A stretch of DNA of 64,000 nucleotides from Candidatus Thorarchaeota archaeon (GTDB taxonomy: Archaea > Asgardarchaeota > Thorarchaeia > Thorarchaeales > Thorarchaeaceae), in contig JAFGAR010000028.1 in assembly GCA_016933575.1 (NCBI GenBank), positions 128,001 through 192,000 on the forward strand. The letters are read 5' to 3'. The notes below the pieces were generated by a model. That model worked only from the letters and a program-made list of their open reading frames with translations, searched no databases and was not told the origin of the DNA. This document shows, piece after piece, positions 1-64,000 of this stretch (positions are counted from its first letter, which is position 1; each line of letters opens with the position of its first letter). The position numbers were made by a program, and so were the translations under genes.

Positions 1-1
1 T

Positions 2-631
2 GTGATGCTCGATATTCAATATCTCTATAAGTATCTCAATGTGTCATATATCAACAAGATCTATATCGACTTGGAAGAAAGCGCTGACTATAGTTCTATA
101 ATGCAGCAGATTGGTGAAATAGCACCATTTAGCTTTGAAGATATTCAATCACCGTTCTCAGAAATAGAAAACTTACTTGACACGCGTGCAGGGCAAGCTG
201 TCTATGGGGCTTATACGCTGAATGTCATTTTCTCCATTCTCTATCTCACATCAGGAATTACTCTTGTTCTTACAATGAAAGTGAGAATGATGAGAAGGTA
301 CTTCTCTCTCTTAAGAGCCCTAGGTACACAAAGCCGAGCTGTGCTTCTATCGGTTCTTATCGATTCAATAATCAGTCTAATATTTGGAGCAATAATAGGA
401 GCTATTGTTGGAATCTTGCTTACATTAATTGTGCTGAGATTTCCGCTAACATATCTCGGTCTTTCAACTGCGATTTCATGGGATAGACTGCCATTAACAA
501 TTTCAATTCCAATTCCTTTGCTAGTTGGACTGGTAAGCATATCAATTGGATTTACTCTGGTTGCAGCTTTCCTTGTTATCAGAAGAGGTTTAGAATCTAA
601 TATAGCAGATGACATCCAGCACTCTGAATAA
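2..631 (+). CDS. ABC transporter permease (FtsX/MacB-like), C-terminal part; 5' end lies outside the window
   Basis: Four hydrophobic segments and the FtsX-type motif 'RRYFSLLRALGTQSRAV'; frame open from the window edge. Confidence 0.8.
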   Translation: MMLDIQYLYKYLNVSYINKIYIDLEESADYSSIMQQIGEIAPFSFEDIQSPFSEIENLLDTRAGQAVYGAYTLNVIFSILYLTSGITLVLTMKVRMMRRYFSLLRALGTQSRAVLLSVLIDSIISLIFGAIIGAIVGILLTLIVLRFPLTYLGLSTAISWDRLPLTISIPIPLLVGLVSISIGFTLVAAFLVIRRGLESNIADDIQHSE

Positions 632-749
632 CGATACATAGAAACGATAAACCATTTCTAAAGCAACTAACAGTGAAAATCATAGGTAAATTGAAAGGAC
701 TAATTGTTGGGTGTTCGCAGATAAGTCATAAATCGGTGGCCATCTACCA

Positions 750-1124
750 TTGGAAAACTTTGATTCTGAATATGATCGTTTCTATAGACTAGCAGCAGAA
801 GATATGGAAGCAGTACTGCGAGAGATAGTCACTTCTCGAGAACCTTGGTACGGTATTGCTCATATTGTAGAAGGCGATGACCAAGATTTCAATTAAAGAG
901 CCAGAACAATCATCAAGGAGAGATTGAAATACATCATTGAGTCAATTCGAACCTCAAATCATCCATATCTTATCATCATAAGTATAATTCATCACGAGTG
1001 GATATTCCATGATGAGAGCATAATCACAGCGATAGCAGAGGCCATCAGACATTCAGAAAATCCAGCATGGCTCTATTATGAAATCAGTAAACATACACAT
1101 TTGATATATCGAAACAAAATATGA
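750..1124 (+). pseudogene. Probable interrupted helical-repeat protein gene (in-frame TAA at 894-896)
   Basis: The frame reads LENFDSEYDRFYRLAAEDMEAVLREIVTSREPWYGIAHIVEGDDQDFN*RARTIIKERLKYIIESIRTSNHPY...AIAEAIRHSENPAW. A similar I-x-x-S-x-x-P-aromatic motif recurs on both sides of the stop. Confidence 0.45.
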
Positions 1125-1140
1125 CGCACTGAATTCTTCA

Positions 1141-1192
1141 TTATTAATAAAAAGAGAGAGATTGGCATGCCCCTGTTTTTTTAGACATGCCA
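1141..1192 (-). terminator. Putative terminator downstream of asnS
   Basis: Inverted repeat TGGCATG (1163-1169)/CATGCCA (1186-1192), followed on the minus strand by a pyrimidine/T-rich tract. Confidence 0.45.
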
Positions 1193-1207
1193 TCGAATTC
1201 AATATGG

Positions 1208-2515
1208 CTATGGAAATATCCGACTCACAGTTCTAGGGAATGGGATACAATCCCTGATGTGTTCAAGATTCAACATCCAAGTAATTAATCGGTCCATTCC
1301 AACCCCAAATCCTGAATGCTGAACACTGCCATATCTACGGATATCAATATACCATTTGTACTTCTCAGGATCATCACCAATTCTATTTAGATTATCAATG
1401 ATTAACTGAGCATCAGTTTCACGTTCGCTTCCGCCAATTACTTCACCAAATCCGCGAGGACCAAGAAGATCACTGTTCTTGTATGTTCTAGGATCTTCAG
1501 GATTGTCCTTCATATAGAATGATTTGATCTCCTTGGGATAGTATTCGACAAATAGAAAGTTATCACTCTCTTTTGTAAGGAATTCCTCAGCTTCGCTACG
1601 AATATCATCGCCCCATTTAATTTCAATACCACCCTTCTGACAGGTCTCTATAGCTTCCGAATAGGTCATTCGGTCAAACGGTGGATTTACTGCAAGCAAA
1701 CGTTTTGGATCGACTTTGAGCTCTGCTAGTTCGTACTTTCTGTTATTCGCCACAGAATGGCACATGTAACTTACAAGTTCCTCTTGTCGTTTCAGATTGC
1801 ATTCATGGTCGCACCATGCTTCTTCAACCTCCAGATGCCAGAATTCAGTGAGATGTTTTCTGGTTCTGGATTTTTCAGCTCGAAATGATGGAGCTAGTAT
1901 GAAGACTTTCTCCATGGCGAATAGCTGTGGTTCGAGATGCATTTGACTGGTCTGAGTCAAGTAGACTTTCTTTCCAAAATACTCCACCTCAAAGAGCTCC
2001 GCACCTTCTTCACCCATTGTTGACACGAACATTGGAGAAGTTGTTTCATAGAATCCCTGGCCGCGAAGATATTCACGAGCTGAATTGAACACTTCATCCC
2101 TGACCTTCAAGATATTGGTGAGCGATCTGGAACGCATCCATAAGTGGCGATTATCATTCAGGAATTCGATGCTCTGGTCTTCAGTGATCGGGAAATCTTC
2201 TGCGAAATGAAGCACATTAAAGTCCTCGACCTGTACTTCATAACCACCTTCCGCTCGCTCGTCAGCCTTCACTATACCAGCGATTGTAACAAGGCTTTCT
2301 ATTAGCATCTTCTCTGCATCAGCATATTGCTCGTCCCTGACTGCAGCCTTTTTAATGACCGTTTGGACAACACCTGAAGGATCTCTAAGGAGAACGAAGA
2401 CCATCTTCTTCTGTTTGCGAATTCGATGGACCCATCCTCGAAGATGGACCTTCTGTCCATCGTATCCACCTTCAAGTACGTCACGTACGTGAATATAGCT
2501 CACTTTAATCACCAC
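1208..2515 (-). CDS. asnS: Asparagine--tRNA ligase
   Basis: N-terminal OB fold (LRGWVHRIR), class IIb motif 2 'PSFRAEKSRTRKHLTEFWHLE' typical of AsnRS, motif 3 'HSGFGVGMDR', C-terminal 'IPFPR'. Confidence 0.92.
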   Translation of the reverse strand: MVIKVSYIHVRDVLEGGYDGQKVHLRGWVHRIRKQKKMVFVLLRDPSGVVQTVIKKAAVRDEQYADAEKMLIESLVTIAGIVKADERAEGGYEVQVEDFNVLHFAEDFPITEDQSIEFLNDNRHLWMRSRSLTNILKVRDEVFNSAREYLRGQGFYETTSPMFVSTMGEEGAELFEVEYFGKKVYLTQTSQMHLEPQLFAMEKVFILAPSFRAEKSRTRKHLTEFWHLEVEEAWCDHECNLKRQEELVSYMCHSVANNRKYELAELKVDPKRLLAVNPPFDRMTYSEAIETCQKGGIEIKWGDDIRSEAEEFLTKESDNFLFVEYYPKEIKSFYMKDNPEDPRTYKNSDLLGPRGFGEVIGGSERETDAQLIIDNLNRIGDDPEKYKWYIDIRRYGSVQHSGFGVGMDRLITWMLNLEHIRDCIPFPRTVSRIFP

Positions 2516-2603
2516 AAGTTTTGGTTAGACCTATTGGAGCCTAACGTCTATGCCCGCTAGTCTTGAGATAAAAGGGTGACGGCCATTATAGGCCATCACA
2601 GAT

Positions 2604-4520
2604 TTACCTGTATCTTACAAACCAGATGATCGCAATAAGAACAATTGCACCAACTGCAATCAATCCGATAGAGAACATATATCGAGCTACTGTCGATTGG
2701 GTCACTGTCACAGTGACTGTAGATTCAGCGCTGTTGCCTCCAATGTCATAGACACGAAGCGTGACAGTATGTGTCCCTTCTAACATTCCCGAGAAATCAA
2801 ACTCGATTATGTCAGAGACCCAGTCTATCGCATTGCCTACAACACCATCTACTATGATAGTATAGTAATCTTTGAAATCATCTACCGCAGTCCAGTTCTT
2901 GATACTCACAATATCTCCTTGAGCATAGATGATATTTCCAGGTGAGTAGGTAATGACTGGAGGTGTAGTATCAGCCTTCACAGTCACTAAGACACTACTC
3001 ATTGCAATATTGTTGCTAGTGTCATTCACATAGATTGTGAAATTATGAATACCAATAGCTAGGCCATTCAGACTGATTGAAATAATCGGTTCAATTGGAT
3101 CAATGCTACCGGAGGCATATGTCTCATTGTTATCAGTTATATTGTACTTACTGGGGTAGTCATCAATAACTGTCCAACTTAGAGTGTATCCAGTTTCTGA
3201 GAAGAAGAACTCAACGGGATCAGGACTCTCGATGACTGGTGTAATATTCTCATATAATCTAAGTGAAACAACATCTTCAGCGAAATTGTTATTTTGGTCA
3301 TAAGCAACCAGCTTGATCTCATAAACACCAATGATGAATTTTGGAAATGCAGCACTAACATTGTATACATAGTCATACGTTGAATTGACCCACGAAACTG
3401 TCACATTGAGTACATCATCAACATAGACCTTGATAGTTGCAGGATATTCATCTTCAAGATGCCAAGTGATTGTGACATTCTCTGAAGTAATGAGTACGTC
3501 TTGGTCGACAGGACCTGTAATCACTGGATTTCGGAGGTCACTAGATACAGAAGTCAGATTGTAATAATAGTCGCCAAGACCCACTGGCTGTCCGCCATAT
3601 GTGATTGTCCAGTTGATAAAAGCAACGGGTAGATCTACGAATAAAACAGTCCCATTACTGCCTGTAGTCTTTGTATCAATGATTGTTCCATTCTTATACA
3701 TGACTTGAATCTGAGCACCTACGAGCGGTTCAAAACTTGTTTCATAGTATGTAAAGACTTCAAGGTCATAATAGTCAGGATTCCCTGTTAGAGGTCCAAT
3801 ACTCTGGTAGACCAGTTGTTGTGTGCTATTTGCCTCAAGTAAGCCCCAATCGAGGAGATAGCCTTTGTAGTAGGGGTCATCTAGGACAGATAATCGCCAA
3901 ATATAATCACCATCAGGAATATCAGAGAAATCAGCATTGCCATCAACAACCTCAACTTGAGCCCATATCGAGTCATTGGAACTGTAATGAATTGAGAAGT
4001 TGAGATTATTTGCAGGATTGAACTCAATATCTGTGATAGTTGCATTCAGATCATCTTGGTCATTATCCCAGTCAATGTTTCCGAACAAGATATTCAAGTT
4101 GGCCTCGGGACCATTGGATACTATCTGACCAGTTTTATCTGGAGTAATAGGGTCTGAAGCGTGAGAAACATTCCATTTGTAGGTTCCAATAGGGAGATTG
4201 TAGAAGTATGCGAACCCATTTCCATCAGTGTATTCCTCATCCTCAAGAGCCATTGTTGATGCATTGAAGAGACGGACCCATGCGTTGTTTAGAGGATTTG
4301 TACCATTAAGGACCCTGAATTCAAAATCGTCATCATTGAAAGCTTGTAACGCATTGAAAACGCGCACATTAACAACGTAAGCTGTTGTTGATGGAGCGTA
4401 GGGTGTGTCGACTAGAGATATAGTTGTCACCGGACTGCTATTGAAAGCAATCGGAATGACTGCACCGGCTATGAAAAACGCCGTGAATAGTAATGCAAAT
4501 GCTCTATGTGATTTGCTCAT
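2604..4520 (-). CDS. Membrane-anchored cell-surface protein with Ig-like/beta-sandwich repeats
   Basis: N-terminal signal peptide, three 'PVI...W...D' repeats, many N-x-S/T sequons, C-terminal TM helix followed by RYR. Confidence 0.75.
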   Translation of the reverse strand: MSKSHRAFALLFTAFFIAGAVIPIAFNSSPVTTISLVDTPYAPSTTAYVVNVRVFNALQAFNDDDFEFRVLNGTNPLNNAWVRLFNASTMALEDEEYTDGNGFAYFYNLPIGTYKWNVSHASDPITPDKTGQIVSNGPEANLNILFGNIDWDNDQDDLNATITDIEFNPANNLNFSIHYSSNDSIWAQVEVVDGNADFSDIPDGDYIWRLSVLDDPYYKGYLLDWGLLEANSTQQLVYQSIGPLTGNPDYYDLEVFTYYETSFEPLVGAQIQVMYKNGTIIDTKTTGSNGTVLFVDLPVAFINWTITYGGQPVGLGDYYYNLTSVSSDLRNPVITGPVDQDVLITSENVTITWHLEDEYPATIKVYVDDVLNVTVSWVNSTYDYVYNVSAAFPKFIIGVYEIKLVAYDQNNNFAEDVVSLRLYENITPVIESPDPVEFFFSETGYTLSWTVIDDYPSKYNITDNNETYASGSIDPIEPIISISLNGLAIGIHNFTIYVNDTSNNIAMSSVLVTVKADTTPPVITYSPGNIIYAQGDIVSIKNWTAVDDFKDYYTIIVDGVVGNAIDWVSDIIEFDFSGMLEGTHTVTLRVYDIGGNSAESTVTVTVTQSTVARYMFSIGLIAVGAIVLIAIIWFVRYR

Positions 4521-4659
4521 TCAAGTTCACTCTCGATAGGGGCTGAAGATGGCAAATCCAATGCCATCTAACGCTTGGCGGCGTCGAACTAGAATGCAGC
4601 ATAAAAGGCTTACCCTAGTTCCAGCAGTGCACCAGTTTGCCGTGATTTATGCATAACTT

Positions 4660-4848
4660 CTAAGATGACCTTGTCTGTCGTCCCATTCTGTATAGACCAA
4701 GGAGATTCAGAACCAAAGCCATACCAGTTAAGACACCTATAATGAAATCAAGAATCTGAACATCAGCAACAAGGAATCTATCAGCTAAGATGGCAATCGC
4801 TAAACAAATTCCGCCAATTGGAATTAACCATTCATCTTTTAGTAACAT
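4660..4848 (-). CDS. Small two-TM membrane protein
   Basis: ATG at 4848 preceded by GGAG; two hydrophobic helices with a basic tail. Confidence 0.6.
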   Translation of the reverse strand: MLLKDEWLIPIGGICLAIAILADRFLVADVQILDFIIGVLTGMALVLNLLGLYRMGRQTRSS

Positions 4849-4967
4849 CAGTAGTTCTCCTAGAATGAATCTCTTGAATACCAATGATAACCTTACGTTC
4901 TAAGCCAAATTGGCAATCATACTAGGACGACGGAATTGCATCGTTTGCAAGAGAGGATAGTCTAGGT

Positions 4968-5804
4968 CTATAGATGATTCTCAATCCACTGGAATATATC
5001 ACCGAGAAACTCATCCCCTCCAGGTTCTTCAAATGGCTCGTGATACAAACCAGGGTAGAATTTCCAAGTCTTGTCCTCAGAATTAATGTTATCAAAGAAT
5101 TCTTTGTTTTTGTCAGGAATTAGAATCATATCATCTCCAGTCTGTTGAACCAACACGGGCAGTTTTATTCGATTTGCAGATTCAAACAGTCTCTTACTTG
5201 CTTTGAGTCCTTCAATTGCATACCGAGGCGTCGCTTTGTCAAATCTTAGTGGATCTTCTTTGTTTCTTTGAACAACATCCTGATTTCTTGAGATGAGATC
5301 TATCTTCAATCCATTATCAATGTAGGTCTTGACATTGATTTTTGATAGCAAGGTGCCAATCATTCTAGTTGCCTTCCCAACTTCAAGTCTCTCAGACACT
5401 GCTGGGCATGGCATAATTAAACCATCAATTGGTGCATTTGGATATTCAAGAATATAGCATCCAATGAAGACACCACCAAGAGAATGTCCATACATGAACA
5501 TCTTTTCATCAGGATGAGCCTCTTTGATTTCGTCAACTAGAACTTTCATATCTTCAAGATGCTCATTGAAACTCTCAATATGGCCCTTGCGACCCGGGTA
5601 TGTACCAAATCCCCTCATATCCGGAGCATAGAATAGAAATCCTTTCGATGCAAATTGCTCTGCAACAAAAGAAAGCAAGCCACTATGTGAACCAAGGCCA
5701 TGAAATCCTAGAACTACAGCACGTGGTTCTCCTTCGGGTTTCCACACCCTAAGCAGCATGATTGTCCCATCATATCCTGAATAATGCTCTTCTTCACCTG
5801 ACAT
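4968..5804 (-). CDS. Lysophospholipase / monoacylglycerol lipase-like alpha/beta hydrolase
   Basis: HGLGSH, DMRGFG, nucleophile elbow GHSLGG, catalytic D (GDD) and H (LYHE). Confidence 0.88.
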   Translation of the reverse strand: MSGEEEHYSGYDGTIMLLRVWKPEGEPRAVVLGFHGLGSHSGLLSFVAEQFASKGFLFYAPDMRGFGTYPGRKGHIESFNEHLEDMKVLVDEIKEAHPDEKMFMYGHSLGGVFIGCYILEYPNAPIDGLIMPCPAVSERLEVGKATRMIGTLLSKINVKTYIDNGLKIDLISRNQDVVQRNKEDPLRFDKATPRYAIEGLKASKRLFESANRIKLPVLVQQTGDDMILIPDKNKEFFDNINSEDKTWKFYPGLYHEPFEEPGGDEFLGDIFQWIENHL

Positions 5805-5868
5805 TTATTCCACACAGCACACACAGAATATGCAAAATTACCTATTTGTCTTCCGAAGTTCCCAAATA

Positions 5869-6687
5869 TCAACTGGTGAGTAATGCAAATTGCATTCGAG
5901 GGTAATCAATAATAATTTCAAGACTCTTTAAGAAATCAAATCCAATGATTCCATTCTCAATGAGATTACCCTTTGGTGAAACTCTACTGAGATCTATGAC
6001 TGTTGCAGTAGATTTTTCCAGTCTTTGAGAACCAATAGATATGGAATCAAGCGAAGCTATTTTTAGTTCAACATCACCACCAAGACCTCGAGCAATTCCA
6101 TTGATTGGTTCTGCACTGGCACCAATATTTGTGGCAAAATCTGGTGTAAGCACTGTATTTCCTGCCCCAGTATCAAGAACAAAATCAAAAGGTCCACATC
6201 CGTTAACTACGACAGGAACTCCAATCAAATGTGAGTCTTTGATATACTCAAAGGGACTCCAGATAATGGAATCAGTTGAATCATTATCAGAGAAGCGATC
6301 CTTATCGATGCAAAGTTTCTTCCGTGAGTAATTCAAAGACAATATGCAGTGTTTAAGCGTTGAATGACCAATCACACCATCGCGCTTTCCAGCTCCTTGT
6401 AACATAGCATTAAGATCCAAGACATAGACTTCATCTTCATTGAATGTGAGAGGACCTATACCAATTGTAGCTATCGCATATTCAGTAGGTATCCCGCTTC
6501 CGAGACCTCTTGCATCGGATTGTTCCCTCTTATAGGTAGATATCCCCAATTTTTCAGCTAATGACTTGGTGAGAGTTGTTGTAGAAGCTCCTGTATCAAA
6601 AACAAATTGAAAAGGACCATATCCATTGACATGGACTGGTATTTTCACAAGGCGAGTACCAGATTCAATTTCAAACTCAATATCCAT
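5869..6687 (-). CDS. Two-domain retropepsin-like aspartyl protease
   Basis: Two homologous halves, each with a catalytic D-T-G (FVFDTGAS, FVLDTGAG) and a G-x-I-G motif; likely start MDIEF at 6687. Confidence 0.85.
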   Translation of the reverse strand: MDIEFEIESGTRLVKIPVHVNGYGPFQFVFDTGASTTTLTKSLAEKLGISTYKREQSDARGLGSGIPTEYAIATIGIGPLTFNEDEVYVLDLNAMLQGAGKRDGVIGHSTLKHCILSLNYSRKKLCIDKDRFSDNDSTDSIIWSPFEYIKDSHLIGVPVVVNGCGPFDFVLDTGAGNTVLTPDFATNIGASAEPINGIARGLGGDVELKIASLDSISIGSQRLEKSTATVIDLSRVSPKGNLIENGIIGFDFLKSLEIIIDYPRMQFALLTS

Positions 6688-6697
6688 AGTATCGCCT

Positions 6698-7498
6698 TCA
6701 GAAATCAGGTTTTCGGCCATACACGTAGGCACTATAGGCTCCGTACATACTTGAACCAGCCTTTCCAGCTATTTTGACATCTACGAATCCAACATCTTTC
6801 ATATGTTGAAGATATTCATCATCAAGTATAGCTCCACCAATACAACCTGTATATGTTACAACTTCGTCTTGGATTTCTTTTGACAATGGTCGTGATAGAA
6901 CGATATCAGAAACCATCATTCTACCACCGGCTCGCAAAACTCTGAAAGCCTCGTGAAACACTTTACTCTTATCTGGAGCCAAATTGATGACACAATTACT
7001 GATAACAACATCAACAGAACTATCATCTAGAGGGAGATCCTCGATATCTCCATAACGAAACTCTACGTTTTCGATGCCGAGCTCTTCAGCATTCTTCTTA
7101 GCCTTGTTTATCATTGCAGGAGTCATATCAACACCAATTACTCTCCCGGTAGTACCCACTTTACTACTAGCGACGAACATATCGAGACCTGCGCCACTAC
7201 CTAAATCAAGTACGATCTCCCCCTCCTTTAGGCTTGCAAGCGCTACAGGATTTCCACACCCTGCAAAAGACTCTGTTGTTGAAATCGGCATTCCATGAGT
7301 ATCATAGCCAAGTGCTTGAGCAAGATCAATGCGCGTGACCTTCCTAGAGGAGGACTCACCGCAGCAACTTGATGATCTCTTAATATCAGGTTCGCAGCCA
7401 CAACTTACATCGAGGTCTGCAACCTGAGTGTACGCTTTCCGAACTTCTTCCTTAATTTCATCAGGTTTCATATCACTAATTTTTTTCATGTCTGTCAT
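6698..7498 (-). CDS. arsM: Arsenite S-adenosylmethionine methyltransferase
   Basis: N-terminal CC, 'GCGNP', SAM motif 'VLDLGSGAG', 'VISNCVINL', 'GCIGGA': the conserved ArsM cysteines. Confidence 0.92.
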   Translation of the reverse strand: MTDMKKISDMKPDEIKEEVRKAYTQVADLDVSCGCEPDIKRSSSCCGESSSRKVTRIDLAQALGYDTHGMPISTTESFAGCGNPVALASLKEGEIVLDLGSGAGLDMFVASSKVGTTGRVIGVDMTPAMINKAKKNAEELGIENVEFRYGDIEDLPLDDSSVDVVISNCVINLAPDKSKVFHEAFRVLRAGGRMMVSDIVLSRPLSKEIQDEVVTYTGCIGGAILDDEYLQHMKDVGFVDVKIAGKAGSSMYGAYSAYVYGRKPDF

Positions 7499-7638
7499 AC
7501 AACCACCGTCTTCGAGGGATTCCTATTCGATAGATCTTCGACGCAATAGGATGCTGATTCATATGAATTATCAGTTCTCTTACAATCGTTAAGAAATCGT
7601 CTTGATTTGCAGGATTTCATTTTCTTATCATTGTCCAT
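7495..7638 (-). CDS. Unannotated 47-aa Cys-containing peptide upstream of arsM
   Basis: Manual translation MDNDKKMKSCKSRRFLNDCKRTDNSYESASYCVEDLSNRNPSKTVVV*. GGTGA RBS upstream; its TGA overlaps the arsM ATG (ATGA). Confidence 0.55.
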   Translation of the reverse strand: MDNDKKMKSCKSRRFLNDCKRTDNSYESASYCVEDLSNRNPSKTVVV

Positions 7639-7651
7639 TCAATCACCAACC

Positions 7652-7715
7652 ATATTGGACATCCAATATTGGACATCCGATATATAAATTTAAATGTATC
7701 GGACATCCAATACAT
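7652..7715. promoter_or_regulatory. Three palindromic operator boxes flanking a bidirectional TATA element
   Basis: ATATTGGACATCCAATAT (7652-7669, perfect 8-2-8), ATATTGGACATCCGATAT (7666-7683) and ATGTATCGGACATCCAATACAT (7694-7715); TATATAAATTTAAA at 7681-7694. Confidence 0.8.
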
Positions 7716-7719
7716 CAAT

Positions 7720-8097
7720 ATGAGAGGTCCCGCTAAATCAGAACCGTGCTGTCCACCAGATTGCTGTGATATGAGAGGACTTCTAACCTTCCAAATTCTC
7801 TGGGAGCTTGAACAAGAGGAATTAAATGGGCAGCAGATTGCGGATAAAATTGCCAAGAGAAGAGGTATCAAACCGACGCCAGGCACAATTTATCCCGCGC
7901 TGAAAGAGTTGAAAGAGGGAGGGCTTATCAGCGGCAGAAAAGAAGGAAGGCAGATTTTGTACAGTCTAACATCTGAAGGTAAAAAAGGATTGGAGCAAGC
8001 TTCGGTTTATTTTCATCAAGCCTTTGGTGATATTGCAGAAGATGTCAAGGTTAAGGTCAAGGTCATCGTAATTGATGATGATGATTGTAGATGTTGA
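7720..8097 (+). CDS. PadR-family winged-helix transcriptional regulator with Cys-rich termini
   Basis: 'MRGLLTFQILWEL...NGQQI...PTPGTIYPALKEL...Y.LT..G' PadR signature; N-terminal CCPPDCC and C-terminal CRC; likely leaderless start ATG 7720. Confidence 0.85.
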   Translation: MRGPAKSEPCCPPDCCDMRGLLTFQILWELEQEELNGQQIADKIAKRRGIKPTPGTIYPALKELKEGGLISGRKEGRQILYSLTSEGKKGLEQASVYFHQAFGDIAEDVKVKVKVIVIDDDDCRC

Positions 8098-8205
8098 TAA
8101 CAATCGTTATGCATATTATTCCTTAAATTTAAAAGACGATTTATATACTAAATCTTGTTCCTTATATACTATATAAGGCCAGAGAACAGGCAGGAGTATG
8201 AGCAG

Positions 8206-8814
8206 ATGCCACGTCCAGATCCAATAACGAAAATCGAGAACGTTGTCGCCTCGGTCATTTTAAACCAGCGACTGGACCTCGATGAGATAGCAGCTACAAT
8301 GCCTAATGTTGAATTCGACCCGGAACAATTCCCAGGTCTTGTCTATCGACTAAAGAAACCCAAGACAGCTACGCTCATCTTTAACTCAGGAAAAATGGTC
8401 TGCACTGGAGCGAAATCTGAGAAGGAATCAAAACGTGCAGTGCATAAAATTGTCAAGAACATCAAAGAAGCAGGTATTGAAATAACTGGTAAACCAATCA
8501 TTGTTGTCCAAAACATTGTAGCCAGCGCAAGCCTTGGGGCAGAGCTCAATCTTGAACTCGCTGCAATGAAGTTGGAAAATACGCTCTACGAGCCAGAGCA
8601 GTTCCCAGGCTTGATATACAGAATGAGAGACCCCAAGGTCGTTATCCTTTTGTTTGGATCTGGTAAACTTGTTATTACTGGAGCAAAGTTTGAACCGCAA
8701 ATTGACGAAGCAGCTTTGAAGGTCATGGACCGTCTACTTGAGCTTGGAGTCATGAGGATTCCTGAAGGAGAAGACTGGGGTCAAGCAGTAACCGAAGTTG
8801 ATGATGAATGGTAA
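8206..8814 (+). CDS. tbp: TATA-box-binding protein
   Basis: Two direct repeats 'NVVAS...PEQFPGLVYR...LIF.SGK.V.TGAK', acidic C-terminal tail; start MPRPDP after GGAG. Confidence 0.97.
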   Translation: MPRPDPITKIENVVASVILNQRLDLDEIAATMPNVEFDPEQFPGLVYRLKKPKTATLIFNSGKMVCTGAKSEKESKRAVHKIVKNIKEAGIEITGKPIIVVQNIVASASLGAELNLELAAMKLENTLYEPEQFPGLIYRMRDPKVVILLFGSGKLVITGAKFEPQIDEAALKVMDRLLELGVMRIPEGEDWGQAVTEVDDEW

Positions 8815-8885
8815 ACTAAAAAGGTTCTCAAGACTCGATATTTGGGAACCATCACTTGTTTTACCTAATGTGTCTTTGAAACCAT

Positions 8886-9995
8886 CTATTTCTTTGATTT
8901 CTTCGATACAGATGCCTTCTTCTTTGCTTCAGTCTTTTTGCCCTTTTTGGAAGGCTGTACTTTTGATTTGGTCACACTCTTTGTCTTGATACTCTTCTGC
9001 GTAGATACTATCTCTTGATTGGTAGCAGCTGCATACAACTCAACTGTTGCTTTGGTATCTACATCATAGACAGAACCAAGTCTCTTAATTTCCTGAATGT
9101 TCTCTTTGCGGACCATCTTTGCACCTAATCGCTTTGCCAGTCTTAGTATGCGTACAGTAGATCTTGCCTGCATACCTTCATTGAACATGACCACTGGTAA
9201 TATGTAAGCCATTACAAAGAAAGGCAAGCCAATTGTCCATAATAGTGCTACTGTAGAGTGGAGAACAATCTGAGCTGGTGCAAGGGTATTGCCATTTAAT
9301 ATGGGAAGAATAATTGGTTCGTAGAATTGACTAATGAACATAGTAATTGGAAATGCTAGCAAAGCATAACCACCCAGCATATTAGCTATCCAACGTCCTA
9401 CGCCCTGAGTATCTGGGCATTGCCGATAGTACAGACTCTCAGATTTAAGATGAGTCACTACTCCAGCATCGTTTAGTACCCATGTGGGCATAAAGAGCAA
9501 CAAAGCAATCGGGACAAAAAGAAGTGCGCCCATCAAGGAAAGACTCGCAGGATATAGCGCTTCATATTCAGGAGGTATTATGAGTCCAGTCGGAAATAGA
9601 ATGTCCTCGATTATACTACTGAACATCTGTGAGAAGGCTACACTAAAGAGAGCTGGAGCAGCCGCACGACGGACCATCTGGGTTCCGCCAAACTCACGAC
9701 CGATATTCATGATATTCATTTCATACCTAGTGGATTTCACAACCCGAGTAATTAGGAGGACCACGACTGCAATAGGTACAGCAAATAAAGCATATTCTAC
9801 AAATAGAATAGGTAGTGCAATTACCATGATCATTACAATATCAGTACTCATTGTGGGACTTAGTGTTTCAGGAAATAGCTGAGTTGCAGGCACTGCCTGT
9901 ATGACCAGCGTTATCAGGTAAATAGCTACAAATGTCCCAGCTAGAAACATGAATAATGGTGTGAGAAATCTTGCCTTTCCCATTCTAATGACCAT
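8886..9995 (-). CDS. Multi-pass membrane protein of unknown function with Lys-rich C-terminal tail
   Basis: About six hydrophobic segments; tail KSKVQPSKKGKKTEAKKKASVSKKSKK. Confidence 0.7.
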   Translation of the reverse strand: MVIRMGKARFLTPLFMFLAGTFVAIYLITLVIQAVPATQLFPETLSPTMSTDIVMIMVIALPILFVEYALFAVPIAVVVLLITRVVKSTRYEMNIMNIGREFGGTQMVRRAAAPALFSVAFSQMFSSIIEDILFPTGLIIPPEYEALYPASLSLMGALLFVPIALLLFMPTWVLNDAGVVTHLKSESLYYRQCPDTQGVGRWIANMLGGYALLAFPITMFISQFYEPIILPILNGNTLAPAQIVLHSTVALLWTIGLPFFVMAYILPVVMFNEGMQARSTVRILRLAKRLGAKMVRKENIQEIKRLGSVYDVDTKATVELYAAATNQEIVSTQKSIKTKSVTKSKVQPSKKGKKTEAKKKASVSKKSKK

Positions 9996-10062
9996 CGGTG
10001 TAGGATGAAATCGGTCTGTTAAGCTTTCCGAGAAATTTCTCGATATATTTCAAGCGTTTTTC

Positions 10063-11238
10063 CTAGAACAGGCTGAGCATCTCCCAAAGAGGTGGAATGC
10101 ACAGCACCAAGATGACCATTGCAATGAAGAAGAGTGCAACTCGTCCCTTTGAGACCTTCACTGTGTCATTAAGAGGACCCGGATGACTTCCACCACCTGA
10201 GAGGACTAAGATCAATATTGCAAAGGTATAGAATTGAGCCAGAAGAAGAAGTACAATACCAACCCATCCAATTCTTCTGTGCCATTTTGAATCGACAAGT
10301 GATCGAAGAGCATGACCTCCATCAAGCTGAGAGATTGGAAACAGATTGAGTGCAGTCACTAACATTCCTACCCAGGCAGCAAATGCAACTGGGTGAAGGT
10401 AGATTGTACCACCAACAGGAATGTAATCGATGAACACATACTCCATCAGAGTGAAGAGAAATGGAACAGCCAATGATGCGGACTGGTTTGGAAAAGCTTG
10501 ATCTATAGCAATCAACTGCTCAGCTGTGACGGGGACTGACAGGAAGAAACCTATTACAAGGACAACCAGTGTTACTACGAATCCAGCTAAGGGACCTGCA
10601 AGACCCATATCAAGAAGATCAGAGCGATTCTCTGTTGGACTCTTCTGAGAGATGAATGCACCAAAAGTCCCACCAATCTGCGGCAGACCGGGTATGAAGT
10701 AAGGGAGTGATGCTTCAATATTCAATCGTCTTGCGGTAGTGTAGTGACCCATTTCATGAGTAAATATGATACCCATTAGTGAAGCAACAAAAATCAATGT
10801 GGTAAAGAGTATGTCCCACATTGTATAGCCTTGTGGATAGAAGAGTGCCAAAAAGATAGGACTCGTAGCTTGCAGAAAACCACCAAGCGAAATGCTGGCA
10901 AGAGTCACGATGAAGAGTGCGTAATTAATACGAGTGTCACTCTTTCCAGGTACCTGTTGGGGAACAAAACGAATGATGTATTCTCCTTCCTTCTCATTTC
11001 GCCATCGCACAATAGGCCAAACTTTCAGGGGTTTAGTCAAGCTAGTAATTTCTTTGAATACAACATCCTGCTCTTCATTACTTGGAACATCACCATGAGC
11101 CCACTGAACAACGAAGGTAGGCATTCCGTGCTCAAGTACACTCATTTTAATTTCAAATTTATTTGACAGGATCTGGTTCAATTCAGCAAATGTCGGATAG
11201 GTGATGACACTGCTTGATGCATCTTCATCAATGGACAA
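10063..11238 (-). CDS. Site-2 protease family (M50) intramembrane metalloprotease
   Basis: HEMGH, 'AGPLAG', 'NLFPISQLDGGH'; probable TTG start at 11238 after GGAG. Confidence 0.9.
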   Translation of the reverse strand: MSIDEDASSSVITYPTFAELNQILSNKFEIKMSVLEHGMPTFVVQWAHGDVPSNEEQDVVFKEITSLTKPLKVWPIVRWRNEKEGEYIIRFVPQQVPGKSDTRINYALFIVTLASISLGGFLQATSPIFLALFYPQGYTMWDILFTTLIFVASLMGIIFTHEMGHYTTARRLNIEASLPYFIPGLPQIGGTFGAFISQKSPTENRSDLLDMGLAGPLAGFVVTLVVLVIGFFLSVPVTAEQLIAIDQAFPNQSASLAVPFLFTLMEYVFIDYIPVGGTIYLHPVAFAAWVGMLVTALNLFPISQLDGGHALRSLVDSKWHRRIGWVGIVLLLLAQFYTFAILILVLSGGGSHPGPLNDTVKVSKGRVALFFIAMVILVLCIPPLWEMLSLF

Positions 11239-11473
11239 GGTATTCTTTCTCCAGTTATGTAGGCAGTGTTGGATTTTCCATTGAAGCATTATAAGAATAT
11301 CCGCTCAGGCAGATATCAGTCACGCATGAAATATGACTTTTCAAATTTGGAATCATTTGATTTCTCGACTGATACCTTGCACTCCAGCCCAACGAAAAAC
11401 CAGCTTTCTGTTAGTTTCTGTTCTATAATTAGATTGATGTCAGTTGAAGAAACAAGAATGAAAGGGTAAGTAA

Positions 11474-13315
11474 TTGATGGTGGATATAAGTATCAATGGA
11501 GAATTGTCTAAGGTTCTAGGTTTATTGATACTCTTCATTATAGGCATGTCATTGCCAAATATCATTGGCTTTGGACCTTTGAATAATTCAGAATTGGATA
11601 CAAATATTCTCTCAAATTACACCTACGTCAATATAGATGGAGATGCGGATTGGATAACTCAAGGATTTCTTGGAAACGGAACTATTAACAATCCATATAG
11701 AGTGGAGAATCTAACAGGAATATACTCTATATCGATCCAAAATTCTACAGCTCATTTCATTGTTAAAAACTGCATAATCGATGGTGGAGGCTATTTCATA
11801 TTTTCACATAACGGATTGATCATGAATTCTTCATTTGGATCTACAGTCCTTATATCATACTCATCAAACCTTACTTTTTCGGAAATTGAAAATATTATTC
11901 CACGTGAGAGCGATTATAGTGGAGTGGAGTATGGTGTGACTCTATATCAATCACAGAACATAATCATAGAAACAGCTGTGGTAGCAAATGCTGCAAAATA
12001 CGGAGTAGATGTTCAATTTTGTACAAATTTCACATTGAGTAATTGTTCCATTTATGGTTGTGGATCGGTTTCGTACCAAACTACTGGTGCTGGCTCTTAT
12101 ATTCCGCCAACTGGAGGCGCTCTAATGATAACCTGTTCTTCGTATTTGGTAATTCATAATAATACGATTATGGAGAATTTAGGAGGTGATATAGCGATAT
12201 ATTATTCTGAAGATATGAGAATTTCGAATAATACCGCGATAGGGCCTATAGTCATGGAATCGAGAGATATTAGTATCTACAATAATTCACTAAAAAGTGG
12301 AGTTTCTTTGAGGAGTTGCATCAACTGTATAATCAAGTACAATGATTTTGGTGAAGTAGGTCTGGACTTATATGGGAATCAATCATGCCTTATACATAGT
12401 GTTTCCAACAATAATGTTCTGAATCAACCTCTTTTCTATGCAAATAGCCAGACCGATCTGGAAATTTCAAAATCAGTATATGGTCAGATAATATTTGTAA
12501 ATTGTTCAAAATCAAGACTAACTGAACTTGTCATTAGTGAGTCTAGACCATCAATTAAATTGCTCGACTGCTTGAATACCAGTATAAGAAACAGTATCTT
12601 TCCATCAATATACATCCACCATTCAGATACCACAACCATCGAAAATTGTACTATAGTAAAAGGTCAACCATATGCAATTGGTTGTTATTTGTCAAATTTG
12701 AGTTTGATAGCAAATAATGAAATTCGTGATTCGACACTAGGAGTACTAATTACTGGATCGCACAATGTTACGATATATAGAAACAATATTGTAGATGTTC
12801 TCCGTCACGGAATTACAATTGAGAATTGTGAATTTTGCATTGTTGAAGAAAATTCTGTAACAGGGTGTGCGACACCCTATTCATATCCGATAGCATACTA
12901 TACGCCTTTTGTAATTTACTATGCTGCAATCAAAGTATCAGGTGATTCTTGTTTAATCAAGAATAATACGATATCGAACAACCATGGCTATGGTATCTGG
13001 GTGACCGGAAAATCTAACATATTATATTTGAACAACATCTATGGAAATGGAGTCAGTAATGCGCTAAGTAACGGAGAAGATAATCAGTGGGATAATGGCA
13101 TCGACACAGGCAATAAATGGGGAGATTGGAATGGTCTTGGATGGTATGCAATTCCAGGAGATGAAGGGTGCTTCGACAGATTCCCAATGCATTCCTCGCA
13201 ATCATTCTTGGGAGGATTTTATGGACTATTGATTGTAGCAATACCCTCGTTAGTCTTATTCGTGGCTATTTTCTATTGGATTCATAAAACCCATCAAAAG
13301 AACAAGCACAATTAG
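11474..13315 (+). CDS. Secreted, membrane-anchored right-handed parallel beta-helix (NosD/CASH-like) protein
   Basis: Signal peptide, 'GNGTINNPYRVENL', many 'I.NN.I' repeats, 'N.WDNG...GNKWGDW' motif, C-terminal TM. Confidence 0.8.
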   Translation: MMVDISINGELSKVLGLLILFIIGMSLPNIIGFGPLNNSELDTNILSNYTYVNIDGDADWITQGFLGNGTINNPYRVENLTGIYSISIQNSTAHFIVKNCIIDGGGYFIFSHNGLIMNSSFGSTVLISYSSNLTFSEIENIIPRESDYSGVEYGVTLYQSQNIIIETAVVANAAKYGVDVQFCTNFTLSNCSIYGCGSVSYQTTGAGSYIPPTGGALMITCSSYLVIHNNTIMENLGGDIAIYYSEDMRISNNTAIGPIVMESRDISIYNNSLKSGVSLRSCINCIIKYNDFGEVGLDLYGNQSCLIHSVSNNNVLNQPLFYANSQTDLEISKSVYGQIIFVNCSKSRLTELVISESRPSIKLLDCLNTSIRNSIFPSIYIHHSDTTTIENCTIVKGQPYAIGCYLSNLSLIANNEIRDSTLGVLITGSHNVTIYRNNIVDVLRHGITIENCEFCIVEENSVTGCATPYSYPIAYYTPFVIYYAAIKVSGDSCLIKNNTISNNHGYGIWVTGKSNILYLNNIYGNGVSNALSNGEDNQWDNGIDTGNKWGDWNGLGWYAIPGDEGCFDRFPMHSSQSFLGGFYGLLIVAIPSLVLFVAIFYWIHKTHQKNKHN

Positions 13316-13321
13316 AGTATA

Positions 13322-15235
13322 CTAAGTATTAATGGAGTTAGCGAGATTAAATGCACCATGAACTACATCAAGAAGGTTCATTGTTTTTACGACTGATCCC
13401 ACACTATCAAAGGGGATTCCTCTTTTCTGCAGCTGGAGGAGGAGCCTATCTCTAGGTTGTGGCTCAGTTGCTAGAACAATGGTCTTTGCCTTGACATGAT
13501 GGTATGCTCCATCCTGTAAGACGATGATATACTTGCTCTCAATCTCAACAACACGAGCCTCAGTGTAAACCTTTACAGCTCTGGCCTTCAATCCCTGAAG
13601 AATAACCCATCTTGTTGTTCGACCAAGATCGACACCAATGGTCTCATCTGAATCAAATATCTGAACAGAATCCGCTCTCGAGGCAAGATTCAATGCTGTG
13701 TAGCAACCGAGTGCTCTACCACCAATAACAATGACATCGCCAAGGTCATCTAGATCTAGCGATAACACATCATAGGCAGTAGTCACATGTGAGCTCTCAA
13801 CACCATCTACAGGAGGGGCTCCTGCAATAGTTCCGGTGGCACAGATGATCCTGTCATAATTTTCATCGATCAATGTCTTGGCATTTACAAGTGTATTAAG
13901 GACTACATTTACACCGAGTTCTCTGAGTTCGTGTTCCATATGACTCACATAAGCAGCAAACTCGCCTCTTCCTGGAATTTTTGCTGCAAGATTAAGAAGT
14001 CCGCCAAGCCGCTTGTTCTCTTCATAGAGAGTAACATTGAATCCTCTACTAGCAAGCACACGAGATGTCTCCATCCCAGCAGGACCACCACCAATGATTG
14101 CTATCCGTCCAGGGCATTGAAAGCCAAGAGACCTATCAGTCTCATAACCAGTAAGAGGATTTATTGCGCATGTCACAGGCTCCATCATGAATACGCGATC
14201 TAAGCAACCTTGATTGCATGCAATACAGGGACGTATACTTTGTTGTCTTCCTTCACGAGCTTTGGTTGGAAATTCTGGGTCAGCTAAGAATCCTCTGGAC
14301 ATTCCAATTAACTGAGCCTTTCCTCTTGAGAGAATTCGTTCAGCTATGGAGATACTATTGATACGATTGCTTGCGACCACTGGAACATCTACAACATCAG
14401 CAATCCCTTCAGCCAGATAGGCATAATGTCCTCTGGGGACATTCATTGTAATTTGAGGGACCTTTGTTTCATGCCACCCTCCAGTAACATCGAAACAATC
14501 AACTCCGGCTTCGCGCAACCAAGGAGCCAGAATCTTGTTATCTTCTAACTTCAGTCCATCTGGGATAAAGTCTTCACCACTCATTCGGTAGAGAATGGGA
14601 AAATCATGACCGACAGAATTTCGGACACTACGAACGACCTCAAGAGCAAATCTGGCACGAAATTCTAATGATCCACCATATTCATCATCTCGTAGATTTG
14701 TTGCGGGTGCTAGGAACTGGTTAATGAGATATCCTGCAGAACCGATGATCTCAACGCTATCAAAACCAGCCGCCTTAGCGCGGGAAGCGGCTTTACCAAA
14801 GCTAGATACAGTCGCATCTATCTCTTCCTTACCAAGAGGTCGTGATGTCTCTCGAGTAAGTCTGCATTTGGTAGCCGAAGCTGAAACAGCTTGCTGCCCC
14901 AGGATAAGCGAGTGTGCGTATCTACCAGCGTGATAGAGTTGAGCAGCTACTGGAACATCAAAAGATTTGATGACATCAACAAGCCTACTCAGACCTGCTA
15001 TATGCTCATCACGAGAGATTCCAATCATTGTTGGACTGCTCATGCCAAGATGCTCAGTATAGCAACCTCCTACAATGATCATTCCAGGTCGATGTCTGGC
15101 TCGTTCACGATAGAACTCTATTAGTCGTTCAGTGACTATGCCATCTTCGTCGCAATAACCAAGATGAGTTGCAAGCATAACTAAGCGATTATCGAGTGTC
15201 ATGTTGCTGATGGATATAGGTTCCCAGAGTTTCAT
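13322..15235 (-). CDS. NADH:flavin oxidoreductase, 2,4-dienoyl-CoA reductase (FadH)-like
   Basis: OYE barrel (QLYHAGR, GYLINQF, N.R.DEYGGS), 4Fe-4S motif CIACNQGC...C, FAD motif GGGPAG. Confidence 0.88.
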   Translation of the reverse strand: MKLWEPISISNMTLDNRLVMLATHLGYCDEDGIVTERLIEFYRERARHRPGMIIVGGCYTEHLGMSSPTMIGISRDEHIAGLSRLVDVIKSFDVPVAAQLYHAGRYAHSLILGQQAVSASATKCRLTRETSRPLGKEEIDATVSSFGKAASRAKAAGFDSVEIIGSAGYLINQFLAPATNLRDDEYGGSLEFRARFALEVVRSVRNSVGHDFPILYRMSGEDFIPDGLKLEDNKILAPWLREAGVDCFDVTGGWHETKVPQITMNVPRGHYAYLAEGIADVVDVPVVASNRINSISIAERILSRGKAQLIGMSRGFLADPEFPTKAREGRQQSIRPCIACNQGCLDRVFMMEPVTCAINPLTGYETDRSLGFQCPGRIAIIGGGPAGMETSRVLASRGFNVTLYEENKRLGGLLNLAAKIPGRGEFAAYVSHMEHELRELGVNVVLNTLVNAKTLIDENYDRIICATGTIAGAPPVDGVESSHVTTAYDVLSLDLDDLGDVIVIGGRALGCYTALNLASRADSVQIFDSDETIGVDLGRTTRWVILQGLKARAVKVYTEARVVEIESKYIIVLQDGAYHHVKAKTIVLATEPQPRDRLLLQLQKRGIPFDSVGSVVKTMNLLDVVHGAFNLANSINT

Positions 15236-15247
15236 TTGTCCTAGACC

Positions 15248-16087
15248 TCACCTGTAAAACTTGAACCAATGGTCCAGAGACCTCACACACCATCGATCAA
15301 TTCCCTGAGTGAATGCAGCAGGAATCATTCCCTTTGACATGAACTCATCAACAGAGAGTTTAGATGATAGGGCAGCCTTAACATTATCCCTGAGTTCAGA
15401 CATGGCTTTTTCATAGGTCTCGACATAGTCAGTATCGCAAACTGGTCCATGACCTGGAATAATATAGTCATAGTCTGATTTTTTTATTTCATGAAGATCT
15501 TTGATCCATAAGTCAGGATTGCAGGATGGATCACCAGCATAGGGAAATGAACCACTGAAGATGAGATCGCCTACAAAAATACAGTTTTGTTGATGAGCAA
15601 TAACAACAGATGACCCAGAAGTATGACCGCCTAATAGCTTTAAAGTGACATCCTCACTAGCTCCGAGTCTGATCTCATCGCTGAATGTAATGTTTGGCGG
15701 TTTTATTGATAAAGTCTGAAGAGATTCCCAGAGTTCAGGACGTTCGTCTTTTGTTGAAGCATACCCATTCAATAGCTCTTGATGTTTCCAATTAGTAGCC
15801 AAAGCTTCGTCGCAATTCTTTCTCATGGGTGTTGATGCGATTCTACTAATGGAACCAAATGCTTGTGCTCCAAAGACATGGTCAGAATGATAGTGGGTAT
15901 AGATTAGTTTGAGCAAGGGAAGTTCATACTGAGTCGTCAGATATTCATACATCTCGCGAGTCTTTGTATGCACCATTCCTGAATCGATTTGAAGTATCTC
16001 GTCCTCTAAAACAATCGAGCCCACATTCCCCCCATTTTGTCCATCTGTATCAGCTAAGATACCATCAATAATCTTCTGAATGGTCAT
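15248..16087 (-). CDS. Metallo-beta-lactamase-fold hydrolase
   Basis: THYHSDH, GGHT, GDL, PGHG motifs. Confidence 0.88.
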   Translation of the reverse strand: MTIQKIIDGILADTDGQNGGNVGSIVLEDEILQIDSGMVHTKTREMYEYLTTQYELPLLKLIYTHYHSDHVFGAQAFGSISRIASTPMRKNCDEALATNWKHQELLNGYASTKDERPELWESLQTLSIKPPNITFSDEIRLGASEDVTLKLLGGHTSGSSVVIAHQQNCIFVGDLIFSGSFPYAGDPSCNPDLWIKDLHEIKKSDYDYIIPGHGPVCDTDYVETYEKAMSELRDNVKAALSSKLSVDEFMSKGMIPAAFTQGIDRWCVRSLDHWFKFYR

Positions 16088-16153
16088 ATTCTGAAACCCG
16101 GGTCACAATCTGATATACTTGACTAATACAGTGATTTGATTCAAGATTGATGA

Positions 16154-16804
16154 TTAACTAGAAGCTAATGTGCGAATAATGCCTTCGATGGCACCATCGG
16201 GACCTTTGAAAACTCGAACCCTGAACTCAACACCAAGTCGCTCAGCAATGCCTCTACATGCCTCAATATCCACGCCGGGAATGTCAACAGCTGATAGCTC
16301 AACCCTCATGTACTTCCTACATCGTTCAGCAAATTCCAAGATAGAATCGTACGCTAATCGCCCCAACTTAGGCTGGCATAGCCGTAGATAGGTATCTGAA
16401 TTGTGGGCGTTAAGGGATATCTGTATTCTATCCAATCCTGCTTCTGCAAGTTCCGAGGGCACATCACGTGTGGTGTACAAGAGGAGGGCTTGCCCATTGG
16501 TATTCATCCTTATTGGGATGTTGCAGATTTCTTTCAATTTCTTGATTGCAGCAAGAGTTCCATCCAGATTTAGCAATGGTTCTCCAAATCCTACGATAGC
16601 CACATCTGTAAAATCGGGTTGCCATGTTGCCTCAATTTCTTGAATCAACTCCTCAGGAGTAGGATCATTATCAAGAACGAGATTGAACCCAAAGACTCCT
16701 TCACCGTAATTACGGACACAAAAGATGCAATCATTCACGCAACGAGAAGACGGGTTGATGTAAAAGCTACCCTCCCGCCAATATGTTAGGTTTCTTCTTG
16801 ACAT
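16154..16804 (-). CDS. Radical SAM protein, TatD-associated family
   Basis: CxxxCxxC (CVNDCIFC), 'G.GEP', 'RMNTNG', 'ISLNA'; short length typical of this family. Confidence 0.8.
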   Translation of the reverse strand: MSRRNLTYWREGSFYINPSSRCVNDCIFCVRNYGEGVFGFNLVLDNDPTPEELIQEIEATWQPDFTDVAIVGFGEPLLNLDGTLAAIKKLKEICNIPIRMNTNGQALLLYTTRDVPSELAEAGLDRIQISLNAHNSDTYLRLCQPKLGRLAYDSILEFAERCRKYMRVELSAVDIPGVDIEACRGIAERLGVEFRVRVFKGPDGAIEGIIRTLASS

Positions 16805-16901
16805 TTATCCAACACATCTTTCGTTGAATCGCCACTAGTGAGTTGCTCAAATTGGGTTGCGCCTTTTCTGCATTTAACCGTCTCGAAATCGGCGGTATGT
16901 G

Positions 16902-18512
16902 TTAGCCAAATGCCCAAAGCATGGTCAGGATAGCTGTTGCCAGAGTCATTAAAAGTGCAACAACAAGACCATATCGAATTACTTGTCCTTCAATGCCAAT
17001 CTCATCAATTACTGCTGCTGCATTCTGTATCTTAGCAGGGCTTAACACGCTGGCTAATCCACCTCCAATACCATTTGAGGCTGACACAACCAATGCATTT
17101 GCACCAATGATTGTACTCGTATCAACATGATATTTTGTAAACATGGCTATTGCTGAGGTTTCAGATCCAGAGATGAATCCTGCAAGGAGACCTAGAAATG
17201 GTGCAAGTATCGGATATAATATCCCGAGACCTGCGGTCATGGATGCTAGAAGGTATATCATATTATTTGATGGATCGAGACCATTGACAAGGTCTGTTGG
17301 ATTAAGCCATGTGCCTGAAGCATCAACTATCCAGCCGCTGAAATTCATGACTTCAGCCATCGCAAAGAAGATAGCTGCAGCGAGAACTGGGCGGGGAGCT
17401 CTCTTTTTGAATCCTACAAATGTACGTTTCAAGACTTCTCTATCAGTCTTCAAAAAGGGCATTGACACAAGGGTCGCAACAAGCATCAATGTATATGCTT
17501 GCCAAATCACTCTTGTTTTGATGGCAACTGGATAGCCACCAATCTGAAGTGGGAGAGCAAGGTCAGTAAAAAGAAAGTCGAAGATTGGAGGTATCATATT
17601 TGTTACGAGGCTCAATATCACAAGAACAACCCATGGGATACTAGCTCGTGACAGACTCATCTTTGATTCAACTTCAAAATCCTTTTCATCCAAGGTACTT
17701 CGATCGATTATGGGATTACCCCTTACACGTGTATATACAAATAGAACTAGGAGAACCCCTGCACCTGCAAAGACATTTGTTAGAGTGGTAAGTGGCAATA
17801 GAACATTACATACAATCGCCATCGTCCCTGCAGTAAGTCCACATAAAACAGCCAAGACTATTCCATCTTTACTCATGAGGAGTTTACGACCACCAGCTAT
17901 CCACAGCATCGATATAGCAATACCCAGACTGACTATAGGCATAAACCAAGCAAAAACTGAACCTGCCTCCTGAAGTGTAATTGTTGTACCCCAAGCCGAA
18001 TATTCCCCAGTGAATACGACGGCAGGGACGCCAAGAAGAGCGAAGGTTGTGAGGGGATCATATCCAATAGAGGGAAGAGCTACAGCTACCATGGGTGAAA
18101 ACCCGAGGGCAAGCATTACTGGTGGAAGCATTGAAACAGGAGTAGCTCCAATTCCAACAAGAAACAGTCCAAGACCAAAACTAATCATCAAAATCTGCAT
18201 TGGGCGACTGCCACCGCCCAGGGTCTTGAAAAAAACTATCAGTCTTTGAAGAGATCCTGTCTCTTGCATATAGGTCATCATCAATATTGATGTGGCAACC
18301 ATTAGTGAAATTGGGAACGACTTTACAATGCCTGCTAGACTAGCAGTTAATGCAATTGAAATATCTGTTTGAAATGCTACTATCGCTATGATAATTGTCA
18401 CTAACCAGACAATCACACCTGTAGTATCCGCTGCCTTTCTCATGAAAACAAGAAGTCCAAAGGCAAGTAGAATTGGTGAAATAATTAGCAGAAATCCTAG
18501 TAATGCATCCAT
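16902..18512 (-). CDS. L-lactate permease family transporter
   Basis: Many TM helices; 'LAGFISGSETSAIAMF' and 'SPAKI' motifs resemble LctP. Confidence 0.75.
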   Translation of the reverse strand: MDALLGFLLIISPILLAFGLLVFMRKAADTTGVIVWLVTIIIAIVAFQTDISIALTASLAGIVKSFPISLMVATSILMMTYMQETGSLQRLIVFFKTLGGGSRPMQILMISFGLGLFLVGIGATPVSMLPPVMLALGFSPMVAVALPSIGYDPLTTFALLGVPAVVFTGEYSAWGTTITLQEAGSVFAWFMPIVSLGIAISMLWIAGGRKLLMSKDGIVLAVLCGLTAGTMAIVCNVLLPLTTLTNVFAGAGVLLVLFVYTRVRGNPIIDRSTLDEKDFEVESKMSLSRASIPWVVLVILSLVTNMIPPIFDFLFTDLALPLQIGGYPVAIKTRVIWQAYTLMLVATLVSMPFLKTDREVLKRTFVGFKKRAPRPVLAAAIFFAMAEVMNFSGWIVDASGTWLNPTDLVNGLDPSNNMIYLLASMTAGLGILYPILAPFLGLLAGFISGSETSAIAMFTKYHVDTSTIIGANALVVSASNGIGGGLASVLSPAKIQNAAAVIDEIGIEGQVIRYGLVVALLMTLATAILTMLWAFG

Positions 18513-18515
18513 GAT

Positions 18516-19520
18516 CTATGCCCTCTTTTTCAAGAACCCATTTTCAAAGTACCAATCGATAGCTCGCTTAATGCCCTCACGCATGGTCACTTTTGGTTCC
18601 CACCCCAAGAGTTTCTTAGCTTTCGCATTCTTATACCATCGATCTTCATCCATACTTTGAACAGTCTGCATATGCCAAAGAAATGTTGTCTTTCTTCGAT
18701 TCTTGAAGGGACTTAGAACCCCGATACCAATTTTAGCAATACTTGTAGGGATCTTCCTTTTTGGTGGTTCAACACCACAAGTTTCCGCCACGAATTCGAA
18801 TAGCTCGTTGTATGTTAGAGGCTCATCAGGACAGAGAATTATGGTGTTGTTCAATGCGGATTTGGAAGTAATCGCTTTGATGAATCCCTCAACGACATCA
18901 TCAACATGTGTGTACATCAGGTGCTTCTTACCATCTCCAGGAAGAACAGGGATTGTTCCATCATTCACCGCTTCAATCGCTTCAAAAGCTGTATAGAGGT
19001 CTCCTTCGCCCATAATACCAGTCGGGCGTAGTATAATATGGTCAAGTTTTGTATCCTTAGTTATTTCACGGATAGATTGTTCAGCTACAACTTTGCTCTG
19101 ACCATAATCAAATGAAGGAGTTAGTTCAGTATCTTCATTTCCAGGAGGATAACGGACAGGGCCTATTGCTTCTGTGCTTGAACAGTAGATAAAACGTTCA
19201 ACTTTTGTTCCAACACATGCAGACATAAGATTCCTTGTCCCTTCGACATTGACTTTGTACATAAGCTCTGTATCACTGGGATAAAAGTCAAAATATGCCG
19301 CAAGATGAATTACGATATCTATGTCTTGAACTGCCGCCTCTATACTACCGATATCAAGAAGATCAGCTTCTCTTATTTCGATACCCTTTGGAAGTCCTTC
19401 AACATTACTTGTCTTACGAACAAGTGCAATAACCTCATGACCCTCGTCAAGAATCCTTGGAATGAGTTTTCTTCCAACAAACCCAGTAGCACCAGTTAAG
19501 AGGATTTTCAATTGAAACAA
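18516..19520 (-). CDS. NAD-dependent epimerase/dehydratase (extended SDR)
   Basis: TGATGFVG, HLAA, 'NVEGT', YGQSK catalytic YxxxK. Confidence 0.9.
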   Translation of the reverse strand: MFQLKILLTGATGFVGRKLIPRILDEGHEVIALVRKTSNVEGLPKGIEIREADLLDIGSIEAAVQDIDIVIHLAAYFDFYPSDTELMYKVNVEGTRNLMSACVGTKVERFIYCSSTEAIGPVRYPPGNEDTELTPSFDYGQSKVVAEQSIREITKDTKLDHIILRPTGIMGEGDLYTAFEAIEAVNDGTIPVLPGDGKKHLMYTHVDDVVEGFIKAITSKSALNNTIILCPDEPLTYNELFEFVAETCGVEPPKRKIPTSIAKIGIGVLSPFKNRRKTTFLWHMQTVQSMDEDRWYKNAKAKKLLGWEPKVTMREGIKRAIDWYFENGFLKKRA

Positions 19521-19649
19521 CCTCAGAACGAAACACTACCATGTAGCATTTATCTGTTCCCAATCAATGACTGCTAAATCTAATATAGCCTCAAGTGCTA
19601 TTATCAATTGGGCGTAAATAGAGTACTTATTCGGAGGAGTAACAATTCA

Positions 19650-21032
19650 TTGAAAAGTGAGGAACAACTTACACCCTCAGAGGATACCCCTGCTGCTTGG
19701 TTTCAAATGGGTTCAAGACTAGCTTCGGAAGGAAGACTAGTAGAAGCTGAACGAGCAATCAAGATTGCCGTTGACATGCAGGAGCAATTCCCGATTGCTT
19801 GGGCTATTCTCTGTGCAATACTACTCTCTCAGGGAAAGGAAACAGATGCAGAAAAAGCTGGGAAAAAGGCAATCTCTCAATGTTCAGAATTGAAAATGAC
19901 TTGGCCAATATTTCGCAGTATCATACTCAAGCATGCAATAAGAAAAGGAGCGAATTGGAAAATACCCAAGAGAATCTCAATTGATGAAGAAGGTTTATCA
20001 AAATGGGGTGAGACTCTGGCAATATTCTCAAAGGCAGTCACAGATGAAATTGAAACTGTCAAGGCTCCTGCAATTAAACCGGATATTGAAAAAGAAAAAC
20101 CAGAAGAAAAAACAATAGACACTCCCACTCCCCCTTCTGTCAAATTAGAGCGTGAGAAATTACCCTCGTATTCGTCAAGAACAGTTGAAGGCTTAACAAA
20201 GCTTATGGATCGAAAACTAAAAACTACGAAGAGCACTCAAGTAACATCTCCTGATGAGAGAGATGAGAAAACAAAACAATCTGAACTACCAACCTATTCG
20301 TCAAGAAAAGTAGTTGATGTTACAGAGAAATACTATGAAGAACTTGAGAGTCCAGAAGAGAGTAGCAGTAGTTCACCTGAATGGACACCAGTAACTCCGG
20401 GTCAATCACAGACATCTGAAGCATGGTACAGTGCGGCTGAAGTACATTTACGTCAAGGTCGTTTTGACCAATCCGAGCAATCTCTCTTGAGAGGTTTATC
20501 AATGGACCCCAAGAATGGAAAAGCTTGGCTCAGACTTGGGAGTCTTCTAATGAGGAGAAAGAACTATCAAGATGCTCAAGAAGCATTCGAAAAAGCAACT
20601 CAGTTCCTCAATAGAAATGTGGAGGCTCTGAGTGCTCTGGGAGATTGTTTGCAGGAACAACATAAATGGAGAGAGGCATTTCAAGTATTATCAAAGGCTG
20701 CAATAATCGAGCAAAATAGACCTGATATCTATCTCAAAATAGGTATCTCAGAATACAACCTGGGTCTATATCAGGATGCATCAAGAAGTTTTCTTAGAGT
20801 TTTGCGGATTGCACCTAGTCAAAAAGATGCAATGTTCTACTTAGCTCAATGTATGGAGAAGCAAGGTAATAGAAAACATGCACTCAGTCTTTACATCAAA
20901 CTGATGAATCTAGGCAATCTTTCTTCAGAGATGTATGAAAAGATGTCAGGTGCATTTGAGCGATTAGGTAGGCAGTATGAAGCTAGAGAGTCTAGAAGAC
21001 AAGCGGTCCTCGCAAGGCAAGCTGGAAAGTAA
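19650..21032 (+). CDS. TPR-repeat protein with central low-complexity linker
   Basis: N-terminal and C-terminal TPR arrays separated by a P/S/T/E/K-rich linker; probable TTG start after GGAGGAG. Confidence 0.8.
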   Translation: MKSEEQLTPSEDTPAAWFQMGSRLASEGRLVEAERAIKIAVDMQEQFPIAWAILCAILLSQGKETDAEKAGKKAISQCSELKMTWPIFRSIILKHAIRKGANWKIPKRISIDEEGLSKWGETLAIFSKAVTDEIETVKAPAIKPDIEKEKPEEKTIDTPTPPSVKLEREKLPSYSSRTVEGLTKLMDRKLKTTKSTQVTSPDERDEKTKQSELPTYSSRKVVDVTEKYYEELESPEESSSSSPEWTPVTPGQSQTSEAWYSAAEVHLRQGRFDQSEQSLLRGLSMDPKNGKAWLRLGSLLMRRKNYQDAQEAFEKATQFLNRNVEALSALGDCLQEQHKWREAFQVLSKAAIIEQNRPDIYLKIGISEYNLGLYQDASRSFLRVLRIAPSQKDAMFYLAQCMEKQGNRKHALSLYIKLMNLGNLSSEMYEKMSGAFERLGRQYEARESRRQAVLARQAGK

Positions 21033-21046
21033 TTCGTCAAGAGATT

Positions 21047-21775
21047 CTATTGAAGCATCGTATTCAATCTAGGCAGTATCTCACCAGCTTTTCCTGACAG
21101 ATGCAAATCCGCCATAGATGTAAGAGGTGTACTCTCGACATTTACTTCAATAATTGTCCCCCCATTCTGCTTTACTAATATTGGGAATGATGCTGCGGGT
21201 TGCACTAAAGCTGAAGTCCCAATGACTATACATGCATCTGCCTTTTGCAATTGGTCATATACGACTGAAATGATCTCTTGGTTAAGCTGCTCTCCAAACC
21301 AGACAACATCAGGTCTGAGGTTACGATTGCATTCAGGACAGGTAGGAATACCAACTGCAGGCTCTTCAAGTCTACCAAGATGACCGCATGAGGTACATTT
21401 CAATGCCCAGATATTTCCATGGACCTCGAAGACCTTTCTTGATCCAGCTCTTCTATGGAGACCATCGACATTCTGTGTTATCAAGCTCTTCAAAATCCCA
21501 GTTCTTTCCCAACTTGCCAGAACTGTATGTGCTGGATTTGGATTGCATTTTGAAATTAAGTGCTGTCGCCAAGTGTACCATTCCCAGACTAGTTTTGGAT
21601 TCTTTGCAAATGCATCAGGAGTTGCTAGTTCCATGGCATCATAATTACGCCACAAACCATCTTTTCCACGAAATGTAGGAACATTGGATTCTTTTGAGAT
21701 CCCTGCGCCTGTAAGTGCAATAAGATATTTTGATTGTTTGATGGCTGTTGTTGCTTCAGAGAAAGAATCAACCAA
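21047..21775 (-). CDS. cobB: NAD-dependent protein deacylase (sirtuin, CobB type)
   Basis: TGAGISKES.VPTFRG, TQNVDGLH, EVHG, Zn CxxC..CxxC, RPDVVWFGE, GTS; probable TTG start at 21775 after GGTGA. Confidence 0.93.
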   Translation of the reverse strand: MVDSFSEATTAIKQSKYLIALTGAGISKESNVPTFRGKDGLWRNYDAMELATPDAFAKNPKLVWEWYTWRQHLISKCNPNPAHTVLASWERTGILKSLITQNVDGLHRRAGSRKVFEVHGNIWALKCTSCGHLGRLEEPAVGIPTCPECNRNLRPDVVWFGEQLNQEIISVVYDQLQKADACIVIGTSALVQPAASFPILVKQNGGTIIEVNVESTPLTSMADLHLSGKAGEILPRLNTMLQ

Positions 21776-21908
21776 TCTAGTCACCGCCAAGTGTATTGAG
21801 GAAAGAGTCATAAGGTATTCATGAAATATAGATGCCTCCGCCATCAATCTTATTAAGGGCTTACATTGATAATTATTCACTATTGTGAATGATTGTTGAG
21901 GGAATTCG

Positions 21909-22391
21909 ATGTCTCGATCTGAAAGCAAACAAGTTAAGAAAAGAACATGGATGATGCCACAAGAAGTGGAAGTTTGGTATGTCCTTCCTGCAATTAGGCG
22001 TGAATTGGCCAAGATATTGAAGACCAAAGCAGTACAGAGGGTGGGTGAAGATGGCAAAATCAAGGAACGCAAAGTCACACAGAAAGAGATTGCCAAGATA
22101 CTTGGAGTGACTGAACCAGCAATAACACAATATCTGCTTAAGAAAAAGGGGAGAAGATCTAGAGGGGATCAAGTCATTATTCCAGAAAAATTCATCCCGG
22201 AGATCGATAAATCCGCAGATAAAATGTTAGCCACATTCGAAGAAGGCTACAATATTGAGAATATGTTTGAAGACATGACGCGTGAAGTGAATAGAATAAT
22301 AAAACTCATGCGCGATGATGGAGCAATGTGCGACATCCACAGACAATTCTCTGCTCATGTTAAAGGCGATTGCAACGCTTGTAAGAAGTAG
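21909..22391 (+). CDS. Archaeal HTH transcriptional regulator with C-terminal Cys/His metal site
   Basis: 'PQEVEVWYVLPAIRRELA', HTH 'TQKEIAKILGVTEPAITQY', C-terminal C-x2-H...C-x2-C. Confidence 0.8.
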   Translation: MSRSESKQVKKRTWMMPQEVEVWYVLPAIRRELAKILKTKAVQRVGEDGKIKERKVTQKEIAKILGVTEPAITQYLLKKKGRRSRGDQVIIPEKFIPEIDKSADKMLATFEEGYNIENMFEDMTREVNRIIKLMRDDGAMCDIHRQFSAHVKGDCNACKK

Positions 22392-22441
22392 TTCTATCAA
22401 GCAAAGGCTTAATTCCAAGTAACTAGACCCCAGTTTCTGTC

Positions 22442-23179
22442 TTGGGGTGTACATTATTGACAGGAGAAATTATTGTCTCTATCCAGGATTCGTATGCGAT
22501 CGTAAAGATATCGAGACCTGATAAGATGAATTCTGTAACCAAAGAGATGTTACAATCATTTGATGAGAGTGTTGCAAGAATTGCTAATGATCCCAAAATA
22601 AGAGCCATCATTTTTACTGGTGAAGGAGATCGATCATTCTCCGCAGGTTTTGATCTAGAGATGGTGAAGAAGCTAGAAGGAAAAGATGCAATCGATTTCT
22701 TCAAACTCCTTGAGAAGACCATAAATCGGATCAAGGAAAATCGAACATGTATCACAATAGCAGCTGTGAATGGTTTTGTTATTGGATTTGGGGCGATGGT
22801 TGCTAGTGCTTGCGATTTTAGAATATTCTCTGAGAGTGCAATCTTTAGATTGCCGGAAGTTGAGCTTGCAATCTTTCCTGGAGCAGGTGCCGCTTCAAAT
22901 CTACTCTATTTAGTTGGACCCGCCAGAACAAAGGATATTCTCATGACAGGAAGGAAGGTTTCTGCGAAAGAAGCTCTTCAGATTGGCCTAGCAGATATGC
23001 TGGTAAAGAAAGAAGAAATAATGGAAAAGACAATGGAGTTTGTCCAAGAACTACTTCGAAGAGATGCCAAGATACTTTTACATACAAAGACTCTTGTTGA
23101 CGGTATGACTGGAAAAGAGCTTCAGGAAGCCGCTGACCTTGAGACTCAATATCTTGACGAATGGCTCCGAGAGTTCTAG
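22442..23179 (+). CDS. Enoyl-CoA hydratase/isomerase family protein
   Basis: 'RPDKMNS', 'FSAGFDL', 'IAAVNG', 'LPEV...FPGAG'. Confidence 0.88.
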   Translation: MGCTLLTGEIIVSIQDSYAIVKISRPDKMNSVTKEMLQSFDESVARIANDPKIRAIIFTGEGDRSFSAGFDLEMVKKLEGKDAIDFFKLLEKTINRIKENRTCITIAAVNGFVIGFGAMVASACDFRIFSESAIFRLPEVELAIFPGAGAASNLLYLVGPARTKDILMTGRKVSAKEALQIGLADMLVKKEEIMEKTMEFVQELLRRDAKILLHTKTLVDGMTGKELQEAADLETQYLDEWLREF

Positions 23180-23262
23180 ACCATCGTAGTTGAATTAAAC
23201 AACCTTACACCCATTCGTTTAATTAGGAGATATGAAGAGGTGGATTCCCTCAATTCGGAGAG

Positions 23263-24249
23263 ATGAAGAAAATGACCAAGAAGGCAGTAATCGCAATTGG
23301 TGGAAACAGTCTCATTAAAGACAAGCAGCACAAGACAGTACCTGACCAATATGCTGCAACAGCAGAAACATGCAAGCATATAGCTGATATGATTGAGCAA
23401 GGTTGGGATGTCGTAATCACATCTGGAAATGGTCCTCAAGTCGGATTCATATTACGACGTTCAGAATTATCAGAACATGAACTCCACCCAGTTCCATTGG
23501 ATTATTGCGGTGCTGATACCCAGGGAGCAATCGGATACATGATTCAGAGAGCCATGTACAATGAGTTCCACAAACGGAACATGATTAAGAACGCAGCCTC
23601 AATTGTTACACAAGTGCGAGTTTCAAAAGATGACCCTGCTTTTGAAGACCCAGCAAAACCAATCGGTTCATTCATGGATGAAAAGGATGCAAAGAGTAAG
23701 GTTGAGAAAGAGGGATGGATTGTAAAAGAAGACTCAGGAAGAGGGTGGAGAAGAGTGGTTGCTTCACCAATTCCAAAAGAGATCGTTGAACTCCCAGCAA
23801 TAAAGGCACTCATTGATCAAGGAATTATTGTCTATGCTGTAGGGGGCGGAGGCATTCCTGTAGTCGCTTCAGAAGACGGTTTACTTGAGGGTGTTGCCGC
23901 GGTCATCGACAAAGATAGAGCGTCCAGTCTATTAGCTACAGGTCTCGATGCAGACGTACTAATCATCTCTACGGCAGTTGAGAAGGTCTATCTCAATTAT
24001 GGTAAGGAAAACCAACAGGCTATTGATAAAATGGACCACATTCAAGCTCAGCAGTATATCCAAGAAGGACACTTTGCTCCAGGAAGTATGTTGCCTAAAA
24101 TCGAATCTTGTGTTGAATTCATCAAGAATGGTGGCGAGATGGCTATCATCACAGACCCACCAAACATCTCCAGAGCTCTACGAGGAGAAACTGGAACAAG
24201 AATTGTTGCAGGATTCGCAGTTCCGCCACCGCCTGAGAGAAGACCATGA
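23263..24249 (+). CDS. arcC: Carbamate kinase
   Basis: 'AIGGNSL', 'GNGPQVG', 'KPIG', 'RRVVASP', 'GGGGIPV', 'AVIDKD', 'GSMLPK'. Confidence 0.95.
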   Translation: MKKMTKKAVIAIGGNSLIKDKQHKTVPDQYAATAETCKHIADMIEQGWDVVITSGNGPQVGFILRRSELSEHELHPVPLDYCGADTQGAIGYMIQRAMYNEFHKRNMIKNAASIVTQVRVSKDDPAFEDPAKPIGSFMDEKDAKSKVEKEGWIVKEDSGRGWRRVVASPIPKEIVELPAIKALIDQGIIVYAVGGGGIPVVASEDGLLEGVAAVIDKDRASSLLATGLDADVLIISTAVEKVYLNYGKENQQAIDKMDHIQAQQYIQEGHFAPGSMLPKIESCVEFIKNGGEMAIITDPPNISRALRGETGTRIVAGFAVPPPPERRP

Positions 24250-24300
24250 TGAGACCACTACATTAATTGTGTAGTGTGTATCTGTGCAACATGATGAAAC

Positions 24301-24681
24301 ATGTGTCCTAAACAGATTGTAACAGATAACGCTCCAAAAGCTATAGGTCCATATTCACAAGGCATAGTGTCACAGGGGTTTGTATTTTGTTCTGGGCAAA
24401 TTCCAGCAAATCCTAAGACAGGCGAATTGGTGACGGGATCAATTACTGAACAGACTCATCAATCCTTATCGAATGTGAAAGGAGTGATAGAAGCTGCTGG
24501 CTCTAGTATGAGTAAGGTAGTGAAATGCACTGTCTTTCTAAGAGACATGAATGATTTTGCAGAGATGAATCAAGAATACGCAAAATGGTTTTCAAATCCT
24601 CCTCCAGCAAGAGCAGCTGTACAAGTCGCAAGACTCCCAAAAGATGTTGGTGTCGAAATAGAGGCAATCGCTGAGCTATAG
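24301..24681 (+). CDS. ridA: RidA family reactive-intermediate deaminase
   Basis: '[10 protein letters not shown]', 'SGQIP', 'PAR', 'VEIEAIA'. Confidence 0.93.
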
Positions 24682-24898
24682 AGAGTCAATATTCCCTATA
24701 GGTGGTTATATACAAGTCTAAGGATAATAGAATATCCAGAAGAGGTGTAGTCACCGCAGACTGGATTATCTTTGGGGAAAAGAGTGCATGTTAGCTGAGC
24801 CACCACCTTTCTACTCATTATGACGTGCCTGCTGTTTGGTAATACTTTTATCCCCGTCCGACCGGTTTGATTGTGCATGACGGGTGGTAGATTAAAAT

Positions 24899-26032
24899 AT
24901 GAACTCAAGTAATGTGAAACTCTACGGAGTTCTAATTGCAGTAGTGCTAGTTGCTGCTTTTGCTTTAGCAGGAATTGTTCTTCTACAACCACCAGCTGAA
25001 GAGCCAGATGTGCCCTTGGTTGTTGTCATTGGAAGAACTGGTACGACTGAAAATGTCACTTTGACAGAAATGGAGTCAATGACTACCATTGCAGGTAATA
25101 GTTCATACCAAAATTCGTATGGAAATATACGAGGATACGGTTCGTATACTGGCGTGAAAATTTCAGATCTTGTGGATCTTGTTGGCGGAATGTCAGAAAA
25201 CGATACCCTACAGGTTACAGCTTCAGATGATTATATGATAACTTTCGAATTCGGGAAGGTCTATCCAAATTCAAGTATTTTGGCAATTCAAGGTGATATG
25301 ATTTTAGCATATGAATACAATAGCACAACCGTACCAGACTATGAAGATGGTTTCAGAATTGCCTTCATGCCAGATGATGGCTACTACTCAAATGAAGATG
25401 CCAATGCTACCACAGAACCAGATCCTTCAGCAGCTGGGCCGCAATGGGTGTCCAAAGTTGTGAAGATACAAGTTCTAGCTCCTGAAACAACAGTGATGAC
25501 ATTAAATTTTGAGGATACAACCATCGAATTCAAACTATCAGAAATCAAGGCATTGACTCCAATAAGCGGTGAGGGTGGTTATAGAAAGTCTACAGGTACA
25601 ATCAATGGACCGTATGAAATAACAGGAGTGGCATTTAGTACACTTCTAGGTTTGCTTCCAACATTACCAGACAACTATACATTGACAGCGATAGCTAGAG
25701 ATGATTGGACAACTGAGTACACGAAAGCTATGGTGGAAGGAAGACTCAGTGGGTATACACCGACTGGAGATCCGATTGATTTGATCAACTCGACTATGGT
25801 TCTTGCCTATGAGATAGACGGAAGTCCAATTCCAGATGAAGATGGGCCTTTAAGAATCACTTTCATCAATGAAGATGGAAATCTAACAGATGGTCCCCTA
25901 TGGGCAAAGAAGATTTTCAACATCACATTAACAGAAATCCCTACAACGCCTAGCCTTGTCGAAAATCTCACAGTTGGTGTAGATATCAACTATGATATAT
26001 GTATCATAATGGCACAAGTCAAACTGATATAG
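24899..26032 (+). CDS. Membrane-anchored protein with two tandem molybdopterin-oxidoreductase (sulfite-oxidase)-like domains
   Basis: N-terminal TM; two repeats of 'TGV..S.L...A.D.Y/W...M.LAYE..G/S...G..RI.F...W..K'. Confidence 0.6.
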   Translation: MNSSNVKLYGVLIAVVLVAAFALAGIVLLQPPAEEPDVPLVVVIGRTGTTENVTLTEMESMTTIAGNSSYQNSYGNIRGYGSYTGVKISDLVDLVGGMSENDTLQVTASDDYMITFEFGKVYPNSSILAIQGDMILAYEYNSTTVPDYEDGFRIAFMPDDGYYSNEDANATTEPDPSAAGPQWVSKVVKIQVLAPETTVMTLNFEDTTIEFKLSEIKALTPISGEGGYRKSTGTINGPYEITGVAFSTLLGLLPTLPDNYTLTAIARDDWTTEYTKAMVEGRLSGYTPTGDPIDLINSTMVLAYEIDGSPIPDEDGPLRITFINEDGNLTDGPLWAKKIFNITLTEIPTTPSLVENLTVGVDINYDICIIMAQVKLI

Positions 26033-26122
26033 ATTAATTATGCCCTCAGAACAATCCTTTTCTTTGTTCTTTTCAGGCGAAAGAATGAAGAAAAGATATT
26101 CTAAGAGTCCTTTGAGCGAGGA

Positions 26123-26764
26123 GTGATTACAATGACTTTACCATACACCGATAGCAAGGATATTGATACACTCCTTGGTAGAGCTGCCACTTTGATAGAG
26201 AAGAAGCTCTTCGATGAGGCACTTGTCACTCTTCAGCATGGCCTATCTTTGGATCCGGACAATCCGAAAACATGGGAGCGTATTGCTGCATGCAATCTTG
26301 AAATGGGAAAACCAAAGATGGCAATTGAGGCACTCAATAACTTATTACGAATCCAGCCAAATTCCTACTCAGGGTGGGCAGATAAAGGTCTATTACATTT
26401 ACTAATGAATGAAACATCAGAAGGTATTGGTGCTCTCAAAGAGAGTCTACGACTGAATCCAAGAAGAGCAAGAGACTGGGAACTTCTAGCAACTGTATTG
26501 ATTTCAGAAGAACGATGGGATGAAGCACTTGACGCCCTCGAAAAGACCCTAGATATGAATCCGAATTCAGCTGTCACATGGTACAATCTGGCTATTGTCT
26601 ATCTCTTTTTCGAAGAACTCAATTTGGCAGTACAAGCAGCAGAAGTCGCCTTCTCAATTGATCCATCCCTCAGAGAACTTGCAGAGGACTGGATAGACAT
26701 GGTCGATGAAGATGATACCGAAGATGAAGATGATACAGCACTCTATGATTTTGCGGCAAGTTGA
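26123..26764 (+). CDS. TPR-repeat protein with acidic tail
   Basis: About five 34-aa TPR units (e.g. 'LSLDPDNPKTW', 'LDMNPNSAVTWYNLA'). Confidence 0.85.
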   Translation: MITMTLPYTDSKDIDTLLGRAATLIEKKLFDEALVTLQHGLSLDPDNPKTWERIAACNLEMGKPKMAIEALNNLLRIQPNSYSGWADKGLLHLLMNETSEGIGALKESLRLNPRRARDWELLATVLISEERWDEALDALEKTLDMNPNSAVTWYNLAIVYLFFEELNLAVQAAEVAFSIDPSLRELAEDWIDMVDEDDTEDEDDTALYDFAAS

Positions 26765-26765
26765 T

Positions 26766-28652
26766 TCATTCTTCATCTAATGACGCAAGCTCACTCTCTA
26801 TTGATTTCACAAAATTGGATATTTTGAAACTCTTGGCTGCTTCAAGAGCTTGTTGAAGTGCAGATCGAATTCTCTGCAATTCTTTTTCCCTATCAGCAGG
26901 ATTTGTGATGTTTGTCAATTCTTCTCGTTTCTTAGGAAGCATACTGAGAAGACCTTCTATTGCATCTTCAGCTTCATCCCGGCTTGTAAATGTGCTCTCT
27001 TGACCAGGATCATATGATGACAATATTCGTTCAATCTGCTCATGGATTTTTTTGTATTCCTGCAAAGCACCCGAGAGAATCCTGTGTACTTCACCCTCAG
27101 TTTCAGCTTCCTCCAAAGCATTAGATATCTTCTCTATGGCTTTTTCTAAGTACTCCTTCCTATCTGAAAGATTACTCCGTTTTCGTTCAAGCCATCTCCA
27201 TTCATTGGAGATATTCCGGATCAAAGCTGATGCATGATTGATAGTTTCGCGGTATTGGTCATATCTGGCCATTGCCTCAGTGAAATCTGACTCAAGCGTG
27301 TCAATAACATGCGAGAGTTGAAAACTGAGCATATCACTTGCTTGAGCCTCAGCTAGAACACGACTCTCCTTAATTGCACGATTAGCGACTGCCCAGAGAC
27401 GTTCAACATCCTCGGGATTCATATCAGTGCGTTTTCTGACCTCCAATTCTTCAGATAATTGTGAGATGTCATGATTAATCGATTGTAGTTCTTGCATCTT
27501 TGCTTTTAGTAATGCTTTGCCCAAGCGCGTGTTCAAATCATTAGTCAGCATTTTACGCTCCTCAGGTACTTCCTGCAAAGCTTGTGTGTTATCAATCAGG
27601 ATCTGAAGGGCTTTTTCGAAATCTCCAACAGCTTCATGGAATAGTCCTTCTTGATATTGCTCATCTCCCTTCCTTTGCAATTCTAAGGCACTCTCAAGAA
27701 CATCATAAGGTGATGTCTTCAACAGACTATCTCTGAGTAACAATGGATAGGTTGAATGAAGGTCTAATGGATGACCAGATGCCATAATACGTAAAATATG
27801 AATACAATCAGCTGTTGCAACATAGATAAGGTCGCCTTCTGCAGTGAGATAATCGATCTTCTGATTGTCCAGAGCGATACTACCTAACTCATCTCCTTTC
27901 TTCAGGTCCCACAAAGTGACATTCCCAGGAGATACTGCTCCAAGGAGATAGTTCTCTGTTGTCCACATTGAAGTCACAACATTGGCATTCTTTACTTCAA
28001 ATGTTCGTACCAATTCCCATGCTGTTCGCTCATATACAGCAATTTCTCCAGAAGGTGTACCGATGAAGACAAACTCGGAGTTGCCACTGACAATACCACC
28101 CTTGCCTTTCTTATCAAGTCTTGCAAGTTCTGAAGGAGCAGCATCAGACTCTTTCAACCATACCTTTGGCTCTTCTTTTTTCGTACTAGTACAAATTATC
28201 TTTTCATCAGACCATATGCTAGTGAGATCAGATTTGTGAAGTTGCCAACTTGAAGTCTCATGGGTGTCTTTCTGAATTGATACAAGACGTCCATCTCGTG
28301 CTCCAACGAAGAAGAAATCGCCTTGAAGTCTAGAAGTGACAGCTTGATAGCTCAATTCGAACCATCCTATCATGCCCCATGTGTCTTTCTTCCAAACATA
28401 TACTCTCTTCTCACATGTAGCATAGACCTGTTCATCATCAACATCAACAGCAAGTAGGTCTGAACCTGTTTCGCCAAGCTCAGCAATAAGTTCCCAATTT
28501 GTTTTTGACCAGACACGAATTCGCTGATCACGACACGCGGCGTATAGAAAGTTCTCATCATAATCGATATCAAAAGCATCAACACTTAGCTCGGATACAG
28601 TCTCATGACTGATGAGATTTAAATCATTCTTCCCCGTCGATGAGTGGTCCAT
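26766..28652 (-). CDS. WD40-like beta-propeller + MIT/TPR-like helical bundle + coiled-coil protein
   Basis: About seven ~38-40-aa blades (IRVWS, VYVWK, PKVWL, VTLWD) in residues 1-290, then an all-helical, heptad-rich C-terminal half. Confidence 0.75.
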   Translation of the reverse strand: MDHSSTGKNDLNLISHETVSELSVDAFDIDYDENFLYAACRDQRIRVWSKTNWELIAELGETGSDLLAVDVDDEQVYATCEKRVYVWKKDTWGMIGWFELSYQAVTSRLQGDFFFVGARDGRLVSIQKDTHETSSWQLHKSDLTSIWSDEKIICTSTKKEEPKVWLKESDAAPSELARLDKKGKGGIVSGNSEFVFIGTPSGEIAVYERTAWELVRTFEVKNANVVTSMWTTENYLLGAVSPGNVTLWDLKKGDELGSIALDNQKIDYLTAEGDLIYVATADCIHILRIMASGHPLDLHSTYPLLLRDSLLKTSPYDVLESALELQRKGDEQYQEGLFHEAVGDFEKALQILIDNTQALQEVPEERKMLTNDLNTRLGKALLKAKMQELQSINHDISQLSEELEVRKRTDMNPEDVERLWAVANRAIKESRVLAEAQASDMLSFQLSHVIDTLESDFTEAMARYDQYRETINHASALIRNISNEWRWLERKRSNLSDRKEYLEKAIEKISNALEEAETEGEVHRILSGALQEYKKIHEQIERILSSYDPGQESTFTSRDEAEDAIEGLLSMLPKKREELTNITNPADREKELQRIRSALQQALEAAKSFKISNFVKSIESELASLDEE

Positions 28653-28857
28653 AATATTACCACCGATACAATGGCTCTAATAACATGATTTAGGACAACT
28701 TATGGCAGTTTCCTTTTGCACAAAAACACCCTAACGTGCGATTTATCGAACTTAGAACGGGAGAATACATGACACAATCGTTGAAAAGGGAGAAACCACA
28801 CACAGAAAGCACTTAAGACATTTACAGGTGAAAGCCATATTAGATGGAGGTAGGTCT

Positions 28858-31548
28858 ATGGACAGTCACGGATGGAGACGCGAACTGGACAAGTTTGCGG
28901 AATTGAAAGGAATCCTAGTGTCAGTCAATCCGATACTAGAAGAACAGGCTAATCGCCAAGTCCGAAACCTCTATGATATCTTTGCTAGTTTAAGCAAGCT
29001 AGAGAATGATCTCACTAACGCGGGCTTGCTAAAGAAACGAAAAGTTCAGACTGAAGTTGATAAAACTACTAGTGAGCTTGAGGATGCATTCATGAGAGCC
29101 ACTCGTGACTTTGCTGAACTATTCAGGAAAGAGCATAGAGATGTAGTTGCGATTATACCCAAATTACAGGCAATTAAACCTGCAGAATCAAAGTCAATCT
29201 CGACTATTAGTTTTCCCGGGATTGGCGCAGGGGATATGAAAGACTTTGAGAAATTGATGGAATTTGCCAAGTCATATTCAAAGTTGTATCTGATTATTTT
29301 TGAAGATGTATCTCGAGAGGTCAAGTCTGTCTTGGATGAGAACAAGGCTACAGTAGACACCTATGAGAGACATGTCACCATCGACAAGAGTGAGGTATCA
29401 ACAACAGTATCTAATGAGGATGTCGCGGGTCTCACAATGCGAGACTTGATCATTCTGAATGACAAGCTCATGGAAGACCGGAAATACCTCAATAGTCGGA
29501 AAGATGAAGTCAGCAAGATGCTGGGTTCATCTTTGGTTAGTGATACTGAATCACTACAGGCATCCGTTGAAACAGCTGCAAGATTGGGACTGGACCTACC
29601 AATGGAATTCTCCCAGCAACTGCGAATCATAGCTAGAGATGCATCAAAAGCACAAGATCTGACCTCTCTGGTAAGTCTTGAGAACCAGCTCCACACCTCC
29701 AAGATAAAGATGGCAAACATGTTGAGAGATAAAATCATCAACATCAAGCATGAGGTCACTCAGAAGATTGTAGATGGGGGAATACCAACTACCTCAGAAG
29801 TCATTCCAAATCCACCATCTGTATCAGTCGAAGGGGAAGGTATTGCAGGATTATTATCAAGTTATCAGCGGATGGTAGAGTGGGAAGGTCAAGTAAGAAT
29901 CGCACTACGTGAAAGACTCTACGAGTTACTTGATGATGTTGAGAAAGCCTCTGAAGTCCCCGATGACACTGGTATTAAAGATGTCATCACAGTGAGACAA
30001 TACATAGCTGATTCAAAGAAGAGTCTGAAATCAGCAGACATTGATGAAATGGTGAGAATCTACATCAAAGTCAAAGCTATGGATGAAGAATACCGTAAAG
30101 CCATCATCGATAGTATACGAAATTACCTAACACGATTCAATGAATTGGCAACTTCAGCAGACCGCGTGCTAGATCATGCCCAGTTAAGCAAGAAGGCTCC
30201 CAAAGTCGAAGAGATGGAGGGTGGAATAACCTATCTACTTGAGTCACTCTCAACTTTGCGACAAGCTGTAGAGAGTGGAGTAGCAACATTTCGTGAAGCC
30301 TGTCAGCAAGAGATTGATGCTATTGTCCATGACCTTCAAACAGTCAAACCTGCTTATGCTGAAATCTTCATGCCAATTATTGTAGAACTTGATGAAGGAT
30401 CCAACAGAATTCAGGTCATGGATGACTTTACAGAGATCAAATCAGAGATGCGTTCTATCAAAGAAACAATGCTTGCAAAGGCAAAGGATTCTTTGGAGAA
30501 CCTGCGCTACAGATTAGGTGTAAAGATTCGACTCGCTGCTGCGAAGCTCATGGGTGCAGGTGTCGAGATACCTCCCGAAGTACAAGAGGCAATCAGTGAA
30601 TTGAATAGTATCGGTGTGGCTGCAGACAATGTTTTTGCCTTGCCTGCAATCGCAAGAAAGATGATTGAGATATATGAAAAGAAGATCTCGAACAATGTCA
30701 TTGATCAGCTAGAGTCGGAGGTCGATTCACTCATCACCTCCCTTGAGAAGGCAAAAAGCATTGGTGTCAAGGTTGAAAAGGAATTGAAGATGCTCACTTC
30801 TTTGAAGGAGAAACCTCCCACAGAGCTCGAAGAAGCCGCGGATGCCTTTGACAAACTAATGAACCTGACAACATCCCCACAGGTGCACAAGAAGATAAGA
30901 GACCGGGTTGATGAGGCCTATCTCCAGATCAAGAACGCAGTAGGGCTCTTCGAAGAACAGGGGATGTCTGAGTTCGTTGAAAGGTTAAAGATGCTAATTG
31001 ACCAAGTACCAGCTAAGCTGGAAAATGAGTCACCTCATGTTAATGATGCCCTTGATGTTTGCCTGACCCTAGCAAATATCCAGGAAGAGATGCTCAGTGT
31101 GATAAAGAACATCTCAAACATGAGTGGAGAAAGGCACGACCGTGAACTTAGAGAGAAAAGCCAATATTACTCAACAATTGAACGAGTTGTTGAAAACCAT
31201 CAAGACCAATTCAGCAAAATCGTATTCAACATAAACAAGATGAAAGAATTAGAATCAACACTTAATGTTCTATCTAATCTTGATGAAACAATCACATGTT
31301 TCCATGAACTTGAAAATATGAGGAAATCGTGGCTCGAGAAATCAATAGCAATGGATGACTGGCACAAGTCATTAAGAATGTTTATGACTGGTTTCAGTCC
31401 TGCAGCAAAGGCTGATGAACGAGACAAGTTCATTGAAGATGCAATACGAAAAATCAAAGAGACCTATAGTAGAGAAGACATCAGTTCTTATCTCAGCTGG
31501 GCGGTAAGGGAAAGCGCTCAAGCATTGGTCGGCGCAAGAAAAACATAG
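28858..31548 (+). CDS. Large helical-repeat/coiled-coil protein of unknown function
   Basis: Continuous amphipathic helices rich in E/K/L/I, no TM or catalytic motif; ATG 28858 preceded by GGAGGT. Confidence 0.75.
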   Translation: MDSHGWRRELDKFAELKGILVSVNPILEEQANRQVRNLYDIFASLSKLENDLTNAGLLKKRKVQTEVDKTTSELEDAFMRATRDFAELFRKEHRDVVAIIPKLQAIKPAESKSISTISFPGIGAGDMKDFEKLMEFAKSYSKLYLIIFEDVSREVKSVLDENKATVDTYERHVTIDKSEVSTTVSNEDVAGLTMRDLIILNDKLMEDRKYLNSRKDEVSKMLGSSLVSDTESLQASVETAARLGLDLPMEFSQQLRIIARDASKAQDLTSLVSLENQLHTSKIKMANMLRDKIINIKHEVTQKIVDGGIPTTSEVIPNPPSVSVEGEGIAGLLSSYQRMVEWEGQVRIALRERLYELLDDVEKASEVPDDTGIKDVITVRQYIADSKKSLKSADIDEMVRIYIKVKAMDEEYRKAIIDSIRNYLTRFNELATSADRVLDHAQLSKKAPKVEEMEGGITYLLESLSTLRQAVESGVATFREACQQEIDAIVHDLQTVKPAYAEIFMPIIVELDEGSNRIQVMDDFTEIKSEMRSIKETMLAKAKDSLENLRYRLGVKIRLAAAKLMGAGVEIPPEVQEAISELNSIGVAADNVFALPAIARKMIEIYEKKISNNVIDQLESEVDSLITSLEKAKSIGVKVEKELKMLTSLKEKPPTELEEAADAFDKLMNLTTSPQVHKKIRDRVDEAYLQIKNAVGLFEEQGMSEFVERLKMLIDQVPAKLENESPHVNDALDVCLTLANIQEEMLSVIKNISNMSGERHDRELREKSQYYSTIERVVENHQDQFSKIVFNINKMKELESTLNVLSNLDETITCFHELENMRKSWLEKSIAMDDWHKSLRMFMTGFSPAAKADERDKFIEDAIRKIKETYSREDISSYLSWAVRESAQALVGARKT

Positions 31549-31560
31549 GAGTAGCAGTCA

Positions 31561-32946
31561 ATGTTTGGAACCAATCCTGGTGTAGATAGTGATGACACAA
31601 CCAAAGCAGCTGAAGTTTTTGCAATCGGAATAGGAGAATGTGGGTCTAATATTGTAGGTTCATACCTCCAGACTAGCCGCGATAATAAACTGCCATCACG
31701 TGTTCGAGGATACCTCCTCATCAATACAGATAGAGCAGACCTCACCAAGGTCAGGCAAAAATACAAGATACCCAAGGAAAACACCCTCTTGTATGGCGCG
31801 TCTGAGATAGGTGTCGGTGGTCGTTTCATGGATGGGTATAATGCAATCATGGAATCCAAGGACATCATCTTCGACCAGTTGAGTAATCTAGGATTTGAGG
31901 GTGTATCGGGATTCTGTATCTTTACATCCTTGGGTGGTGGTACCGGATGCGGCGGAGCTCCTGCTTTAATTGAGCTTCTAAAACAGAGATTCCAAGAAGA
32001 AGAAGGTCGCCGTATCTTCGTGTACGTTGTAGGTATTCTGCCCTTTGAAGGCCAGTCCAGCGAAGCTTTGAACTCAATATGGGCAGTATCTAAACTGCTT
32101 CGGGCTCAACTTCAGGAACGAGGCGCAGACCTGACTATCTTACTTTCAAACCGAACTATGCTGAAGAGGATTCTTCAATGGAGAAAAGGAGATACTGTGG
32201 ACTATCTACGAAGAGAACTCGATGTAGATATTGCAGATATTGACTCCATCGAGTCGATGGTACCATCAACCCTCGATGAAGCGAGTGATCTTGAGGCGAG
32301 AACAGAACAAGCATTCGTTGAATTGGTGAACCCACTCGCTCTGGATGTTGTTGAGGCAATGCTTTCGCCAGGAGTCTGGGAAAGTCATAAAGATGTATTT
32401 CCAACAACCGACCTAGCAGATTATTCACGAAAACTGGACCCAGTAGTGGTACCAGCTCTCTATACTGACATTGGTCTAATCCCTGATGCCGGTAGCATGC
32501 CAAAGCAGCTAAGAACAATGATAGACTATGCAGTGAAGGAGTGTTCCTATGCAGACGTTGGAGAAGAACCCAATGCTGAATCTGTCTACTATGTTCTTTC
32601 AGGACCGACTCATATTGCTAAAGCTGAGTTTGGTATGCATGTGAAAGAAGCTCTTGACAAATTCATTGCTCCAGGTGCTGCAATCACACCATGTTATGTC
32701 CAATATCATGTTCCTGATGCAAAGACAAACCTGCTTTTATTGCTCGGACTTCCGAAGATACCAGAGCTTGTCACTATCATCAATGAAGCAACACAACTGG
32801 TCAATCTTCATAGCGGAGCATCTCCACTAAAACAGGGCTGGTTTATGAGATCTAAAGGAACATCTCGAAAGGAACTTGTAGATGCCATTAATGACTTCCG
32901 TGAGCTCTTCAGTTATTACATGACTCCTGGAGAGACTATGCAATAA
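31561..32946 (+). CDS. Divergent tubulin/FtsZ/CetZ-superfamily GTPase
   Basis: T1 'GIGECGSNI', T2 'INTD', T3 'GVGG', signature 'SLGGGTGCGG', T5 'ILPFEG', T6 'LLSN', T7 'TTDLADY'; AGGAG RBS. Confidence 0.9.
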   Translation: MFGTNPGVDSDDTTKAAEVFAIGIGECGSNIVGSYLQTSRDNKLPSRVRGYLLINTDRADLTKVRQKYKIPKENTLLYGASEIGVGGRFMDGYNAIMESKDIIFDQLSNLGFEGVSGFCIFTSLGGGTGCGGAPALIELLKQRFQEEEGRRIFVYVVGILPFEGQSSEALNSIWAVSKLLRAQLQERGADLTILLSNRTMLKRILQWRKGDTVDYLRRELDVDIADIDSIESMVPSTLDEASDLEARTEQAFVELVNPLALDVVEAMLSPGVWESHKDVFPTTDLADYSRKLDPVVVPALYTDIGLIPDAGSMPKQLRTMIDYAVKECSYADVGEEPNAESVYYVLSGPTHIAKAEFGMHVKEALDKFIAPGAAITPCYVQYHVPDAKTNLLLLLGLPKIPELVTIINEATQLVNLHSGASPLKQGWFMRSKGTSRKELVDAINDFRELFSYYMTPGETMQ

Positions 32947-32960
32947 TGGAGTGTGAATAA

Positions 32961-34031
32961 TTGTCTGATGGTGACTCCTCATCCTTTCAATACGATGACC
33001 TCATTGATAGGCTACTCCTAATTGTAACTCTCAATTCCACATTGATCCATTTCTTGTTGAGTTCTCAAGTTGAAGGATACATTGATCCTGATCGAGTGGA
33101 CTCACTGACCCAAGGATTGGTAAGAACGAGAAAGTGGATGGAAGAAGCCACAACAATGAAAGGTGTACCCCCTTCAACTCAAAATATTTTGAGTCTGATT
33201 GTCAAGCGACTTGCACAAGTTGAGAGTCTGCTACCAAAACTATCAGACAAAGCCAAGTTGGCTGAGAAGACTCCAGCACAGGAGATTCTCTCATTACTTG
33301 ATGGAGCCCAAGTAAAGACGAAGGTCTCTTCAGAAGGTGCGTCACTGGAAGCAAGTTCTGAGACTGAGTTGGTTCCTCTTGTAGGAGCTGAGCCTGCAAA
33401 GACTTTGGAGGCATATAGAAAGGTCGATGTAGAGGACGACCAATTTGGGTTGATTGGCCAGACCCAGCGGCTAATCCAGCAATATTCGCCACGTTGTCAT
33501 ATTTTATTGCCGACCTTTTGGCTTGAAGCACTTCGAGAGATTCACAAATACAGATCTGAATCTCCATACTTTGGAGATGTTATTGAGCTTCCAGCAAGAA
33601 TCATTGTAAAGGTGACAAAAAGCCTTCTCACAGAAGCACCAGGGGCAAGACTGTTACAAGACTTGATGAAGAATCGACAACAAGAGAGCTATCTCAATAG
33701 TTCAGAGATGGAACGTATCGAGCGAGCAGTTGCAAAATACTTCCAAGGTGTTGAAGCAGTTCTAAAAGAAGACACACTGAATGTCAAGGACAAGATTCTT
33801 GAGGCTCAGACTGCATTCGATGGATTTGGATGGGGTGGACCAGAGCTAGAGAAACGCCTGATTAAGCGGATAAATCAAGAATGTGAAGAGTCGCTCCAGA
33901 ATGCTGAATCTGCAACTGATGAAGCAAGACAGGTCATTTATGCTGAAATTACAAAGTTGATGAGTAAACTTCAACACGCAATTCTTGCAGAATCACGACC
34001 TCGTGAAATCCTCTCGCAAATGAAGCCATAG
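32961..34031 (+). CDS. Hypothetical alpha-helical protein, third gene of the tubulin-like operon
   Basis: 356-aa ORF starting 14 nt after the GTPase stop, GGAG upstream; no recognisable motif. Confidence 0.7.
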   Translation: MSDGDSSSFQYDDLIDRLLLIVTLNSTLIHFLLSSQVEGYIDPDRVDSLTQGLVRTRKWMEEATTMKGVPPSTQNILSLIVKRLAQVESLLPKLSDKAKLAEKTPAQEILSLLDGAQVKTKVSSEGASLEASSETELVPLVGAEPAKTLEAYRKVDVEDDQFGLIGQTQRLIQQYSPRCHILLPTFWLEALREIHKYRSESPYFGDVIELPARIIVKVTKSLLTEAPGARLLQDLMKNRQQESYLNSSEMERIERAVAKYFQGVEAVLKEDTLNVKDKILEAQTAFDGFGWGGPELEKRLIKRINQECEESLQNAESATDEARQVIYAEITKLMSKLQHAILAESRPREILSQMKP

Positions 34032-34119
34032 ATAGTATTTCGATGCCCAGTAGATATGTATAGACGTAGTTGATATAAGGGATTATTACAATTTCAAGTA
34101 AAATCACTGAAGAGGATAA

Positions 34120-35529
34120 ATGATGTCTGGATTAAGAACCATGTTGAATCCTAAGGTGACAGCTGTGGTTGGAGTATCAACATCTAACCCATTTTCACCA
34201 GGGAATGTTATATTTCGAAAACTTGCATTTGAAAATGCACTTCCCACATATCCAATCAATCCGAAAGGCGGCTTTGTAGAAGGAGTGGAGGTCTACAAAT
34301 CAATTACCGAAGCTCCAAATGATATCGAACTTGTGGTAATATCAGTACCTGCAAAATATGTACCTGGAGTCTTGACGGAGTGCGGAGAAAAAGGAATCAA
34401 AGCTGTCATTGTTGTTTCAGGTGGTTTTAGCGAAATTGGCGAAAGTGGCACCCAATTGCAATCTGAAATAGTTGAGATTGCTAATAAATTCAAGATCTCA
34501 ATGGTCGGTCCAAACTGCATTGGGGTCTATGTACCAGACCTCCTTGATACTTTCTTTCTACCTTCAGAACGAGTTGCAAGATCAAGAAGAGGACATGCTG
34601 CGATTATTTCACAAAGCGGAGGCTGGCTAATAGAGAGATTAGAAGAGTTCGCAGATAGAAGGGTTGGTATTGCAGCAGCAGTCTCAATTGGGAATGCTGC
34701 ACAGATTAAGGTAGCAGATTTTATTGAGCATTTTGGTAACGATAAAAATGTCAATGTCATTCTTTGTTATATTGAAGGTTTTGGACCAAATGAAGGACGT
34801 TATTTTGTTGAAGTCTGCTCTAAAATTGCACTGAAGAAACCAGTCGTTGTTCTAAAGGGAGGAGAATCGGAAGCTGGACACAGGGCGACACAGAGTCATA
34901 CATCCTCGTTAGCTGGAGATCAAGCTATTGCAAAAGCAGCCTTCAATCAGTACGGTGTAATCCATGCATTAGACGAAGATGAGGTCATGGCTTATGCTAA
35001 GATATTCTCCTTTACGCCCAAGTATATGAAGACAAATAGAATTGGTACACTCTCTGTCAGTGGTGGTCATGGTGTCATTGCAAGTGATGAAGCCTCAGCA
35101 TATGGTCTTGAATTCCCACCCTTCTCAGAAGAAGAACAGAGGGCAATGAGGGAGGTCATGACACCTGCATATCAAAACATTGCGTCTTTCAGAAATCCAT
35201 GTGACTTGACAGGTAGTGCCTCGGATATTGATTATGAGAACGTCCTTGATATCATGCTGACGTTTAATTCCATTGATGCGGGTCTCTTACTATTGCTTCC
35301 ATACGCACCTGGAATCTCTTTGCAGATTGGTGCACGAGTGGCAAATGTGTCTAAACGCCACGATAAGGCAGTGGTAGCCTATGTACCTGACCTTGAAAAA
35401 TATGAAGTAATTATTAGGGGCTTTGAACTGAACGGAATTGCGGTTGCAGATACCATCGAAGAAGCAGTTCAAATGCTAAATGGTATTAGGAGAAGGACTA
35501 GGTATTTTCAGCGGATTGGCGTAATTTAG
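34120..35529 (+). CDS. acdA: Acetate/acyl--CoA ligase (ADP-forming) alpha subunit
   Basis: CoA-binding 'YPINPK', 'SGGFSE', 'GPNCIG', 'SQSG', phospho-His 'SHTSSLAG', 'NPCDLTG'. Confidence 0.85.
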   Translation: MMSGLRTMLNPKVTAVVGVSTSNPFSPGNVIFRKLAFENALPTYPINPKGGFVEGVEVYKSITEAPNDIELVVISVPAKYVPGVLTECGEKGIKAVIVVSGGFSEIGESGTQLQSEIVEIANKFKISMVGPNCIGVYVPDLLDTFFLPSERVARSRRGHAAIISQSGGWLIERLEEFADRRVGIAAAVSIGNAAQIKVADFIEHFGNDKNVNVILCYIEGFGPNEGRYFVEVCSKIALKKPVVVLKGGESEAGHRATQSHTSSLAGDQAIAKAAFNQYGVIHALDEDEVMAYAKIFSFTPKYMKTNRIGTLSVSGGHGVIASDEASAYGLEFPPFSEEEQRAMREVMTPAYQNIASFRNPCDLTGSASDIDYENVLDIMLTFNSIDAGLLLLLPYAPGISLQIGARVANVSKRHDKAVVAYVPDLEKYEVIIRGFELNGIAVADTIEEAVQMLNGIRRRTRYFQRIGVI

Positions 35530-36659
35530 GTCCCACTAGCAACTCTTTTGTAATCAATATCAAGGGATTGGAGAGCTTCAACCAGTTTACCTTTCAATAT
35601 GAGTTGTCTTGAGGAGAAGTCTGTAACTGATGAACAACCAGTCAGATACATAGCTGCCTTCAGCCCATCCAGTATCTTTTCAATTTCTACAACAACATCC
35701 AAGCTAGAGCCATAGACAGCAGGTCGTAAGAGTGGAAGAGCTACACCAGCTGAGATTGCTCCAAGACTGAGTGCTTTTGCAATATCAAGACCGGATCGAA
35801 TCCCACCAGTGGCTATTACATCAAGTTCAGTAGAATCTAAGACCATGATAATGCTTAATGCAGTAGGAATACCCCAATCCCAGAATTCAAGCCCAAGCTG
35901 TGCTTTCACCTCATCCGACTCTCGAAGCGCTCTGAAATATTCAACACCAGCCCAGCTAGTGCCACCGACTCCCCCAACATCGACGCCATCTACTCCAATT
36001 TCTTCAAGACTACGTGCCACCTCAGATGATATCCCTGCACCTGTTTCTTTCACAATCACTGGAACATCAACAGCATCAACGATAGCAGCAATTCCTTCAA
36101 GAAATCCTTCCGAGTTGCAATCGCCTTCTGGTTGGATTGCCTCCTGCAGAGGATTCAGATGAACAGCAAGAATATCTGCTTCAATCATGGAAACTGCATC
36201 CTCAGCGAGATCAACATGAGTTGCGCCGATATTTGCTATTACAGGAACCGAAGGAGCACGTTCTCTCACAATTGTAAAAGTGTCAGCAAGATCAGGATTT
36301 TCAATACCAGACCGTTGACTTCCCACTCCAATGGGAATACCTAGTTCTTCAGCTGCTATTGCTAGTTTTTCATTTATTGAGAGAGTACGAGGATGACCGC
36401 CAGTCATCGCTGCAATAACAAGTGGAGCATTCGCCCTAAGACCGAAGAAAATGGATGTTAGATTGATTTTCTCCATATCGATTTCAGGAAGTGCATTATG
36501 AACGAATTCAATATCCTCAAACATTGTAGTTTTCCGACATTGAACGTCTTCCTCCAGACAGATCTCGATGTGTTCAATCTTCCTGCGTTTAGTCAGAGAA
36601 GCTTCAGTTATATCAGTATCAGATTCATCAAGATCATCAGGTTTGTTGTGGACCATCAA
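35526..36659 (-). CDS. fni: Type II isopentenyl-diphosphate delta-isomerase (FMN)
   Basis: 'RKIEHI', 'AMTGG', 'GVGSQR', 'HLNPLQE..QPEG', 'VKETG', 'GGTSW'. Confidence 0.95.
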   Translation of the reverse strand: MMVHNKPDDLDESDTDITEASLTKRRKIEHIEICLEEDVQCRKTTMFEDIEFVHNALPEIDMEKINLTSIFFGLRANAPLVIAAMTGGHPRTLSINEKLAIAAEELGIPIGVGSQRSGIENPDLADTFTIVRERAPSVPVIANIGATHVDLAEDAVSMIEADILAVHLNPLQEAIQPEGDCNSEGFLEGIAAIVDAVDVPVIVKETGAGISSEVARSLEEIGVDGVDVGGVGGTSWAGVEYFRALRESDEVKAQLGLEFWDWGIPTALSIIMVLDSTELDVIATGGIRSGLDIAKALSLGAISAGVALPLLRPAVYGSSLDVVVEIEKILDGLKAAMYLTGCSSVTDFSSRQLILKGKLVEALQSLDIDYKRVASGT

Positions 36660-36802
36660 TCTTCCTCCATGGGTAGAAGATAAGATGCCATTAATGCAGA
36701 TAGAAGTTGCGGTTCATATCAAGAATGAGTCACTCCATGTAAGCTTGCGTGATAGGAAGCTTTTATTCAGACTTGACGAATGAATCTGACAACGTGGCGA
36801 AA

Positions 36803-37345
36803 ATGGCAGACGAAGAGAAATTTCGAATAGAAGAACCTGAAGAAGAAAAGGAAGAGAAAAAGGGTCTCTTCAGACCACTACCAAAGACAGAACAGACTTT
36901 CAAGAGCTCAGGTGGGAAACGCCCACAACCTGTTGTAAAACTACTAGGATTCTCAATGTATGAGAAGAATAGAGATCTCCTCTTGCTCATTCTAATACCC
37001 ATTCTTAGCGCACTTATTAACACTTCAATATACTCCTTTGTTGTCGTAAGTATTTTTGAAAATGATGCTATGTTCCTATTCTTCATGCCTGCCATAGCAG
37101 CTATACCAATTGGTCTTGTAGTATCAGAAACAGGGAAGGCACTAATTGGAGGCTTTTTGAGTGCATTCTTTTTCTTTGTATTCTTTGTACTCTTTCTCAC
37201 TTCTCCAGCTCTTATGGTACCGCAACTTGGATTAGGGAATTTTCTAGTTAGTGGAATCACATTGACTGTCGGGTATTTCATTTTCGTAACAGTAGCAAGC
37301 CTACTTGGAGCAGTAATTGGCACAATTGTCAGGGAATTTGGTTAG
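36803..37345 (+). CDS. Four-TM membrane protein of unknown function
   Basis: Charged N-terminus followed by four hydrophobic segments. Confidence 0.7.
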   Translation: MADEEKFRIEEPEEEKEEKKGLFRPLPKTEQTFKSSGGKRPQPVVKLLGFSMYEKNRDLLLLILIPILSALINTSIYSFVVVSIFENDAMFLFFMPAIAAIPIGLVVSETGKALIGGFLSAFFFFVFFVLFLTSPALMVPQLGLGNFLVSGITLTVGYFIFVTVASLLGAVIGTIVREFG

Positions 37346-37450
37346 AGGTAGATTTGTTACGACCATCTCCCAGAGTGCAATAGAGCCATTCAGGAGGCTG
37401 TTTCCGAGATGAGGAGATTTTATTAGGGGAGTTCTTAACGCGACGTTCGC

Positions 37451-38056
37451 ATGAAGAGGATAGGCGTCCTAATCAGCGGGAGAGGTACAAATCTTCAAGC
37501 ACTTATTGATGCTGGATGCCGCGGGGATCTAGGTGGAAAAATCGTAGTTGTCATTAGCAACAAAAACAATGCACTTGGCGTGGAACGTGCAAGAAGAGCT
37601 GGAATACAAGTTGAAATAATTACTAAACGCATGTTTCCAGATCGAATTGAGTTTGATAAAGCTCTTATCAAGATATTAAACGAACAGAGAGTAGATTTGG
37701 TTGTCCTTGCAGGTTACATGAGAATGTTCACTGAACAATTCATCACCGAGTTTTCTTCACGGATAATAAATGTGCATCCTTCACTACTGCCCTCGTTTAA
37801 AGGAGTAAAGGCACAATGGCAGGCTGTCGAATATGGAACCCGCGTGTCTGGGTGCACAACACACTTCGTTACGCTGGAAATGGATTCAGGACCTATAATT
37901 CTTCAACGAGCGATTCCAGTGTTTTTTGATGATGATGGAGAAACATTGTCTAATAGAATCTTACCAGAAGAACATAGAATATTGGTGAAGAGTGTAAGGC
38001 TGTTTTGTGAAGACAAATTGAGAATAGAGGGCGAAAGGGTTCTCATATTGGAGTAG
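37451..38056 (+). CDS. purN: Phosphoribosylglycinamide formyltransferase (folate-dependent)
   Basis: 'SGRGTNLQA', 'LAGYMR', 'NVHPSLLP.FKG', 'GCTTHFV...DSGPII'. Confidence 0.95.
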   Translation: MKRIGVLISGRGTNLQALIDAGCRGDLGGKIVVVISNKNNALGVERARRAGIQVEIITKRMFPDRIEFDKALIKILNEQRVDLVVLAGYMRMFTEQFITEFSSRIINVHPSLLPSFKGVKAQWQAVEYGTRVSGCTTHFVTLEMDSGPIILQRAIPVFFDDDGETLSNRILPEEHRILVKSVRLFCEDKLRIEGERVLILE

Positions 38057-38065
38057 TGGTCAATA

Positions 38066-39466
38066 ATGTGTGGTGTGTTAGGAATATTGGGCAATTATCC
38101 TCTTACAATGGCGAGAGGCTTACTTCTCTTGCTTGCCCATAGAGGACAGGATGCGTCAGGACTTCTTTGGGTAGTCGGTAATGAGGCAACTTCTAGTAAA
38201 TCAATAGGGAATCCGGATCGCATCTTTGTACCGGAAATTGCTTCAAGCCAAATCTTGGGTAGCACACGATACCCGACAACTGGGAAACGTGTTGCTTCTG
38301 AGGAGGACTTGGATACCTTTGTTGGTCCGTTCAATGTAGGAGACCTTTCACTAACACATAATGGAAACATCACAAACATGCATTCCATTAGCAACCTGAA
38401 GTTTGATTGCGATACTGAATTCATTGCAGTAAAATTAACGCAAAATCTCACTGAAAACAATGGTAACCTACCCAGTGCATTCTCAGCTCTGCAATCAGAG
38501 GTAGATGGAGCATTCAGTCTTGTGGGAGTTTACAGAGGGAAACTCTTTGCCTACCGAGATAGTCATGGTTTCAAACCACTTGTGTTCGGTCGTAGCAAAC
38601 AGAAGACAATAGTAGCATCAGAATCCACCGTTCTAGACATGGCAGGAGTTCCTCTTGAGAGAGATGTCTATCCCGGAGAGCTGTTAATATTTGGAGATGG
38701 CGGAACCATGGAATCATATTCCATCTCCCAGAGCCTGACACATTCGCACTGTTTCTTTGAATACGTATACTTCGCACATCCAGCTGCGACCTTAGAGAAC
38801 CAATTAGTATATGATGTAAGATTCCGACTTGGTAGAGTCTTGGCTCAGACTTTCCTTAAGATGAACCTAGAACGACCGGATTATGTAGTTCCGGTTCCAG
38901 ATACAAGTCGACCTGCGGCACAAGCCATGGCAGAAACACTCTCAGTTCCAATGAGAGAGATCATCTTGAAGAATCGATACTTGGGGCGAACTTTCATAGT
39001 GCGCTCTCAAGAGGAAAGAGATGCCATGGCTAGAAGCAAATATCTCTATTTGGATGATAAGATTCGAGGAAAGATCATTCTCGTTGTTGATGATAGTATT
39101 GTCCGAGGTACCACTGCAAAGATGATTGTTGCAGATCTAAAGAAACGCGGAGCAGCGAAGGTGTATTTTGCTGTCACATGTCCTCCGCAGACGCACCCCT
39201 GCTATTATGGGATTGATATCTCAACAGATACTGAACTTATTGCGTCAACAACAGAAATTGAAGCAATTGCAGAGTATATTGAAGCTGATGCACTCATCTA
39301 TCAAGAAGAGCATACTCTATCAAATGCTATTGGACTCAAGGACCTTTGTCTTGCATGCCTTAATGGAGAATATCCGACAGAACATGCGCGTAGGATTAGA
39401 GAAGAGTTGCAGGAACAAGGCGCATCATCTATTGAGCGCGATTATGAGAGGGATTTCTCAAAATGA
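38066..39466 (+). CDS. purF: Amidophosphoribosyltransferase
   Basis: N-terminal MCG nucleophile, HRGQD, HNGN, PRPP motif VDDSIVRGTT, Fe-S cysteines (CFFE, PCYYG, CLAC). Confidence 0.95.
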   Translation: MCGVLGILGNYPLTMARGLLLLLAHRGQDASGLLWVVGNEATSSKSIGNPDRIFVPEIASSQILGSTRYPTTGKRVASEEDLDTFVGPFNVGDLSLTHNGNITNMHSISNLKFDCDTEFIAVKLTQNLTENNGNLPSAFSALQSEVDGAFSLVGVYRGKLFAYRDSHGFKPLVFGRSKQKTIVASESTVLDMAGVPLERDVYPGELLIFGDGGTMESYSISQSLTHSHCFFEYVYFAHPAATLENQLVYDVRFRLGRVLAQTFLKMNLERPDYVVPVPDTSRPAAQAMAETLSVPMREIILKNRYLGRTFIVRSQEERDAMARSKYLYLDDKIRGKIILVVDDSIVRGTTAKMIVADLKKRGAAKVYFAVTCPPQTHPCYYGIDISTDTELIASTTEIEAIAEYIEADALIYQEEHTLSNAIGLKDLCLACLNGEYPTEHARRIREELQEQGASSIERDYERDFSK

Positions 39467-40416
39467 AGATTGGTACGCTTGCAAGTCATAGTGCTCTTAA
39501 CATTATCACTGGAGCAAAAGCTGAGGGTTTTGAAACTGCATTGTATTGCACTCCAGATAGAATACCTTTCTACAAATCGTTTGGCCTTGGTGATTCTATT
39601 ATTGAGTTAGAATCATTTGATGAGCTGCTTGAGCTGGATCTCTCAGATGTTATCATCATCCCTCATGGTTCATTTGTGGCATATATTGGAGCAGATAGAA
39701 TTCTCAAATCGGACCTCCAAATATTTGGCAACAAAGAACTGCTAAAATGGGAAGAGGATAGAAACTTAAAATCGCAGATGATGATTGAAGCAGGTTTGAA
39801 TGTTCCACGTGAGTATAAACACTTGGATGAGATAGATAGTCCAGTTATAGTGAAAACGCATGGAGCAGCAGGTGGAGAAGGTTATTTCATTGCTGCAAAT
39901 AAAAAGGAGATCGAAGAGAATCTAGACCCGAGCAAAAAATACTCTTTCCAAGAATATATCGTTGGTACAAAGATCTTTACAACTTATTTCAATTCGATTG
40001 CTCAAGATAGACTAGAGATCTTTGGAGCAGATATCAGATACGAAACAGATGCTGATGCAAACCTAAGGTTCGATGATAGACCATCCTTTATTGTGATTGG
40101 CAACCTCCCCGTTGTTCTTCGTGAGTCAACGCTTGCTCAATACTTTGACATGGGTGTGGGATTTGTCAATGCTTTCCAAAAACTAGTAGGACAGAAACTT
40201 GTGGGTCCATTCTGTATTGAAACCATTATTGATAGAAATCAGAAGATCTACTCTTTCGAGTTCAGTGGTCGTATCGTTGCTGGGACAAATGTCTGGATGC
40301 CAACATCACCATATTCCTTTACTCTCTTTGGAGAACAGATGTGGATGGGTAGAAGAATAGCTCTCGAAATAAAGCAATTGATGGCTTCGAGTATGTTAGA
40401 TGAGGTGTTGAGGTGA
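39463..40416 (+). CDS. purP: Formate-dependent AICAR transformylase (FAICAR synthetase)
   Basis: 'SHSAL', 'IPHGSF', 'GG.GYF', 'GN.PVVLRES', 'RIVAGTN'. Confidence 0.9.
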   Translation: MKIGTLASHSALNIITGAKAEGFETALYCTPDRIPFYKSFGLGDSIIELESFDELLELDLSDVIIIPHGSFVAYIGADRILKSDLQIFGNKELLKWEEDRNLKSQMMIEAGLNVPREYKHLDEIDSPVIVKTHGAAGGEGYFIAANKKEIEENLDPSKKYSFQEYIVGTKIFTTYFNSIAQDRLEIFGADIRYETDADANLRFDDRPSFIVIGNLPVVLRESTLAQYFDMGVGFVNAFQKLVGQKLVGPFCIETIIDRNQKIYSFEFSGRIVAGTNVWMPTSPYSFTLFGEQMWMGRRIALEIKQLMASSMLDEVLR

Positions 40417-40510
40417 TTTTGTTGAATCTTGATATTGAGCGCAAGACTTACAAACGGGGCAAGCTTGAAGACCATAAAGGGAGAACTTTGATTCTACTTT
40501 TGGAGGTTGG

Positions 40511-41587
40511 ATGATGAGGCTTCCAACTATTGGTATGCTGGGTTCTCATAGCGCAGAGGAGATAGGTGTTTCAGCAAAAGCCAATGGATTTCAGACAGTC
40601 GTGGTATGTCAAAAAGGACGTGACAAACTCTATACAAAGTACAACAAGCATCTGTTCGACGAAGTGATTCTCTTAGATAATTTCAGAGATATGATTGAAG
40701 AGGAAACTCAGGAAAGGCTTCGTGAACTGGATACACTATGGATTCCTAATCGCTCATTTTCAGTGTATGTTGGATATGAAAAAATTGAGAGAGACTTCAA
40801 AATACCAATGTACGGAAACAGGAATATGCTGAGAGTAGAGGAGAGAGGACTTGAGAGGGATCAATACTGGTTACTAAAAGAATCAGGAATAAGAATCCCC
40901 AAGGCGTTCCGTCCAGACACGATAGATAGATTGGCAATTATCAAAGTACAACAAAAAGGGTTACCTCTTGAAAGAGCATTTTTCTACGCCAACTCTCCTG
41001 CTGATTATGATAAGACAAGTAAGGCTATGATTAAGCAGGGACTGATTTCCGAGAGGGATTTAGAAGAAGCAACCATTGAGGAGTTTGTAATAGCTCCTAG
41101 ATTCAATGCTAACTTTCAAGCGTACGCAATGAATGATTATTTTGGAGACCTTGATCTCGTAGGTTTTGATGACAGAGTACAAACAAGTCTTGGAGGTCTC
41201 TTGAACTTGCCAGCTAGTGAACAGCTTAAACTGGATATCACAGTGATGAATGAAGAAGTTGGACATAAGGGAGTGACCATGCGAGAATCAAAGAAACCAC
41301 TGGTATACGACGCTGCTGAGAAATTATTGGCAGGTGTTGCAAAGAATTTCCCACCTCGAATGTTGGGACTTTTCTCACTGCAAGGGGCAATCACAGAAGA
41401 TTCAGAATTCGTTGTTTTTGATTTGAGCCCAAGAGTTCCTGGAGCCCCTTGCATAGGACCTACAAGCCCTGAGATGAGAAGATTGTCCTTGAAGTTTAGA
41501 AAGGACGTTCATTCACCATTGGACCTGTGCATGTTTGATATTATGAAAGCTGCCGAGGAGGAAAGGCTCTCTGAGGCATCAACGTAA
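40511..41587 (+). CDS. PurP-like ATP-grasp paralog (second, divergent group)
   Basis: 'GSHSA', 'IPNRSF', 'LERAFF', 'MRES', 'FDLSPRVPG'. Confidence 0.85.
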   Translation: MMRLPTIGMLGSHSAEEIGVSAKANGFQTVVVCQKGRDKLYTKYNKHLFDEVILLDNFRDMIEEETQERLRELDTLWIPNRSFSVYVGYEKIERDFKIPMYGNRNMLRVEERGLERDQYWLLKESGIRIPKAFRPDTIDRLAIIKVQQKGLPLERAFFYANSPADYDKTSKAMIKQGLISERDLEEATIEEFVIAPRFNANFQAYAMNDYFGDLDLVGFDDRVQTSLGGLLNLPASEQLKLDITVMNEEVGHKGVTMRESKKPLVYDAAEKLLAGVAKNFPPRMLGLFSLQGAITEDSEFVVFDLSPRVPGAPCIGPTSPEMRRLSLKFRKDVHSPLDLCMFDIMKAAEEERLSEAST

Positions 41588-42579
41588 TGGAGAAGTATGA
41601 GGGAGAAAAAACTATGAAACTAATTCATAAGGGAAAAGTAAAGCGAGTTCTCGAAGATCCCGAATCAAAAGACCGTGTAGTTATCGAATTTACTGATACA
41701 GTGACCGCTGGAGATGGAGCAAAGAAACAAGAGTTCACTGGAAAGGGGAAACTTGCTTGTGACTTCTCTGAATTCCTCTTTGGTTATCTTGAAGGTAAAG
41801 GAATTGATACGCATTTCATTAAGAGACTGAAAGGACCTCAACTAATGTGCACGAAGGTAGAAATATTTCCTATCGAATTCGTTTGCCGAAATCTAGTTGC
41901 AGGTTCTTTTAGCAGACGCTATGGAACAGAGAAAGGCACTGTGCTGGATTCCCCCCTAGTGGAATATTTTATGAAAAATGATGATTTGCATGACCCGCTC
42001 ATCACTGGAGAATCTATCATTCGATTAGGGCTTGTTTCTCAGAACGATTTGGAATTCATGACTAAAGTGACTCTATCTGTAAATTACTACCTCAGTGAAT
42101 TATTGAAACAGCAGAAACTCACTCTCGTAGATTTCAAACTTGAGTTTGGAAAGGCAGAAAATGGTGAGATAGTTCTTGCAGATGAGATTTCTCCTGATAC
42201 TATGAGGGTGTGGGATGCTACAGCGACATCGCTCGATAAAGATGTCTTTAGAGAGGATAAGGGTGACCTCATTGCAACATACGAAAAGTTACTCACCGCT
42301 GTGAAGACTGCAAGATCTGAGGATGTTGAAGCGAGATTGGAATCAGTCTACATCATTGTGGAACCAAAGCCGGCGATAAAGAATCCTCCAGGTGAAGTGA
42401 CTCGAAAAGCTCTCATTAGATTAGGCTTTGCTGAAGTCGAGGATGTACGAATGGGCAAGGTCTTCAATATCACCCTCAAGAAACCCTTGACCTCAGAGAT
42501 TCTAAAGCATCTAGAAGTGATGAATGTAAAACTTCTCTCGAATCCCATTTCTGAGAAACATAAGGTGAGGTTTGAGTAG
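41587..42579 (+). CDS. purC: SAICAR synthetase fused to C-terminal PurS domain
   Basis: PurC motifs 'GKVK', 'RNLVAGS', 'LVDFKLEFG', 'LADEISPDTMRVWD', then PurS 'PKPAIKNPPGE...LGF..V.DVRMGK...LLSNPISE'. Confidence 0.92.
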   Translation: MEKYEGEKTMKLIHKGKVKRVLEDPESKDRVVIEFTDTVTAGDGAKKQEFTGKGKLACDFSEFLFGYLEGKGIDTHFIKRLKGPQLMCTKVEIFPIEFVCRNLVAGSFSRRYGTEKGTVLDSPLVEYFMKNDDLHDPLITGESIIRLGLVSQNDLEFMTKVTLSVNYYLSELLKQQKLTLVDFKLEFGKAENGEIVLADEISPDTMRVWDATATSLDKDVFREDKGDLIATYEKLLTAVKTARSEDVEARLESVYIIVEPKPAIKNPPGEVTRKALIRLGFAEVEDVRMGKVFNITLKKPLTSEILKHLEVMNVKLLSNPISEKHKVRFE

Positions 42580-43274
42580 TGTCGATTGCAGTCCTCAGAT
42601 TTCCTGGAACAAATAACGAAAATGATGTTCTTAGGGCTCTATCACTTATTGAGGGAGCAAAACCATATCTTGTACCTTCTCGGAAGGGACTCGCGGGTCT
42701 AGAGGATGCTGATGGTGTCTTTATTCCCGGAGGATTCTCATATGGAGATTATCTTCGGGCAGGTGCAGTTGCATCAGTGGAAACAATTACTGAAGGAGTA
42801 AGAGATCTAGCTGAAGATGGACGTCCAATTATTGGCGTATGTAATGGTTTTCAAATACTTACTGAGATGGGATTGCTTCCAGGTGCCTTGCTTCCAAATA
42901 GGACTGCGCGTTTTGTATGTGGGTGGATCAATCTTAGGGTCTGTGAGAATCCAACGATATTTACAGAGGGATTGGAGAATGCAGTCCTTCGGCTGCCAAT
43001 CGCCCATGCAGAAGGGAATTATTATTGTACGAATGAAGATCTCACTTCTCTCAAGGATGAAGGACGCATACCGCTACGATACTGCAATGAGTTAGGAGAG
43101 ATCGATGAAGCTTCTAATCCAAATGGATCCATAGGAAATATTGCAGGTGTCATTAGTCAGAATGGCAATATACTGGGACTCATGCCTCATCCTGAACGAG
43201 CAAGTAGACAGATCCTCGGTTCGGTTGATGGTTTAGCAATATTAGAAAACTTTGTGAGGGCAACAAAATGCTGA
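42579..43274 (+). CDS. purQ: FGAM synthase glutaminase subunit
   Basis: 'FPGTN', 'PGGFSYGDYLRAG', 'GVCNGFQIL', 'MPHPER'. Confidence 0.96.
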   Translation: MSIAVLRFPGTNNENDVLRALSLIEGAKPYLVPSRKGLAGLEDADGVFIPGGFSYGDYLRAGAVASVETITEGVRDLAEDGRPIIGVCNGFQILTEMGLLPGALLPNRTARFVCGWINLRVCENPTIFTEGLENAVLRLPIAHAEGNYYCTNEDLTSLKDEGRIPLRYCNELGEIDEASNPNGSIGNIAGVISQNGNILGLMPHPERASRQILGSVDGLAILENFVRATKC

Positions 43275-45436
43275 ACAAATCAGAATTGGAATATGCAAAG
43301 TCAGTTCTTGGTAGAGAGCCCACGCAGACCGAACTTGGTATGCTTGATGTTCTATGGTCAGAACATTGCAGCTATAAGAGTAGTAAACGATGGTTTTACT
43401 TGTTTAAAACTGAAGGTGAAAAAGTTGCTCTTGGAATTGGCGAAGGCGCTGGACTCGTCGATATTGGTGACGGCTATCTCATAGGAGTTGCGATGGAGTC
43501 CCACAATCACCCAAGTCAGATTGACCCGTACAATGGAGCTGCTACAGGCGTAGGTGGCATAATTAGAGATGTCATCTCACAAGGCTGTAAAGCAGTAGGT
43601 CTAATGAATTGCCTACGGTTTGGACCCCCTTCAAAACCGCGTAATGCATACCTCTTGGAGAATGTTGTCCGAGGCATCTCTGAATATGGAAATAGTGTAG
43701 GTATTCCGGTGGTTGGAGGAGAACTAGAGTTCGATGATTCGTATGATGATAACTGCCTTGTGAATGTAGTTTGTGTCGGATGGATAAAACCAGAATATAT
43801 TGTACGTAGTAAAGCCAAGACCACTGGACATCACTTAGTTTTATTTGGTTCAACGACAGGGAGAGACGGTATCGCTGGAGTCAGTTTTGCCTCTGAGACC
43901 TTTTCTGATGATGAAGATGAGAATCGTGGTGCAGTTCAAATTGGGGATCCTTTATCAAAGAAAGTCTTGATAGACACACTTCAGGAACTCGTTGAAGAGA
44001 AACTACTAGAAGGCCTTCAAGACTTTGGTGGTGGTGGTATGACATCAGCAGCTGGGGAACTTGCATCAGCTGGTGGAACAGGAGTAGAGATTGATCTTGA
44101 TAAAGTTCCTTTAAGAGAGGCAGATATGGAACCATGGGAGATAGTGATTTCCGAGTCTCAGGAGCGCATGCTCGGTATTGTCGCACCGGAAAACCTTGAT
44201 CGAGTCATCCTACTTCTTGAGAAGAACGATACTCCGTATGGTATCATTGGAAAAGTGACAGATGATAAACACTACACTGCAAAGTGGAATGGTGAGATTA
44301 AGGCTCGATTACCAATAGACCTCCTTGTCGGAGGATTTCCAGTTCCAGAAAGAGTAGAAGGAAAGATAACTCCACAGACAGAATCTATGTCATGGTTCAA
44401 TGAACCTGAGGACTATAGGAGTATCTTACTTGAACTAATTGAATCGATCAATATCTGCGATAGATCATGGGTCTATAGTCAATATGACCAACATGTGCAA
44501 TCCAATACAGTTGTAGACCTTGGGGAGAACGGTGGTGTACTTGAGTTTCCTAATGGAAGACTACTTGCTTTTACTAGTGATTGCAACTCTTTTTGGTGTC
44601 TATTAGATCCTCAACAGGGAACAGCTAATTCAGCATGTGAATCACTCAGGAATCTTATATCTATGGGAGCAAGTCCAATCTTCATAGCGGATTGCCTAAA
44701 CTTTGGAAATCCAGAACGACCTGAATCATATTGTCAGTTTGTGGAATCTGTACGCGGTCTCGGTCGCTTCTCTCATGACTTCAATATTCCAATTGTAGGG
44801 GGGAATGTGTCACTCTATAACGAGTCCTCTGTGGATAATCAAGCGAAACGAATCAATCCAACACCTCAGATAATGATTGCTGGCATCTTTGAAAGGAACT
44901 TCACCCCGGTTAGACGAAATCTTTGTACACCTTGGGCAAATATTTTCCTCATCGGCGAAACGCTTCCAGAATTGAATGGCTCAGAATTCCAGAGAATCAC
45001 CATTGGTCAGGTAAAGGGAATTCCACCTAGGTATCGACCTGATGAAGAAAAGAGAGGAATGAATGTCATCTTGGAGGCTCATAAGAAAGGACTCATCAGA
45101 TCATGCAACAATGTAGGACGCGGTGGAATAGCCGCTGCACTCTTGAAGATGGCTCTCAATAGTCACTATGGATTCAAACTCAATTTAGATTATATTCCAG
45201 GCACTGTGAGTAGTGTTGCTCAACGGCTTTTCTCAGAAACCTCTGGAAGGTACTTGGCAGAAGTCACAGAGAGTAATCAGCCAGAATTCCTAACAATAGT
45301 AGAGAAATATGGTTCGACAGTATGTGAACTTGGTTTAACGATAGCAGATCCTATTGCAGATTTTGGAAGATTCAGTATACCAATGAAAGAAGTCAAGGAT
45401 GCATACTCAAGGGGTCTAAGAAAATACATGGAGTGA
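43268..45436 (+). CDS. purL: FGAM synthase large subunit
   Basis: 'WSEHCSYKS', 'ESHNHPS', 'GAATGVGG', 'SESQERM', 'LNFGNPE', 'GGNVSLYNE'. Confidence 0.96.
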   Translation: MLNKSELEYAKSVLGREPTQTELGMLDVLWSEHCSYKSSKRWFYLFKTEGEKVALGIGEGAGLVDIGDGYLIGVAMESHNHPSQIDPYNGAATGVGGIIRDVISQGCKAVGLMNCLRFGPPSKPRNAYLLENVVRGISEYGNSVGIPVVGGELEFDDSYDDNCLVNVVCVGWIKPEYIVRSKAKTTGHHLVLFGSTTGRDGIAGVSFASETFSDDEDENRGAVQIGDPLSKKVLIDTLQELVEEKLLEGLQDFGGGGMTSAAGELASAGGTGVEIDLDKVPLREADMEPWEIVISESQERMLGIVAPENLDRVILLLEKNDTPYGIIGKVTDDKHYTAKWNGEIKARLPIDLLVGGFPVPERVEGKITPQTESMSWFNEPEDYRSILLELIESINICDRSWVYSQYDQHVQSNTVVDLGENGGVLEFPNGRLLAFTSDCNSFWCLLDPQQGTANSACESLRNLISMGASPIFIADCLNFGNPERPESYCQFVESVRGLGRFSHDFNIPIVGGNVSLYNESSVDNQAKRINPTPQIMIAGIFERNFTPVRRNLCTPWANIFLIGETLPELNGSEFQRITIGQVKGIPPRYRPDEEKRGMNVILEAHKKGLIRSCNNVGRGGIAAALLKMALNSHYGFKLNLDYIPGTVSSVAQRLFSETSGRYLAEVTESNQPEFLTIVEKYGSTVCELGLTIADPIADFGRFSIPMKEVKDAYSRGLRKYME

Positions 45437-45442
45437 TGCTTA

Positions 45443-46876
45443 ATGGTTGATGTATTGATCATCGCTGGGAGTAAGAGTGATGAAAGAATCGTTGAGAAAG
45501 CGACTAATGTTCTCGATGAATTGGAGATTCAATATGAAGTGAAATATGCATCTGCCCATCGAGAACCAGAAAAAGTGAAGTCTATCGTAAAAAAGAGTGA
45601 GGCAAGAGTCATTATTGCCATCGCTGGTCTGTCGGCTGCATTACCTGGAGTGGTTGCTTCTCATACCTCGAGACCTGTTATTGGTGTGCCAGTAAACGTT
45701 ACCCTGGATGGATTGGATGCACTTCTTTCAATCATGCAGATGCCAAAAGGAGTTCCAGTGGCAACCGTTGGAATTGATAATGGACAGAATGCGGCATATC
45801 TTGCAGCACGGATTCTGGAAGTTAACACTAAAGAAACCACAAGAATACCAGCAACATATGCTGAAGCTGGTGTCGATGAGAGTCTAGTAGCAAAAGGACT
45901 TGAGGTTCTTGGTAAGTATGTAAGACAATCATTCAAGCATGGCGAGATTATGCAAGACTACGGTCATTATGCTAATACCGTCAAGATTTCAGAAGATCTC
46001 TGTCTTGCTCTCTCAACAGATGGTGTTGGGAGCAAGGTGCTTGTTGCTGAACTCTCTGAAAAGTATGATACAATAGGGGAAGACTGCGTTGCGATGAATG
46101 TCAATGATCTCATTTGTATCGGAGCGACTCCTGTTGGATTTGTTGATTATCTAGCATCCGAGAAACCACTTCCTACTGAAACAATTGAGGAAATAGCAAA
46201 GGGACTACTGAAGGCGTGTGATGAATCTGAAATTCCGATTCTTGGCGGAGAAACGGCCATTCTGCCAGATATGATAAGAGGTCAGAAAGGACCGGGTCTC
46301 GATCTAGCAGGAACTGCGGTTGGGATTGCCAAACCATCAGAATTATTCGATGGAAGTAGTATTCAATCCGGTGATGTCATACTAGGAATTTCATCAAATG
46401 GTATTCATTCTAATGGTTTCACTCTGGCGCGAAAAGTTCTGTTAGCAAAATACAAACTTCAAGACAAGTTGCCATGGGGAGTAACACTAGCAGAAGAACT
46501 ATTGAAACCAACTAGAATTTACGTACCTCATTTCAAAGCAATGAAGGAGGCAAGAATTGAAATCAAGGGTCTCGCACATATCACAGGCTCTGGATTCAAG
46601 AAGATATTGAGACTTGGTCAATTGAGATTCATCATTTCAGATTATCCAGACATTCCGCCGATTTTTGATTTGATAAAGAAAACAGGAAATATCTCATGGG
46701 AAGAGATGTTCACGACATTCAATATGGGGATAGGGCTGATTGTTGTTGTGCCAGAGAACCAGGAGGAGATGGCTAAGCGAGTTCTTTCGAATTTGGATGA
46801 AACATATCGACTAGGAATTGTCGAGGATTCTATGAAAGGCGAAGTTAGAATAGAACCATTTGGAGTGAAAATTTAG
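45443..46876 (+). CDS. purM: PurE (AIR carboxylase/N5-CAIR mutase) fused to PurM (AIR synthetase)
   Basis: Residues ~1-127 '[26 protein letters not shown]'; then '[45 protein letters not shown]'. Confidence 0.93.
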
Positions 46877-48129
46877 TGTCGAAGGTACTTCTTATAGGAA
46901 ACGGGGCTAGAGAACATGCAGTCGGAGTAGCCTTGATTCGTTCAGGAGTTGAGCTTCATACTCATATGGACAGATTGAATCCTGGTCTCGCAAAGATCTC
47001 TAAAGAGGTATCAATTGGTTCGACAACAGATATCAAAAAACTACCAAATCTATGGGGCTATGATTATGCTTTCATTGGTCCAGAAGCGCCCTTAGCCTCA
47101 GGGGTAACAGATTTCATCACCAATCGAGGCGTACCTTGTATAGGACCAAATCAAGCAGCTGCTATGATTGAAACTAGCAAGTCCTTTGCTCGGATTGTTA
47201 TCGACCAAGTGATTCCGCAAGCTAATCCACGATTCATGGTTGTAAGAAGTATCGATGACCTCAGGAAATTCGAGAAACAGATTGGCATTGAGAATATCGT
47301 TGTGAAACCTAATGGTCTCACGGGAGGAAAAGGTGTCAAGATCTTCGGAGAACATCTGAACTCTCGAGATGAACTAGAAAAATATGCTATCGACCTTCTC
47401 ACAAAGACAGGTGTAGTAGTCCTTGAAGAGAAGCTCAATGGAACTGAATTTACAGTACAAGCGTTTGCGGATGGTGGAACGCTTGAGTTCATGCCACTCG
47501 TTCGTGATTATAAACGAGCATTTGATGGCGACACAGGACCGAATACTGGTTCAATGGGATCATATTCAGCATCAGATCATGGACTGGAATATGTTTCCCA
47601 AGAAGACTTTGAGTTGGCTAAGACCATTATGAACGCAACAATGATTGGAATCAAAAAGAAAACAGGTTCTGAGTTCAAAGGTATTCTATATGGACAGTTC
47701 ATGAAAACTCAAGAAGGAGTGAAAGTAATCGAATATAATGCAAGATTTGGCGATCCAGAAGCAATGAATGTTATGTCGATACTATCAAGCTCTATGGATG
47801 AAGTCTGCCAAAGAATAATTGATGGAAATCTTGGCAAAGTCGATTTTGAAAAGAGTGCTACTGTCTGTGTGTATATTGTCCCTGAGGGTTATCCAGGTCC
47901 GGATGTAATCAAAGATAGCCCATTAACAATTGATGATAGCGTGCAAAGCAATCTGTATTATGCTTCTGTATACGAAAAAGATCAACAAATATTCACGACA
48001 GGGAGTAGAGCAATTGGAGTCCTAGCGAAAGGTGATACTGTGAAAGCTGCTAGGGAGATGGCATATCAAGATGTCAAGAGAATCAAAGGGCGAGTAAGAT
48101 ATCGATCTGATATTGCAGCTCATTTGTAA
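46876..48129 (+). CDS. purD: Phosphoribosylamine--glycine ligase
   Basis: 'GNGAREHA', 'IGPEAPL', 'GKGV', 'GPNTGSMG', 'EYNARFGDPE'. Confidence 0.96.
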   Translation: MSKVLLIGNGAREHAVGVALIRSGVELHTHMDRLNPGLAKISKEVSIGSTTDIKKLPNLWGYDYAFIGPEAPLASGVTDFITNRGVPCIGPNQAAAMIETSKSFARIVIDQVIPQANPRFMVVRSIDDLRKFEKQIGIENIVVKPNGLTGGKGVKIFGEHLNSRDELEKYAIDLLTKTGVVVLEEKLNGTEFTVQAFADGGTLEFMPLVRDYKRAFDGDTGPNTGSMGSYSASDHGLEYVSQEDFELAKTIMNATMIGIKKKTGSEFKGILYGQFMKTQEGVKVIEYNARFGDPEAMNVMSILSSSMDEVCQRIIDGNLGKVDFEKSATVCVYIVPEGYPGPDVIKDSPLTIDDSVQSNLYYASVYEKDQQIFTTGSRAIGVLAKGDTVKAAREMAYQDVKRIKGRVRYRSDIAAHL

Positions 48130-48140
48130 GGAGGGATATA

Positions 48141-49694
48141 ATGGAAAAATTGCTAGTTGTTGATTATGGGGGGCAATATACTCATCTAATAGCTAGAAGA
48201 TGCAGAGAACTTGGCGTCTACGCTGAAATCATATCTCAAGATCTTGAGTTAGTAGGTGCAAATTTAGAAGGTGTGAAAGGGATCATCTTATCCGGGGGAC
48301 CAAGAACTGTCACTACGGATGACATGAATTATACATTCCAAAACAATCTCAGACTGATGTTTGATAATAATGTGAAAGCTCTGGGTATTTGTTTTGGACA
48401 TCAGTTATTGGCACTATATCATGGCGCAAAACTGGAACCTGGAGGTAATCCAGAATATGGCCAGACAGTAATTAACGTGATAGACAATCATGCACTGCTT
48501 TCAGGACTTGATAGAACTCAGTCTGTATGGATGAGTCATAGTGATGAAGTACGAGAATTGACTTCTGATATGATAGGGCTTGCGGCTAGTAACTCCAATC
48601 GGATTGCTTCGTTTGCTGATAAGAATGGAAAGTATTTTGGTCTTCAGTTCCATCCTGAAGTGACACACACTGATAATGGATTATCCGTTTTGAGAGCATT
48701 TCTCAGGAATATCTGCTGCTACGAAGAAGAGTGGAAACCAGAAGACCAAGTTGGCGATATTCTGCAATATATCAATGAGACAGTGGGAGATTCGAAGGTT
48801 CTCATGGCTACTAGCGGAGGCGTTGACTCTACTGTAGCAACCGTTCTTTTAAGAAAGGGAATCGGAGAACGACTGTTTTGTGTCTTCGTTGACAATGGAC
48901 TGCTAAGAGAAGGAGAGAGTGAAGAAGTATCAAAGTCTTTCCAAAACATGGGCTTTGAGAATTTTGTTGTTGTCGACGCAAGTGATGAATTTCTTATGAA
49001 GCTCGAAGGTGTTGAGGATCCGGAAGAGAAACGTCGTGTTATTGCAGAGACCTTCATTGAAGTCTTCGAAAGAAAAGCAAAGGAATTGCAGCAAGAATAT
49101 GGACAATTCGAGTTTCTAGGACAAGGAACCATCTATCCCGACCGTGTTGAGAGTGCGGCTACTGGAAAGGACACAGCTGTCATTAAGAGTCATCATAATG
49201 TTAGACTTCCCGATTGGATGAAATTGAAACTCATAGAACCACTAAAAGACCTCTACAAAGATGAAGTCAGACTCGTTGGTTTGAAACTGGGAATCCCAGA
49301 GAAGTTGATACATAGACAACCGTTCCCAGGACCTTCTCTAGCAATTCGAATAAGTGGACCAGTCTCAAGAGAACAACTTAAAATTCTCAGACATGCTGAT
49401 TCGATTCTTCAAGAAGTATTCGAGTCTCAGACATTCTATCCAAGTATATGGCAATCTTTCTGTGTGCTACTTCCGGTAAGAACTGTAGGAGTAATGGGTG
49501 ACGAGAGGACATTTGATCAAGCAATCGTAATCAGATCCGTTGAGAGCAAGGATGCTATGACAGCATCAGTCAGCAAATTGCCTTGGGAAACACTCTTACT
49601 TGTTGCCTCACGTATTGCCAATGAGGTAAAGGGTGTTAATCGAGTGGTCTATGATCTCACATCAAAACCACCCGGAACAATAGAATGGTATTGA
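48141..49694 (+). CDS. guaA: GMP synthase (glutamine-hydrolysing), single-chain
   Basis: GATase 'SGGP, GICFGHQ, FHPEV' plus ATP-PPase 'SGGVDS', 'IKSHHN', 'PFPGP', 'KPPGTIEW'. Confidence 0.96.
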   Translation: MEKLLVVDYGGQYTHLIARRCRELGVYAEIISQDLELVGANLEGVKGIILSGGPRTVTTDDMNYTFQNNLRLMFDNNVKALGICFGHQLLALYHGAKLEPGGNPEYGQTVINVIDNHALLSGLDRTQSVWMSHSDEVRELTSDMIGLAASNSNRIASFADKNGKYFGLQFHPEVTHTDNGLSVLRAFLRNICCYEEEWKPEDQVGDILQYINETVGDSKVLMATSGGVDSTVATVLLRKGIGERLFCVFVDNGLLREGESEEVSKSFQNMGFENFVVVDASDEFLMKLEGVEDPEEKRRVIAETFIEVFERKAKELQQEYGQFEFLGQGTIYPDRVESAATGKDTAVIKSHHNVRLPDWMKLKLIEPLKDLYKDEVRLVGLKLGIPEKLIHRQPFPGPSLAIRISGPVSREQLKILRHADSILQEVFESQTFYPSIWQSFCVLLPVRTVGVMGDERTFDQAIVIRSVESKDAMTASVSKLPWETLLLVASRIANEVKGVNRVVYDLTSKPPGTIEWY

Positions 49695-49838
49695 TGAGGT
49701 AGTTACAAAGGAATCAAGACCTTTTTGTAGGCAACAAGATACTTGATATGATAATATCAAATCGATTATTCTCTATCAATTTGTTAGAAACCACATACTT
49801 TGAAAGGAACATGCAGCTCCTACGGATGGCGTGATACA

Positions 49839-50990
49839 ATGCGAAGAAAGCTTGTCTACCCATATTCAGAATCACTCCTTGACTATGAATTCAATAAGGA
49901 CCACCCTCTAAAGCCCGAGAGATTGAAACTCACCTATTCACTTTCCAAACAACTGGGACTCATTGATAAAGTAGAACTGCTTGAACCTAAAATCGCCACA
50001 AGAGAAGACCTTGAACTATTTCACTCGCCCGATTTCGTTGATGCGGTAGAAAGAGCTGGAACGACTCTGAATCCTGAGTACAAATATGGTCTAGGGACTC
50101 CAGATAATCCAGTATTCCCGATGATATATGAAACTGGAGAGAGATACGTGGGAGCGACATTGGACGCAATGAAGAGAATAATCGAGGGCGCTTCAAATGC
50201 ATTCTGTATTTCAGGAGGGCTTCATCACGCACATAGAAATGCAGCCTCAGGTTTTTGCATCTTTAACGATATTGCCATTGCGATAAACTATCTAAAGAAG
50301 AAGAAGGGAGATAATGTACGTTGCCTCTATTTTGATTTCGATGCACACCATGGTGATGGTGTCCAGAATGCGTTTTATCGTGATAAAAACGTCTTAACAA
50401 TCTCAATACACCAAACAGGAAAAACTCTATTTCCAGGTACTGGATTTGTCTATGAAACTGGCGGTGCAGAGGGAACTGGGTATGCTGTCAATATACCAGT
50501 AATTCCTGGTGCTGGCACACCAGAACTAATCAAGACTTTTGATGAAATTGTAGTCCCACTCTTTAATGCCTATAGACCAGATTTACTTGTCACGCAGCTT
50601 GGAGTAGATGGACACTTTATGGACCCCTTGGCGCACCTTGCTTACACTTCCCATGGGTATGAATATGTTGTAAGAGGACTAAGAAAACTGGCTGCTGATA
50701 ACTGCAAATTAGGATGGCTTGCTGTTGGCGGAGGAGGATATCATCCAGTTAATGTTGCAAGACTTTGGACACTCTTTCTGGCTGTAATGCTTGATGAAAA
50801 AATACCCATGAATATTCCTGATGAGTTCAAAGAGATGTGCGCCACGATGAGTTTTGAAAGATGCCCAGGAACAATGAGAGATGAAGACGAGATTGTCCAA
50901 ATGTATTTCTCAAGGGAAGAAGTTGAACTGGACCTTGAAAGAACTCTTCGTCGATTGAAGGAACTTGTATTTCCGTATCATGGTTTGTGA
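49839..50990 (+). CDS. Histone-deacetylase family / acetoin utilization protein AcuC-like
   Basis: 'HPLKPER', 'GGLHHA', 'GFCIFND', 'DFDAHHGDG', 'DPLAHL', 'GGGGY'. Confidence 0.92.
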   Translation: MRRKLVYPYSESLLDYEFNKDHPLKPERLKLTYSLSKQLGLIDKVELLEPKIATREDLELFHSPDFVDAVERAGTTLNPEYKYGLGTPDNPVFPMIYETGERYVGATLDAMKRIIEGASNAFCISGGLHHAHRNAASGFCIFNDIAIAINYLKKKKGDNVRCLYFDFDAHHGDGVQNAFYRDKNVLTISIHQTGKTLFPGTGFVYETGGAEGTGYAVNIPVIPGAGTPELIKTFDEIVVPLFNAYRPDLLVTQLGVDGHFMDPLAHLAYTSHGYEYVVRGLRKLAADNCKLGWLAVGGGGYHPVNVARLWTLFLAVMLDEKIPMNIPDEFKEMCATMSFERCPGTMRDEDEIVQMYFSREEVELDLERTLRRLKELVFPYHGL

Positions 50991-51000
50991 ATCCGTCTGT

Positions 51001-51627
51001 CTAATCAGGGATTATGTTCATCTGTAGATCAATCCATTTTCGGACCATCTTGATAACAAGATCTGAGGTTGTCGCCATAATGATTGCATCGGCATCTTCA
51101 GAAAGTAGTGAGGAGGGATCAATACCAGAGCGTGCTACACGAAGCAAAGCAGGATAGCATAACAGACCGAGACCTTGGACTACATCAAGAGAATCATCCC
51201 CAGTAATCTGCATATCTTCGCCTATCAAATCAGTTGGTAAAGTCTTGGAATCACTATCCAATAAATCAATGAAAACTGCTTCAGATGCAACAATCGTTAC
51301 ATCGGGCTCTATGCATTCATCAAATACTTCCGGTTTCCCTTTGTCAAATACTAGAGTGACTTCTTCATTGGTGTCAGAGACTTTGAAACAAATACTGATG
51401 TCTCTGTACGAGTTCATCGTTGACTGCATGTATTCTTCAAACTGCTCATCAGTAATCTGATGGAGATTTCGAGCGTCTTCCAAATTGACGTTGAGGGCTG
51501 CTCGACACCCATCTACAACAGGCCCTAAGTACTCCATGAGCATGAATTTATCATGATAGATTGTGTGCGCAATTTCAAGCAACCGTTTTTCTAAGCTAAT
51601 GTGTTTATCATCATTCTTTTCTGTCAA
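51001..51627 (-). CDS. Hypothetical protein, central region SCP2-like
   Basis: 'I.FKVSD..E.VTLVFDKGK.......PDVTIVAS...F..LL' resembles SCP2 strands; acidic protein. Confidence 0.45.
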   Translation of the reverse strand: MTEKNDDKHISLEKRLLEIAHTIYHDKFMLMEYLGPVVDGCRAALNVNLEDARNLHQITDEQFEEYMQSTMNSYRDISICFKVSDTNEEVTLVFDKGKPEVFDECIEPDVTIVASEAVFIDLLDSDSKTLPTDLIGEDMQITGDDSLDVVQGLGLLCYPALLRVARSGIDPSSLLSEDADAIIMATTSDLVIKMVRKWIDLQMNIIPD

Positions 51628-51739
51628 GATGGTTCAAAGGTATTCGCTGTATTTTGTATATAGAGATGATGATGTGTCATTTAGCTCGTCATACATTAAC
51701 TGAAAAGGAACATACGCATCAATAATCTGAGGGTCTCTG

Positions 51740-52495
51740 ATGACAACGGACATTCATACACATCTGGGAACAAGTCCCAATGAAGTATATGATGTAGATG
51801 CCGATAATATGGAAGAGCAAGTAGACATGCTAATTTCAAGAATGGATACTTTTGGAATCGACAAAGCTGTATTAGTACCAGATGAACCACGAATCAAGAC
51901 AACTCTGTATGTAAAAGCTGCTGAAATATATCCAGACCGATTATTCTCTGCTTGTTCAATCATACCTAGACCGATAGATACAGCCAACAAGAAACTGTTG
52001 GAATACATCGATTTAGGTTGTAAAGCTGTTGAACTTTCTGATGAAACATTTCATCCAAGAGACCCAGCTGCCCAAGCACTGATTAAAGCAGCAGTGAATA
52101 AGAATATGCCCATCTATTTGAAAATAGACAATCTAACAAGCGACTATATTATGTTTCTTGACACAATTACAACTGTGTATCCAGAGGGCAAGTTTGTAAT
52201 ATTGAACATGGGAGGATTGTTTGGTTTTCCACAATTGATCACATTGACAGCTCGTCCAAATCTCTGGCTTGAACTTTCAACAACCTTTATCAAATTGGTT
52301 GAATCACCACTAAGAGTCTTTTTGGATTCAATTGTACAGGACATCGGAGTGAGAAAGTTAGTATTCGGTTCAGGTTATCATAGTCAATATGTCGATATGA
52401 TGGCAGCTCTAAATCTAATAGATCTAAATATTGAAACAAGCAGATTAGTCTTGAAAGAAAATGCATGGCTAATACTTGGAGTGGATTTTTCATAG
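51740..52495 (+). CDS. Amidohydrolase_2-family TIM-barrel protein, degenerate active site
   Basis: 'DIHTH', 'MDTFGIDKAVL', 'YPDRL', 'PNLWLELS', 'KLVFGS'. Confidence 0.75.
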   Translation: MTTDIHTHLGTSPNEVYDVDADNMEEQVDMLISRMDTFGIDKAVLVPDEPRIKTTLYVKAAEIYPDRLFSACSIIPRPIDTANKKLLEYIDLGCKAVELSDETFHPRDPAAQALIKAAVNKNMPIYLKIDNLTSDYIMFLDTITTVYPEGKFVILNMGGLFGFPQLITLTARPNLWLELSTTFIKLVESPLRVFLDSIVQDIGVRKLVFGSGYHSQYVDMMAALNLIDLNIETSRLVLKENAWLILGVDFS

Positions 52496-52514
52496 GTATA
52501 GGAATGTCGAATAA

Positions 52515-52853
52515 CTAATCCAGATTGAACATTCTCTTTTGAACCAGTTTCTCGATATCTTCTTGGTCAGGAAGACCAACCACCCTTGTACTGCCGACCT
52601 GAATTATTGGAAGAGCAATTATGTTGAGGGACTCAACAAGCCCAGGCTTGTCGTCAATCATAGTCTCAACCACTTCGATTTTTTGATTCAAAAATGAAAG
52701 TCTATCAACAGCTAACCTTGCTAAATCCAGTGCTTCTTGGCAAAATGCACAGTATTTACTTGTAAAGACATTGACCTTCAAAGGCTCCTCTTCAGTCAAT
52801 CCATGTGACGGTTCCGCACTTGTTTCATAGGGGATTGATATCCTCTTTTGCAT
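52515..52853 (-). CDS. Thioredoxin/glutaredoxin-like protein
   Basis: 'FTSKYCAFC', cis-Pro 'IALP', 'VGLP'; ATG 52853 after GGAGGT. Confidence 0.75.
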   Translation of the reverse strand: MQKRISIPYETSAEPSHGLTEEEPLKVNVFTSKYCAFCQEALDLARLAVDRLSFLNQKIEVVETMIDDKPGLVESLNIIALPIIQVGSTRVVGLPDQEDIEKLVQKRMFNLD

Positions 52854-52885
52854 TCCAATACCTCCAATGGAAGAGAGGTGAAATA

Positions 52886-53122
52886 TCACTCTGCAAAGAC
52901 AGGAGGTTTCAAACGAATATGCTCCGAAACTGAATCAACAGCTCGCAGGGGGATCGCCTCCCACGAGTTTACCTTTTCCTCTAGGGAGCTATTCCGCTCG
53001 ACGATCACTAAGGGACCATCACTGTCGTCAAACCAGACCTTCTTAACACGTCCCAGAGGAAAGCCTCTGAAATCACAGACCAACTTGCCTTTCAGCAACC
53101 ATTTCATCTCGTCGTTTTCCAT
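52886..53122 (-). CDS. PRC-barrel domain protein
   Basis: 'LKGKLVCDFRGFPLGRVKKVWFD...IPLRAVDSVSEHIRLK' matches the PRC-barrel pattern. Confidence 0.75.
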   Translation of the reverse strand: MENDEMKWLLKGKLVCDFRGFPLGRVKKVWFDDSDGPLVIVERNSSLEEKVNSWEAIPLRAVDSVSEHIRLKPPVFAE

Positions 53123-53272
53123 GGTCCTCAACAAGTGCTCTTCGTACAACATGCACAAGAGCCTGTGTACAACCGTAGTCATTCCAGCGTAACACTAAGT
53201 CTGGGTTCAAATCGTTTTTCCTTTATCAGACTGCTTGGACAATCAGTTTTCCAAAGAAGCCACATTCCAGTT

Positions 53273-53863
53273 CTAATTCCCTTGTTCTTCCTTTTCTTCT
53301 TCATAGCCCCAGTCAATTATTGTATCACTATCAGAGGGAAGAAAAGTACCAGGTACGAAATACCCGCCAATGCCCATCAAGATACCTCCGATGTTCATCA
53401 ATCCCCCTGAAACTATATAGAGGCGAGAGTCACTAACTTGATTCAATCCAAGGTCGATTATAGTAGAACCTTCCACACTATCTATGTGGATTGTATAATT
53501 GCCTACTGCTAAGTCAATCAATTCAGTATACTCATAGATTACGTTCTCAGTGCTTTGTAACTGATTAACTTCTGTTAACGTAAGATTTACTGGAGTAGTT
53601 GACATAGTAACGTTATTGAAAATTGATAGATCGATATACACTGTTGTCTGGTTAAGGGGACGAAGAGACACGGACACCTCTAATTGAGGATAATAACCGG
53701 ATTCATCAAAGATCTCGAATGTTCTCTGGTCACTTTCGATTACAGAGAAATTGATGTAGTGATATGGAGCTAATACTACAATGAGACCTCCAAGGAGGAT
53801 TACTGCTGCACCGCCAAAATACAGGAATGCCTTTTTACTGAACCATATGCTACCCATCAACAT
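53273..53863 (-). CDS. Membrane protein with two TM helices flanking an extracellular beta domain
   Basis: N- and C-terminal hydrophobic helices, N-glycosylation sequons in between. Confidence 0.65.
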   Translation of the reverse strand: MLMGSIWFSKKAFLYFGGAAVILLGGLIVVLAPYHYINFSVIESDQRTFEIFDESGYYPQLEVSVSLRPLNQTTVYIDLSIFNNVTMSTTPVNLTLTEVNQLQSTENVIYEYTELIDLAVGNYTIHIDSVEGSTIIDLGLNQVSDSRLYIVSGGLMNIGGILMGIGGYFVPGTFLPSDSDTIIDWGYEEEKEEQGN

Positions 53864-53984
53864 TCAACCGTTATATGCAGCATAATTAGGAGTTATAGAT
53901 GTAACGAACGGTGTAATCATATCTTCGTTTTCTTTTTTAATGCAAAACAATCAAGTTATACGATATAATAGGAATTTGTGGTTC

Positions 53985-55655
53985 ATGGAATTCTTGAAAC
54001 TTGCTGAAACATTGGATACGGTGAGTAAGACAAGAAAGAGGAGAGAAAAGATATCAATAGTTTCAGAAGTCCTAAGAGAATTGAAAGGGGATGAGTTGAA
54101 ACTTGCAGCCATATATCTTGCTGGGAAAATATTTCCACAAAACGAGGAAAGAACTCTCAATATTTCATGGAAAGGCTTACTTGGTTCACTTCATAGAGTA
54201 ATCGATTTTAGCGATGAGGACTTTGGTAAATTCTATAACGGAGATGTAGGAGAGGCAGTAGCCTTGTTGTTTTCAGAAAAGCAAGTAACACAATCTCTAC
54301 TTTTCCAAGATCCTTTGACTATCACACATGTTGGAGAGAGTTTTGAAACAATAGCTAAACTAGAAGGAAAAGGATCTCAAAGAGAGAAGCAGTCCATTGT
54401 ATCGGGTCTACTTTCTCAAGCTTCTCCAAGAGAAATAAGATATCTGGTCGCGCTAATCTTGAATGATATGAGAACAGGACTCTCAGAGGGGCTTTTAGTC
54501 GATTGTATTGCTGAAGCATTCTCCGTTAATATTGAAGATGTGAGAAGAGCATGGAGTTTCTCTGGAGACTTGGGAGAGGTTGCAAGGGTCTCCGCAAGTA
54601 AGGAATCAAGTGGATTATCAAAAATAGAACTGAAACCAATGGTGGCAGTAAGACCAATGCTTGCAAGTCCTGTTGATGATATTAACGATGTATTTGATGA
54701 AAAGAAGAATTCTGAGATTTCCTTTGAGTTGAAGATGGATGGCGCTAGGGTCCAGATTCACAAGTTTGGTAGAGAGATCCGTGTTTTCTCACGGAATCTG
54801 AATGATGTGACGGAGAGTCTTCCAGATATTGTTGACAATCTCAAAAAACAAGTAAAAGCAGAAACGATTGTTCTTGATGGAGAAGTAATTGCTGTTGATT
54901 CGAAAGGAATACCATATCCATTTCAAATTGTTATGAGAAGATTTGGTCGAACCAAGGATATAGAAGAAGTGCACAAAAAAATACATCTACAACTTCATAA
55001 TTTCGATATTCTATTTCTGAATGGTAAAATGCTTGTGGATGAACCCTATTCCGGTAGAAGAAAGCAATTGGAAGGTGTAGTACCTAAGGAAATGGTAATG
55101 GAGAGAGTTGTCACTAATGATGTCCAAGTGGCAAATGGTTTCTTCGAGCACAGCAAGAAGATGGGTCATGAAGGACTAGTAGCTAAGATGCTTGATTCTC
55201 CATATGTTCCCGGAGTACGTGGAAAATATTGGTTAAAGATTAAACATACGTTGAACACACTTGATCTTGTCATCATCGCTGCAGAATGGGGTCATGGTCG
55301 AAGAGCTAAATGGCTATCAGACTATCATCTTGCAGTCTTTGATGAAGATACTGGAGAATATGTAATGATTGGAAAGACCTTCAAAGGTCTTACTGACCAA
55401 GAATTTCAGTTAATGACGGACCGACTCCAAGAACTTAGTATTGGAGAGAAACGCAATCTTGTTAGAGTGAAACCAGAGATAGTTGTTGAGGTGCTCGCTT
55501 CTGAACTGCAGGAAAGTCCGAAGTATGCTTCGGGGATTGCGCTAAGGTTTGCACGAATCACTCGGATAAGAGATGATAAGAAACCAGATAACTGTACGAC
55601 GCTTACAGAACTACAGGCAATCTATGAAAAACAATTTCACTTCAAGGCACGTTAA
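53985..55655 (+). CDS. lig: ATP-dependent DNA ligase
   Basis: Motif I 'ELKMDGAR', 'LDGE', 'FDIL', 'EGLVAK', 'WLKIK', 'LRFAR..RIRDDK'. Confidence 0.95.
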   Translation: MEFLKLAETLDTVSKTRKRREKISIVSEVLRELKGDELKLAAIYLAGKIFPQNEERTLNISWKGLLGSLHRVIDFSDEDFGKFYNGDVGEAVALLFSEKQVTQSLLFQDPLTITHVGESFETIAKLEGKGSQREKQSIVSGLLSQASPREIRYLVALILNDMRTGLSEGLLVDCIAEAFSVNIEDVRRAWSFSGDLGEVARVSASKESSGLSKIELKPMVAVRPMLASPVDDINDVFDEKKNSEISFELKMDGARVQIHKFGREIRVFSRNLNDVTESLPDIVDNLKKQVKAETIVLDGEVIAVDSKGIPYPFQIVMRRFGRTKDIEEVHKKIHLQLHNFDILFLNGKMLVDEPYSGRRKQLEGVVPKEMVMERVVTNDVQVANGFFEHSKKMGHEGLVAKMLDSPYVPGVRGKYWLKIKHTLNTLDLVIIAAEWGHGRRAKWLSDYHLAVFDEDTGEYVMIGKTFKGLTDQEFQLMTDRLQELSIGEKRNLVRVKPEIVVEVLASELQESPKYASGIALRFARITRIRDDKKPDNCTTLTELQAIYEKQFHFKAR

Positions 55656-55728
55656 TTTGTTTGGTTTAAATATGTCGAGCGAAACTTGATTGTGTTTGTT
55701 TCAGGTATGTTGACAGACACATGGTGGA

Positions 55729-56865
55729 GTGCCAATGGGGGTTATTAGAGAGAGGTATAAACTATCACGTCTTATTCCAAAGAATCACTTTTGCTCTATG
55801 CCAATATTTCGAGAAGAGCCTCTTATCAGTTGGCCATTTACTGATACAGTTCTCTTCACTGCTTATGATGTATATAGATCAAATGACTTCTGGCTTGATA
55901 ATGTGATTAAATCAGGTCAGACATTAAAAGAGGGTCTTGTGGAATTGGGATTTCCAAAGGAAAAGACCCTAGTCGCAGATACAGGTGTGTTTGAACTCGA
56001 AGCGAAGAAAGCAGGCTTGGCACGGGATTTGGGAATCGATGTGGATTTTGAAATGTCAAATGAACAGATTTTCGAAGTGTACGAGTTATCAGGTGCAGAT
56101 TATTATGTAGCTCCAGACCTCATAGTTTTGGCTACAGATAGTACAGAAGTAGTATCAAAAAAAGTCGATACGATAAAACAGAATCTTGTTGACCTCCTCA
56201 ACTACATCCCAGCTTCGAAGATAATCGCAGTAATTCAAGGTCATACGAAGGTTGTGATTGATGACCTATATGATTTCTACATGCAACAGGGAATATCATG
56301 CTTCGCTATTGGCGGTGTCATTCCTCTGTATCATCATAGTAAGGATCTACTAGAAAAAGTTCTCAAATATGTAAGAGAGCTTGCAAAGAGTCAATGGCTT
56401 CATGTCTTTGGACTTCCTATTATAGCCCTCTTGAACTATTATTTGCATGATATCAATATCGATAGTGTCGATACATCAGCACTTCTTTATCTAAGCGCAC
56501 GAAGACAGTATCTTGTTAGTTCTAGGACACAACCTGTTCGAGAGGCAATTTTTAAGAGATGCGAGTGTCTTGGATGTAGAAATCTAAGTCCTGAGATGGC
56601 ATCCTATAGTCAGGAGTTTTTTATCAATCTGTATATCCATAATCTATCAGAAGCTGCGAAACTTGCAATTAGACCAAATCCAAATGTGGGTACTATTATT
56701 GATTCAAGAATGAAGGTGGATAAAATCAAACAACACTCAAAGAAAGAGAAGACACCCAGACAGGAATATGAACCAATTGAAAAGACTACTTGGCTGACTG
56801 CTGAGGAAGTCATAAAGATGCAAAGAAAGGAAGGGGTTGGGAAGACAACCCCAGAAAATGAATAA
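55729..56865 (+). CDS. tRNA-guanine transglycosylase-like protein (catalytic barrel only, no PUA domain)
   Basis: 'ADTGVF' (cf. DSG.F), 'VIQG', 'IGGVIP', 'HVFG', 'DSVDT', Zn site C-x-C-x2-C...H. Confidence 0.75.
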   Translation: MPMGVIRERYKLSRLIPKNHFCSMPIFREEPLISWPFTDTVLFTAYDVYRSNDFWLDNVIKSGQTLKEGLVELGFPKEKTLVADTGVFELEAKKAGLARDLGIDVDFEMSNEQIFEVYELSGADYYVAPDLIVLATDSTEVVSKKVDTIKQNLVDLLNYIPASKIIAVIQGHTKVVIDDLYDFYMQQGISCFAIGGVIPLYHHSKDLLEKVLKYVRELAKSQWLHVFGLPIIALLNYYLHDINIDSVDTSALLYLSARRQYLVSSRTQPVREAIFKRCECLGCRNLSPEMASYSQEFFINLYIHNLSEAAKLAIRPNPNVGTIIDSRMKVDKIKQHSKKEKTPRQEYEPIEKTTWLTAEEVIKMQRKEGVGKTTPENE

Positions 56866-57312
56866 TCATTTCATCCAAGCGTAGATACCGAGTAAGTGGA
56901 AAAAGAATGCCACAGCAACAAGACTACCACCAATTGCACCATATCCCAGTAATTCCCCACCATTGATCGATAGATAAAACTCCGCAAGAGGACCTACTGA
57001 ACCAATAATGATAAGCACCTCACCAAGGAGAATGACTTCTCTTTTGATAATTGCTAGACCTATGATGAGAATTATTGGGAATGCTGCAATCTGGACAAGG
57101 AAAATTGTTGCATTTGCCACCTCAAGACTGATAATCAAACCACCAAGATAGAATAACAGAATACCAAAAATCGGAAAGACTCTTCGATACTTGTTGAATG
57201 ATGATGTTGAAGTCATTTTTGGATCGCTTATTTCCATGTCAGTAACCATCCCTAATTTTGTCAGTAACGAATCATTCACACTTAAATCTACTACGGAAAT
57301 ATAATCACTCAA
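56866..57312 (-). CDS. Small four-TM membrane protein (start uncertain)
   Basis: Four hydrophobic segments after 'KYRR'. Confidence 0.6.
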   Translation of the reverse strand: MSDYISVVDLSVNDSLLTKLGMVTDMEISDPKMTSTSSFNKYRRVFPIFGILLFYLGGLIISLEVANATIFLVQIAAFPIILIIGLAIIKREVILLGEVLIIIGSVGPLAEFYLSINGGELLGYGAIGGSLVAVAFFFHLLGIYAWMK

Positions 57313-57391
57313 AATACTTTAGTACTAAGTCGCAGACCACAGCCTTTATAGGCAACACTGGTCGGCAATTTGAATAAGGAGCCATTCAGCT

Positions 57392-57781
57392 ATGTGGCTA
57401 GAGATATTCCTAATTCCATTCGTCCTCGCATTAGTGCTATTCATCATCTTTTGGATAGTCCACGAGGGTTCTCGTTGGCAAAAACATCCGCAACTTGGGA
57501 TTTTTGCTAGGATTATACAGGCTTCACCAGGTAGGGCCTTTCTCATATTTCTGGTGCTTACAATTGCATTCATTCCACTGGGTCTTCTTTTAATGACTGG
57601 TATGTGGATTGACAAGATTGCAATCGGGATTACACCAGAAAAGTCCGATGTTGTGAACGTCATGTTGCTTACGTTCCTAGTACTTGCAGGAGCATTTGCA
57701 GTGATGTATGGAGCATACGGAACTTGGAGACAGGCTTCAAGGGCAGAAGCTGAGTTGAAGGTACGTCCGTCTTCAGCATAA
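57392..57781 (+). CDS. Three-TM membrane protein of unknown function
   Basis: AAGGAG RBS; three hydrophobic helices. Confidence 0.7.
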   Translation: MWLEIFLIPFVLALVLFIIFWIVHEGSRWQKHPQLGIFARIIQASPGRAFLIFLVLTIAFIPLGLLLMTGMWIDKIAIGITPEKSDVVNVMLLTFLVLAGAFAVMYGAYGTWRQASRAEAELKVRPSSA

Positions 57782-57792
57782 TCAGAAAACAA

Positions 57793-57831
57793 AATGGCTG
57801 ATAGACCAAGTAGTTTGGCATTTCAGCCATT
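57793..57831. terminator. Stem-loop between convergent genes
   Basis: AATGGCTGA (57793-57801)/TCAGCCATT (57823-57831) with inner CCAA/TTGG. Confidence 0.5.
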
Positions 57832-57890
57832 GTTCAAGTTTTTAGAAGAGTTAAGTAGGATGATTACTCTCGTTAGGTCGAAGTAAGACA

Positions 57891-58718
57891 TCATAATTCA
57901 GAATGTCTTTCATCTGAATCGAGTTCTTTTAATTTTTGGAGAATTGTGTTCTTCAATCCTCGAATCTTTTGAATAGCAGGAGTGTTTTCATCGAGGTCTA
58001 TTGGAGCAGTTGCAAGACGATCTGCCGTTCGGATGTTTTCATCATATGGAATAATGCCTAAAAGAGGAATATTGTGTGATTCGAGTATACTCTCTATGAA
58101 GTGCTCATCCTCTGTATTCATGACCTTATTCCCTATTGCGAAGACTCTGTTGAGTCCAATATCTGCTGCTAAGCCTCTAATTCTATCGATGGTATCAAGG
58201 GACCTTCTTCCGGGCTCCACTACAGCTAGGAGTATGTCCATGCCCTTTGTTGTACCGCGTCCAAGATTCTCAATCCCAGCATCCATGTCCATGATGAAAG
58301 CTTCATCACTCTCAAGACTCAAATGGCCAATGAGAGCTTTTAGCAATGCTGCTGAGGGGCACATACAACCTTGTCCCCCCATGTTGACGGTGCCAGCAAC
58401 AAGTAAGCTCACATTATCAGGACCTTCAACAGCATGAAGGGCTGTTAGGTCGTCAACACTTGGGCGAACTTGAAAGAAATTTCCCAGAACCTCAACCCAT
58501 TTCATATCAGTTTTTGCACGAACTAGTTCCTCATTCTCCAAAAGCGGTTCGATACCACTAGCCACATCTTCGTCAATTCCAATTGCTGACCATAGATTGT
58601 AATTTGGGTCAGCATCTATTGCTAGTATCCTAAAACCATCCCGACCAAGTAGCCGGGCGAGGGTTCCAGTAATTGTGGTCTTGCCAACGCCGCCTTTGCC
58701 AGTGACTGCAATCTTCAT
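57891..58718 (-). CDS. cooC: CO dehydrogenase/acetyl-CoA synthase nickel-insertion ATPase (CooC/AcsF)
   Basis: Deviant Walker A GKGGVGKT, 'IDADP', Ni motif 'GCMCP', 'DMDAGIE.LGRG', 'GNKV'. Confidence 0.88.
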   Translation of the reverse strand: MKIAVTGKGGVGKTTITGTLARLLGRDGFRILAIDADPNYNLWSAIGIDEDVASGIEPLLENEELVRAKTDMKWVEVLGNFFQVRPSVDDLTALHAVEGPDNVSLLVAGTVNMGGQGCMCPSAALLKALIGHLSLESDEAFIMDMDAGIENLGRGTTKGMDILLAVVEPGRRSLDTIDRIRGLAADIGLNRVFAIGNKVMNTEDEHFIESILESHNIPLLGIIPYDENIRTADRLATAPIDLDENTPAIQKIRGLKNTILQKLKELDSDERHSEL

Positions 58719-58791
58719 CAGTTAGAAGTAAGTTCATCATCAATAAGAGACTGTTGGTCTGAAATCTTCAGTTAATGAGATTCTGTCAAAT

Positions 58792-59382
58792 CTACTGCAG
58801 AAGGATTAGACTCACATACAAAATTACGATGGGGACTAGGAAACATACTAGTGCCTCAATAACTCTCGATTTGTTTTTTACAAATGGAATCAAGAAACCT
58901 ACCCTATCGCGATAGGTATCCCATTCAGATTCATACAATTTCTTCAGATAGTTTTCTTCGATCCATGCGATTCCGACATATGCACCTAGCATCGCTATCC
59001 AGAGTAACATTGTTTCCCAATCACTCAACCAACCTATACCCAAGGTATGATGTAAAATCCAAACACTCTGATAAGTTAGAATGGCTGTAAATATTGTCAC
59101 ACTGAAATATTGAGGGTGGCGTACAAATCTATAAGGTCCGGTAGTGACAAGTCCTGTCTGTTTCTTACGACGCCAGAGATATAGAACACAGTATAACAGG
59201 AGTAGTAGTGGCCCAAATATTGCTACTAGATTATAGATATCACTGGGATATACTGTTGATTGCAAATTACCAATCAGTCCGATCAGATATAGTAGAAATG
59301 GCAGAGTCATGATTCCACCCCAGAACGGAGGGATTGAAGAAGCAAGAGGAAGTAAATAGCTTGTCGCACTAAGTATACCCAT
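58792..59382 (-). CDS. Isoprenylcysteine carboxyl methyltransferase / PEMT-family membrane methyltransferase
   Basis: 'LVTTGPYRFVRHPQY' and 'EE..L...Y...W..Y...V..LIP'. Confidence 0.8.
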   Translation of the reverse strand: MGILSATSYLLPLASSIPPFWGGIMTLPFLLYLIGLIGNLQSTVYPSDIYNLVAIFGPLLLLLYCVLYLWRRKKQTGLVTTGPYRFVRHPQYFSVTIFTAILTYQSVWILHHTLGIGWLSDWETMLLWIAMLGAYVGIAWIEENYLKKLYESEWDTYRDRVGFLIPFVKNKSRVIEALVCFLVPIVILYVSLILLQ

Positions 59383-59606
59383 TTTTACTGTTCACTCTTA
59401 TCACCACTTCGTAGTTCTGGATCATTTACGTCACTCATATTCTTCGCCAGTCGAGCTGTAATCTGGGATTAGATAAATAATAGTATCTGCGTAGTTGGCA
59501 GGATATACATCATTAGTTACAAAACCAAATGAGTACTCCATATGTTTCAACCAGAAGTCCATAACAATAGTTAATAGCATCTACTACTATATTCCTTAGA
59601 ACAGAT

Positions 59607-61712
59607 ATGAAACAGACTGAGAAAGAAAGAAGAACTAATAGGCTTGCCTTGGAGAAGAGTCCTTACTTACTTCAGCATGCGACCAATCCTGTTGATTGGT
59701 ATCCTTGGAATGATGAAGCTTTTGAGAGAGCAAAAAAGGAGAATAAACCAATCTTTCTTTCTATTGGATACAGTACATGCCATTGGTGTCACGTAATGGC
59801 TCACGAGTCCTTCGAAGACGACGAAGTGGCGGGTATTATGAATGACACCTTTGTTAATATCAAAGTGGACCGTGAGGAGAGACCAGATATCGACGGAGTG
59901 TACATGCAAGTTGCCCAGATGACTACAGGCCGAGGCGGATGGCCACTCACCATTATCATGACGCCGGACAAGAAACCATTCTTTGCGGGTACGTACATTC
60001 CAAAAAAAACAAGGTACGATACAATTGGTATGCTTGATCTTATACCACGAATTTCTCAGTTATGGGGTCAGGATCAAGAAAATATTAGCGAAGTGACGAA
60101 GAGGATCGAAACAGCCCTAGCTGGAACAACTGCGAGTGAAGCAGGAACTGATCTTAAAGAAGATGCAATTCAAGAGGCTTTCAGTCAGTTTTCACAGAGA
60201 TACGATGAGAAAAATGGCGGATTTGGAACTGCACCAAAATTTCCCTCACCTCATAATCTAATGTTTCTACTCAGATACTGGAAAAGGTCAGATGATGCGT
60301 GGGCACTGAAGATGGTGGAACATACTCTGATTGAGATGCGTAAAGGCGGAATCTTTGACCATGTTGGTTTTGGTTTTCATAGATATTCCACAGATGCTAA
60401 TTGGATGCTTCCTCACTTTGAGAAGATGCTCTATGACCAGGCTAGTTTGATGGCAATTTATGCTGAAGTATATCAAATCACAAAAAATCCCCTTTTCAAA
60501 CAGGTTGTACTTGAGATCTATGAGTATCTAACACGAGACCTGATGCATAAAGATGGTGTGTTTTATTCTGCTGTAGATGCTGACAGTGAGGGAGTAGAAG
60601 GCAAATTCTATGTCTGGACTCAACAGGAACTCAAAGAAATTTTAGAGCCTAACGAGTATGAATTGGCAATAAATCTGTTCAATATAAAGGAAGAAGGCAA
60701 TTTCAGAGATGAAGCTACTGGTGAGGAAACTAGACAGAATATCCCATACCTCAGAACGGATGTTCAAGACCTAGTAAAAGCGATGAAGATTAATCCTGAA
60801 GAGGCAAGAGAAAGGGTAGAGATAGTTAGACAAAAAATGTTCAAGAAACGCGAAACGAGGATTCACCCGCACACAGATGAAAAGATACTTGCTGATTGGA
60901 ATGGTTATATGATCTCCTCGCTTGCGAAAGCAGGCGCAATCCTGAACAATCAGAAGCTTGTTGAGACCGCAGAAAAAGCTATGAACTTTGTTTTGGAGAA
61001 TCTAAGAGATGACAGGGGAAATCTCTTTCATAGATATCGCGAAGGAGAGACCGCTCATAGAGCCTTTCTTGATGATTATGCATATTTGGTCATGGGACTT
61101 ATTGACCTCTATGAGGCTACATTCAAGCCATTATATCTCAAACTCGCCAAAACACTAAATCAGGACATGTTAGACCATTTCTGGGATGAAAAGGAAGGTG
61201 GACTCTTCTTCACAGGCACATATTCAGAAGAGTTGATTGTGCGAAGAAAAGATGCATATGACGGAGCAATACCATCTGGGAACTCAATTGCAATGTCTAA
61301 TCTCATTCGACTTGCAAGACTCCTTGGAGATAGTGAATTAGAAGACAGAGCAATTGAAATCAGTAGAGTCTTTTCAAATGATATCAATAGAATGCATTCA
61401 GCTTACTCGATGATGTTGCTTGCCCTTGATTTCATGATTGGACCATCATTCGAGATAGTAATTGCAGGAAAACCAGAGAATAAGGACACACAGAATATGA
61501 TAGATGCGATTCGTGACAGATTTATCCCAAGAAAAGTCATTCTTCTAAGAGGAACTCCAGAGCTATCAAAATCGATAACACAGCTTGCCCCATTCAGTAA
61601 ATATCACGAACCAATCCAAGGCAAAGCAACTGCTCATGTGTGTGTAGATCATAACTGTAGATTGCCTACAACAGATGTTCAGCAGATGCTAGTGCTACTT
61701 GGTGAAGAATAG
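59607..61712 (+). CDS. YyaL/SSP411-like thioredoxin-domain + six-hairpin barrel protein
   Basis: '[18 protein letters not shown]', 'CHWCHVM..ESF', 'KVDREERPD', 'PHFEKMLYD'. Confidence 0.92.
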
Positions 61713-61722
61713 TCACAGGATT

Positions 61723-63204
61723 TTATTGAGATGGCTTTTTCCGAGTCCACCAGATCAGGACAACAACTGCAACAACAATTGCTCCTCCTGCAAAGGCAAT
61801 CACAGGACCATACAATGTAAGAAAATTGTTTGGCCAGATTTTTTCCAATGCCAATCCAGCATCTCTCCAAGAGTCCGCGATTCCAAGAAGATTTGCACAG
61901 ATGTCGTTCAGATCGTCACTATAGGGTGCAAAGGCTGCGTCAATGTTTCCGGTCGCATTGTATGACTCTGCGATAGCTTTGAATGTTGTCGCAACATATC
62001 CTGTTATCTGAGTAAAGTTTGTAGGATATATGAGAGTTGAATTATCTACGATTTCTTCAAAGTATGGAAGAGCTCGGTCTCCAGCTTCTATGAATTCAGA
62101 TAGGTTCGTATCAGTCATTAGAGTAGGAAGACTAGCTAATGCAGCTCTATAGGATAGATATTGCAGAGTTACTTGAGCTTCAAGCCCTAGTCCAATGAAA
62201 AGAATAGCGGCAGATTTGAACTGAACTTCGTCCTGAATGCCATCAAAGACATTCAAGTATGATTTGATTCCAGCTTCATCCATATCCTCACTCATTGTTC
62301 GAAATGCCATTTCTCCAAATTTCCCATAATATGCATTTGCACTATTTGGGGAGTAGATGGTTCCAACACCCAGAAGCTTGTCACGTATCAGAGGACCTAA
62401 TGAATCGTCAACAGAGGCAAGCGCTGGACCAGATGGCAAGAATGTATTGGAGATGTAGTACCGATTCGACCATGCATTGTTTAATGCGGTGTAGGTGATT
62501 TTTGTGTAGTTACCACGCCCATCAATAGGGTAACCAAAGTCATCACCAAAAGACCCAACGCCGGGGTCAATAATTGTCGCAGTACCTTCAGTATCATTGT
62601 ATCCCACAATGAGTATTCCATGACCACCACCACTGAGGTCTGCCTCTCTGAGGATATCATAATCTGATGCAGGAAGCCATGTTGGATCGACGCTGACCAA
62701 GAGAGGATAACCTGAATCAATAGTTGTCCGCATTAGATCAAAAGCATCATCTTCACCATGGATTATGCCTACTGTTAGTCCTTCACTCTCCCAGACTTGG
62801 ATATTCTGCTCGACATAAGGAACAGTATCTCCAAGGTAAATTGTATAGTTGACACCATAGAGATCTGCTAGGAATTTTGTTGGTTCAGCTTGAGTATAGA
62901 GAGCACCGGGGAACATTAGGAGTGTGTCATTGATTTGAAAATATGCGAAGGAGAAACCTACTGTTGTTGCTGCGAGTACATCATGCAAATCCAATTGGAC
63001 TCCCGCATATTGCATAGCCATAGCTGTCGCGGCCCAGGCACAAAGACCGTTAATCTCTTGCCACACATAAGATGTCGCTGGCAATAATCCTTCATCAGAT
63101 TGGACAAATGTTGTGGAGGATTGTTCGTTTGATGAGATTCCAGCAATTTGGGGTGTGATCAAGATAAGAGCTGTTAACATAACAAGTAGGGCCAATTTTC
63201 TCAT
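61723..63204 (-). CDS. Secreted, C-terminally anchored papain-fold (C39-like/BtrH-N) cysteine peptidase
   Basis: Signal peptide; Q-x5-C 'QEINGLCAWAA', 'GHGILIVGY', 'IIDP'; C-terminal TM + RKK. Confidence 0.7.
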   Translation of the reverse strand: MRKLALLVMLTALILITPQIAGISSNEQSSTTFVQSDEGLLPATSYVWQEINGLCAWAATAMAMQYAGVQLDLHDVLAATTVGFSFAYFQINDTLLMFPGALYTQAEPTKFLADLYGVNYTIYLGDTVPYVEQNIQVWESEGLTVGIIHGEDDAFDLMRTTIDSGYPLLVSVDPTWLPASDYDILREADLSGGGHGILIVGYNDTEGTATIIDPGVGSFGDDFGYPIDGRGNYTKITYTALNNAWSNRYYISNTFLPSGPALASVDDSLGPLIRDKLLGVGTIYSPNSANAYYGKFGEMAFRTMSEDMDEAGIKSYLNVFDGIQDEVQFKSAAILFIGLGLEAQVTLQYLSYRAALASLPTLMTDTNLSEFIEAGDRALPYFEEIVDNSTLIYPTNFTQITGYVATTFKAIAESYNATGNIDAAFAPYSDDLNDICANLLGIADSWRDAGLALEKIWPNNFLTLYGPVIAFAGGAIVVAVVVLIWWTRKKPSQ

Positions 63205-63350
63205 GAGCGATTCTCCATATTTATCTCAAGTTAGAGATATCATAAGCTTGTCGATAGTATACCCTTTGTCCGATTAGTGTGAAATCCAGACTGACAACAA
63301 TTATTTCTCCCTTTGTAAATCAATTAATTATTCTGGAGGAACAATCTCAA

Positions 63351-63767
63351 GTGAAGCCTAACAATATCCTTGTGGCTGCATTTCTACTAGTCATCATCGG
63401 GGTAGCACTTGCCGCTGTATATTTTGACGACTTTCAGGGAGTTGTCCCGGGTAGTATAGATACGAACGCTACATTTTCAGGCAATATACAATATGAGGGT
63501 GAAACAAGATGTCACTCTATCCGAGTCCAAGAAAATGCTACGAGAATTCATTGTATCTTGACTTGTGGTGGAAGTGATTTTGATCTTTACGGTAGACTAA
63601 GTGTGACTCCTACAACCTTTGAGTATGATTTTCGGGGTTATGAGAGCGGCGGGGAGGATCTCTATTATGATGAACCAGCAGAGGGCATCTGGCACCTTAT
63701 GGTCAGGTCATATTCCGGAATTGGTCATTACGACTTGATGATAGAAATCGAATATAGCTCATTATAG
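63351..63767 (+). CDS. Membrane-anchored stand-alone pre-peptidase C-terminal (PPC) domain protein
   Basis: N-terminal TM; 'DFDLY.R....PT...YD...', 'P.EG.WH.MV.SYSG.G.Y.L'; GTG 63351 after GGAGG. Confidence 0.7.
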   Translation: MKPNNILVAAFLLVIIGVALAAVYFDDFQGVVPGSIDTNATFSGNIQYEGETRCHSIRVQENATRIHCILTCGGSDFDLYGRLSVTPTTFEYDFRGYESGGEDLYYDEPAEGIWHLMVRSYSGIGHYDLMIEIEYSSL

Positions 63768-63840
63768 AACAATTCGTTCACGAAAGGCAAACTTTATGCA
63801 ATGTTCAGAAGTTGTGCTGTTACCAAGGAGTAAGAGTTTC

Positions 63841-64000
63841 TTGAATTATCACCTCATATTGACAAGAAGATGTAACCTGAACTGTGCCTATTGTCATGGA
63901 GGAGAAGAGACAGGTCCAGATACCGAGATTAGTTATTCTCTTGATGAACTCATTGCCTTTCTGAAGAAGGATCAAGATATCCAATTGATGCTTTATGGAG
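63841..64000 (+). CDS. Radical SAM protein (AF0577/TIGR04084-like), N-terminal fragment
   Basis: Manual translation from TTG 63841: MNYHLILTRRCNLNCAYCHGGEE...LMLYG, running off the window; CxxxCxxC motif, AAGGAG RBS. Absent from the ORF track. Confidence 0.75.
   Translation, partial: MNYHLILTRRCNLNCAYCHGGEETGPDTEISYSLDELIAFLKKDQDIQLMLYG

Follow-up and report, generated by a model that had tools for sequence, protein, structure and literature searches.

A 64,000-nucleotide stretch of the genome of a Candidatus Thorarchaeota archaeon (hereafter the window) encodes a small PadR-family protein with two vicinal cysteine pairs in its N-terminal tail, head to head with arsM, the gene of an arsenite methyltransferase. 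This protein, which we call Cys-PadR, is very probably a dedicated and autoregulated transcription factor of arsM. Judging from its genomic context and by analogy with known arsenic sensors, the signal that it perceives is probably a trivalent arsenical that attaches to the thiols of the N-terminal tail. The methylation of arsenic by anaerobes governs its mobility and toxicity in sediments and paddy soils, and to our knowledge nothing is known of how archaea switch arsM on. The Cys-PadR family, whose range takes in Asgard archaea, Bathyarchaeota, Methanomethylicota and Methanosarcinaceae, offers a concrete candidate for such a regulator, of which both the operator and the cysteine motif are defined, and a compact biosensor part may follow from it.

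The regulator gene (P0001) lies on the plus strand at positions 7720 to 8097, stop codon included, and runs from an ATG to a TGA, encoding 125 amino acids. Residues 26-92 match the Pfam PadR profile PF03551 with 43.5 bits (E = 3.1e-11), the cut-off being 27 bits. An AlphaFold2 model built on 102 sequences has a mean pLDDT of 81 and shows a winged helix-turn-helix followed by one long C-terminal helix (helices at residues 20-32, 37-48, 54-66 and 85-108, strands at 70-75 and 78-83), flanked by disordered tails at residues 1-19 and 118-125. The best Foldseek matches were RosR, TA0346, Cth-833, Rv3488 and LmrR, with E-values of about 1e-5; by sequence, the closest solved relatives were TA0346 of Thermoplasma, several PadR proteins, Rv3488 and RosR. 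Profile and model agree that the protein is a member of the PadR family, of the one-domain subtype. An earlier note on this DNA had described a PadR signature combined with a CCPPDCC motif before helix 1 and a CRC at the C-terminus, in a gene divergent from arsM, and in all of this it was correct. It had also placed the start of the feature at 7495, a position that turned out to fall within a separate 47-residue open reading frame on the minus strand (see below).

Two other repressor families were considered and set aside. Membership in the ArsR/SmtB family was rejected because the profile scores were below threshold (no match to HTH_5 at E ≤ 0.01, and 28.7 bits against the ArsR model NF033788, whose cut-off is 55) and because the winged-helix core contains no cysteine at all, such as the CxC of helix 3. 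A CopY/BlaI-type repressor was rejected since the Penicillinase_R profile (PF03965) scored 19.6 bits versus a cut-off of 22.6, and the C-terminus carries only a CxC rather than CxCx4CxC.

The start codon bears directly on the cysteine motif. The public gene call for the regulator (P0002) is 108 amino acids long and begins at Met18, leaving out the cysteines, and the same truncation affects several of its relatives in the databases. Roughly one public gene call in ten begins at the Met18 position and hides the motif, which has therefore been missed by annotation pipelines. The nearest upstream methionine lies nine residues before the first cysteine in 42 of 59 loci. This conserved spacing, together with synonymous changes at the cysteine and proline codons, indicates that the tail is coding and under purifying selection, and the sequence comparison supports ATG 7720 as the true start. 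A TTG at 7669, which would give a protein of 142 residues, was rejected on account of the same nine-residue spacing and because its use would cause the operator to be translated.

The codons of the CCPPDCC motif (C10-C11-P-P-D-C15-C16), whose two vicinal thiol pairs we propose to bind the metalloid, occupy positions 7747 to 7767 on the plus strand. The motif directly precedes the first predicted helix and lies in the flexible tail, where the pLDDT is 48-59; the confidence of the AlphaFold2 model for this cysteine tail is thus low. CC-x3-CC was nearly invariant among the 120 homologues listed out of 626 found in a word-indexed search and among 80 genome loci collected from a scan of one genome per species, and the N-terminal cysteines were kept in homologues down to about 48% identity, which answers the earlier note's concern that they might not be conserved. 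Essentially all 80 loci have a double vicinal motif, either CC-x3-CC or, in Bathyarchaeota and relatives, CC-x5-8-CC. Across 70 loci each motif cysteine was encoded by both TGT and TGC and the prolines by all four codons, while the residues themselves stayed fixed. Such a pattern in aligned sequences shows the motif to be under selection and not a product of chance. So dense a cluster, four cysteines in seven residues, might just as well form disulfides or coordinate Zn, Cu(I), Cd or an Fe-S cluster.

The second cysteine pair, C123-R-C125, ends the protein (codons at 8086 to 8094 on the plus strand). A terminal CxC or CxxC is present at 44 of the 80 loci, mostly in Thorarchaeota; one or two cysteines in helix 4 (ACxYFC type, Bathyarchaeota) at 17; one or two cysteines elsewhere in the C-terminal tail at 12; and no C-terminal cysteine at 8, where the pairing with arsM is nonetheless retained (these classes do not total 80, since three of the 17 helix-4 loci are also counted under the terminal pair). 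Since the C-terminal cysteines are missing from some arsM-paired loci, the core of the sensor must be the N-terminal motif. As judged across these alignments, the C-terminal CxC is lineage-specific and no conserved part of the site, and the CRC of the Thorarchaeote protein would be at most an auxiliary ligand. The three-cysteine site into which the earlier note had drawn the CRC is consequently not upheld.

Modelling of the regulator as a homodimer gave an ipSAE of 0.64, compared to 0.00 for the best of three controls; among proteins of known structure, this mark is reached by 20 of the 30 that were solved as one-chain pairs and by 1 of the 23 that were solved as single chains. Contact agreement between runs was at least 93% and the pLDDT of the partner at least 79. 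The modelled interface sets residues 12-25 against residues 90-116, so that it overlaps CCPPDCC. The model supports pairing of the regulator as a homodimer, with helix 1 and the C-terminal helix forming the contact, subject to the reservation that, PadR dimers having already been solved, such a result may come from likeness alone. The helix-4 cysteines of other lineages would, on the same model, fall near residues 12-25 at the interface.

The divergent gene, at positions 6698 to 7498 on the minus strand, is the proposed regulated target. Its product matches the NCBIfam arsenite methyltransferase model NF008823 with 303 bits (cut-off 263 bits), and an alignment with structures 5EVJ and 4FR0 indicates that the three As(III)-binding cysteines are kept, in GCGNP, SNCVINL and GCIGGA. 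At the level of profile and residues, then, this is a bona fide arsM, encoding an arsenite S-adenosylmethionine methyltransferase. Between it and the predicted operator lies a small open reading frame on the minus strand (7495 to 7638) which encodes 47 amino acids, three of them cysteines. It is preceded by a GGTGAT ribosome-binding site, and its stop codon overlaps the arsM start codon (ATGA). Open reading frames of 39-47 codons, mostly with NPxKxV-V/I ends, occupy the same position in about 20 close Thorarchaeota loci; none was found at this position in the more distant loci. From its sequence features, the small frame is probably real and the first gene of the arsM operon.

The pairing of regulator and arsM, a co-occurrence that the earlier note had asked to have checked, recurs widely. 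The 80 loci derive from Thorarchaeota, Hermodarchaeota, Bathyarchaeota, Methanomethylicota, Hydrothermarchaeales and Methanosarcinaceae; in 77 of them the gene directly upstream, on the other strand, is arsM, and the linkage spans at least five archaeal phylum-level groups. Within the phylum of the window's organism, a sample of 151 Asgard genomes contained arsM in 84 and Cys-PadR in 42; the two genes were adjacent and divergent in 38 of these 42. An exhaustive search of representatives found a high-GC relative of 48% identity (P0126) that has both arsM and the same operator boxes. When neighbouring open reading frames were clustered, padR and arsM alone were common to all groups, and the protease, hydrolase and TBP genes found nearby represent local synteny of close relatives; this clustering revealed no conserved metal transporter or chaperone beside the regulator. 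The pairwise identity matrices of padR and arsM were correlated (r = 0.70; Mantel, 0 of 999), which fits inheritance of the two genes as a unit, a correlation that shared ancestry alone would also produce. At the three loci without arsM, the regulator is accompanied by genes for a DinB-family protein, V-ATPase subunit E and an RNase H-like protein, which have no theme in common. No CCPPDCC member was found among the PLSDB plasmids, where the only PadR proteins were of about 30% identity (for instance, one linked to chrA).

The gap between padR and arsM contains three copies of an 18-bp palindrome with the consensus ATATTGG-N4-CCAATAT. We scanned the 3.47-Mb genome with a weight matrix (consensus ATATTGGACGTCCAATAT) derived from the other loci only, with the window left out. 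The three best matches in the genome were box 1 at 7652 to 7669 (ATATTGGACATCCAATAT, a perfect palindrome; 28.3 bits), box 2 at 7666 to 7683 (ATATTGGACATCCGATAT, overlapping box 1 by 4 bp; 26.8 bits) and box 3 at 7696 to 7713 (GTATCGGACATCCAATAC, ending 6 bp before the padR ATG; 25.0 bits), and no further site above 14.6 bits was found in the 3.47 Mb. Similarly, all three occurrences of the strict pattern TATYGG-N4-CCRATA in the genome are at this locus, while about two scattered matches would be expected by chance. Since the predicted boxes of the window stand far above every other match in the genome, the regulon appears to be a single locus, within a genome that is 85.5% complete and from which further operator sites could for that reason be missing.

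The boxes are conserved in sequence and in position across phyla. Where the start of padR is correctly placed, one box usually lies about 21-22 bp before it, with one or two more on the arsM side. Boxes 2 and 3 of the window are joined by an AT-rich, TATA-like core, read from the sequence at 7680 to 7695 (ATATATAAATTTAAAT), and the corresponding core in related loci reads TATATACATTTAAA or TATATA(C/A)ATTTAAA. We propose, from this arrangement, that the core serves both divergent promoters. The half-sites of each box are about 11 bp apart, a spacing that would suit a winged-helix dimer.

Taken together, these features suggest a mechanism in which a one-domain PadR homodimer would repress both the divergent arsM operon and its own gene. 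In the absence of ligand, dimers would sit on the three 18-bp palindromes, which lie to either side of the shared TATA-like core, two towards arsM and one towards padR. If this core acts as a TATA element in both directions, the predicted transcription start of padR would fall inside box 3, making its mRNA nearly leaderless, and that of the arsM transcript inside boxes 1-2; the 47-codon frame, if real, would be the first gene of this repressed transcript. Since the boxes cover the predicted transcription starts, we propose that recruitment of RNA polymerase is blocked at both promoters, the usual mode of action of archaeal repressors. Binding of As(III), or possibly of MAs(III) or Sb(III), to C10/C11 and C15/C16 in the tail leading into helix 1, with C123/C125 perhaps adding ligands in the Thorarchaeote lineage, would then re-set the two recognition helices, release the protein from DNA and allow arsM to be expressed.

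The nature of the signal leaves room for other readings. A cluster of four closely spaced thiols such as CC-x3-CC might serve as a redox switch, by way of a disulfide, an Fe-S cluster or a Zn-thiolate, and so tie arsM to the thiol or oxygen status of the cell. ArsM catalysis depends on reduced cysteines, and one of the arsM-less loci pairs the regulator with a gene of the DinB family, which is linked to thiol transferases. RosR, an archaeal PadR-like protein near to Cys-PadR in structure, controls oxidative-stress genes according to two reports (PMC3443676, PMC4287449). We nevertheless consider a redox switch unlikely: a regulon of one locus with arsM as its only conserved target would be unusual for a redox regulator, the lineages concerned are strict anaerobes of sediments, and a distant PadR found beside arsM in another Asgard family (locus L083, described below) shares with Cys-PadR only the vicinal cysteine pair, a typical feature of sites for As(III) and MAs(III).

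Another soft metal (Cd, Hg, Cu(I), Zn or Sb) might be sensed in place of arsenic, the neighbouring ArsM-family enzyme then acting mainly on Sb, Se or Te. ArsM enzymes can accept metalloids besides arsenic as methylation substrates, Cu(I) or Zn is bound at CxC motifs in CopY-type repressors, and Rv3488 binds cadmium; this close structural match has also been crystallised with a bound ligand (PDB 5ZI8), and the regulator itself has the weak, sub-threshold match to Penicillinase_R. That the enzyme scores above the curated cut-off for arsenite methyltransferases and keeps its As(III)-binding cysteine triad, and that the regulator has no conserved metal transporter or chaperone at its side, makes this very unlikely in our estimation. 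The probability is slighter still that the cysteines are structural or incidental, with arsM being regulated constitutively or in response to an unrelated small molecule whose site is elsewhere in the protein, as is the case for LmrR or PadR proper. The cysteine tail is disordered in the AlphaFold2 model, and among the PadR proteins characterised so far, most take up an organic ligand at the dimer interface (PMC5728393 and the LmrR structures). Against this, four cysteines that stay invariant under synonymous drift within a disordered tail point to a functional ligand site, and a one-domain PadR of 125 residues offers little other pocket. We thus retain a trivalent arsenical as the probable signal.

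The earlier note had further suggested that the PadR protein takes the place of ArsR. Its statement that the window has no ArsR is correct, there being no HTH_5 match on the window's contig (C156), and at the arsM locus the replacement stands; it does not extend to the genome as a whole. Fifteen ArsR-family matches were found in the whole genome, one of them on contig C140, where an acr3 gene (TIGR00832, 286 bits) is followed by a 127-residue ArsR-family gene with the classic EQCQCD (CxC) motif. Since this canonical acr3-arsR pair is kept, ArsR has been replaced at the arsM locus only, and two circuits have apparently been maintained, one consisting of ArsR and an efflux pump, the other of PadR and a methyltransferase. 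In five other Asgard genomes, which lack Cys-PadR, no ArsR-family (HTH_5) match was found within 7 kb of arsM.

As the genome already has a canonical ArsR of the As(III) type together with acr3, a second sensor of As(III) needs a reason. The CC-x3-CC tail could conceivably form two S2 sites whose preferred ligand is methylarsenite, which ArsM produces, instead of arsenite, though we hold this to be rather doubtful. If it were true, the circuits would be separate, with ArsR and Acr3 serving As(III) efflux and PadR and ArsM forming a loop that senses a product or a competitor. Such a loop would control the making of, or the coping with, antibiotic-like MAs(III) in anoxic sediments, and Cys-PadR would be a natural scaffold for an MAs(III)-selective sensor.

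The proposed site has counterparts in several families of repressors, trivalent metalloids being sensed through vicinal cysteine pairs in ArsR proteins, in MarR_ars and in PadRars. In ArsR/SmtB proteins, an S3 site for As(III) is built around two adjacent cysteines in a flexible tail at one end of the protein, N- or C-terminal, as in Cys15-Cys16 with Cys55 of the other subunit (ArsR1 of C. glutamicum) or Cys95-96-102 (ArsR of A. ferrooxidans), and such sites have evolved several times, at differing positions. As a predicted dimeric winged-helix repressor with a vicinal cysteine pair in its tail, Cys-PadR resembles these proteins but belongs to a separate winged-helix family. Nearer in scaffold is PadRars, whose cysteine pairs are reportedly Cys56/57 and Cys133/134, elsewhere than the N-terminal CC-x3-CC of Cys-PadR (compared by their descriptions), and which is said to control a co-directional padR-arsV-arsW operon, whereas the target of Cys-PadR is a divergent arsM. 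PadRars is a PadR-family sensor of trivalent metalloids from Azospirillum halopraeferens Au 4 (Zhang et al. 2022, Environ Microbiol 24:5139, PMID 35880613) and hence bacterial, while Cys-PadR is archaeal; its operator is quoted as CCTTGA-N11-TCAAGG (PMC12817078), in contrast to the ATATTGG-N4-CCAATAT of Cys-PadR. PadRars is a PadR-family repressor of arsenic genes with vicinal cysteine pairs, as Cys-PadR is predicted to be. Since PadRars has already been published, a metalloid sensor on a PadR scaffold is not new in kind; what differs is the domain of life, the divergent arsM target, the operator and the N-terminal CC-x3-CC site. A text search, whose matches were mostly spurious, found no paper linking PadR to arsM in archaea, and regulators are not discussed in a paper on arsenic in cold-seep Asgard archaea.

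Vicinal cysteines also arm a further winged-helix repressor from outside the ArsR family, AdMarR_ars of Achromobacter deleyi As-55, which uses Cys36/Cys37 and a distant Cys157 and is released by As(III) and Sb(III) from its own promoter and from that of its target (bioRxiv 10.1101/2021.08.12.456183); it differs from Cys-PadR in being bacterial, in its MarR fold and in its target, arsV. TA0346 of Thermoplasma acidophilum (3ELK), Rv3488 (5ZHC) and RosR of H. salinarum (6QFD) have the same one-domain PadR-like fold and dimer architecture, at 25-30% identity, but have neither the CC-x3-CC tail nor a link to arsM.

An independent parallel comes from the other Asgard family mentioned above (G139:C18, locus L083). 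Here too, a PadR gene lies head to head with arsM, its product has a vicinal Cys-Cys-Pro in a terminal tail, and the gap contains palindromic repeats. It is, however, a different PadR, only 27% identical to Cys-PadR, with its cysteines (SCCP) in the C-terminal instead of the N-terminal tail and with a different, GGAATATTCC-like operator. Apart from a vicinal Cys-Cys-Pro in a flexible tail, the two distant PadR lineages adjoining arsM have little in common, a pattern that resembles the repeated evolution of As(III) sites known from ArsR proteins. Recurrent origin of arsenic sensors, by addition of vicinal cysteines to various winged-helix scaffolds, is a general rule, which the present cases would extend with two instances among the PadR proteins encoded beside arsM.

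Public gene calls of the family of Cys-PadR, the cysteine-bearing PadR regulator encoded divergently from arsM, frequently place the start at Met18 (window 7720-7770) and yield products of 105-108 aa. Family members started in this way include P0002, P0076, P0083, P0088-P0090, P0101 and P0105. The CCPPDCC motif is missing from these public calls because the start is placed at Met18. At rare loci, Cys-PadR is kept without arsM (locus L027, 5177-5605, minus strand, and also G037:C47); in L027, the divergent neighbour of Cys-PadR is a DinB-family gene.

A second Asgard family likewise has a PadR gene, a distant one, in divergent orientation to arsM (locus L083, G139:C18:80300-82600). There, the regulator is encoded at 683-1078 on the minus strand and arsM at 1193-2143 on the plus strand, and the gap between them holds two GGAATATTCC-like palindromes. 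The L083 protein is only 27% identical to the window Cys-PadR and, whereas the CCPPDCC of the latter lies before helix 1, its cysteines are C-terminal (SCCP). A much wider group of short PadR proteins (P0123-P0244) carries one or two cysteines immediately ahead of helix 1, in the form C-DMRG or CC-DMRG, and many of its members have additional C-terminal cysteines. The genome of the window also encodes an ArsR with the classic CxC As(III) motif (EQCQCD), in a separate acr3-arsR operon (contig C140, 6387-7597; locus L081, 3295-4676).

On the arsM side, a 47-aa ORF with three cysteines (window 7495-7638, minus strand) is preceded by a predicted GGTGAT ribosome-binding site and overlaps arsM through an ATGA stop/start. 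Positional counterparts of 39-47 aa, mostly with an NPxKxV-V/I end, were found only at about 20 close Thorarchaeota loci. Downstream (window 4968-6732, minus strand), a tandem-domain aspartyl protease gene starts within or just past the arsM stop and is followed on the same strand by an S33 alpha/beta hydrolase gene. Since this synteny is limited to 21-24 close relatives, the protease and hydrolase genes may be carried along by read-through transcription from arsM. One in-frame stop codon (TAA, TAG or TGA) interrupts each of several Asgard arsM matches (G064:C140, G088:C566, G070:C141, G047:C154, G038:C1 and G096:C25); in every case it could stem from a frameshift or from a match extended too far, or be recoded.

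What the first reader, a model, noticed from the sequence alone, without database searches (positions are those of the whole stretch)
31561..32946. The GTPase is a mosaic: CetZ/tubulin-like GTP loops, FtsZ-type T7 aspartates, an acidic insertion and an amphipathic tail
Seen: T1 is GIGECGSN, with the E-C pair resembling the Q-C/Q-A of tubulin and CetZ rather than FtsZ G-G-G-G-x-N. T3 is GVGGRF, not FtsZ GAG.NP. The signature is GGGTGCG. T7 is TTDLADY, keeping both acidic residues of FtsZ N-x-D-x-A-D but lacking the Asn. About 40 acidic residues (RRELDVDIADIDSIESMVPSTLDEASDLE) are inserted between T6 and helix H7. The C-terminus ends in a likely amphipathic helix (RKELVDAINDFRELFSYYM) rather than an FtsZ linker plus core peptide. 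Inference: a polymerisation-activated GTPase of a distinct subfamily, with the insertion as a partner-binding or lateral-contact surface.
Basis: partly seen in the sequence, partly recalled or inferred. Interest (0 to 1): 0.75.

Follow-up and report, generated by a model that had tools for sequence, protein, structure and literature searches.

The report
Asgard tubulin-like GTPase (Asg.Tub member)
This gene encodes an intact tubulin/FtsZ-type GTPase of "Asg.Tub", an Asgard-archaeal family that was named in 2023 and for which I found no bench study. Its odd motifs and its roughly 40-residue insertion are real family traits, and it is always inherited with the same two unknown helical proteins, so it probably builds an unexplored filament system.

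Summary
It is a tubulin/FtsZ-superfamily GTPase (Pfam Tubulin, E 1.8e-20) in a Thorarchaeota-type Asgard genome that also holds two ordinary FtsZ genes. It belongs to the published but uncharacterised "Asg.Tub" group (Santana-Molina et al. 2023, PMC9871819).

- **Motifs:** T1 (E-C), T4 (Cys) and T7 (T-T-D-x-x-D) are conserved across the family.
- **Insertion:** the stretch between T6 and H7 is 45-57 residues, against 9-22 in FtsZ, CetZ and Asgard tubulins. The insertion is acidic only in the Thor branch.
- **C-terminal helix:** in the model it overlays tubulin H11-H12 and follows the preceding helix without a linker. It therefore looks like an outer-surface helix, not a membrane tail.
- **Placement:** the protein lies outside CetZ (no CetZ_C domain, outside the CetZ clade), true tubulin (no Tubulin_C) and FtsZ.
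- **Context:** it sits in a three-gene operon between two helical proteins with the same phyletic pattern (about 115 of 301 Asgard genomes).

Polymerisation, GTP hydrolysis and partner binding are inferred, not shown. This scan has already reported the same family from other genomes (62 earlier findings in at least 42 genomes matched a word search for it).

The parts
31561..32946 (+). Asg.Tub-family tubulin/FtsZ-superfamily GTPase gene, 461 aa
   Evidence: ORF. Pfam PF00091 at E 1.8e-20. AF2 model with pLDDT 82.4 and pTM 0.83. Z 35 to OdinTubulin and CetZ structures.
31627..31650 (+). T1 loop, GIGECGSN (residues 23-30)
   Evidence: Position. G25, E26, G28 and N30 are invariant. The same position is Q in CetZ and tubulin and G in FtsZ.
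31723..31731 (+). T2 loop, N-T-D (residues 55-57)
   Evidence: N55 and T56 are invariant and D57 is at 90% or more. The genome's own FtsZ1 has the same I-N-T-D-R string. Asgard tubulins have D-L-E-P here.
31810..31827 (+). T3 loop, GVGGRF (residues 84-89)
   Evidence: Position. G84, G86, G87 and F89 are invariant.
31933..31953 (+). T4 signature, GGGTGCG (residues 125-131), with Cys130
   Evidence: Position. C130 is present in at least 90% of the family. The same position is S in CetZ and tubulin and T in FtsZ.
32038..32073 (+). T5 region, L-P-F-x-x-Q-x-x-E-x-x-N (residues 160-171)
   Evidence: L160, P161, F162, Q165, E168 and N171 are invariant. The L-P-F string is FtsZ/CetZ-like. Tubulins have P-S-P here.
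32146..32151 (+). T6, S196-N197
   Evidence: Both residues are invariant. The other families compared mostly have D-N.
32170..32286 (+). Family-specific insertion between H6 and H7 (residues 204-242): two short predicted helices and a disordered loop
   Evidence: The T6-to-H7 interval is 45-57 aa against 9-22 in FtsZ, CetZ and tubulin. pLDDT is 51-68, with helices at 210-220 and 227-231. It is the least conserved internal region, with a mean top-residue frequency of 0.49, and its charge is not conserved.
32287..32373 (+). Core helix H7 (residues 243-271), with F252 and N257
   Evidence: Model. F252, N257 and P258 are invariant. The Asn is as in CetZ and tubulin. FtsZ has Asp.
32404..32424 (+). 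T7 loop to H8, TTDLADY (residues 282-288), with D284 and D287
   Evidence: Position. D284 and D287 are invariant. The first position is T, where FtsZ and tubulin have N and CetZ has V.
32761..32919 (+). Three C-terminal helices (residues 401-416, 422-431, 436-453), read as H11, H11' and H12 equivalents
   Evidence: Model pLDDT is 84-91 here. Tubulin alignments run to model residue 455, while CetZ alignments stop at 415-424. W427, F428, K432, G433 and L449 are invariant.
28828..31548 (+). Upstream partner gene: all-helical protein of about 900 aa with no Pfam family. The true start may be at 28858.
   Evidence: Homologous across lineages. It has the same phyletic pattern as the GTPase, 119/301 genomes. 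It is duplicated together with the GTPase in family f22. The Atlas record begins at residue 11.
32961..34031 (+). Downstream partner gene, 356 aa: N-terminal three-helix bundle, disordered linker at 110-147, confidently modelled all-helical C-terminal domain
   Evidence: Homologous across lineages. It has the same phyletic pattern, 113/301 genomes, and lies adjacent to the GTPase gene. Model.
31548..31551 (+). GGAG ribosome-binding site overlapping the upstream stop codon, 9 nt before the ATG
   Evidence: Read from the sequence.
32948..32951 (+). GGAG ribosome-binding site, 9 nt before the TTG start of the downstream gene
   Evidence: Read from the sequence.

Best explanation
The gene encodes a member of Asg.Tub, an Asgard-specific lineage of the tubulin/FtsZ superfamily. 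I read it as a GTP-binding subunit that assembles head-to-tail into protofilaments.

- **GTP binding and hydrolysis (inferred).** Loops T1-T6 and H7 (F252, N257) hold the nucleotide. The T7 loop of the next subunit (D284, D287) completes the active site, so hydrolysis follows assembly, as in FtsZ, CetZ and tubulin.
- **Not the division ring.** The genome has FtsZ1 and FtsZ2 as well.
- **Module.** The protein works as the core of a three-gene module with the ~900-aa helical protein encoded upstream and the 356-aa two-domain helical protein encoded downstream.
- **C-terminal helices.** They are the equivalent of tubulin H11-H12. They pack on the body and form an outer surface, which is the likeliest docking site for partners.
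- **H6-H7 insertion.** It is a flexible family-specific appendage near the nucleotide-side longitudinal face. Its presence is conserved, but its sequence and charge are not.

Shown here: gene, motifs, conservation, predicted fold, synteny and co-inheritance. Inferred: GTP hydrolysis, polymerisation, partner binding and cellular role.
For: - **Family identity.** The C-terminal halves of the four published Asg.Tub sequences (two of them Thorarchaeales) are visibly the same protein. P0115, the Heimdall LC_3 member, has the same length and C-terminal end as OLS26264.1 and lies inside the clade.
- **Fold.** AF2 pLDDT 82.4. Z 35.5 to OdinTubulin, 35.2 and 35.0 to CetZ structures, and about 33 to beta-tubulin over residues 16-455.
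- **Motifs.** All nucleotide-contact motifs and both T7 acidic residues are invariant in 34 sequences spanning 49-93% identity.
- **Conservation.** The GTPase is 50-55% identical between Thor and Heimdall members, while the partners are only 20-29% identical.
- **Division genes.** Two FtsZ genes lie elsewhere in the genome.
- **Module.** The gene order is the same in four distant lineages. The per-family phyletic pattern is near-identical for all three genes: 116, 113 and 119 of 301 genomes. The second GTPase copy in f22 carries its own copy of the upstream protein. GGAG sites and 12-14 nt gaps fit one transcript.
- **C-terminus.** Tubulin alignments run through residue 455 and CetZ alignments stop at 415-424. 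L439, A442, D445, L449 and F450 are conserved, and there is no linker.
Against: - No biochemical, structural or cellular data exist for any member that I could find.
- The fold and the H11-H12 reading rest on a predicted model whose coordinates I could not inspect. Only the aligned ranges were available.
- A weak, non-significant sequence match suggests that some CetZ proteins have a comparable last helix (3zid residues 312-367). The 'tubulin-like' C-terminus may therefore be shared with CetZ.
- The first T7 residue is Thr, not the Asn of FtsZ and tubulin, and T6 has Ser-Asn in place of Asp-Asn. The kinetic effects are unknown.
- Conserved synteny does not prove physical binding.
Confidence: 0.6

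Rival explanations
1. It is simply a CetZ orthologue and controls cell shape and motility in the way haloarchaeal CetZ1 does.
For: - The three solved CetZ structures are the best sequence matches in the PDB: E 1.5e-11, 3.3e-08 and 4.3e-07 with the family profile.
- One source names the Heimdall LC_3 member 'Tubulin-like protein CetZ'.
- The published analysis calls the group 'CetZ-like'.
Against: - No Pfam CetZ_C match at E up to 1, whereas all nine CetZ-type comparison proteins match it at 36-231 bits.
- In the careful tree the CetZ_C-bearing proteins group with FtsZ to the exclusion of Asg.Tub, at 92/93 support.
- T1 has E, not Q. T4 has C, not S. T7 has T, not V.
- It has two extra C-terminal helices and a 30-40 aa insertion, and a different, dedicated gene neighbourhood.
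Confidence: 0.08
2. It is a proto-tubulin that forms tubes or bundles in the manner of OdinTubulin or AtubA/B. It would then be the functional stand-in for true tubulin in Asgard lineages that lack it.
For: - The model aligns with tubulins along its whole length, including H11-H12, and Z 35.5 to OdinTubulin is the top score.
- In the 66-row quick tree the clade falls on the tubulin side of a 96% split.
- Published trees place it between CetZ and tubulin.
- None of the 7 of 301 genomes with Tubulin_C belongs to a family that has Asg.Tub.
Against: - No Tubulin_C match.
- T2 (N-T-D) and T5 (L-P-F) are FtsZ/CetZ-type, not tubulin-type.
- It is mostly a single gene, and where two copies exist both keep the catalytic T7, so there is no alpha/beta-like division of labour.
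- The careful tree does not join it to tubulin.
- The non-overlap involves only 7 genomes and related lineages, so it carries little statistical weight.
Confidence: 0.12
3. It attaches to the membrane directly through the C-terminal amphipathic helix, and acts as a membrane-bound filament.
For: - The last helix has a hydrophobic stripe (L439, A442, F446, L449, F450) and a hydrophobic moment of 0.46.
- There is no FtsZ-type linker plus C-terminal peptide that could recruit a SepF-like anchor.
Against: - The helix follows the previous one after a four-residue turn, is modelled at pLDDT 87-91 and overlays tubulin H12.
- Its net charge is -1 and its mean hydrophobicity is negative, unlike typical membrane-targeting helices.
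- Its conserved residues fit packing on the body.
Confidence: 0.08
4. It is a non-polymerising GTPase: a regulator, cap or nucleator for the helical partners, in the way some tubulin-superfamily members do not form filaments alone.
For: - The large insertion lies close to the longitudinal interface and could hinder head-to-tail contact.
- T7 lacks the usual Asn and T6 lacks the usual Asp.
Against: - Both T7 acidic residues are invariant over the whole family. This is hard to explain unless they reach into a neighbouring subunit's active site.
- The GTPase is far more conserved than its partners, as expected for a self-assembling core.
Confidence: 0.1

Closest known systems
Asg.Tub, the 'novel CetZ-like group in Asgardarchaeota' (Santana-Molina, del Saz-Navarro and Devos 2023, PMC9871819). 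It is probably also the 'CetZ-related Asgard archaeal clade' used as an outgroup in the 2026 AtubAB paper (bioRxiv 10.64898/2026.02.15.705738).
   Same: It is the same protein family. The published C-terminal alignment lists two Thorarchaeales and two Heimdallarchaeia members whose sequences match this one block for block. The paper also notes coiled-coil neighbours and an unstable position between CetZ and tubulin.
   Different: Nothing differs in kind; this is another member. The following are not in the text I read:
- the motif-level anatomy
- the size and variability of the H6-H7 insertion
- the H11-H12-like C-terminus
- the co-inheritance and co-duplication with the two partners
- the frequency, about 116 of 301 Asgard genomes
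CetZ (Haloferax volcanii CetZ1 and CetZ2, Methanosaeta CetZ; PDB 4b46, 4b45, 3zid; Pfam CetZ_C PF21011)
   Same: CetZ gives the best sequence matches among solved structures. Structural similarity is equal to that with tubulin, at Z 35. Both have an N-T-x type T2, an L-P type T5, Asn in H7 and an acidic pair in T7.
   Different: - No CetZ_C match.
- Outside the CetZ clade.
- T1 E in place of Q, T4 C in place of S, T7 T in place of V.
- An extra 30-40 aa between T6 and H7 and two more C-terminal helices.
- Found in Asgard, not Euryarchaeota, with a dedicated operon.
Asgard and eukaryotic tubulins (OdinTubulin 7evl, AtubA/B 9f6t, alpha/beta-tubulin; Pfam Tubulin_C PF03953)
   Same: Full-length structural alignment that includes H11 and H12. 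Similar length after T7, 163-192 residues against about 172. Asn in H7.
   Different: - No Tubulin_C match.
- T2 and T5 are not tubulin-like.
- T7 has Asp where alpha-type tubulins have Glu.
- No heterodimer pair.
- Only 15-18% identity.
Archaeal FtsZ1 and FtsZ2 (TIGR00065; Pfam FtsZ_C)
   Same: T2 is I-N-T-D-R, identical to the genome's own FtsZ1. T5 has L-P-F. T7 has D-x-x-D.
   Different: - TIGR00065 scores 35.9 bits against a cut-off of 295.2.
- T1 is not G-G-x-G-x-N, T4 has Cys and H7 has Asn, not Asp.
- No linker plus C-terminal peptide.
- The genome has both FtsZ paralogues elsewhere.

Membership tests
Tubulin/FtsZ superfamily | Pfam Tubulin (PF00091) GTPase domain above the curated cut-off | tested here: met
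   74.5 bits against a cut-off of 33, E 1.8e-20, residues 18-202.
Tubulin/FtsZ superfamily | G-G-G-T-G signature (T4), T1-T6 nucleotide loops, and a T7 loop with acidic residues | tested here: met
   Motifs located and invariant in 34 homologues.
Tubulin/FtsZ superfamily | Two-domain fold joined by core helix H7 | tested here: met
   Predicted model only: Z 33-35.5, rmsd 2.8-3.4 over 323-364 residues to CetZ and tubulin chains.
Tubulin/FtsZ superfamily | GTP-dependent polymerisation with assembly-activated hydrolysis | not testable with these tools
   Needs purified protein.
Asg.Tub (Santana-Molina et al. 2023) | Sequence likeness to the published members | tested here: met
   The published C-terminal alignment matches this protein block for block. 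P0115 has the length and C-terminal end of OLS26264.1.
Asg.Tub (Santana-Molina et al. 2023) | One clade with those members, apart from CetZ, FtsZ and tubulin | tested here: met
   Clade support 98/98, including P0115. 99% SH-aLRT in the 66-row tree.
Asg.Tub (Santana-Molina et al. 2023) | Asgard-restricted, with coiled-coil or helical neighbours | tested here: met
   Nearly all named hits carry Asgard labels; a few cluster members are labelled Bathyarchaeota or Thermofilum. Flanking helical genes are conserved.
CetZ | Pfam CetZ_C (PF21011) C-terminal domain | tested here: not met
   No match at E up to 1. Nine CetZ-type comparison proteins all match at 36-231 bits.
CetZ | Placement inside the CetZ clade | tested here: not met
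   CetZ_C-bearing proteins join FtsZ at 92/93 to the exclusion of Asg.Tub. The AU test did not finish, so no formal rejection was obtained.
CetZ | CetZ-type residues around the nucleotide pocket (T1 G-x-G-Q-x-G, T4 G-G-G-T-G-S-G) | tested here: not met
   E26 and C130 replace them and are conserved across the family.
Tubulin proper | Pfam Tubulin_C (PF03953) | tested here: not met
   No match. No hit anywhere in the genome.
Tubulin proper | C-terminal helices H11 and H12 on the outer surface | tested here: inconclusive
   Tubulin alignments extend to model residue 455. This rests on a predicted model and on aligned ranges only.
FtsZ | TIGR00065 equivalog score | tested here: not met
   35.9 bits against a cut-off of 295.2.
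FtsZ | Disordered C-terminal linker ending in a conserved anchor-binding peptide | tested here: not met
   Helices run to residue 453, followed by only 8 unconserved residues.

The most novel reading that the evidence does not exclude
Asg.Tub and its two dedicated helical partners form a self-contained Asgard cytoskeletal system. Its subunit is a surviving intermediate between CetZ-grade proteins and tubulin: an FtsZ/CetZ-type nucleotide half combined with a tubulin-type H11-H12 outer surface that recruits accessory proteins. It would fill the tubulin role in Thor-, Hod/Heimdall- and Baldr-type lineages that lack true tubulin.
Probability: 0.25. Interest if true: 0.8.

Novelty: new member of a known kind. 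Interest (0 to 1): 0.45.

Why it matters
[quoted passage not shown] True tubulins were found in only 7 of 301 sampled Asgard genomes. This family was found in about 116 of them and is highly conserved. It appears to combine an FtsZ/CetZ-like nucleotide half with tubulin-like outer helices and has two dedicated partners. A bench study of one member (filament architecture, GTPase kinetics, partner binding) would show what a third tubulin-superfamily filament does in these cells, and whether accessory-protein docking on H11-H12 predates tubulin proper. The family itself is not a discovery. It was named in 2023 and this scan has met it repeatedly.

Tried and rejected
- **Complex prediction.** I folded the GTPase with the downstream 356-aa protein. 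The result was no verdict: score 0.29 and 0.02 against a mark of 0.32, and the controls were not run. It is not evidence either way.
- **AU test.** A test of an Asg.Tub + CetZ clade on the 66-row alignment did not finish in two 300-s runs. I used a 30-row careful tree instead.
- **Fold of the downstream partner.** Foldseek found nothing at E 0.001 or better. The wide VIA search returned only generic three-helix bundles for residues 1-110, with Z of 11 or less, which is within the noise range for helical proteins. The C-terminal domain was barely tested.
- **Upstream partner.** The protein-atlas look-up returned only its own family. Pfam and NCBIfam gave only sub-threshold hits for both partners.
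- **Model coordinates.** They are not available to scripts. I therefore could not measure where the insertion sits relative to the longitudinal interface, or how much of the last helix is buried.
- **Chimeric origin.** I considered and rejected a recombinational 'mosaic'. The whole length is uniformly conserved within one clade and the GC content is flat.
- **Beta-propeller neighbour.** I considered and rejected the divergent WD40 gene as part of the module. It is missing from the four other lineages checked.
Full report
**The observation**

The window holds an ORF at 31561-32946 on the + strand: 461 aa with an ATG start. All five quoted strings are present:
- GIGECGSN at residues 23-30
- GVGGRF at 84-89
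- GGGTGCG at 125-131
- TTDLADY at 282-288
- the C-terminal helix string at 436-454

The quoted insertion string is residues 217-245. Pfam Tubulin matches residues 18-202 at E 1.8e-20. GC content is flat across the region.

**The organism and the family**

The window lies in a 3.47-Mb, 85%-complete assembly. That assembly also carries two other PF00091 genes, which score as ordinary FtsZ. This is therefore a third, non-FtsZ paralogue.

A search of 5.8 billion proteins found more than 150 homologues of 49-93% identity. Where named, the listed hits are labelled Thor-, Hod-, Heimdall-, Hermod-, Loki- or Asgardarchaeia. The most divergent branch is labelled mainly Baldrarchaeia, with a few members labelled Odinarchaeota, Bathyarchaeota or Thermofilum.

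In an exhaustive profile search of 1.84 billion representatives, the family collapses to two full-length 50% clusters at 720 and 496 bits. The next hit is one distant relative at 154 bits (P0124). Everything after that scores 76 bits or less. The family is sharply bounded.

**It is already named**

Santana-Molina et al. 2023 (PMC9871819) report a 'novel CetZ-like group in Asgardarchaeota', called Asg.Tub. They describe it as unstable between CetZ and tubulin and note coiled-coil neighbours.

Their supplementary C-terminal alignment lists four sequences: two Heimdallarchaeia and two Thorarchaeales. All four match this protein block for block. The LC_3 member has the length and C-terminal end of P0115 in my alignment.

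[quoted passage not shown] This is probably the same clade.

Searches for 'Asg.Tub', for 'CetZ-like' plus Asgard, and for Thorarchaeota plus tubulin found no functional study. I reached this identification before opening this scan's earlier notes. Those notes show that the same family was reported from many other genomes, with the same conclusion.

**Motif by motif**

I made an L-INS-i alignment with the genome's own FtsZ1 and FtsZ2, Asgard tubulins taken from genomes with Tubulin_C, and metagenomic CetZ proteins. All nine CetZ proteins tested carry Pfam CetZ_C. The alignment gave the following:

| Element | Asg.Tub | FtsZ | CetZ | Tubulin |
|---|---|---|---|---|
| T1 position 26 | E | G | Q | Q |
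| T2 | N-T-D | N-T-D (own FtsZ1 identical) | N-S/T-A | D-L-E-P |
| T4 position 130 | C | T | S | S |
| T5 | L-P-F | L/M-P-F | L-P-A or L-P-F | P-S |
| T6 | S-N | mostly D-N | D-N | D-N |
| H7 | Asn | Asp | Asn | Asn |
| T7, first position | T | N | V | N |
| T7, first acid | D (universal) | D | D | D |
| T7, second acid | D | D | D or E | E or K |

The picture is a set of family-specific substitutions on one fold. The nucleotide half leans towards FtsZ and CetZ. Glu at T1 and Cys at T4 also occur in other unnamed archaeal tubulin-like groups.

**The insertion**

The distance from the T6 Asn to the H7 aromatic residue is:
- 45-57 residues in all 15 family members aligned
- 14-22 in FtsZ
- 9-16 in CetZ
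- 15-17 in Asgard tubulins
- 23 in P0124, which shows a clean 26-residue gap in pairwise BLAST

The model gives two short helices (210-220 and 227-231) and a disordered loop, with pLDDT 51-68.

Residues 204-243 hold 11 acidic and 4 basic residues. Across the family the balance runs from 12:6 in Thor members to 6:10 in Heimdall LC_3. The second half of the insertion is unconserved in length and sequence. Presence is the conserved trait. Charge is not.

**The C-terminus**

The model (pLDDT 82.4, pTM 0.83) ends with helices at 401-416, 422-431 and 436-453, at pLDDT 84-91. VIA-align gave these overlays:

| Target | Z | Model residues | Target residues |
|---|---|---|---|
| OdinTubulin | 35.5 | 17-455 | 4-420 |
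| beta-tubulins | ~33 | 16-455 | 1-424 or 1-434 |
| CetZ (three structures) | 34.3-35.2 | ends at 415-424 | n/a |

The last two helices therefore correspond to tubulin H11' and H12.

The last helix has a conserved hydrophobic stripe, a net charge of -1 and a hydrophobic moment of 0.46. Only a four-residue turn precedes it. An eight-residue unconserved tail follows it. This fits a packed outer-surface helix better than a free membrane anchor.

One caveat applies. A non-significant HMMER stretch aligns this region with the end of the Methanosaeta CetZ. Some CetZ proteins may therefore share the helix.

**Placement**

- The family profile hits the three CetZ structures first (1.5e-11 to 4.3e-07), then tubulins at about 3e-05. 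No FtsZ appears in the top 60.
- The protein has no CetZ_C, Tubulin_C or FtsZ_C match. TIGR00065 scores 35.9 bits against a cut-off of 295.
- In a 30-row careful tree (LG+C20 PMSF) Asg.Tub is a clade at 98/98, and P0124+P0135 are its sister at 100/99. CetZ joins FtsZ at 92/93 to the exclusion of Asg.Tub.
- In a 66-row quick tree the clade falls on the tubulin side of a 96% split.
- Long branches and the lack of a root mean I would only claim that it lies outside CetZ, FtsZ and tubulin proper. This agrees with the published trees.

**Context**

The gene sits 12 nt after a ~900-aa all-helical gene and 14 nt before a 356-aa helical gene. Each junction has a GGAG 9 nt before the start codon.

The same order is seen in four distant lineages, and both neighbours are true homologues there at 20-29% identity.

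In one sample of 301 Asgard genomes the three genes were found in 116, 113 and 119 genomes. They occupy the same families:
- present: f1, f2, f6, f8, f12, f15, f16, f22, f29
- not found: f9 (0/68), f5 (0/28) and the remaining families

The listed coordinates put the three genes next to each other.

Family f22 often has two GTPase copies. The second copy also has its own upstream-type gene beside it, for example G259 contig 1 at 2.897-2.900 Mb.

True tubulin (Tubulin_C) occurs in 7 of the 301 genomes, all in families without Asg.Tub. These numbers are too small, and the lineages too closely related, to support a statistical claim.

The downstream protein models as a three-helix bundle, a disordered linker and a confident all-helical domain with no informative structural match.

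**Mechanism and its limits**

The intact nucleotide loops and the invariant T7 acidic pair make assembly-activated GTP hydrolysis the most economical reading. The GTPase is also far better conserved than its partners. The strict co-inheritance makes a three-protein module likely.

None of this is measured. A complex prediction with the downstream protein gave no verdict. I could not repeat that test.

**Verdict**

The protein is another member of a published but untested family, so the novelty is modest. The family is still a worthwhile bench target for the origin of the tubulin cytoskeleton.

Noticed in passing
window 26766-28652 (-) and 26123-26764 (+): A 628-aa WD40 beta-propeller plus helical protein lies head-to-head with the operon, next to a 213-aa TPR protein. 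It is not beside the module in the four other lineages checked. A related haloarchaeal CetZ-like protein has been linked to a WD40 'adaptin-like' system (PMC10936438), so the parallel may deserve a look within Thorarchaeia.
   Followed up: partly
L008:7001-8374 (protein P0124): This is the nearest outgroup of the family: 28% identity, T1 GIGEGGGN, T4 with Cys, and no H6-H7 insertion. It comes from a single metagenome contig, downstream of SMC-ScpA and dihydroorotate dehydrogenase genes, and is followed by an unknown 262-aa gene. Its taxon is unknown.
   Followed up: partly
L007:2532-3113: In an 'Asgardarchaeia' contig a small Ras/Roc/Arf-family GTPase gene lies directly upstream of the three-gene module.
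   Followed up: no
G259:C1:2897428-2900520 and other f22 genomes: A second copy of the GTPase is paired with its own copy of the large upstream protein. With this query the downstream partner was found only beside the first copy.
   Followed up: partly
proteins P0136, P0138, P0141, P0153, P0156, P0158, P0168, P0186, P0189, P0231, P0256: These form a well-supported clade of unnamed archaeal tubulin-like proteins. T1 is mostly G-x-G-E-x-G and T4 is mostly G-G-G-T-G-N-G. They fall outside CetZ, and P0153 has no CetZ_C match although one source names it CetZ.
   Followed up: partly
G000:C40:1-519 (-): The same assembly holds a 60%-identical fragment of the upstream partner's N-terminus at a contig end. 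It may be a second strain in the bin (contamination is 6.9%) or a paralogue.
   Followed up: no
window 34120-35529 (+) and 35526-36659 (-): From their translations these two ORFs look to me like an ADP-forming acetyl-CoA synthetase-type protein and a type 2 isopentenyl-diphosphate isomerase-type protein. I ran no family search on either. They appear to be ordinary archaeal metabolism outside the module.
   Followed up: no
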